The notes under the pieces: generated by a model | Told to the model about the DNA's origin: nothing | Database searches by the model: none | What the model saw: only the letters and a program-made list of their open reading frames with translations | From: the human T2T-CHM13v2.0 reference genome, Homo sapiens | Length of the DNA: 64,000 nucleotides | NCBI GenBank assembly: GCA_009914755.4 | Contig: CP068257.2 | Coordinates: 40,576,001 to 40,640,000, forward strand | Reading direction: 5' to 3' | Position numbers and translations under genes: made by a program | Shown: positions 1 through 64,000 of the stretch, piece by piece | How positions within the stretch are numbered: the first letter of the stretch is position 1 | Layout: each line of letters starts with the position of its first letter

Positions 1-64
1 AATTACTTATGTGTTATGATCAGAGGAAGTTATGGAAGGATGTTGTTTTGGTCTGCTTGGGGTA

Positions 65-403
65 TGATAGGGTTTGGCTGTGTCCCCACCCACATCTCAT
101 CTTGAATTCCCACGTGTTGTGGGAGGGACCCAATCGGAGGTAGTTGAATCATGGGGGTAGGTCTTTCCCATGTTGTTCTCATGATAGTGAATAAGTTTCA
201 CGATATCTGATGGTTTTAAAAAGGAGAGTTTCCCTGCACAAGCTCTCTTCTCTTGTCTGCCGCCATGTGAGACGTGCCTTTCGCCTTCCACCATGATTGT
301 GAGGCCTTCCCAGCCATATGTAAGTTCATTAAACCTCTTTCTTTTGTAAATTGCCCAGTCTCACGTATGTCTTTATCAGCAGCATGAAAACGGATTAATA
401 CAG
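65..403 (+). mobile_element. Solo THE1-family (MaLR) LTR
   Basis: Begins TGATAGGGTTTGGCTGTGTCCCCACCCACATCTCATCTTGAATTCCCACGTGTTGTGGGAGGGACC and ends ...GCATGAAAACGGATTAATACAGG. This matches the THE1 LTR consensus end to end as I remember it. Confidence 0.8.
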
Positions 404-2626
404 GATGCTATAACACAACAGCATACAGTGGGTGGCTTAAACAACAGAAATTTATTTCTTACAGTTCTGGAGGCCACAGCCTTAGTGTTCTCTTCTGAAC
501 ATGGCTTCTCATTTTTTACAACATAGATAGGCTGAGATTTTTCCAAATCTTTAAGTTCTAGTTCTGTTTTGCTTAGCAATTCTTTCTTCAATCCATTATC
601 TTTTCTCACATTTCACTATAAGCAGTCAGGAGGAACCAAGCCACTCCTTCACGACTTTGCTTGGAAATATTCCCAGCTAAAGATCCCATTTCATCTTTTA
701 CAAGTTTCACCTTCCACAAAACACTAGAACAGGAACACATGTCAGCCCAGTTTTTTGCTACTTTATAACAAAGATCACCTTTCCTCTGCTGTCCCACGCC
801 ATGTTTCTCATTTCCCCCTGAGACCTCACCCACATGGCCTTTGGTATTCCTACCAGCATTCTGCTCATGGTTGTCTGTGTGTCCTCTGAGATGATGAATG
901 CTTTCCCTCCAGCTCTCCTCTCCCCTTTCTGAGCCCTCAGCAAACTGACTTTAGTGCTTCCTTCACAGCTATCTCAGCTTTTTCTAGCATGGACCCCCAA
1001 ACTCTTCCAGCCTCCACTCATCACCAAGCTCCAAAGCTGCATCCATATTTGTGGTTCTTGGTTACAGCAGCATCCCACTCCTCAGGGCCACTTTCTGTCT
1101 CAGTCAGCTTAGGCCGCCATGGGGACTGGGTGGCTCAAAAGCAACAGGCTCCCAGTTCCAGAGCCTGGGAAGTGTGAGATCAGGGTGGTGGCAGGGTCAG
1201 GGTCTGGTGGGGGCCCTCTTCGTGACTGGCCAACAGAAGACTTCTTGCTGTGTCTCCCATGGTTAGGGTTGAGAGAGCATGAACATGCTGGTGTCTCTCT
1301 CTTTGTATAGGGCACCAATCCAAACATGAGAGCCCCACCCTCGTGACCTTATCTCCTCCCCAATGCAGCACCTCCAAATACCACCACATTGGAAATCAGG
1401 GGTTCAGCACGTGGATTTTGGGAGTCCATAGCAGAAATACACCCAATTTTTAAGTATCTGATACGTGCATTGGGAGTGAAAAAGGCTAGAAGCATTGTTT
1501 CATATATCTTTATTTTGTTATAATTTATCCTATTTTTTCGAAAGAGATCTTCCGCTTCTTTTTGTTTTCTGAATAATTTGGTCCTAAAGTCATGAGATGG
1601 GCTGAGCAGGATAGGGTTCTATTCTGGCATGGACAGGGCAGTACCCTGAGTCAGAGGAGGTGCAGGAGTTTGAGCAGGGTGAGGGTCGTGCTCATGGAGG
1701 GGAGGCCTGGTGTAGAGGTGAGAGCTGGGGGAGATTGGGAGGCATCCTTTGGTGGGGGCAGCTGACTCAGATTGTATGTACCCCAGCAGGGGCAGGTGGG
1801 TACCCCACAGGGGGGCTGAACGCTGCAGCTCATGTCTATTCCTTATGTCTTTCAGGGTTCACCCAGGGCCCGAAAGCTTGTGTCTGGACCATTGAGAAAG
1901 ACAACTGGACAGTTCTATGTGGATACGAACATGCAGGAGGAAGTCCATGCTTCCTAGCACAGGCCCTAGAATCAGAGTAAACGAGGTCAGAAGTCAGCTG
2001 CCCCACTGGCTGTGTGCCCTAGACAAGCCAGGGGCTCCTCTGTGCCTCAGTTACCTCACCTGGAAAATGGGAATCACTTTGGAGGGACCAACTTGTCCTG
2101 GTTTTAGCACTGAAATTCCCACTTTCCAGGAACTCCTCTCCCCTCCTTCCCAGTCCTGGCAAAGCCACCCTAAATAATCCCCACAGTGCTAGGCTGCGCT
2201 GAGAGTAAAGTGCTGAGCGCGGGGCAGTCACTTGGTAACAGGTAGTTACTGCTTTCATAATAATGGAAGCAGTTTACAGACATCTGCTTGGGAGAAAGTA
2301 TGAAACTGTCCACCACCCACAGTCTGGAACTGCTAGGCTTTTAGTTTGTGGAGGCCTCGCCGACTGTCTCCTTCTCTTCTGCAGTTAGAGAAGGGCTGCA
2401 GGAGTGTTAGCAACAACTCAGCCAGAAAGAGAAACCAGTGTATTTCCTGTGATCAAGTCACACAGCCTAGGCTGCAACAGCGAGACAGCCAGTAGTTAAG
2501 AAGTTGGCTCTAAGACTGAGCAACCAGGAAGAGCTTTGGCTGTGGGCTAAGATGGAAACCACGAGCGGAAGTCAGACATAGCCCAGGGAGAAGGGGGCTG
2601 GGCGAGGCATTTACTCATTTAGAAAT

Positions 2627-2730
2627 CTATCATCTCTCTCTCTCTGCCTACCTATCTATGTATCTATCATCTATCTATCTCTTTATCTATCTGTTCATCA
2701 TTGATTCATTCCTTCCTTCATTCAAAAAGA
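2627..2730. repeat. Simple repeat, (TCTA)/(ATCT)-rich with a (TC)n run
   Basis: atctatcatctctctctctctctgcctacctatctatgtatctatcatctatctatc... Confidence 0.7.
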
Positions 2731-3192
2731 TGTCCTACATATGGTTGCTTCATATTGGTTGAGCTCAGTTATGTTGCTAAAAAGATTTTTTTTTCAATTT
2801 AAGAGGCATGGACATTTTGCAGTGGATTTCAGTGGAAAGTTGATGTTTGTGGGTTCAGAAGTCAGTCCTTCCCACACGAGCTCCAGGCCCAACACTTGCA
2901 TCTGCTGGGAAGCAGGTTGCAAGCCCTGTGAATGCTTCCGGGACAACAGTTCCCTGTCTCAGCCTCTGATATGAGCTGTGCCATGGTGCACACTCTTGCA
3001 ATGGGGTGGCACGAATATCGCAGTCAGCCAAGATCCTCTGCTATCCTAGAATTCCCAGGAAACTCCCCTTGAGAGCTTTAATCATTTGTTTGCCCTTCAA
3101 TAACTGCTTATGGAGAAGTTCCCAGACTCACTGACACCTATCATTTTAGGGGACAGTTATGAATGAAAAACACTTTAAATTGACAATGATTG

Positions 3193-3517
<325 letters not shown>

Positions 3518-6500
3518 TTATAATACATCTTTTAAATTATGTTGTAAATCAGTTGACAATATATTATTTAATGTCCCAAAATATATTAGTGTCTATACAA
3601 CTTTGAAGAGTTATGAAGTATGGCAACATAAAATTGCAGAAGCAACTCAAGTGCAATATACAGTGGCTGTAAATATACTTCGTAGCTAAGTTTTTCTGGA
3701 CACGGAAGTGGGAAACATTCAACTTTTTAAAACTAGTGATTTCAGCTCTCTAGACTAGACTTAATTTTGTGTACAGAAAACAAAACCTTTTCCCCAGAAC
3801 ATGACTGCCTGCTTTTTCCCTGACATTGCATAGATGCCATTTGGCATAGAACATTTTTAGATTTATGTGCCCAATTGTAGAATCCTTGACAAATAATGCT
3901 TCTGGTATGGACTTCTGAAAATGACCCCAGTGTCAGCTTGCATTTAAGAGCACATTTTTCCATGGGGAATTCTAAAAGTATGGCAGGTACTGACTTTCCC
4001 AGTGAAGATGTGGCCAGGGTTGGCAAATTCCCAGCACAGTGTCCCTGCCCCGTTCCGTGGCAGACATCACTAATCAATCAGAGCCTCAGGCCCCGCTGAG
4101 TGTGGGCTTGGCTCCACAGGAATTAAGGCAGTGACAGCCGTACTGGCAGATCGGACTGGGCATGTAAGATGAACCCGAATGGCCTCCTCCTCAGGTGAGA
4201 TACTTTGTGCTGACGGGAGCTCTATTGGTGTTCGCTTCATCAGCCCTTGCTACACAGTTTAGAAGCCATCGGAGCTCTCAAGTCTCAACCCTCAGAAATG
4301 ACTGTGTTAACCAATATCCTGTCATCTCCATCTCACCTCCTCGGCCCTGGGGTTGTCCCCCTGGCCAAGAACCACCCTGTAGGTGATGCTGGGCCATACT
4401 TGCCCCTGCACAAAACCCCGCCTGGATCCCAGTGGATTCCTCAGCACCTGTGTGGCTGTGGCATGTGGGCTTCCAGAGATCTTGTGTGAAGGGAAGACCA
4501 AGCCTATAGCCCTGGAGGCCAGGGGCCAAATTTGGAATATTTTTCCAACACCCACAGTGTTGCAGAGCTCTCTATACTGAGTCCTACAGTTTGGTACCAT
4601 GAGGAATTACAGTGAGGCAATCTATTTACAAATGAAACAAAAACAGGCTTTTATGGACTGGCCTGGGAACCTCACCCTTGCACAGATGGGAAAATGCATT
4701 CTCACTGCTGAACAATAAGCCCACGAAAGCACTGGCTCGCCTGGGACTGCCAACACGGGATGGTGTGCGCTGCCTACAGACCAGAGAAGTGGACAGTGGC
4801 GCCTGCCGCAAGCTGCTGGGGCACCCGCTGCAGAGCTGCGGCTGAGGGGGAGGTGGGCTTTTAGCCCCAGCAACTTTAAAGATCCTGTCTCCAGTGCTCC
4901 ATCAGGTTTTATAAAGAGATCTGAATATTCGAAATTTTTAAGTTAAGATTTCGATGGTTTCTAAAGACAAAACCTTTGCTATCAGGGCACATTTGTACAC
5001 AGGGCCCCCAGTCTGACTTTTAAAGAGCGCAGCCAGGAGCCAGGAAGGCTGAAACGGAATCACACTGTTAGTCCCTGGCCGCCTCTGGCTCTGCTCTGCT
5101 GGAAGGGCCCTGCCCACTGTCCTGAGGAGCTCAGGATCTCATGGGTTCCAGGTAGCAGGTGAGCTTTCTGTGGCCCCATACACCAGGTGTTCCATGCCAC
5201 CTTGTGCAACCCACTCCACTCAGCTCCGCTTTCCATCCCCAGACCCCCTGCCATCAGCTGGAGACCTGAAGGTAGGGAACAGCTGTCCACATCCAGCGGT
5301 GACTGTGGGAGGTTCACAGCACACTGAGGAGGAGCATTCATCTAGACCCCGAGCTGTCCAACTTACTGCCTTTGAAACCCTCTGAACCCTGGGGAGGCAC
5401 TGACTAGCTTTGCTTTTCTGTCCTCTCGGCTCCCATGAGGCACAAATGGCCTTTCGGTTTTCCTGCAGCCACTGGGACTGTCCCAGCTATGTGGGCAGCA
5501 CCTGGACTGTCTTGGTGAGCAGATTTGAGATTTGGTCAACAACAGTCTGTGATTTCTATCAAATGGCAGCCTACTACACACATATGCCTTTCAACTCCAG
5601 CTACATGAGATATTTTTATGTGGTTTTTCCATTTTCCACATCCTGCAATTATTTAATAGGTGTTGTGGCTGTAAGATTCTGCCGCTGACAGTTGGGAACC
5701 TCTTAGGAGCCCTCTTCCCGTGTTGGGGAGCAAAATGCTCTGCCCCAACGTGACTTTCTATGTTAGTTTTGACGGCGCTATTTCATTTTCTGTCCCAGCT
5801 CATGCTTACCTGGCCTGCTGTGGACAGGCCTCATCCTAGCAGCTGCTTCTCTGTAGAAAACACACAATAAACATCCCACTGCCAACAGCAGCGTACATCC
5901 CAGAACTCATCGGCCACCGGAGCCTGAGACATTTGTTAACATGACAAGGCCAACGGCAGTGCAGAAAGTGAAAATCTTTGAGGAAGCAGGTGCGGCCAGT
6001 CTGCATTCGTCTCAAGCCCTCCCAAGTTTACAAATGAAATCATGAAGGAGCCCAGTTCTCTCCAAGTATAAGCTCCCAGGAGAGGGGTTCCCACTAGGGG
6101 CTATATCTAAAATGGGTCATTGTTCTTGCAGACAAATTCGCCTGCACTGTCCAGTAAAACAGAGGGGCATACATTCCAGGCGTGCCTTCACACATCACTG
6201 TGGCTCGTAGCCACGTGTCAATGTGGTTCATAGCCACTCCCGCTCACTAAATCACACTGCCTGGGCAGGTTCTCCAAAGATCAGAATATGGAAGGGCAGC
6301 ACAGCCGGCCTCAGGGCAAAGCAGTGAAGCACTGGGCCCTGTGTTCGCTGTCTTTGGACCTGGCTGTCCCCTTCTTCCCTCACGCACCCTCTCCCCACAC
6401 CTATTGTACAGAAACCACCATGTGTGACAATTTGTGACCTGTTTTCCCTGTTCCCACACCACCCCCTCTGCCTGCCTACGGTCAAATCCAATTCCCCTGG

Positions 6501-7375
6501 CTTCCTTCTTCGTGTTCCTATTCCCAAACCCTTCTCCCTTTTTTTTTTTTTAACACCTTTCCAGTTTCTCTTTTTGGAAGTGGGCCAGAGTCAGCGATCA
6601 GGGCAGCTCTTTCTGTGAATTGAAAAGGACAGGTGCGTCAAGCCGGTGTAGATTTGCTAGACTCCCCACAGGGTCCTTCTTCAAACCCCTCCTTATTTTT
6701 ATTAAGAAGAAAAATCCCCCACATCTCAAGCTCTCCCTTTCCCAGCTTCAGCCTGCCCTGCCCACCGAAGGCATTTGCAGTTACCCTGCTCTCTCCTGGG
6801 CTTTCTCCCTGGCTCCTGCCCAGAATATTCTAGAATATAGACTCCAGGAGGACTAGAAAAAGCAACTCAGTGGTTTAAAAAAGACTGCTTTGGAGAATGA
6901 CATCTTTAATGCTAAAAACGCTAATTGTCATTAACTTCATTATCTTCGTTATTCTTTATTCATCAAGTTCTTTACATGGAAAGGACCATGTTTCCTCCAG
7001 GACTCGTAGCTGACACCACCCCACCCCCCATTAGACAGCTTCCTCCACTGCTGCCAGAATGGCTTTAAATGGCAGAACACAGTTCCACAGCACACAGCAC
7101 AGCTTGAATACAAACGCCCCTGAGAGGAGCGAGGGCCAAACAGCTGGTCTCAGATGCCAAGAGCAGGTTCTGAAAGGTAAGGAGAGGATGACTGAGCTCA
7201 AGGACACCAAAGATGCAGAGGGGTGGTGACCAGAGGAGGTCCCCGCAGGAGGCTCCAGGGGGGCCCTCAGAGACACAGCTCCTGCCCTTCCCAGCATGGC
7301 CCAGGGTGCTCCAGCAGGGTGAAGCCCCCGCGGGTAAGCCACTCCCTTGCCTGTCATCATCCCAGCCAGCCACCA

Positions 7376-7417
7376 CGCCACAGTCTCCACGCCACAGTCT
7401 CCACACCACAGTCTCCT
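7376..7417. repeat. 13-bp tandem repeat x3 (gccacagtctccac)
   Basis: ccacgccacagtctccacgccacagtctccacaccacagtctcc. Confidence 0.5.
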
Positions 7418-8112
7418 TGCTGTTTTGTGGTTCTCAGACCTGTTGAGCTTTCAGCAGAGCAAGAAAATAGTCTGCGGCGTATTTTTCAGAGTGAATCATT
7501 TCTTATCCTGTGGTTCATCAGGAAAAAACAAAGCAAAACCCTCATCCTCATGTCCTCGTGGCCTGAGCTCATACACAAATCCTGCCTGCAATGACCTCAG
7601 ACTGCACCAGCAGGTGAGGCCGGCAGTGAGGGCAGCCTGATGGGCTTAGACCAGCAGACCAGGTTAGGAAAGCAGATGGCCCCTTGCAGCAGGGGTGCAA
7701 AGCCCCTGAGGTATGTGTGCAAGGGGACTGGCAAAGCGTTGTGAAAGAGACGGAGGACACTGACCATCAGCGTTGCCACCTCCAGTGGCTCAGGACTGAC
7801 CCGAGGCATGGCTCTCAACTCTGGTCACCCACTGGAGTCCCCTCTTCCTGGATCCCACACCCCAAGCTCCTGCCTTATGGGTCAGGGGTGACAGTCACTC
7901 CCCAGGTGATTCTACAGGGCAGCCTGGCTTCAGAACTGTGATGGCATCACACTCAGTCACTGTGCAAGAGGCAGGGAGGCCTGGCCAGTCTGGGTGGGGC
8001 TGGAGGGTTAGGTGTTCATGACAGATGGGGAGGGAGTTGGCACGCTCTGCCAGGGCTGACGTTACGATGATACCATTTTCAAGAAGGAATACAGAAGTGA
8101 TGTGGGCACTTA

Positions 8113-8479
<367 letters not shown>

Positions 8480-10860
8480 TCAGAATGTGGCCAGTGTGTT
8501 GGGCAAACTCTGGATGATTCTTGCACACATTCAGTTTCAGGTGTTCTCTGTCTGGGAGGCAGACTTGAATCGCCTGGGAAGATGCCCAGTCTCACCCCAT
8601 CAGAATCTCTGAGGGATCCCAGGCTGTGGGCCTTGCCATAGGCAGGAGGTGGGGCATGGAGTTAGATCATCGGGAAAGGGCTGCGGGGAGGGATTCCGGG
8701 AGCTGGAGACCCCCTGGGCCAGGTCCCTGCAGGGGAACAGGAGGTGGATTTGAGAAGAAGGACACTGCATACCTGGGGCTGGAGAGGCACGTGCCATCAT
8801 CCCAATGCCTGAGGCAATGGAGCAAAGGGAAGGAAGGGACATCCCTCCGCTCCCCACGTCTGTGATGCTGTGGCTGGGCTCACAGGTGCTGGGAATGCCC
8901 CATCATCACACTCAGCTGCCACACAGGAAAGGACAGTGGCTTGAATAGAGAACAGAGACCCTCAGTGTTTGGCCCTCCACCTCTCAGGAGTGAATCAAGC
9001 ACACCTAAAACGAGTTAATGTGGCTGGAGGCACTGATCACCCCCAGGCAGCCCCACACTCAGGCCTTTCCCACCCGAGGCACTCGTTAGAGGCGCTGGCA
9101 GCCTCAGCTGCCCCGGCTGGAGAAGCCACAGGAGCCAGCCAAGGGCAGGCGCTGCAGGAGCATGGGCGGATGACACCGATGATGGGCTTCATGGAGATGC
9201 CTGCAGACAATGCCAGCAGCTAAGGGAGCCGCACTGATCTCAGGCTGCAGGAAAGGTGCTGTCTCAGAAGTGGGTTCTGCTCTCCTCTGAGGGGCTCAGG
9301 CCCCTCAGGAGAGCTGGGGGTGGGGGAGTCACAACTTCTTATGGGGGGAGCTGAGAAATCCAAGTGCACCCAGAGGTAGGTGGCCAGAGAGCAGTGGCTG
9401 AAGGGCGTGTCCTGCTGGATGTGGATGGGCTGATTCAAGAAAATGATGAAAACAATTTTTATGTGTAGACCTGATTTGCCCAAGACAGGTTCCCAAGTCG
9501 TTTGTGGAAAAGGAAAGGCACCCCCTGACTGTCAGTCACAGGCCGGTGACCTCACCACTGTTTGGGTGATTGCATTGCTGTTATTATAGACGGGTTGCAA
9601 CATTCAGCTCCTGGCCTGGTTCCTGGAAATGGCATGCTGGGGACCCTAAGAAATGATGCACACGTGGGAAGACAAAGCTGACCCCAGCAGCAGGCTGTGG
9701 GTGAGAGGCAGCGCAGCTGTGGGAGGCCAGCCTCACCTCCTCCCCTCTGGAAACAGCTGTGTGTTCAGGGGCCATGCTCCAGAGAAGGAAGTGAGCAGCC
9801 AAAGACTGGGAAGTAATGCTTGTAAATATGCTAAAAACAGAAGAAAAGATGGACATGAGGGGTGCAAAGAGAGAGCATCCCAGTGGAGAACTGGAATCTG
9901 CAAAAGTCACCAATTAACATTCCAGAAGCACAAATAACTATTTGACATGAGGGTATTGCAGATGGCTTTAAGAGCAGGCTGCATCTAGCCGAACATAAGA
10001 TTAATATGCTTCAAGATGGATCAATAGAAAACATCCAAAGCAAATCATGGAGAGAAAAAAATGGTAGAAACAGAACATTATGTTGATATAGTCAATGCCA
10101 ACACAGGTGTGACTGGAGTCCTGGAGAAAGGGGGAGAGTGGGGAGGGAGAGGGAGGGAGAGAGACAGGGAGATGCAAGATTTGAAGAAATAATAGATAAA
10201 TATTTTCTAAATCTTATGAAAGACAGCAACCCACAGAGTCAAGAAATTAGATCCAAGCCAGATGAATAAGTTCTTAAAGGATTATACTCAGGCACAACAT
10301 AGTCAAACTATCTCTAAACAAATCTATCAACTGTTATCATTAATAAATAATCTTAGAAAATTCACTAAAATGTGAAAATTAAACAGTATTCTCTTAAATA
10401 AACGATAGTTCAAAGAAGAAATCACAAAGGAAATTGGAAAATACTTTAAAATGAATGAAAATAAATAGAAACACCACATACCAAAAGGTCCAGGATGCAG
10501 CAAAAGCAGCACTGAGAGGCAAATCTATGGCTGCCAATGCCTGTATTTAAAAAAAAATCTCAGATAAATAACCTAAACTTCCTCCTGAGAACCTAGAAAA
10601 AGGAGAGCAAGCTAAACCCAAAGCAAGCAGAAAGAAGGAAATAAAGATTAGTACAGAAACAAGTGATCTTAGCAAGGTTGCGGGCTATAAAGTCAATATA
10701 CAAAGGTCAATACTATTTTTTATAGACTAACACCAAACATTTAGACAGCAAGACTAAAATATATCATTTACAATGAGATAAAAAATATTAAATACTTAAG
10801 AATAAATACAACTCAAGATGAACAAGAACTCAACCCTGAAAACTTTAAAAATCTGCAGAG

Positions 10861-11155
10861 AGCTGGGCCTGGTGGCTCACGCCTGTAATCCCAGCACTTT
10901 GGGAGGCCAAAGCAGGCAGATCACTTGAGCTCAGGAGTTTGAGACCAGCCTGGGCAACATGGCAAAACCTGGTCTCTACTGAAAGTACAAAAAATTAGCC
11001 GGGTGTGGTGCACGTCTGTAGTCCCAGCTACTTGGGAGGCTGAGGTGGGAGGATCACCTGGGCCCAGGAGGTTGAGGCTGCAGTGAGCCGTGATTGCTGT
11101 ACTCCAGCCTGGGTGACAGGAGTGTGACCCTGTCCCAACAAAACAAAACAAAACA
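10861..11155 (+). mobile_element. Alu inserted in L1
   Basis: gctgggcctggtggctcacgcctgtaatcccagcactttgggaggccaaagcaggcagatcacttgagctcaggagtttgagaccagcctgggcaacatggcaaaacc... Confidence 0.95.
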
Positions 11156-11872
11156 CTGCAGAGATAAATTTTAAAAGACAAATAAATGGAGAGCTATTCT
11201 ACATTTATGGATCAGGACATTTAATGTGTTAAGATATCATTTCTCCTCAAATTAATCTATGAATGTGGCGTAGTCAAAACCCCAGTATGCTTGTTTTCTT
11301 CTTTCTCTCCTGCTCCCTTTTTTGAAGACAATTGACAAGGTGATTCTAAAATTTATACAGAAATAACATCCAGAACAGCCAACACAACCTTGAAGAAAAT
11401 TGGAGAACTTACACTATCATATTTCAAAACTTAGTTAAAAACTACCGTAATTAAGATGGCGTGGTGTTGGTACAAGTACAGATAAACAGAGCAGTGGAGA
11501 AGAACAGATGGTTCAGAGATTTACCTTCCTCCCATATACGGCCATTGGTTACATCAAAGAGCCAGTGCAATGAAGACAGGAGGGCGTTTTCAATCCCTAG
11601 TGCTGGAGACACTAAGAAAGCATTTGGAAAAAATGCACCTTTCAGCCTACATAGAAATTAATTCAAGATGCATCATAAACTTAAATCTGAAAATGAAAAC
11701 AGTGCTGCTTCTAGAAGAAAGCAAATAAATGTATTTTCATATTCTTCATTTCTTCAGAGATTTCTTAAAGAAAACACACACATACTAACTATAAAAGTGA
11801 TTAGATTTCATTAAAACTAAGAACTTCTGTCATCAAAAAACAAAGACGAAAACTGACATCATTACAAAATTA

Positions 11873-12277
<405 letters not shown>

Positions 12278-14149
12278 CTACAAACCAATACTAAAATCAA
12301 AACAATACAACTTAAAAAAAATGAAGTGGCACATCATTAATCAGTACAGAACAGCAAATTAAAGCCTTGATGATATGATCATCACATTCCAATCAGAGTG
12401 GCTACATTTTACAGAAACTGACAGTGCAAAGTGAGGGCAAGCACGTGGAGCCACTGGAACTCTCACATTGCAGGCAAGAGTATAAGTCGGTAAAAATTTG
12501 GAAAACTGGTTGATAGCATCCACTAGCATTAAGCACATTCTTGTCCCATAACCTGGCAATTTCTCTGGTAGATTTCACTCAACAAAAATGAATGTTTGTA
12601 TCCACCAAGAGACAGATACAAGAATGCTAGTGGCAACTTTATTTATAATAGCCCCAAACTGAGAACAACCCAAATGTCCACCAATAGGAGAATGAAAAGA
12701 TACTCTCTCACATAAAAGAGTAAACTATGGACTCAAGCACTAACGTGCATGAATCACAAAAACATATGAATGAAAGAAGCCAGACACAAAGTAGTAATAC
12801 TGTATTCCAATTATATAAAGATCAAGAATAAACAAAGCTAATCTATGGTAATTGAAGCCAGAATAATGTTTACCTGTAGAGACAGTAATTGGTTAGGAAA
12901 TGGAAGAGGAACATTTTTACACAATGCAAATGGTCTATATCAGGATCTGGATGGTGAATGTACAGGTGCATAGACATGTAATATTCATCAGACTTTACAG
13001 AAAGATTTGTGCACTTTACTTAAAAAGCAGTCCTTACAGGAAGGAAAAAAAGGGCAGCTTCTGGAGCCACACCCACCTGTTTTGACTCTGGAATTGGGTA
13101 CTTTCTTGCTGTGACCTTGAGCAAGTAAAATAATCTGTGCCTTACTTCCCCACTGTGAATAATAACAGTGTCTGGCTCATGGAGCTGTGATGGGGATTAA
13201 GTGAGTTAATGGATAGACTTCTCAGCACAGAGCACCTAATACAGCCTTCATTCCATTCGTCCTTGTTACCAGGTTTCTGCTAAGCTCCCTTCCAGGGCTG
13301 AGATCTCAGAGGCTTCACCAGCTCACTTTCCCCCACTTTGCTGCAATAATCATTGGCTAGAGGTATTGTGATATGATGTCATTAAAGTTAATCTAGACGA
13401 AAATTTGATTTACCTAAAACTATTACACTGTAGACCTGGAGGAATTTCAGTTTTTGCCGTAATTGTTTTCAATGTGTGTTATAAAAAATAAATTCCACTA
13501 TGTTCACGAATGTACAACTTATAATCTGACCAAAAGTGAGAGATGGGTAGATTTTCCTACTTGGGTCCTTCTGTGGACAGGTACTAGGTGCTGCTTTACG
13601 CCCAGTGACTTGTGAGGGAACAGAACTGCCCTTTAGTAACCCTGCTCACTTCCTGTTTTCTGCAGTAACAATTACATTAGGCAATATTATTACACATGGA
13701 ATTGCATCATGCTGATTTTAAAACAATCCTCCCTGTAGCATTACACAGACACTGAATCATCATTTGTAGTTTGGGGGGCTTTACATGCCTGCAGTGGTGA
13801 AAACTGAAATTTTGTCCCACTTAAGGGAGTTTCTTCTTCCCTTTATTAATTGCAAAATAAATATATGTCACTTCAGAGGGCAGCAGCTGGACTACCTATG
13901 TTTGTGGGTAAGTCACTGACAAAATGCTTTCTAGTAAGAAAATATCTTTAAATATAAATGTATGGAATAAGTGTAATTAACTAGATGTAGATTAAGAAAA
14001 ATGTAAGCCACATCTCCTAGTTCAGGCAGCAATCATTTGTGACTTAAACTGTGATGTAAAGTATCTGTGACCTATACCAGTCAGACACCAAATATTGGTG
14101 AGCTGCCTGGATTTGGGAGATGCAGTGAGAATGAGTCAGAGCCCACGAC

Positions 14150-14420
14150 ATGAGGGAGAGAAAGGGGGACCCTGAGGACTTGGGGTCCGGTGTGAGGATC
14201 CTGCACTCGGTTTCTGTGATGGTGTGTGCAGGGGAGTCACAAGTTCAGGTGGGCCTGTGGCAGGGCTGCCCATGGCCCCTGGTGAGCATGTGCGGCCAGC
14301 CGGGCCATGGGGGTGAGGCCGGCTTGGTGGCTTGGATTGCCTACTCCTCTGCAGGGTCCCAACGGGTTTCTAGATCCCTCCAGAGAAGCCTTTGGGTACA
14401 TCCCATGGCTTCCCAGCCTC
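14150..14420 (+). repeat. Copy of an unresolved interspersed repeat, with an inverted homologous copy at about 29130..29420
   Basis: The + ORF here (…GDPEDLGSGVRILHSVSVMVCAGESQVQVGLWQGCPWPLVSMCGQPGHGGEAGLVA…) parallels the - ORF at 29222..29434 (…GHTEDLASGVRILPLVLVRVGAGESHVQVGLWWGDPLSLVSFCNQPGHWGETGLVT…). The - ORF here matches the + ORF at 29024..29320. Confidence 0.5.
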
Positions 14421-14654
14421 CCCCTCTCAGCCTGTGAAGAAGAATTCTGATCAAGTGTTGGGCATGAATACAGTCTTCCTGGAAGTGTGGGGCTTTGATT
14501 TGCAACCTTTTTACGTGCAGTCTTCATATATCAGGGGTCCCCAAACTTTTTGGCACCAAGGACTGGTTTCACAGAAGACAATTTTTCCATGGTTTGGGGG
14601 TGGGGTGGAGGGATGCTTTCGGGATGATTCAAATGCAATACTTTTATGTTGCAC

Positions 14655-14946
14655 TTTTTTTTTTTTTTTAGACGGAGTCTCCCTCTGTTGCACTGGAGTG
14701 CAGTGGCATGATCTCGGCTCACTGCACCCTCTGCTTCCTGGGTTCAAGTGATTCTCCTGCCTCAGCCTCCTGAGTAGCTGGGACAACAGGCATGCACCAT
14801 GACGCCCAGCTATCTTTTGTATTTTTAGTAGAGATGGGGCTTCACCATGTTGGCCAGGCTGGTCTCGAACTCCTGACTTCAAGTGATCCACCTGCCTCGA
14901 CCTCCCAAAGTGCTAGGATTACAGGCATGAACCACCACGCCTGGCC
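14655..14946 (-). mobile_element. Alu
   Basis: tttttttttttttttagacggagtctccctctgttgcactggagtgcagtggcatgatctcggctcactgcaccctctgc...ggattacaggcatgaaccaccacgcctggcc. Confidence 0.95.
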
Positions 14947-14984
14947 TACTGTGTTTTTTGTATTTTGTTTTATTCTTATTTTAT

Positions 14985-15125
14985 TGTTTTTCATTTTTCT
15001 TACGTCCCGAGGTACATGTGCAGGATGTGCAGGTTTGTTACATAGGTAAACGTGTGCCATGGTGGTTTGCTGCACCTATCAACCAACCACCTAGGTGTTA
15101 AGCCCAGCATATTGTGCTTTTTTTT
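14985..15125 (+). mobile_element. L1 3'-end fragment
   Basis: ggtacatgtgcaggatgtgcaggtttgttacataggtaaacgtgtgccatggtggtttgctgcacctatcaacc resembles the L1 3' region (GGTACATGTGCACAACGTGCAGGTTTGTTACATATGTATACATGTGCCATG...). Confidence 0.5.
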
Positions 15126-16671
15126 TTCACCTCACTTGCCACTATAAAGCCTGCCACCAGATGTAGCTTAACTGTCACTTGCCACTCACTGATAGGGTTT
15201 TGATACGTGTCTGCAAGCAGTTGATTTATTATGGTCTCTGTGCAGTCAAACCTCTCTGCCAATGTTAATCTGTATTTGCAGCCACTCCCCAGCACGAGCA
15301 CCAGCACCTCAGCTCCACCTTAGATCATCAGGCATTAGTTAGATTTAGATTCTCATTAGAAGCGTGCAACCTAGATCCCTTGAGTGCTCAGCTCACAATA
15401 GGGTTTTCACTCCTATGAGAGTCTAATGCCGCCACTGATCTGACAGGAGGGAGAGCTCAAGCCATAAAGCTCCCTCGCTTGCCGCTCACCTCCTGCTGTG
15501 TGGCCCCATTCCTAACGGGCCACGGACTGGTCTGCAGCCCAGGGGTTGGGGACTTGTCTTACATGACAGGGTGAGCTACCCTGAGTTAATCTGAGTGAGC
15601 TTCATTCTGTCGACCTTCTTCCACTCCACCACAGCGCTACACCAACCTGAACTTCGCTTCCTGAGACCTAAGATTCAGCCCCGTGCTCAGCAGACATCAG
15701 GGATCACCGACTCTGTGCCAGGAGCTGTTCTTGATGCTGGGAACGCAGGGGTGGACAAAACAGAGAAAGCCCTGCCCTCAGGTGTGGTCAGAAGAGACAG
15801 GGAAGGATTTGGAAGCTAAAGCTCAGATCCAGACTGGGCTTGTTTCAACTCGTTCCGTGGGCCTGATGTAGTCTAGAGATGATTCTTGGTGTGGGCTGTG
15901 GGAGCTCCTGCGGTGTAGTTTGGTGAGGGGCCAGCCCGAGGCAAACTGGGGACCTGTGTCTCCAACCTTCAGCACTTCTGCCCTTCAGGGTCATCCCTCC
16001 AGGTGCCCCACCCTGGGGACTTGAACTCTGCCCTTGTCCCCCAAACCACCTTACCCTAATGCTGTGGTTCTCCTGGTCCATGCAGGGCGCAGTGTCCTGC
16101 TGAGTGTGCAGGTGCCTGTCCCTGCCCTCTGCAATGTCATCTCCATGCAGCAGCAGCGTTTACCCACGGATGGATCCCCACCCCTGGACCATGCCTGGGT
16201 ACAGGTTTTGTTCCGGTTGGTCTGCTATTGAGTATGGAGGCCAGGGTTCCACTCCAGACCCCTCTGACTCCCCTCACCAGGCTGTTCCCAGAGACTTGTG
16301 AGGGAAGTTGACAATAAATATGTAAATTCAGATGGGTTTCATGTTAGTGAAAACCTGAATATTGAAATATTACAAACCTAGGGTTGAAGATCTCAGGCTG
16401 GTGGGAGTGCCTTTGTGCATGTATCCACCCACTTTTCCTTGCAGAACTTTCTACACAACAATTCAGCACAGGAAGCATGGAGGAGTAAAGCCATCTGGGG
16501 AGAGATGAGCAGTGAAAACCGGGGGCCGGCAGGTTAGAGGAGGGGTGTGATCTCAGGGTGCAACGCTGTTGAATGCACGCCTCCCTCCCCCCATCCCTCT
16601 CTCGGCAGCTCCCAGGCAACTTAGTCACCCCCATCTTAATCTTACTCAACAGTCACAACAGTCTCTCTCCC

Positions 16672-16970
16672 TTTTTTTTTTTCGTTTGAGACAAGGTCTC
16701 GCTCTGTCACCCAGGCTGAAGTACAGGGGCGCGATCACAGCTCACTGCAACCTCTGCCTCCCAGGCTCAAGCGATCCTCCCACCTCAGCCACCTGAGTCG
16801 TTGAGACTACAGGTGCCCACCACCACGCCTGGCTAATTTTTAAAATTTTTTATAGAGATGAGGTCGCACCCTGTTGCTCAGGCTGGTCTTGAACTCCTGG
16901 GCTCAAGCGATCCTCTGGCCTCAGCCTCCCAAAGTGCTGGGATTACAGGTGTGAGCCACAATGCCCAGAC
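16672..16970 (-). mobile_element. Alu
   Basis: tttttttttttcgtttgagacaaggtctcgctctgtcacccaggctgaagtacaggggcgcgatcacagctcactgcaacctctgcctcccaggc...gggattacaggtgtgagccacaatgcccagac. Confidence 0.95.
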
Positions 16971-16974
16971 TTCA

Positions 16975-17228
16975 ACAGTCACAGCTATCTCTTGGTGTAG
17001 ACTGTTTGCTATTGGCAAAAGGACAGACACAAAGACCAATGGAACAGAATAGAAAACCCAGAATCACACCCACTCAAAGATACAAAGCAAATCAGTGCAG
17101 GAAGGACAGCTTTTCCAGCAAGCGCTGCTGATGCATTTGGGTATCCACGGGCAGAAAAAAAGAAGAACCTGGACTTAAATTTTCTTATACAAAAGTTAAC
17201 TCAAAATGCATCATAGATGTAGAACATT
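16975..17228 (+). mobile_element. L1 ORF2 fragment (+), inverted copy of 17478..17706
   Basis: …gacagacacaaagaccaatggaacagaatagaaaacccagaatcacacccactcaaagatacaaagcaaatcagtgcaggaaggacagcttttccagcaag… is L1-like. Its reverse complement recurs at 17478..17706 with about 93% identity. Confidence 0.7.
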
Positions 17229-18234
17229 GGAGAATTTTGAAAGTTCTTCAGGCATTATGAATCCTAATCCTTTGTTGGAGATGAGATTTGCAGATATTTT
17301 CTCCTGGTCTGTTATTAACACTTTTCGTCTTCTTAACAGGGTCTTTCTCAGAGTCAACATTTTTCATTTTGATGTAGTCCCGTTTATCAATTTTTCATTT
17401 TATGGGTCATGCTTTTGGAACTCTTTGGCTCCGTATCCTAAAGATTTCCTCCTAATATTTTTTCCCTGAAAGGTTATTTCACATCTATGATGCATTTTGA
17501 GTTAACTTTTATATAAGAAAATTTAAGTCCAGTTTCTTTTTTTCTGCCCGTGGATACCCAAATGTGTCAGCAGCACTTGCTGGAAAAGCCATCCTTCCTC
17601 CAGTGATTTGCTTTGTATCTTTGAGTGGGTGTGATTCTGGGTTTTCCATTCTGTTCCATTGGTCTTTGCGTCTGTCCTTTTGCCAATAGCAAACAGTCTG
17701 GATTATTGTAGCTATAAAATAAGTCTTGATACCAGGTAAGCTGATTTCTCCTCCTTTATTCTTTGTTTTCAAAATCGTTTCAACTATTCTAACTCCTTGG
17801 CCTTTCTTTAAATTTTAGACTACTCTTGTTTATATATACAGAAAATTTTGCTGGGATTTTAATAGCAATTGCATTAAACATGCATATTTTGTTGATCATT
17901 GATATTTTTACTACGTTAAGTCTTCCAATCTATAAACAGTATTTCTCTCCTTTTTTCTTTAGTTCTTTTTTTACTTCTTTTATCAGGATTTTGTAGGTTT
18001 TAGCATACAAGTCCTGTACCTGTTTTGTTACATTTACTACTAAGTATTGAATTTTGTTTGAGCAGTTGTGAATGGTGTCACGTTTTTAATTCCAGTGTCC
18101 ATGTGTTCATTGACAGAGCATAGAAATAAAATTTATGTATGTTTATCTTGTATCCTGCAACCTTGCTTGAACTCACTTATTGTTTCAGGAGTGCTTTTGT
18201 GGATAGATTGGGATTTCCTAGGTAGACAATCATG

Positions 18235-18555
18235 TCATTTGAAAATAGAAACAGTTTTGCTTTTTTTTCCCTTTCCAATCTGTCTGCCATTTATTTCCTT
18301 TTCTTGCTTTACCACACTGGCTGGAAATTCCAGCATCATGTTGAATAAGAGTGGTGAAAGCAAACATCCTTGCATTATTTTTGATATTAAGGAGGAAGCA
18401 TTGAGTTGTTCACTATTAATTATATTATTAACTGTAGATTTCTTGATGCTGTTTATCAAGTGGAACTTCTCTATTCTGATTTTTCTGAGTGTTTTAACCA
18501 TGAATGGGTAAAGAATTTTGTCAAGTGCTTTTTCTGCATCAATTGGCATGATCAT
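18235..18555 (-). pseudogene. Degenerate L1 ORF2 reverse-transcriptase remnant
   Basis: The ORF translation matches the L1 RT core motifs (see the L1 feature above). It is truncated and mutated, and lies within an intronic or intergenic L1 copy. Confidence 0.8.
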
Positions 18556-19374
18556 GTGATTTTTTTCCTCTTTTATCTATTAATATAGTATATTACATTG
18601 ATTGACTTTCAACTATTGAACCAGCCTTACGTCTCTGGAATAAACCCAACTTGAATGTGGTATATAATTTTTAAAATATATTCCTGACTCTGTCTGCTAG
18701 TATTTTGTTTGGGTTTTCTGTATTTATATTCATGAGGGCCATTGGTCTGCAGTGTAGTAGTCTTGCTGTGTTGCCCAGGCTGGAGTGCAGTGGCTATTCA
18801 CAGGCATGACAATTGTGTACTAAGGCCTCGAACTCCTGGGCTCAAGAAACCCTCTTGCCTCAGCCAATGATCAACTATAGTATTTTTAAAAAATATTATA
18901 TTTGTCTGATTTTGATACCTGGGTATGCTAACTAAATAAAATGAATTGAGAAGTATTTCTTCCTCTTCTGTTTTCTGGAGGAGATTGCCTAGAATTAGTG
19001 TTAATTTTTTAAAATGTTTGATAGAATTCTCCAGTGATATCATCTGGGCCTGGAGAATTAGGTGTTGTTTTTGTTGTTTTTTTTTTTTTGAGTTTTCAAA
19101 ACTAAATTCAATGTTCTTAATAGTTATGAGACTATTCAAATAGTCTGTTTATATTCAGTGAGTTGTAGTTTGCATCTTGCGAGGAAGTGGTTCATTTCAT
19201 CTGAGTTGTCAAATGCATGATTGCAGAGTTGTTTGTAGTGTTCCCACATTGTCCTTTGGATGCTTGTGGGATCTGTAGTGATGTCGCTTGCTCCATCCCT
19301 AATATCAGTAATTTGTATCTTCTCTGTTTTTCCTTTGCTCATCTTGCTAGAGGTTTGTCAATTTTATTGATTGT

Positions 19375-19683
19375 GGCCAGACATGGTGGCTCATGCCTGC
19401 AATCCCAGCACTTTGGGAGGCTGAGAAGGGCAGATCACCTGAGGTCAGGAATTCAAGACCAGCCTGGCTAACATGGTAAAAACCTGTCTCTACTAAAAAT
19501 ACAAAAATTAGCTGGGTGTGGTGGTGGGCACCTGTAATCCCAGCTACTTGGAGGCTGAAGCAGGAGAATTGCTTGAACCTGGGAGGCGGAGGTTATGGTG
19601 AGCCAAGATCATGACACTGCGCTCCAGCCTGGGTGACAGAGCAAGACTCCATCTCAAAAAAAAAAAAAGAAAGAAAGAAAAAC
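19375..19683 (+). mobile_element. Alu inserted in L1
   Basis: ggccagacatggtggctcatgcctgcaatcccagcactttgggaggctgagaagggcagatcacctgaggtcaggaattcaagaccagcctggc...aaaaaaaaaaaaagaaagaaagaaa. Confidence 0.95.
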
Positions 19684-20132
19684 AATTTATTGATTATTTC
19701 TAAGAACCAGCTTTGTGTTTCATTGATTTTCTCTACTGGCTTTCTCTTTTCAATTACATTGATTTCTGTGATTATTTGCTTTCTTTTCTGATTTTTCTCT
19801 CCTTTTTCTACATTCTTGAGGTAAGAGTTTCAATTATCATTTTGAGAGTTTTCCTCATTTCCAATGTATATGAATTCAGTGCTATAAATTTCCCTTTCCC
19901 GACTGTTTTAGTTGTGTCCCACAAATTTTGATATTTTTATTTTCATTTTTCATGTATTTTTATTTTCATTTTCATTCAGGTAAATGTATTTTTATTGCCC
20001 TTCAGACTCCCTCTTTGCCTCATAAATTATTTTAAAGTATGTTGTTTGGATTCTAACTGTTCAGAAGTTTTTCTTATATCTTCCTGTTATTGATTTCTAA
20101 TTTGATTTCACTTTGACCAGAAAACACAGTCT

Positions 20133-20586
<454 letters not shown>

Positions 20587-20648
20587 TTATATAAATATTG
20601 ATTAGATCCTATTGATGAATGGTGTTATTGAGTTCTTCTATATCCTGG

Positions 20649-20783
20649 TACTACAGGCATGGTGCCACCACATCTGGATAATTTTAAAATTTTTTGTAGA
20701 CATGGGACCTCACTATGTTGCCCAGGCTGATCTCAAACTCCTGTGCTGAAGCAATCCTCCTGCCTCAGCCTCTCAAAGTGCTG
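20649..20783 (-). mobile_element. Partial Alu (right-arm fragment)
   Basis: ctacaggcatggtgccaccacatctggataattttaaaattttttgtagacatgggacctcactatgttgcccaggctgatctcaaactcctg...cctcagcctctcaaagtgctg. Confidence 0.8.
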
Positions 20784-23700
20784 TCCTTCTTGATGTTCAA
20801 AGTTTCATTCTTTTACCATTTTATTTATGTTTAAATAACTTCATTTCATCATTATTTTAGGTTATGTCTATGAGTGACACATTTTCTTAGTTTTTCTTTA
20901 TCTGAGAATATCTTGATTTCTGGGTGGCCAGTTTTTTTTTTTTTTCTTTCAGGAAATAAAAAATGTTGTGCTAATTCTTTCTGTCTTCTTCTATTGTTTT
21001 CAGTGAGAAATATGCTGTCATGTAAATTGCTTTTTCCCCTATAGGTAAGGTATTGTTTCTCTCTCATTCCCTTTAAGATTTCTTCTTTGTCTTCCGTTTT
21101 CAGAAATTTGACTGTAATATGTCTTGGTATAGTTTTATTTGGGTTTATTCTGTGTGGAGTTTGCTAAGGTTCTTGAATCTGTAGGTTTATATCTTTTGGT
21201 AAGTTTGAGAGGTTTTCAGCTGTTATTTCTTTGATTACTTTTTAACCCCTCAGCCCCACTTCTGGGCTTCTGTTAGATCTGTATATACAGTCCTACAGGC
21301 CCCTCAAGTTGTGTTCATTTTTTGTTCAGCTTGTTTTTCTCTGTTGTTCAGATTTGATGATTTCTATTGTTCCATTTCCCAGTTTATTAATTTTTTCCTC
21401 TGTACTTTCCATTCTGCTATTAAGCCCATCTGCTGAGTTTTTAATATTGGTAATCCATTCTAAACTTTCTATTTTGTTCTTTTTATCTTCTATTTGTTTG
21501 CTAAGACTTTCTACTTTCTATTTTATTTTTTCAAGTCTGCTCATAATTGCTCACTGAAGCATTTTTATGATGGCTGCTTGTTAACATTTGTTGGATAATT
21601 CTAACACTGCTGTCCTCTTTGCATTGGCATGCATTGATTGGCATCCATCCATTAATTGGCTTCTCTGACATCACTGTGGGAGGGGACGGGGGCACGGCAC
21701 TGCCACCTTACTACCAGGCAAGGGTAGAAGTCCAGGTTCCCTGCTCAGCCTTTGTTGACACCCAAAAGAGGGGCTCCTCATTACCACTGGATGGGGGTTG
21801 AAGTTCTGGCTTTCCATTTGGCCTCTACTGATACCTCCCTAGCTGGGGGAGGTAGAAGACCTTAACTACTGTTCCCCACATGGTCTTCATGACATCACAG
21901 GGTGATGAGTATCCTTGTTACCCTGGGTGGTGGTGAAAGTCCTGACTCTACTGGGTCTCCTGTCACCACCCCAGCAAGGTGGACGAGGAGCTTCTCATTA
22001 GTGCCCAGTGGGAGCAGAAGTCCAGACTTCCTAATTGGCCTTCTCTGACACATATATTATGGCTAGAAGAGTAAGAGTTGGTTTATGTGCCTAATTACAG
22101 CCTGAGGAGGGTGGAAATCTGAACTCCCCACTCTTTCTTTGCTGGCATGGGCAGACATTTGACCACAGTTTATTCTGGAATGTTTGGTTGAAGCAGAGAA
22201 GTTATTGTCTAAAAATTTTCTGTCCTCTAGGTTCCCCTTTTCCTATTCTTTTGGCTAGAGAGAGCAGGCTTTTGTTGGGACTTTTTTTTTTTTTTTTGGT
22301 CTGTGCTCATTTGCATTTCCAGGTTTTCAGCTTCTTCAACTCAAACTCTGGGACATATGATGCAAAACAAAAATCTAGGGACCTCACCACAGTGTGGCTC
22401 TTTGGGTCCCAAGAACCCTGGATGGTTTGCCTTCCTTTTCCTATCTTCTAGAGTCTCCTTATGTTGGTTTTGTGTAATATCCAAGGTTTTGAATTGTGCT
22501 TAGAGGGAGAAGTAGGGAAAAATATGTCTATTCCATCTTCCCACAAGCCTGTCCTATGACCTTGAACAGATTGAACTTGTGCTCCTTGTAGAAATCTGCC
22601 CATTTGGAATAGGTTTGCCGTCTTCACCCAATAAATACCTGATAGCAGTGAACGTGTGGAAAAGATACTTAGCCAGGTGCTAGGAGACCTGGATCCTTTT
22701 TCGGGGCTTTATGGCCCTAAGGAGGTTACAAACCTCAGGGAGCCTCCATTTTCTTTTTTTCATGTAGCAGGATAATTTACTGAGATAATTTATGATGTTA
22801 ATTTTCCCTGCTCTAGCAATTTTCCCCTCCCTTTAAAAAGTAGTCATGTCTTTTTTTCTTTTTTAAAATGAGTTGTTTTTCTCCTAAAGCCTTTAGGGAG
22901 TTGCAGGACCTGAGGCAGAAGTTTCCAGGCATGCAGAAGATAATCTCTCTAATCAAACTTTTGCTTTTGAAAGCTTAGGCTCCACAAGGTGACTGCCCCA
23001 GGCCCTCCTGGAGAGGAGGAATGCAGAGCTGGGGTTCTGGGGGAGGGAGGCAGGAGGGTCAGGAGAAATGTCTCGGAGCCTGGAAAGGGGAGCTGTGGAG
23101 TCTGCAGGCACCAGGAGAGCTCAGAGGTCTCAGGGAGGCAAGAGGACTTCTGCTCAGGTGATCAGGGGGCTGAGTCCACAGAACACTTGAACTGTGGCCT
23201 TTGGAGCCATGGAGAGTTGATCTGGACCTGACCTGGGCTTGGCATGGAGGAGCTGCCTCTGAGGGACCAGGCACAGATCATCTGACTGATAGAAATAGCA
23301 AAATGTGGGCTGCCTGGTGCCTGGTGTGAAAGTGTAAAACCCATGAGGGTCCAGCGATGGCACCTGCCCTCCTACCCCACAGGGCGTTCTGAGGCAAAAT
23401 GCAATCATGCACATTACAACATTTTCTAAAGCACTCGAGGTTGTCCAAACATAACTCATGGTTTTTATTAAGCACCTACTCCAGCTAGGCTCCGTGCTGG
23501 GAATGATGTTAGAGCAAAGCAATATTAGTGAGATGCTGGAATTTATCATCTCTTTGGAGAGATAATGCATATACTGGGTGAAGAAAAAGCTAAGGGTTAG
23601 AGGGTCAATCTAGAAACTACTTGTAAGGATTTTCTCATAGAGTGGCTTTGGGCCTCTGACTTTTAACTTCCTTGTCAAACTGATGATCGTAATCAAGACT

Positions 23701-24997
23701 TCTTAGCTGCAAGTGACTGAAATCTAATTCATACTAGTTCAAGGTCAGAAGGGAGAGTAGAGGATCCCGTAACAAAGAATAATAATAGTGAGCACCAGCA
23801 TTTATAAGATGCACACTATGTGCCGGCCATGGCTTTCAAATGCTGACACCTCTCATCCTTGAAACAGTCTTCTGAGGTGAACAGGATGGATCATCAGCCC
23901 GCTTAATAGCTGAGGTCACAGGGGCACAGAGAAGAACGAGTTTGTTTAAAGAGCCGCCATCTGGCTCTGGGGCCCAGCACTTATCAAAAGTTAAAAATGG
24001 TTGCCCAGCCACTTGGGAAGGGCCAATGATGGACAATGGGTGTGAACTCGGGAGGGCAGGATGTAGGGGCTCCAGCGATGAAAGGGCTGATGAAAGGGCT
24101 TTGTCACTTCCTTCGTCTCCGGCTCTACTTCCCTGGGGGTGTTTACTTAATTCCTAGCCAGACAAACACTCTCCTTACATCAATGCCAAAAGGGAACAGG
24201 GAAAGAAACCCTCTCCCTCTTAGGGTCCAGGAAGTCCCTGCGAGAACTCTGATGGCCCTGCTGGGTTGTGTATCTTTTCCAGAACATCAGTAGTGGCCAG
24301 AGGGATGGAATGTTCTGGGAGGCTCCAGGTGGGGGTTGAGTTCTATGGTTGACCACACGGAGTCAGGGGTGGGAGGTTCCTTGGAGGAAACGTGGGGTAC
24401 ACAGTGGTTCCAGTTACTTCCTAGCAGGTATTTGTTATGGGTGTGATGGGAAGCTTTTAATTATTTGTGGGAAGGAGGCCTCCAGTAATTTTCCGGTATC
24501 TGTCTCTGAGACTTCTGTCTTAATCTTCAACTTTGAAGGTCATCTTGGGGCCAGATGTTATTTACTCTTTCTTCATTTGAAGAAATGGTTTCCTAGATCT
24601 TTCCCAGCCACTCTTGATTCCATGCTAATGGAAGAAAACAAAAGGAATTTGTCTGTAATACTTAACTTGTCTTGTCTTAACTTAATCTATGAAATATCTA
24701 CTTGCAGTTTTTCCCCTGAAACCATCTCTCATCATCTGTCTTGCCACCATAGCTTCCAGGCATCTGCCGCCCCCCTCCCTCCACCCTGCACCTCCCTGCC
24801 TCCTTGATTTCCCTCATCTCATGGCCCCTCCTTTGCACTGACCTCCCACAGGCTGTGTGTGCTTGGTGAAGAAGGGGTCCTCTCTATAGCTGGGCTGGCT
24901 CACCAGAGGAAGCGAAGGAGCGTATCTGGATGCTGGAGACAGAATACCATTGAAGTCAAGAGTGCCAGCAAAATAGGAAACAAACAGTGGAGATTAA

Positions 24998-25315
<318 letters not shown>

Positions 25316-25654
25316 TCAGCATTCCCATTTCTTTCAAATGAACCAACACACAGAGTTGCTATTTGGTGTATCCAACCAGCCTTATGCTGCTGCCCTCCCT
25401 GATGACATGGTCTCTGTGTCTGACCCACTTTCCCAGGCTTCTGCTTGAAGGGCTAAGGCATGGTTTTCCTCTGCTCCTGTTCTTCTTCCTTTCTCCACTC
25501 ACCTTTCCCTTCCTCCTTCCTTCCTCTCTCTGTCTCTACCTCTCTTCTTTCCTTCCTTACTTTCTCCCTGCTATGATCCAAATGTTGGTATCCTCCCCAA
25601 ATTCATATGTTAGAACCTAATACCCATAGTGACAGCATTAAGAGATGCGATCCT

Positions 25655-25995
25655 GGGCCTGGCCTGGTGGCTCATGCCTGTAATCCCAGCACTTTGGGAG
25701 GCCGAGGCAGGTGGATCACCTGAGGTCAGGAATTCAAGACCAGCCTGGCCAACATGGCGAAATCCTGTCTCTACTAAAAATACAAAAAAAAAAAAAATTA
25801 GCTGGGCACGGTGGCATGCGCTGGTAATTCCAGCTACCTAGGAGGCTGAGGCAGGAGAATCGCTGGAATCTGGGGGGCAGAGGCTGCAGTGGGCCGAGAT
25901 TGTGCCACTGCACTCCAGCCTGGGTGACAGAGCAAGACTCTGTCTTAAAAACAAAAATCAAAAAACAAAACAAAACAAAACAATAACAAAAAAAG
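25655..25995 (+). mobile_element. Alu
   Basis: ggcctggcctggtggctcatgcctgtaatcccagcactttgggaggccgaggcaggtggatcacctgaggtcaggaattcaagaccagcctggccaacatggcgaaatc... Confidence 0.95.
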
Positions 25996-26240
25996 AGATG
26001 CGGTCCTTGGGAAGTGATTAGGCCATGAGGAATGGGATTGACGAACTTATTAAATGGTTTGAAACAGGTTGAAAGGAGCCCCTTTCCTTTCTACCACGGG
26101 AGGGCACAGAAGGCACACCTATGAGGAACAGGCCTCCAGACACTGCATTTTCTGGCGTCTTGAATTTGGACTTCCCAGCCTCTAGAAGTGTGAACAATAC
26201 ATTTCTGTTGTTTTTAAGTTACGCAGTCTAAGGTATTTTG
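25996..26240 (+). repeat. Interspersed LTR/MER-like repeat (family not resolved), with a second longer copy at 28150..28500
   Basis: Both copies carry …gaggaacaggccc/tcc…ctggagtttgaccttggacttcccagc(t/c)tc(c/t)ag(t/a)g…gaacaata(c)(a/c)tttctgt(t/a)gttt…cagtcta…tat(t)ttgttataG…agactaagaca. This is a widespread human repeat whose family I cannot name with confidence. Confidence 0.5.
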
Positions 26241-26656
26241 TTATAGGAGTCCAAATGGACTGAGACAGAAATTGGTACCAAGAAGCAGAGTGTTGCAGAG
26301 ACAAAGACCTGCAGATGTGGAAGAGGCTCTGGAACTGGATAATGGGCAGAGGCTGGAAGAGTTTAGAGGAACAGGCTCAAAAGGCCTGGACTGCCAAGAG
26401 TGGACATAAAGGGTGATCCTAGTGAGGGCTGAGAAGAAGACACAGAGCCTCCGAGATTATGTAAGTGGCTGTGATCAGAATGCTGATAGAAGTATGGATG
26501 GTAAAGGCCACTCTGTTGAGGTGTCAGACAGAAATGAGGAACGTGTTACTGGAAACGGGAGGAAAGGCCATTCTTGTGACAGAGGGCAGAGGACTTGGCT
26601 GAACTGTTTGTGTCCTCATGTTCTGTGAAAGTCAGAGTGGCAAGGGATGAACTTGA

Positions 26657-27099
<443 letters not shown>

Positions 27100-40015: not shown

Positions 40016-41892
40016 TGAAGGAGGCAACAGGTTGTTTGGGCAAAATCGGGGTCTGGAGGTTGAGAGGCTGAGCTTCTCTTCCCAACGCCGTCACTGCTGT
40101 GGTCAATTTATTCTATTGCTTTCTGCCTGAATTTTCCTCTCCTATAAAATGAACAGGTTGGATTTGGTGATCTCAAAGTTCATGGTTGCTCTGAAATTCT
40201 GCGATGTCATTATGGAGAATTTCACAAAGATTGACGGGTGTCAAAGTGTGCCTGTTTCTGGCATGTGCTGAGAGAGTCCTCTTTTGTGGATGCTGTTCAT
40301 GTCCATCTTTCAAGATGGAACTGTTTTTCAACCGCCCAGAGCAAAATGGGGGACAGGTGCCCCCCTCCCAAGCGTGAAGTGTTAAAAAGTGGCCAGTGAC
40401 CTAGACTGACCTCTCCAGAGACCCATCTTGAAAGGATTCTTTTGTGGGTGGTTGTGGTAGGCTAGAAAGAAAACTAAACTGTTGAAAAGAGCTGATACAT
40501 AAAAATAGAAAAAACAGAGAGGATAGAGCTCAGGAGGTGTCTGGAACGCCACACAGTGCAGGAGTTTGCCACTAGCTTGTTGCATGTTACAGGAAATTGA
40601 TGAGTGGTAGTTTGAGTTTTCTCAGCAACCTTCCCTAGCTCTAGAGTTTCACAGTTTGTGGAGTTAATGCCGCCCTGGGTTGGTGTGTTTTTTTCAAGCC
40701 TGATCTGTTTCTTCTGTGGAATTTATCCTTCATCTCCTTATGCTCCAAGCACTCATTGTCTGCTCCTAAGTGGATCAGACAGGTGGGTTGGGGGAGCTGA
40801 TAGGCAGAGGACGTGTCAGACTTCATCAAGAAACCATGGTCCCTAGTTTCTACTGAATCATGGAAAGCAATTTGAAAATCTGGGAGGACTTTGGAACAAT
40901 ACAAATGACTCAGGTACCCCTGGAATATGCTAATATTTTAGGACTTTGAACTTAAAACTGGATTCAGCCCTTCTTTCATTTTGAAGAAGACCAATCAAGA
41001 CTCACGTTTTAAATTTTCAGTTGTCTTTCTTCTTTTCCCTATTATCTTCTTTTTGTTTTTCTACCCTCTTGAAGCTAAGTCTTTGAGACCCTTAGCATGG
41101 GCAGTCCCATCTTCATTGTAATCACAATTTTAGAGCTTTGAAAGACTGGTCCCTGGGATCTGCAAGCCCAGTTGGTGGCTGGGTAACTGTATGTCTGTGT
41201 TTGCACAAGCAGAAACAGATTCAGTACCTTCTCAACAGACAACAGTATAGCACTGTGATGTGATACTTGCATTTTCAGAGCATACCAGCCTGTTCTGTTA
41301 AGAAAGCAGCTCTGTGGCAGGCTCAGATGTGGGCCCACTCCTTTGATCATGTTGAAATTTCAACATAGGGTTCTAGAATTCTCCTTCTCAACTTAAAGAA
41401 ATATTTTATAGAAAAATGTATCAAGAAACCAGGACACCGCGTCATGTTTTGGCGTCGTTTGTCTATATAGACAAATTATGGCAAAGCAGTGAGCAACATA
41501 GAGCGATTCCTGTCCGTCTGTTATGTGTGGCCTTGGAAATGTTGTCATGACAGTAGAAAATGCTGGGAAAGGTGTCTTGTAAAATGAAGATGGGTTGTAA
41601 TGCAGAAATGAAGACATCTGAAACCTGGTGGCATCTGGGTTTGAAATGTCTTGGCATAAGCCTGGCACACAGGTGTAGCCAGTGTTTGCAAGCAGTGAGT
41701 ATCGCTCCCCTACCCAGTGTGTTTGTCCATTTTCACACTGCTATAAAGAACTACCTGAGACTGGGTCATTTTTAAAGGAAAGAGGTTTAATTGGCTCACA
41801 GTTTGGCATGGTTGGGGAGGGCTCAGGAAACTTACAATCATGGCAGAAGGTGAAGGGGAAGCAAGGCATGTCTTACATGGTGGCATGGGGTG

Positions 41893-41912
41893 AGGGGAGA
41901 GAGAGAGAGAGA
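41893..41912. repeat. (GA)n microsatellite
   Basis: gaggggagagagagagagagagc. Confidence 0.7.
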
Positions 41913-43494
41913 GCATAAAAGAACCCACACACATTTAGAACATTAGATCTCATGAGAACTCCCTCACTATCATGAGAACAGCATGAGGGAACCGCCCCCA
42001 GGATCCAATCACACCTCTCGCCCAGTCCCTCCCTTGACACGTGGGGATTACAATTCAAGATGAGATTTGGGTGGGGACACAGAGCCAAACCACATCACCC
42101 AGTATGTGACTTGTCACCCCTATATTCTCTAAGTGTTTAAACTGATCACATGAATCATCACAGTTAGCCAGCTGGTAATGGCTTGTAGTGAGGGAGGAGC
42201 CCCAACTGTCCATTCTTAGGAGCGCAGCCCGGGCGGGGTGGCCACCAGATAGAGACTTGCCCTACAGTAACCTTGTGTGCTCAGGCAGGGGAAGAGCCTG
42301 CAATGGGCCGCCGAGGGACCTGCCCATGACTCAGAAATGGGTGGAGCCAGAGGGGTTGACAGACAGGATATGTCTGCTGTGTTCCAGCTGCTGGTTTCTG
42401 CAGGGGCCAAGGGTAGTTTTGCTGTCTGGCTTCCTACCCACTGCCCTCCCCAGCCACAGCAGCACCTGCGTCTGTCTTCCCTCTCCCTGCTCCTCCTCCC
42501 CTGCCTGCCCCATCCTTTCCTTTGTTCCTGGTGCCTACAATTCAGAGTCTAGATGGTTTATCACTCCAGCACACAGAATAGAAAGGAAACTGAGACAAAG
42601 GTGGTTAAGGGACTTGCCCATGCTCCTGGGCTTGAAAGGGGCAGGGCTGGGATGAGGACAGCAATTTCTAGCTCTGTGCACTCCGACACAGTGGCCATGC
42701 CTTGTCTAGCACAGGGCCTTATGGGGTGCCAGGGTCCATGTAGCCAGCAGGGAAGCAGAGCTCTTCCTGGAGGCTCTGGTGCCCACAGGATTTCCTGCTG
42801 TTGGTGGTTCAGTTGCCACTGCTGAAGAGTTTTTCCTGCCAAAGGGTGCTAGCTGCAGAAGCCCTCTCTGTGCCCACTGTTGTCCCAACACCAGCCTGTT
42901 CTTGGGTGCTGCGTCCAGTTGGCTCCAAACTTGGGTACCATATTTCCCCAACCAAAAGCCAGGACAATCAATAACAGTGCGCATTAAATGCGGATCTTGT
43001 GTTGGGGCTGCAGGAGGAGCTGCATCCCACTGGACCTCACCCACACGGGTCGCCACCCTCCTGGTCCGCCTCTGCGCCTGCTGGTCCACCAAGTCGGCCT
43101 CTTTTGCCCCTCCCATGCATGGGTTCCTCCTGCTCCTGCTTTTGTCCCTCCAATTGCTGGCGGTGGTCTCAGTCCCCAGCCATGATTAGGTTAGGCTGAG
43201 AAGTCAGAGCCCAGCCTCACTCTGCATTTCTCTCTTCTCACAGTGGCGGAGTTTGTATTTGGCATCATCTCTGTGCGACTCCAAGTGTGACGTTGGGTCA
43301 GGGGCTACTTCTCTGACTGCTCTCAGTATATTCATTTTGCTGTCTGTATCAAGTCCATTGTTTTCAACTTTTAAAAATTCAGTTTGATGCATTGAGCTAA
43401 TTGTAATGATCACGCGGAGGCTGGATGTCCTGGCATTGCTGGGGAGGTGTCTCCGAAGGTAAGAAGTGAAGCAGTTTTGAAAGTGCCTGGTTCT

Positions 43495-43935
<441 letters not shown>

Positions 43936-46900
43936 TTACAAAGACACTGGACCACTCCGGTTGTTTCCAGGAAAGACTTTTTCTCACATGATTTCCCCCA
44001 AAACATGGTGCTGCGATACAAACGCAACATACAACGCCCTAGCAAAGCTGAGCATTGTGACCAGAATAACTTTATGAAGTCCTACGTAATTATTTTAAAG
44101 AAGGAGAACTTCACAATCCTTACAAGAAAGGCGATGCGGGAAACAGTAGCGGCATTTTTAAGAAGAGATGCCAGGCACTGATTCTGTAAAACTTTTGAGC
44201 TTGACAGTTACTAAGCGTTGAATATGGCATTTTAACAAAACATCTTGTATTTTCAATTGTAGTTACATTTTCACCATATGACTAATGATGTCTTTGGAGG
44301 GAAAACTAGATCATATAATAGATTCCTAGCAGAAAACATAATTGTGAGAGGAACTATTCTCAGGAGAGAGGAGTACACCCCAAGGATAATTTCCCCGGCC
44401 TCGGATACAGTAATTACTCTCCCTCAAGGAATTCACTCACGTAGCTTGTGTTGATGGGACAAATGGCTCGGAACAATATCAGCTTTGGTGCTGTCACACA
44501 AACTGCGCTGGGGACAGATCAGAGTGATCTGGTTTATTTGTTCCTCCTCACCCTTAGGTGTGACTCTTTTGAAAGCAGCCTTTTCTTCCTACAGAGTAGA
44601 CACTATGTTGAGAACATTTAGGAATGTGGTTAAGAGTAAGTTCACAGAATAAAATTCTTCTTAGGTAAAGATGATGGGGATGAGCAGATTTTATCGTAAG
44701 CTGCTTTCAGAGCCCATTCACACAAGGGTCTCATTTTATTAGGGCGTGATTGGCCACAGTGAACAAATGGAATGCTTGGGTACTCGTACACTGCCCATCC
44801 CCCAGGAGATCCCGGCGGTTCCCACGCGTAGTTGACTGAATGATAGCCGTTCTTCAATCCATTTGGCTCATGGGGCCGATTCAGGAAGGATCTGCACATT
44901 CTTCCTGTGGAAACCTGTGACATGAGGCTCAGAGACGTGACCAAGGTCATAGGAGTGGGGAGGAAGGAACTCAGAACCAGGTCTGTGGGATTTCAGGCCA
45001 AAAAGGAGCGTAGCAAGTGCTTAGCTCTGACGTGGGCACAGGACTGGACCACCAAGGCACAGCTGTGCCTAGCCCCGTGTTATGAAATGGTGTGGGGTTG
45101 CCTTGGCTGTAAACTGATGTATTTTCCTTTTAATTGGCCTGCTTGGATGTCAGCGGCCATTGGCCATTTATAGGGATTTCCTGTCCCTCTGGAGAGGCTC
45201 CAGCTTCCCTCTTCTCACCAGGAAGGGGAGGCTGATGTGCATGGCGTGCTTTCTCTCCAACAGGTGAAGCGATTCTCAGAAATCAAATTTACCTCCCAAG
45301 ATTACCTTGAGGCGAAGTTCAGGTTGAGAACAAATGTAGTCATATCTGGGGCTTTAGAGCGTTTTCTTTCCTATCTGCAGTCAGGCCGTGGCCTCCACAT
45401 GGTGACGCTCTGATGGAATGGAATGTCGCCTCCTTCTTTGAAACCCAACCCTCCAGGCTCATCCTTGCCAAAAACCAGGAAGGGGTTAAATATTCCGGGC
45501 AGCGCCAAGTCAGATTATCTGTATTGGTTTGCTTCTACGCTATAAAAATGCATTTGGACACCTTTCTCAAATTCGGGGTTGCTTTCTCTTAATTTCTATA
45601 GCCATTTCACAAGGCCTGTAATGACAGGCCAGCTAAAGTGCATGGAAGGCATCATGAATAAATCCTTTCAGGAATTCCATTAAGGGAAGACTGGATTCCA
45701 ACCAAGTGCTAGTGACTTGATCCAACCTGCTAGAACAGGGAGGGGAGGCAGCCCGGTTAAAGGCAGAGTGTGGAGATCCTGTGGCTAGGGGTTTTGAGAG
45801 GGGCAGATGCTCAGGCTGAAGGGGGATGGATAGTTCCCTAGCATAAGTGAGTTACTTTTGTGCTTCTTTGAGGCTGTTGTGCTAAAGTGGGCTTTCTTGT
45901 GGGCCCACAGGACATTTCTTTTAGTCCTTTGCCTTTAATGGAGGTGACAGCTGACCCCTGGTGCAGTGTCGTGGCCCCAGGCCACTTGCAGGGATGGCTT
46001 GCTTGAGGCTGGGGCATTGACAAAGAGTCTGCCTTGGAGAATTCAGAGGACTGGAGAACCCTTCTCTTCCCCGCTGGGGCCAGTTCCTAGGTTCTCAGTG
46101 GCCCCCAGGTGGGTGGGCTACCACTCAGGCCCTGAGGGGTAGCACTCCTTTGGTGATGAGGTCTTCTGGAACAGTTCTGACCCCTCTGCCTTACAGGGCC
46201 CCAAAGAGGCTTTGAAAAAATTTTGAGAATGGACCAACTCTCACAGCAGATTCATGAGAGTTGAATGTTTAGCCGCCATGTGCAAGACCAAAGGGGTTTG
46301 CTACTTTCTTGGACAGGCTTCATATCCAAGGGGTCTAGATGCTCCCCTCCAGCCAGCACATTTTCTCCCTGTGAGCACGTTGCAAGGGAAACCAAACCCT
46401 CACCAGCTTGGGCCTGGGATCTGGGTGTGTGACTCCTTAGTGTGGCGTTGTTAGCGGTGGCAGCCTCCCTGGACAAGGCTCAGATGGCTCTGCCAACATT
46501 GGCCTTGGGGTCTGCTTTTCTCTTTGCCACCCTCAGATTGGCAGGTTCTTTATTTGGACATGTTAATACTTTGTCATTTTCCCAGAGAGTGCTCCTGTTC
46601 TTGAACCATCTGGCCCCTTCAGTGCAACTCTGTAGGACTGTGCTCTGCTCCGTGGGGGTTGGTGTCACTGTTTAACTGCTGGAGGATGTTCTTACCACAA
46701 TCGTTTTCACCTGCATGGTGGGTGCCCCCCTGCCTTCCTCTACTGCCTTGAATAGGCTTGTATCTTGAAAAGTTCACGTTCTCAAATGGAGGCCCTCCCT
46801 ATAAACCAGAACCTAATCCACCAGTCCAAGAAATCACCAAAGGTGACATTTTGCTGAACATGACACCGTTTCTTTTGTTTATAAATTGGCAGGAAGAAAA

Positions 46901-48779
46901 ATGTTTAGTAACCATACACCTGCTCTTTCTGAGTTCAGTTCTAGAATCAACAGATTAGCTATGAACAAAGAAAACCATGTGGGTCAGATTAAATATATCC
47001 TGAAGGACTAAACCGTAAAACTAGGGATTTGTCATGGAGGTGCATTCATCAAACTCAGTTGATGAAGTTCCAACACCTGCATAGGAAACTTACTCTCAAA
47101 TACAATGTACCCAGTGCCGACTGTTTTTGCTCACATTGTGAAAAAACGCAAAAAGATGGGTTTTCAGTCATGAGTGGTGGCGGGTGGGCCTGCAGGGATC
47201 CAGTCTGACCTGCAGCCAAGAGTTTCACTTCCCACTTTGTCAGCTGTGTGCTGTTTGTCACCTCCGTGCTCTGTGGGGTAAATGGCATTTGGTGTCAAAA
47301 GTAAGACACACCAGGGTGACTTCAGGGCTGTGATTACATCCAGCTGAGACCTATATTTAGAGTCCAAATCTTGGAGCCAAAAGGAGTCGTGCTGCCGTAG
47401 CCCGCCCTCCTGCCCCGTGGAGGGAGCCTTCTTGCACCATTTCTGACAAGGGACAGCCAGCTTCTGTCTGAGCACTTCCAGCAACCAGGAACTGACACCT
47501 CCCAGGCAGCCGGGCTATGTTTGCACAACCCTCATTCTTAGAAAATGCTTCTGTCTGTTGAGCTGCAATCTGTATTTGAGCAATGTTCATTTGTGGATCC
47601 AGGTTCTGTTTTTTGAAACTCCGTAGACCAAGTTAATCTTGGTCTTGAAATAAGCTCACAAATCAAGGGGAAAAGCCCAGCCAAGTACAGAACAATAACC
47701 AAATACATTACAATCCAGAGCTACCTTGAGAGGAGGAAATAAGAAGCACATGGCCCTTGCAGGAAATGAGGTCAGAGTCCTGCTTTGGGAGGTGGGCATC
47801 ACTGCGGCATCCGCAGGGTGCAGGTCAGTGGGCAGGCGCCCCTGCTGGAAGGTTCTTGCTGTCTGTAAACTGATAAGGGTGGAACCCGCTGGAAGGGCAG
47901 AACCTGAGTCACGTTCTTTCTGTTTCTTTTACTGTTATAAGGCAACTTGGTGCCTTCCAACCAAAAAAGTCCCCCTCTCTGATATCTCAACTGCCTGTCT
48001 TGAAAGTGAACCTTTTGGCAGGAGTTTTTATGGGATTTCTCAGTTGTTATTTCTCTCCTCCCACTGTTTTGGGAGAAGTGTTTTTTTTTGTTGTTGTTGT
48101 TTTAATTAAAAATAACTGGTGTTTACTGAGCAAATCGTGTTTGCTTTATTTGGCGCTTTGCCTCATTAAGCCTTTGGGGAGCAGCATGGGACACACATCA
48201 GTATGGGCATCTTCTCCAGAAGGGAAGGAGGGTGGAGGGGGAACGAGGGCCTGCCCAGGACCGCTGGCAGGTAGGGGGCAGGTCCAGGACTGGACTTAAC
48301 ACCTGGAGTCCCAACTCCCTGCCTCTATAAGCGCCACTGAGAACTCATCTCTTTGCAATCGCTCAGACCCAGATAATAAAATAAGCTGGGTTGAGTTTTC
48401 CTTACCCAAGACATAAACCCCAAACCCTGCTGACAATGAGGAGCTACAAAAGGCCTCTCCTCCTCCTGGGGCACGTGTTCCGGGAATTCTTTCATGGATG
48501 CAGGTATGGGGGCATCTTTGGCCTCTGTCCTTTGTCTGGAGCTCCCCGCACCTGGCTGGGGGCTGCACTGGACACCTCTGCCCACCCTGGCCCTGGGGTT
48601 ATCAGGCCACCTGGCCTCCACCCAGACGTTCCCTCCCAGGGCGGGATTCATCCTGGCCCGTGGTGATGTGCAGGCTCCCGGAAGGCCGGGCTCTGCCCAC
48701 TAAGTGTCAGCTCTAACGCAGGCTCTCCATACTGAGTAAAAAAGCCCGTCCTTTCTCTGGCTGGTGCAGGTGCTGACTC

Positions 48780-49420
48780 TGCAGGCCTGTGGACGCAGGG
48801 TGACGTTCGCGCTCTTGCCCGAGCTCAACGCCCGGGAGAAAACAGCGCTGCCGGAGCCCCTCGCGCGCGCAGGTGCGGGCGGGGCGGGTGCGCGCTGCCG
48901 CGCGTGTGCAGCGCCCGCCCATCCGCCGCCACCGCCCGCGCCGGGGTTACTACCGGTCAACGCTCGCTAGTAACCTCCGCGGCGGAGCGGCGGCGCGGGG
49001 AGCGGCGCGATTGGCTGCGGGCGCCCCGCGCTGTTGCCAAGCGCGAGGAGGCAGCTGCAGCCCCGAGCGGGGTCGCAGCCTCCCTGGGACAGGGGCGGCC
49101 CTATGCATAGGGGATCACCCGGGCCATGCAAATCCCGGCGCCCCGCGCGTGCTGGTGTTCTCCTCCCCAGGTCCAGGAACACCGGTCCAGGAAGCCTGAG
49201 AGCGCTGGCAGTAGGAAGGGTCGCCAGTGTGGACCTGAGGGTGGAGGTGTTGCCACCCGGGGCGGCCTGCGCTCCATTCAGGCTTGAGCGGTGACTGGGA
49301 GACCCCGGGAATGGAAATGGCGCTCAAATGCTGGTGTGGTGTCCGCAGGGGAACGGCCCGCGGGTGTGTGGAGTCTGCGCCCCTGTGGCTTCAGCTGCGT
49401 CGGGGGACTGCGGGAATCTT
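48780..49420. promoter_or_regulatory. ABCG1: Second, intragenic CpG island in the intron downstream of the NASSYSAE exon. It is a candidate internal promoter or alternative first exon.
   Basis: About 640 bp of dense CpG (gcgcgcgcaggtgcgggcggggcgggtgcgcgctgccgcgcg…). Candidate GT donors lie at its 3' edge: cggcccgcgg|gtgtgtgg at about 49366 and aatcagagag|gtgtgtcc at about 49446. Confidence 0.75.
48944..48959 (-). promoter_or_regulatory. DR4 nuclear-receptor element GGGTTActacCGGTCA, LXRE-A-like, inside the intragenic CpG island
   Basis: The minus-strand reading is TGACCGgtagTAACCC, against the published ABCG1 LXRE-A as I remember it, TGACCGatagTAACCT. That is 14 of 16 matches. The site is embedded in a 32-bp inverted repeat GGTTACTA-n16-TAGTAACC (48945..48976). 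Confidence 0.5.
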
Positions 49421-52400
49421 CCAGACTCCAGTTTAAATCAGAGAGGTGTGTCCACGAAAAGAGTCAAACTAAAACATTTAAAGAGATTTATCCTGAGTGA
49501 CCATGGCCCGTGACACAGCCTCAGGAGACCAGGAGAACACGTGCCCAAAGGGGTCGGGAACAGCTTGGTTTCATACTTTTAGGGAGACGTAAGACAGTGA
49601 TCAATATTTAAGATGTACATTGGTTCCGTCTAGAAAGGTGGGACAGCCCAAAGGGGGACTTCCAGGTTATAGGTAAATTTAAATTTTTTTCTAATTGGTT
49701 AAGTTATTATCGATAGAAAGGGATGTCTGGGTTACGATACGGGGCTGTGGGGACCTAGGTTGTATCATGCGGATGAGGCCTCCAGGCAGCAGGCTTGAGA
49801 GAGAACAGACTGTAAATGCTTCGTATCAGACTTAAGGTCTGTGTTGATGTTAATGTTACAGGCTACGATAAGGCATGTCAGACGGACCGCCACTTCCCGT
49901 CATGGCCTGAACCAGTCTTTCAGGGGAAATTTTAGAGTGCCCTGGCCAAGGAGGGAGTCCATCCCCATGGTTCAGGGGGCCTTTGAATTTTATTTTTGAT
50001 TTACAGGTCTTTACTTCAGGTGGCACAATTTTCCTAGGAGACAGTTGATTTTTGATTCCTTATAAAACGTGCTGGTTTTGTTTTTAGCTGACAGTGTGGG
50101 GTGAAGCTGTAAGGGAGCCAGGGCCTCCTGGGGTTGATCCAAGCATGTCTGAGCCTTCTCTGGGGTCAGCACTGAAAAGTGGCCAGGGTGGGGTTTGGAA
50201 CCTTGGAATTGCCCTTGGGAATCTGCAGCGTTGGCTCCGCTAAGCCGGCTGGAATCCGGAGATCATGCGGCAAGGTCACGCTTCCCGGCTGCCTGCCGAG
50301 TCACTTCTACCCTAGGCAGGTTAGAGGCAAGGACAGATGACAGCTGAACTTTACGGAGTGTTTTCCAGGGCATCTATTACAGTTTTGTGTGTGTGAACCC
50401 AAAAGTGTGATAACAAACATCATTTCCATCAGCTGTACTGTGTTTGAGTATCCGCAAGGCCTGGGGCCACCTCAGTGGAGTCGGAGGTGCCACGCTTTGC
50501 TGTCTCTGGAGACCAGGGCCTTCTCTAGACACCCGGCGGGACTAGTTCCTTTGGGCATAATTTAGGTGTTTTGTGAAATGTTAAACATTGTCTTTCAGAC
50601 GCTTTGCTCAACCTTTTGGGCTCCTGACCAAATGCAAAGAGACCCAAGGGCTTGCTTTTCCTTGCACTCTTGGGTTTTCATTGCCTGCTTGCTTATTTGA
50701 TTTTGTGACTGTGGAGCTGGCATTTCTGTAAGCCCATATAGAAATTACAGTTTCCAAGCCTAAACCCACTAAGCCAACAGGGGCACACAGGAAACCAGAG
50801 ATGGTGGTGGATGAAAACCTTTGCAACAAGAAGGAAGGGTACATCTATGATAACTATGGTGTTACATTACTAAAAACAGTAAGGATGAGTGTCACTAACA
50901 TGAGAATGTACTCTACACAAAAGTCTGGTGAAAAAGGGAGGAGCCCTTTCACTAAGTTTCATATTTATCAGCACTCACGTTAAGAATTACAGCAGAAGCT
51001 GCAGGTTTCCTGTTTCTGAAGACCTGCGAATGAGTTTGTCCAGAAAATGGCCGTGTCCTGAATGGTGTGAGCAGGAGGCCATCCAGCCTTGTGCCTCTAG
51101 GCCTCCTCCCCTTCAGTTGTCATAAATGTGCCATGTGCCCCTGCCCAAACCCAGCAGCCTTTCTCTGAATTTCATCTGGTTTAGAGAGGAAAATGGGCAG
51201 CATCATTTTGTCACCTTCTCTCTTCCCAGGGGCGTTCTGTGCTTCTTGAGAACTATACCTCAATATCTGAGTTGGCTAAGTCTCTAGAATATGAATTTCA
51301 AAGAGCTTAGCCTGGCCAGCAGGGCTCTCTTGGAGCCCTTTTTCTCTCCCAGCCCTGCGTCTCCGCAGCCACTCCCCATGGGCTAGCCAGGCTGAACTGC
51401 CAGTCATTCTAGCATTTGTGCTTTCTTTGGGCCACTCTCTCTACCAAGAACCCACCTCATCTCCCCAGGCTAGGGGAAGCCTTCCTTCATTCACCCTTAA
51501 CCCTGTGGCCAGGAGAGTCTTTCTTGGTTACTCTTCGTACTCCTCTGCCCCTACGATCATGGGATTATGGCACTCAGCATGGGATTTTGTGCTTCTCTTC
51601 TGAGCTTCCAAAATTACCCCTGCGTCTCAGCTGCCCAGCCAGTGCCTGGCTCAGAGCTGGCATGCAAATGAATGAATGGAATCACAAAAAGCTAAATCAC
51701 AGTAGAAGAGCCTATACTTTTACCCTCAAAGACAGCTTGGTAGAGAGGAGAAGTAGAGAGGAAAACCAAGAGCCTTGAGATGCTGGGCTGTTTTGATCTT
51801 CCCTTGCTGTGTCAAACCCATGAGCCACCTCTGACTAAGCTTCACGCAGGTGGTTTCTGAGGGCTGTTTCTTTGGCCGCACAGCACCGTGGATGGACAGA
51901 GGGGTGGCTGGGGAATGGTAAGAGCCTGGATTCTGGGTCAAGCAGCCTACTCTTGAATGCCAGCTCCACCTCTTCTTAACCATGTGACCCTGGGCCTCAG
52001 TTTTTGCATCTGCAGAACAGGGCTGATCCAAGTGCCAAACTCAGGATTGGAGTGAGGAATAGCAGAGGTCATCACTACAGCCAGGGCTGGCACACAATAG
52101 TGCTCAAGGTATTTTAATGTTACAGGTCAAATTTTGCTAAAAATTGATTTTCGTGTTCCTGGTTTCATGAAGGCAAATACTCCTCTTTCTAATAATAATA
52201 GTATTAGCTTGGTATTTATTAGTCTGTGAGCAGTAACTTACTCTGTCTTCACAGCAACCCTGCGGTCAGGTTTTCTACCCATTCTTTTTGAGGGAGGAAG
52301 ATGCTGTGGCCGGAAGCAGTGAGGGCCTTTGCTTGGGCATCACAGAGAGTGCCATCTCTTACACAAAATGGGGATTTCGAATCTCAACACTCTGAGCTCT

Positions 52401-54511
52401 GTGCTTTCCCCCAAGACAGGCTACATGCTCCCTGGAGTTGTCCTCCAAGAGAATCTTTGTATGGTTCCTTTTCTGAGACTTCTGGTTTCTTCCTCATGGC
52501 TCATATTATGACTAATTTCAGACGCGTTAAATCCCTCTATCTTGAGACTTGTGTACTTGCGTGTACAAGACAGGTAACAGTCTTATTATTTCTGAGAGAT
52601 CTCTCAAGTACTTTCAGATCGCTGGATGACAAGCTTTGCATCTTTGAACTATTTATATTTCAGTATCTACATTTGTGAGTTACTGGATGGAAATTTCCAC
52701 CATTCAAACAAAGCTTGGCAAGCAACATTACACTTCAGAATTTGGCTCACGGGCGAGGTTGATGCAGGTTATCTTAGGAGGATGTGAGATGTTATCAGCT
52801 CCTGCGTGTTTTAGTCTTGTGGCTAGATGGTCATGACTGAAAATTGAGGATGTTGTGCCCACTGCTCTGGTTGGCAGCTCGTGGCAGGGAGAGGTGGCAG
52901 CAGCTCTGGGGTTGGTGGGAGCCACAGTCTCACACCTATTGGCAGGTCGTGAACATTGTTCTTGGATTTGCAAATATTTAATGTAAATCCATTAATGTTG
53001 TAGCTTTATAGAAAATGCACTTACTCTCCTTTGTGGTAATTCTAAATTAATATGTAACAAGGAGGTTAAGATGAATTGAACTATATGTGGAGCTTAGTTA
53101 AAATTTTCTTTCTCCCGCTATTTCTTTCAAAAAAATGATTCCAGGTGTAGTACTTGTTAGCAAAATGCCCTCAGTAAAGGAGGAGGCAGTATAGGATAGA
53201 GCTCAGGAATGTGGGCTCCACAGTAAGAGAGTCTGGGTTCAGAATTGGCTCCACCGCCTACTAGCAGGGCAACTGGGTGACTTACCCCTCCTGTGAAAAG
53301 GAAATATTAATAATAAAAATATCCATCTTATTAGATCAAATAGCTTGATACCTGTGAAGCACTGTGACCAGCTTGTGGCACTTAATAAACCATGGCTACC
53401 CTTCTTATATGTGATGTAATAAAATCATAATAGCTTAGAATCACTAAGATGGATCAAAGCCTTTTAGTTCTCATTCTAAATGTGAAGTGTGGCTTGATAC
53501 CTTAGGCTTTAGAAATGAAAGGGAAAGAGCAAGGGTATAGTTGGTGGCCACTGTTGATTTAGTGTTTCCTAGGCGCCGGGCAGTGTGCTCAGAGCCTCAC
53601 ACCTATGTGCTCCCATGAGCCTCATTGCTGCCCTTTGAGAGTGGAGGGGCAAGGGGAGGTGTAGGGGCCTGGTCCGGGGTCACAGGGCTGTAAGTAGCAG
53701 AGCCAAGAGGTGACCCAGGTAGCTGCTTCCAGAGCCCCACACTGGTCCCCTGGCTGGGCTACATCTTACCTTTGTGTGTCTTTGGTGACCCATGCTCCTA
53801 GAGCCAGCTTCCGGTTGGGGCAGAAGACCGTCCGGGGCCTGGCCCCTGGCTAATACGATGGCTACTGCTCATCTGCTCTGTGTCGTAGATGCTCACATCA
53901 CTTGGGTGATGAGCCTTTGTCACGTGGCCTCTGCAGAATCAGCTAGCTGGGCAAGGGGCCTAAGCTCCGGAAGGTTCCCCTTTGGTCATTTTTGGGTGTC
54001 TGGTGATTGCCAGGCTTCCAGTATCTCACCACTCAAATTAGAGCCCCAGAAAGGGAGCATGGTGTCATTTCATCCCCTGGGCCGTGGTTGTGGGAGCCCA
54101 TGGTGCCTTCTGCAGGGCACTGGAGAACGCTGTGTGTGCTCATCTTGGGACAGGCAGGAGAGGAGGGCAGGTGGCAGGATGAGGGCGGCTGTAGCCTGCA
54201 GGTCACACAGTGTTATGCCAGACCACGGTGCCTGCCACGCTGGGTCTCCAACGGCCACACGAGGCACTGCTTCCATGTTATCAGTGAGGAAACTGTGGCC
54301 TGGAGACAGGTGGGCGATGAGTTCAAGTTCCTGCTGCCAACAGGTGGACCCCAGGACCAAGCCTAGCCCAGTTGACCCCTGGCTCCTCCTGTTTGCTCTT
54401 TGAGATCATATGAAACAGCCAGTGACTGCCTAGGGCCATGGCCCTTTTCAGTGAACTTGAAACATTAAAATGTTTACTGCCTTCACACTTATGGCTTAAA
54501 AAGTTGTTTGG

Positions 54512-54804
<293 letters not shown>

Positions 54805-64000: not shown

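What the first reader, a model, noticed from the sequence alone, without database searches (positions are those of the whole stretch)
48780..49450. An intragenic CpG island about 15.5 kb downstream of promoter B, likely an internal ABCG1 promoter or alternative first exon
This is a second dense CpG island (about 640 bp, gcgcgcgcaggtgcgggcggggcgggtgcgcgctgccgcgcg…). It sits in the intron after the NASSYSAE exon, far from any other exon in the window. Candidate GT donors at its 3' edge are gcgg|gtgtgtgg at about 49366 and agagag|gtgtgtcc at about 49446. They could terminate a non-coding or short-ORF first exon. ABCG1 is known to use several internal promoters, including an LXR-activated one. The adjacent DR4 element, described separately, fits that picture. 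Separately, I recall that intragenic ABCG1 CpGs in this general intron are among the most replicated blood EWAS signals for triglycerides, HDL, BMI and type 2 diabetes, array probe cg06500161 being one example. I cannot place any probe from the sequence alone. The island and its 3' shore (about 49.4-50.6 kb) are the obvious candidates.
Basis: partly seen in the sequence, partly recalled or inferred. Interest (0 to 1): 0.55.

Follow-up and report, generated by a model that had tools for sequence, protein, structure and literature searches.

The report
Conserved ABCG1 intronic CpG island
This is a real CpG island inside an intron of the human cholesterol-exporter gene ABCG1, with a mammal-conserved core that looks like a sterol-receptor (LXR)-responsive control element, and the well-known blood methylation marker cg06500161 lies 1.1 kb downstream of it; no evidence was found that it begins a conserved alternative exon.

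Summary
Window 48780-49450 is a 671-bp CpG island (70% G+C, CpG obs/exp 0.91 against 0.29 for the window). It lies in the human ABCG1 intron after the NASSYSAE exon. Published pyrosequencing primers place cg06500161 at C50534, in the 3' shore, and cg02370100 inside the island. The island corresponds to about hg19 chr21:43,654,833-43,655,503.

I recovered orthologous DNA from a tamarin and four non-primate mammalian contigs. All have a CpG island at this position. All share a core of about 190 bp (48860-49046) containing a GC box, an LXRE-type DR4 (RGGTTA-n4-CGGTCA), an invariant 26-bp block, an inverted CCAAT box at fixed spacing, and GCGCTGTTGC. The DR4 half-sites are identical to the SREBP-1c LXR probe, and the element matches the ABCA1 LXRE at 14 of 16 positions.

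The 3' half of the island is not conserved outside primates. That half holds both proposed GT donors and the only in-frame ORF. No database protein carries that ORF's N-terminus.

Best reading: a conserved, promoter-like, probably LXR/RXR-responsive regulatory module in an orphan CpG island. A spliced alternative first exon is not supported. No TSS, chromatin or ChIP data could be consulted, so enhancer versus weak promoter stays open. Interest is modest.

The parts
48780..49450 (.). Intragenic CpG island in ABCG1 intron 2 (about hg19 chr21:43,654,833-43,655,503; GRCh38 42,234,723-42,235,393)
   Evidence: 671 bp, GC 0.705, 75 CpG, o/e 0.91. Coordinates derive from primer and probe anchors. Orthologous islands exist in the tamarin (L002 19501-20050, o/e 0.92), L007, L018, L019 and L020.
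48860..49046 (.). Conserved core of the island (about 190 bp)
   Evidence: Human-L007 identity is 70% over the core including a 23-bp gap, and 76-83% in the sub-blocks. It is 31% over 49047-49450. Core CpG o/e is 0.99-1.29 in all six species.
48877..48888 (+). Tandem GC boxes (GGGCGGGGCGGG, Sp1-type)
   Evidence: Motif scan. GCGGGCGGGGC is kept in human, tamarin and L007, and varies in L018-L020.
48895..48913 (.). Conserved GC-rich palindrome-like block (ctGCcGCGCGTGtGCAGcg; TGCGC-n2-GCGCA in non-primates, NRF1-like by my reading)
   Evidence: Invariant columns in alignment A3. The assignment to a factor is inference only.
48944..48959 (+). LXRE-type DR4, GGGTTActacCGGTCA; the 3' half-site begins with a CpG (48954/5)
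   Evidence: Only match to RGGTTAnnnnCGGTCA in 64 kb, with 0 of 100 shuffles giving any match. Two mismatches from the ABCA1 LXRE. Half-sites identical to the SREBP-1c LXR EMSA probe TGACCGccagTAACCC. Half-sites are conserved and the spacer varies across six sequences; L018 has CGGTTA.
48960..48985 (.). Near-invariant block AAyGCTCGCnnGTAACCTCnGCGGC, containing an inverted AGGTTA half-site (GTAACCTC, 48970-48977)
   Evidence: The 50-bp gap-free block around the DR4 is 39-44/50 identical in the four non-primates. No covariation supports a hairpin.
49010..49017 (-). Inverted CCAAT box (ATTGGCTG, which reads CAGCCAAT on the minus strand; NF-Y-type)
   Evidence: Present in all six sequences. It lies exactly 48 bp after the DR4 start in the four non-primates and 66 bp in both primates.
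49028..49037 (.). Invariant GCGCTGTTGC (GTTGCY; RFX X-box-like half-site by my reading)
   Evidence: Present in all six, 16 bp after the CCAAT box in non-primates and 18 bp in primates. The factor assignment is inference.
49203..49204 (.). CpG of array probe cg02370100, inside the island
   Evidence: GRCh38 42,235,147 in PMC7308584 maps to this CpG.
49328..49445 (+). Only ORF that is open from an ATG to a phase-1 donor (MLVWCPQGNGPRVCGVCAPVASAASGDCGNLPDSSLNQR|G); judged a chance ORF
   Evidence: Enumeration. The ATG is GTG in the tamarin, with 13-bp and 9-bp indels. No database protein carries it.
49364..49369 (+). Candidate donor 1, CGG|GTGTGT (not supported as functional)
   Evidence: PWM score 3.42, 97th percentile of GTs. 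Kept in the tamarin, with no counterpart in non-primates.
49446..49451 (+). Candidate donor 2, GAG|GTGTGT (not supported as functional)
   Evidence: PWM score 4.70, equal to the genuine NASSYSAE-exon donor at 4.77. It is CAA|GTCTGT in the tamarin and absent in non-primates.
50534..50538 (.). cg06500161 (C50534) and the neighbouring CpG at 50537 (hg19 43,656,590), in the 3' shore of the island
   Evidence: Pyrosequencing primers and analysed sequence from PMC6902418 Table S4 map uniquely to 50458-50629 on the minus strand. The top fine-mapped T2D CpG is at 43,656,590. The flanks are 74-78% conserved, but the CpGs are decayed in non-primates.

Best explanation
The feature is a conserved intragenic ('orphan') CpG island in the second intron of the main human ABCG1 transcript.

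Its working part is a core of about 190 bp (48860-49046). The core packs together a GC box, a nuclear-receptor DR4 of the LXRE type (GGGTTActacCGGTCA), a 26-bp invariant block with an inverted AGGTTA half-site, an inverted CCAAT box at fixed distance, and GCGCTGTTGC.

I propose the following mechanism. LXR/RXR binds the DR4. Constitutive CpG-island factors (Sp1-type and NF-Y-type) keep the island open and unmethylated. The module then acts as a sterol-responsive intronic enhancer for the ABCG1 promoters. Like many orphan islands, it may initiate some unstable sense transcription, but it does not provide a conserved spliced first exon. The less CpG-dense shores either side vary in methylation with the activity of this module and of the gene. 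That is why the replicated blood EWAS CpGs (cg06500161, cg01176028, cg01881899) flank it.

Shown here: the island, its position, its conservation, the motif content, and the probe placement.

Inferred: which proteins bind, LXR responsiveness, the enhancer role, and the causal link to shore methylation.
For: - CpG island statistics.
- ABCG1 identity and intron position.
- Orthologous CpG islands at the syntenic position in the tamarin and in four non-primate contigs.
- The core is much better conserved than its surroundings. The 50-bp DR4 block is 78-88% identical without gaps in the non-primates. Neighbouring intron blocks are 65-72% identical with gaps. The 3' half of the island is about 31% identical to L007, mostly gaps.
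- In the DR4, the half-sites are conserved while spacer positions 3-4 vary (ac, cc, ct, ac, cc, tt).
- The pattern RGGTTAnnnnCGGTCA occurs once in 64 kb and never in 100 shuffles.
- The half-sites are identical to the SREBP-1c LXR EMSA probe. The element matches the ABCA1 LXRE at 14 of 16 positions.
- ABCG1 is an established LXR target with DR4 elements. Two other DR4 LXREs lie upstream in the same window, and one matches a published oligo exactly.
- The CCAAT box and GCGCTGTTGC are present in all six sequences at fixed spacing.
- cg06500161 methylation correlates inversely with ABCG1 expression.
Against: - No binding, chromatin, CAGE or reporter data for this island could be reached. Kennedy 2001 and Sabol 2005 are not held. 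The LXR ChIP-seq supplements held give no peak coordinates.
- Scored against AGGTCA x2, the DR4 is only 9/12. It was recognised after the fact by resemblance to known LXREs.
- Conservation extends well beyond the DR4, so another factor could explain the constraint.
- L018 has CGGTTA in the 3' half-site.
- The four non-primate contigs are of unidentified species and fall into two similarity groups (L007/L020 and L018/L019). Independent lineages may number as few as two plus primates.
- No rodent sequence reached the island.
- Plus-strand GC skew turns positive from about 49200. Together with the promoter-like motif set, this fits a true promoter equally well.
Confidence: 0.55

Rival explanations
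1. The island is a genuine third (internal) ABCG1 promoter. Its first exon is spliced from a donor at about 49364 or 49446 to the YKTLLKG exon. This would give a non-coding 5' leader or an N-terminally different protein.
For: - The motif set resembles a CpG-island promoter: GC boxes and an inverted CCAAT box with no TATA.
- Positive plus-strand GC skew begins about 150-200 bp after the CCAAT box, much as it does downstream of the promoter-B first exon.
- Donor 49446 scores 4.70, equal to the genuine NASSYSAE-exon donor at 4.77.
- One ORF (ATG 49328 to 49445) ends in phase 1 and would join the next exon in frame.
- From memory of Kennedy 2001, ABCG1 uses several promoters and has minor exons in this intron. 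I could not check this.
Against: - Donors of this strength make up 1-3% of all GTs, so about one per 700 bp is expected.
- The whole donor and ORF region has no counterpart in four non-primate contigs.
- In the tamarin the ATG is GTG, indels break the frame, and donor 2 is CAA|GTCTGT.
- No protein with this N-terminus exists among 5.8 billion clusters, whether spliced or read through.
- The remembered alternative ABCG1 N-termini map upstream at 15734 and 30214, not here.
- Array annotation of cg06500161 is 'Body', not TSS.
Confidence: 0.25
2. The island is the promoter of a separate non-coding transcript (sense or antisense lncRNA, or bidirectional enhancer RNA), independent of ABCG1 protein output.
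For: Orphan CpG islands commonly start non-coding transcripts (general knowledge). Moderately scoring minus-strand donors exist at 48551 and 48405. The conserved core sits in the middle of the island, so it could drive either direction.
Against: No Rfam family matches. Nothing in the literature I could reach mentions such a transcript; the only lncRNA described near ABCG1 lies 3' of the gene. No conserved splice signals were found on either side.
Confidence: 0.1
3. The island is a conserved CpG island that serves as a Polycomb, CTCF or other architectural element, with no role for LXR. On this view the DR4 resemblance is fortuitous, and the constraint reflects other factors such as NF-Y, RFX-like or NRF1-like proteins.
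For: Conservation is as strong in the 26 bp after the DR4 and around the CCAAT/GCGCTGTTGC blocks as in the DR4 itself. One species has a variant 3' half-site.
Against: No CTCF core motif occurs in 48600-49600. The DR4 shows the half-site-conserved, spacer-variable pattern. Its half-sites exactly match a validated LXR site in a gene of the same pathway. The host gene is a classic LXR target.
Confidence: 0.08
4. The island is a neutral by-product (for example GC-biased gene conversion or a decayed repeat), or the inverted repeat encodes a structured RNA or DNA hairpin.
For: GGTTACTA...TAGTAACC can pair, with a consensus fold of -21.7 kcal/mol.
Against: Motif-level conservation across six sequences with fixed spacing. 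The island is single-copy. The covariation term is only -0.33, with one compensatory pair and two breaks. The fold z-score is -0.97, and 36 of 200 shuffles fold as well. No Rfam hit.
Confidence: 0.02

Closest known systems
SREBF1c (SREBP-1c) proximal promoter LXRE module
   Same: The DR4 has the same two half-sites: TGACCG-n4-TAACCC in the EMSA probe of PMC3909891, and TGACCGgtagTAACCC on the minus strand here. From my memory of the SREBP-1c promoter literature, its LXREs also sit beside Sp1 and NF-Y sites in a GC-rich, TATA-less context, which is the combination seen here.
   Different: The SREBP-1c element lies directly upstream of a documented TSS. The element here is 15.5 kb inside the gene, with no documented TSS. 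The spacer sequence differs. LXR binding here is untested.
ABCA1 promoter LXRE (TGACCGatagTAACCT)
   Same: 14 of 16 positions are identical. It has the same orientation logic (AGGTTA-n4-CGGTCA), the same CpG at the start of the 3' half-site, and belongs to the same LXR-driven cholesterol-efflux pathway.
   Different: The ABCA1 element sits in a proximal promoter; from memory, about 50-70 bp upstream of the TSS near a TATA-like box. The ABCG1 island has no TATA and no known TSS.
Published intronic ABCG1 LXREs (LXRE-A and LXRE-B of Sabol et al. 2005, as summarised in PMC8707585)
   Same: Same gene and same kind of element: DR4 sites in introns downstream of promoter B that activate ABCG1. Two such DR4s are in the window at 34444-34459 and 40397-40412. 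The first matches a published oligo exactly. The second is kept in the tamarin, the mole and L003.
   Different: The island DR4 is a third site, 8.5 kb further into intron 2, embedded in a CpG island with CCAAT and GC boxes. Its 16-mer and flanks were not found for ABCG1 in about 8 million full texts. I could not read Sabol 2005 or Kennedy 2001 to confirm that it is unreported.
Orphan (intragenic) CpG islands (Illingworth et al. 2010; reviewed in PMC5927659, which I did not read in detail)
   Same: CpG island away from the annotated TSSs, conserved between mammals, with promoter-like sequence content.
   Different: Orphan islands are defined operationally by an unmethylated state, H3K4me3 and initiation in some tissue. 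None of these could be checked here.

Membership tests
CpG island (Gardiner-Garden & Frommer; Takai & Jones) | Length >=200 bp (>=500 bp), G+C >=50% (>=55%), CpG obs/exp >=0.6 (>=0.65) | tested here: met
   671 bp, 70.5% G+C, o/e 0.91.
CpG island (Gardiner-Garden & Frommer; Takai & Jones) | Not a CpG-rich repeat (Alu, SVA or similar) | tested here: met
   No second copy in the 64-kb window. By contrast, the small 'island' at 57901-58150 is repeat-like.
LXR response element (DR4) | Two RGKTCA-like hexamers as a direct repeat with a 4-nt spacer | tested here: met
   GGGTTA ctac CGGTCA at 48944-48959. It scores 9/12 against AGGTCA x2, but its half-sites are identical to the validated SREBP-1c LXRE, and it matches the ABCA1 LXRE at 14/16.
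LXR response element (DR4) | Evolutionary conservation of half-sites and spacing | tested here: met
   Six sequences have RGGTTA-n4-CGGTCA; L018 has CGGTTA. The spacer is always 4 nt and its last two bases vary.
LXR response element (DR4) | Binding of LXR/RXR (EMSA or ChIP) and agonist-dependent activation | not testable with these tools
   No ChIP peak coordinates were available. The primary papers are not held.
Promoter / alternative first exon of ABCG1 | Mapped transcription start (CAGE, 5'RACE or cDNA) and promoter chromatin (H3K4me3) | not testable with these tools
   No expression or chromatin resource was available. Literature searches found nothing for this island.
Promoter / alternative first exon of ABCG1 | A functional, conserved splice donor ending the first exon | tested here: not met
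   The donors at 49364 and 49446 are ordinary in strength for the window (97th-99th percentile of GTs). They have no counterpart in the non-primates, and donor 2 degrades in the tamarin.
Promoter / alternative first exon of ABCG1 | A protein isoform whose N-terminus is encoded here | tested here: not met
   The only phase-compatible ORF (49328-49445) has no match among 5.8 billion protein clusters, and its ATG is lost in the tamarin.
NF-Y CCAAT box | CCAAT pentanucleotide with favourable flanks, conserved in position | tested here: met
   CAGCCAATCG on the minus strand at 49008-49017. ATTGGCTG is present in all six sequences at fixed spacing from the DR4. NF-Y binding itself is not testable.
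Orphan CpG island | Lies away from annotated TSSs | tested here: inconclusive
   Array annotation of cg06500161, the shore probe next to the island, is 'Body'/'S Shore'. The remembered alternative first exons map elsewhere. Current GENCODE models could not be consulted.
Orphan CpG island | Unmethylated, with H3K4me3 or initiation in at least one tissue | not testable with these tools
   Only the shore probe's methylation was found, at about 60% in blood.
cg06500161 EWAS locus | The probe CpG lies within 2 kb 3' of this island | tested here: met
   Primers and analysed sequence map to 50458-50629. The CpG is C50534, 1,084 bp from 49450.

The most novel reading that the evidence does not exclude
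The island core may be a previously undescribed third LXRE module of ABCG1 that is methylation-sensitive. The CpG that begins the DR4's 3' half-site (cCGGTCA, conserved in all six sequences) and the surrounding CpG-dense sites could gate LXR/RXR access. On this reading the module also fires as a cryptic LXR-driven internal promoter. The replicated EWAS signals in its shores (cg06500161 and neighbours) would then read out how active this one element is. That would give a concrete cis-mechanism linking lipid and insulin state, ABCG1 expression and type 2 diabetes risk.
Probability: 0.15. Interest if true: 0.6.

Novelty: new member of a known kind. Interest (0 to 1): 0.35.

Why it matters
cg06500161 and its neighbours are among the most replicated blood methylation markers for triglycerides, HDL, BMI, insulin resistance and future type 2 diabetes. 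The regulatory element they report on is usually described only as 'gene body' or 'intronic enhancer'.

This analysis shows that the adjacent island has a compact, conserved core with an LXRE-type DR4 next to CCAAT and GC boxes. That gives a specific 190-bp target for ChIP, reporter, methylation-editing and CRISPR experiments. If LXR does bind there, ABCG1 would have a third LXR element, and the EWAS signal would have a plausible cis-mechanism.

The island itself and the EWAS association are already known, and the element is of a familiar kind, so the surprise to a specialist is limited.

Tried and rejected
1. Rfam scan of the whole window: no hits.
2. Primary gene-structure papers (Kennedy 2001 JBC; Sabol 2005 JLR): not held. 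I therefore could not check whether their minor exons or LXREs coincide with the island.
3. Literature searches for a TSS, chromatin state or reporter test of this island, and the papers read from them: nothing specific to the island.
4. LXR ChIP-seq supplements (PMC3295715): only gene-level flags and qPCR primers, no peak coordinates. The supplements of the fine-mapping preprint are not held.
5. Strict DR4 scan (>=10/12 matches to AGGTCA x2): nothing within +/-5 kb of the island. The island DR4 emerged only when compared with real LXREs.
6. Star-nosed mole locus L001: 61% assembly gaps, so useless for the island.
7. Bird locus L017: only the exon aligns.
8. Rodent-like contig L009: ends about 500 bp short of the island.
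9. Contigs L003, L010, L011 and L016: extend upstream, not downstream.
10. Metagenome DNA scans: the DR4 pattern gave 0 hits. The CCAAT pattern gave one hit, L008, a GC-rich contig with no other resemblance to the human region, rejected as a chance match.
11. The exact 16-mer TGACCGGTAGTAACCC appears in a mouse promoter construct printed in PMC6156289: an unrelated locus, treated as coincidence.
12. Hairpin or structured-RNA reading of the inverted repeat: no covariation and a non-significant fold energy.
13. Coding first exon: the only phase-compatible ORF has no database protein. The higher-coverage hits are intronic read-through ORFs at the next exon's acceptor.
14. The octamer ATGCAAAT at 49126 and the YY1-like AAATGGCG at 49315: human- or primate-only, so not taken as functional.


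Full report
**What is there.**
Window 48780-49450 is a CpG island. It is 671 bp long, 70.5% G+C, with 75 CpGs and CpG observed/expected 0.91. The 64-kb window as a whole is 48% G+C with observed/expected 0.29. A sliding-window scan finds only two large islands: 32851-34150 and 48651-49450. The island is single-copy in the window. No Rfam family matches anywhere in the window.

**Which locus.**
The window carries MACLMAAFSVGTAM at 33320-33361 and NASSYSAE...WWRKKG at 39728-39973, both 100% identical to the human ABCG1 protein as I recalled it. No further ABCG1 coding exon is detectable downstream. The NASSYSAE exon ends at 39971 in phase 1, with donor AAG|GTAGGG. The island therefore sits in the intron after that exon.

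**Anchoring to the reference genome and to the array probes.**
The pyrosequencing assay for cg06500161 in PMC6902418 (Table S4) maps uniquely to the minus strand at 50458-50629. The analysed sequence TTYGTYGGG... covers the CpGs at 50534 and 50537.
- The fine-mapping preprint PMC11844604 reports its top CpG at hg19 chr21:43,656,590, 3 bp from cg06500161 at 43,656,587. This fixes cg06500161 at C50534.
- With that offset, the published GRCh38 positions of cg02370100, cg01176028, cg01881899 and cg05639842 all fall on CpGs, at 49203, 47181, 46651 and 33387 (+/-1 bp).
- The island is about hg19 chr21:43,654,833-43,655,503.
- cg06500161 lies 1,084 bp 3' of it, which agrees with its 'S Shore' annotation.
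- cg02370100 lies inside the island.

**Comparative data.**
None of the tools holds mammalian genomes directly, so I reached orthologous DNA through proteins.
- A search with the spliced N-terminal peptide, followed by contig look-ups, gave a tamarin locus (L002, NCBI GCA_031835075.1) and an unidentified non-primate contig (L007) that carries the exon and 10 kb downstream.
- A profile of the reading frame that happens to be open across the island core retrieved three spurious 'proteins' bearing the core signature. These led to three more contigs: L018, L019 and L020.
- All of these align to the human intron on one or both sides of the island at 65-72% identity (87.6% for the tamarin).
- Every one has a CpG island at the syntenic place. 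For the tamarin, L018, L019 and L020 the o/e values are 0.92, 0.83, 0.85 and 0.75; for L007 they are 0.66-0.68.
- The four non-primate contigs fall into two similarity groups (L007/L020 and L018/L019). They therefore represent at least two lineages besides primates.
- A mole locus was mostly gaps, a bird locus aligned only at the exon, and a rodent-like contig stopped about 500 bp short of the island.

**What is conserved.**
Conservation is concentrated in a core at human 48860-49046. The core contains, in order:
- a GC box (GCGGGCGGGGC);
- a GC-rich palindrome-like block;
- a DR4;
- a nearly invariant 26 bp, AAyGCTCGCnnGTAACCTCnGCGGC;
- an inverted CCAAT box (ATTGGCTG, which reads CAGCCAAT on the minus strand);
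- GCGCTGTTGC.

The DR4 reads as follows in the six sequences:

| Sequence | DR4 |
|---|---|
| human | GGGTTActacCGGTCA |
| tamarin | GGGTTActccCGGTCA |
| L007 | AGGTTActctCGGTCA |
| L018 | AGGTTActacCGGTTA |
| L019 | GGGTTActccCGGTCA |
| L020 | AGGTTActttCGGTCA |

The half-sites are held while the last two spacer bases drift. The DR4-to-CCAAT distance is exactly 48 bp in all four non-primates and 66 bp in both primates, which share an 18-bp GC-rich insertion. The CCAAT-to-GCGCTGTTGC distance is 16 bp in non-primates and 18 bp in primates. The 50-bp block around the DR4 is gap-free and 78-88% identical to human in the non-primates.

By contrast, human 49047-49450 is about 31% identical to L007, mostly gaps. 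BLAST aligns nothing between about 49050 and 50110 in any non-primate. The octamer at 49126 and the YY1-like site at 49315 are primate- or human-only.

**Why I call the DR4 LXRE-type.**
- Scored against AGGTCA x2 it reaches only 9/12.
- On the minus strand it reads TGACCGgtagTAACCC. The LXR EMSA probe from the SREBP-1c promoter is TGACCGccagTAACCC, so both half-sites are identical.
- The ABCA1 promoter LXRE is TGACCGatagTAACCT, a 14/16 match.
- The pattern RGGTTAnnnnCGGTCA occurs once in the window and in none of 100 shuffles.
- ABCG1 is a classic LXR target with DR4 elements.
- Two further DR4s lie upstream in the window. AGGTAActgtCGGTCA at 34444-34459 matches a published ABCG1 LXRE oligo over all 26 bases. 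A perfect AGGTCAgtctAGGTCA lies at 40397-40412 and is retained in the tamarin, the mole and L003.
- Neither the island DR4 nor its flanks appear for ABCG1 in the roughly 8 million full texts searched. The one exact hit is in an unrelated mouse promoter construct.

**The alternative-first-exon idea.**
I scored donors with an approximate 5' splice-site weight matrix; the values are recalled from textbooks, so this is a rough tool. The proposed donors score 3.42 (49364) and 4.70 (49446). The genuine donors score 6.4 and 4.77. The proposed donors are therefore respectable. However, they rank only at the 97th and 98.9th percentile of the 3,397 GTs in the window, so roughly one such site is expected per 700 bp.

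Both donors lie in the non-conserved half of the island. Donor 2 becomes CAA|GTCTGT in the tamarin.

Because the upstream exon ends in phase 1, a coding first exon must do the same. Exactly one substantial ATG-to-donor combination qualifies. It runs from 49328 to 49445 and encodes MLVWCPQ...NQR|G, which would join G|YKTLLKG in frame (the downstream exon sequence was seen). Its ATG is GTG in the tamarin, and 13-bp and 9-bp indels break the frame. A search with the chimeric junction peptide found only proteins matching the YKTLLKG half. The higher-coverage hits are intronic read-through ORFs. The alternative ABCG1 N-termini I remembered (MLGTQGW..., MIMRLPQ...) map upstream at 15734 and 30214. 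I conclude that a conserved spliced or coding first exon is not supported.

**Promoter or enhancer?**
The sequence alone cannot decide.
- For a promoter: the GC box plus CCAAT motif set with no TATA, and plus-strand GC skew that turns positive about 150-200 bp after the CCAAT box, much as it does after the promoter-B first exon.

I could not reach any CAGE, histone, ChIP or reporter data for the island. My best explanation (confidence 0.55) is a conserved, promoter-like, probably LXR/RXR-responsive cis-regulatory module in an orphan CpG island. It would act mainly as an intronic enhancer, possibly with some non-productive initiation. The true-internal-promoter reading keeps about 0.25.

**Other rivals.**
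The inverted repeat in the core can fold. However, almost all pairs are invariant, the covariation term is -0.33, and the fold energy is ordinary (z = -0.97). A structural RNA or DNA element is therefore unlikely. No CTCF core motif is present. A neutral origin is excluded by the motif-level conservation and fixed spacing.

**The shores.**
The sequence around cg06500161 (50483-50587) is 74-78% identical in three non-primates, above the local background. The two CpGs themselves are TpG/CpA or shifted in those species. The 5'-shore probes cg01881899 and cg01176028 lie in or next to blocks conserved even in the rodent-like contig. cg06500161 is about 60% methylated in blood, and its methylation correlates inversely with ABCG1 expression. 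That shore methylation tracks the activity of the island module is my inference, not a result.

**Novelty and interest.**
The island is already annotated: the array's 'S Shore' label presupposes it. The EWAS association is very well known. What may be new is the conserved LXRE-type DR4, CCAAT and GC-box module as a candidate third LXR element of ABCG1. That is a new member of a known kind. It is useful as a precise experimental target but not surprising in principle. Interest 0.35.

Noticed in passing
window 40397-40412 (-): Perfect DR4 AGGTCAgtctAGGTCA about 430 bp 3' of the NASSYSAE exon. It is retained in the tamarin (AGGTCAgtttAGGTCG), the mole (CGGTCActcgAGGTCA) and L003 (AGGTTActatAGGTCA). 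It is probably one of the published intronic ABCG1 LXREs. The exact 16-mer was not found in the searched literature.
   Followed up: partly
window 34439-34464 (-): Exact 26-base match to the ABCG1 LXRE oligo gcaagAGGTAACTGTCGGTCAaatcc listed in PMC1868778. It lies about 1.1 kb 3' of the MACLMAAFSVGTAM exon.
   Followed up: yes
window 11937, 19432, 25713, 54732: Four near-identical DR4-like sites (G/AGATCACCTGAGGTCA). The sequence looks Alu-derived; this assignment is from memory. They inflate naive DR4 counts in this locus.
   Followed up: no
window 15734 (+) and 30214 (+): ORFs encoding MLGTQGWTKQRKPCPQ and MIMRLPQPHGT, which I remember as alternative ABCG1 N-termini. Both lie upstream of promoter B, showing that the window also holds the upstream alternative first exons.
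   Followed up: no
window 57901-58150 and 54509-54803: The small 'CpG island' at 57.9 kb is repeat-like. It and 54.5 kb both align to the same two places in the tamarin locus at 72-83% identity.
   Followed up: partly
window 50483-50587: The cg06500161 neighbourhood is 74-78% identical in three non-primate contigs. However, both CpGs (50534, 50537) are decayed or shifted there, so the marker CpGs themselves are primate-lineage features.
   Followed up: yes
window 46598-47662: Non-coding blocks in the 5' shore (46598-46675, 46755-46995, 47214-47662) are conserved at 70-77% even in the rodent-like contig L009. The probes cg01881899 (46651) and cg01176028 (47181) lie in or beside them.
   Followed up: partly
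window 49050-50110: This stretch covers the 3' half of the island plus an AT-rich segment at 49450-50050. It has no BLAST-alignable counterpart in any non-primate contig. Those contigs have about 550-650 bp here instead of about 1,100, suggesting a primate-lineage insertion or rapid turnover.
   Followed up: no
window 48986-49007: Both primates share an 18-bp GC-rich insertion (GGAGCGGCGGCGCGGGGAGC-like) between the DR4 block and the CCAAT box. It changes a spacing that is otherwise fixed at 48 bp to 66 bp.
   Followed up: partly
L008 421-449: The only metagenome contig matching the CCAAT/GCGCTGTTGC pattern is a GC-rich contig with no other similarity to the human region. It is a chance match, and shows that a 23-base degenerate pattern can hit by accident in that collection.
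   Followed up: yes
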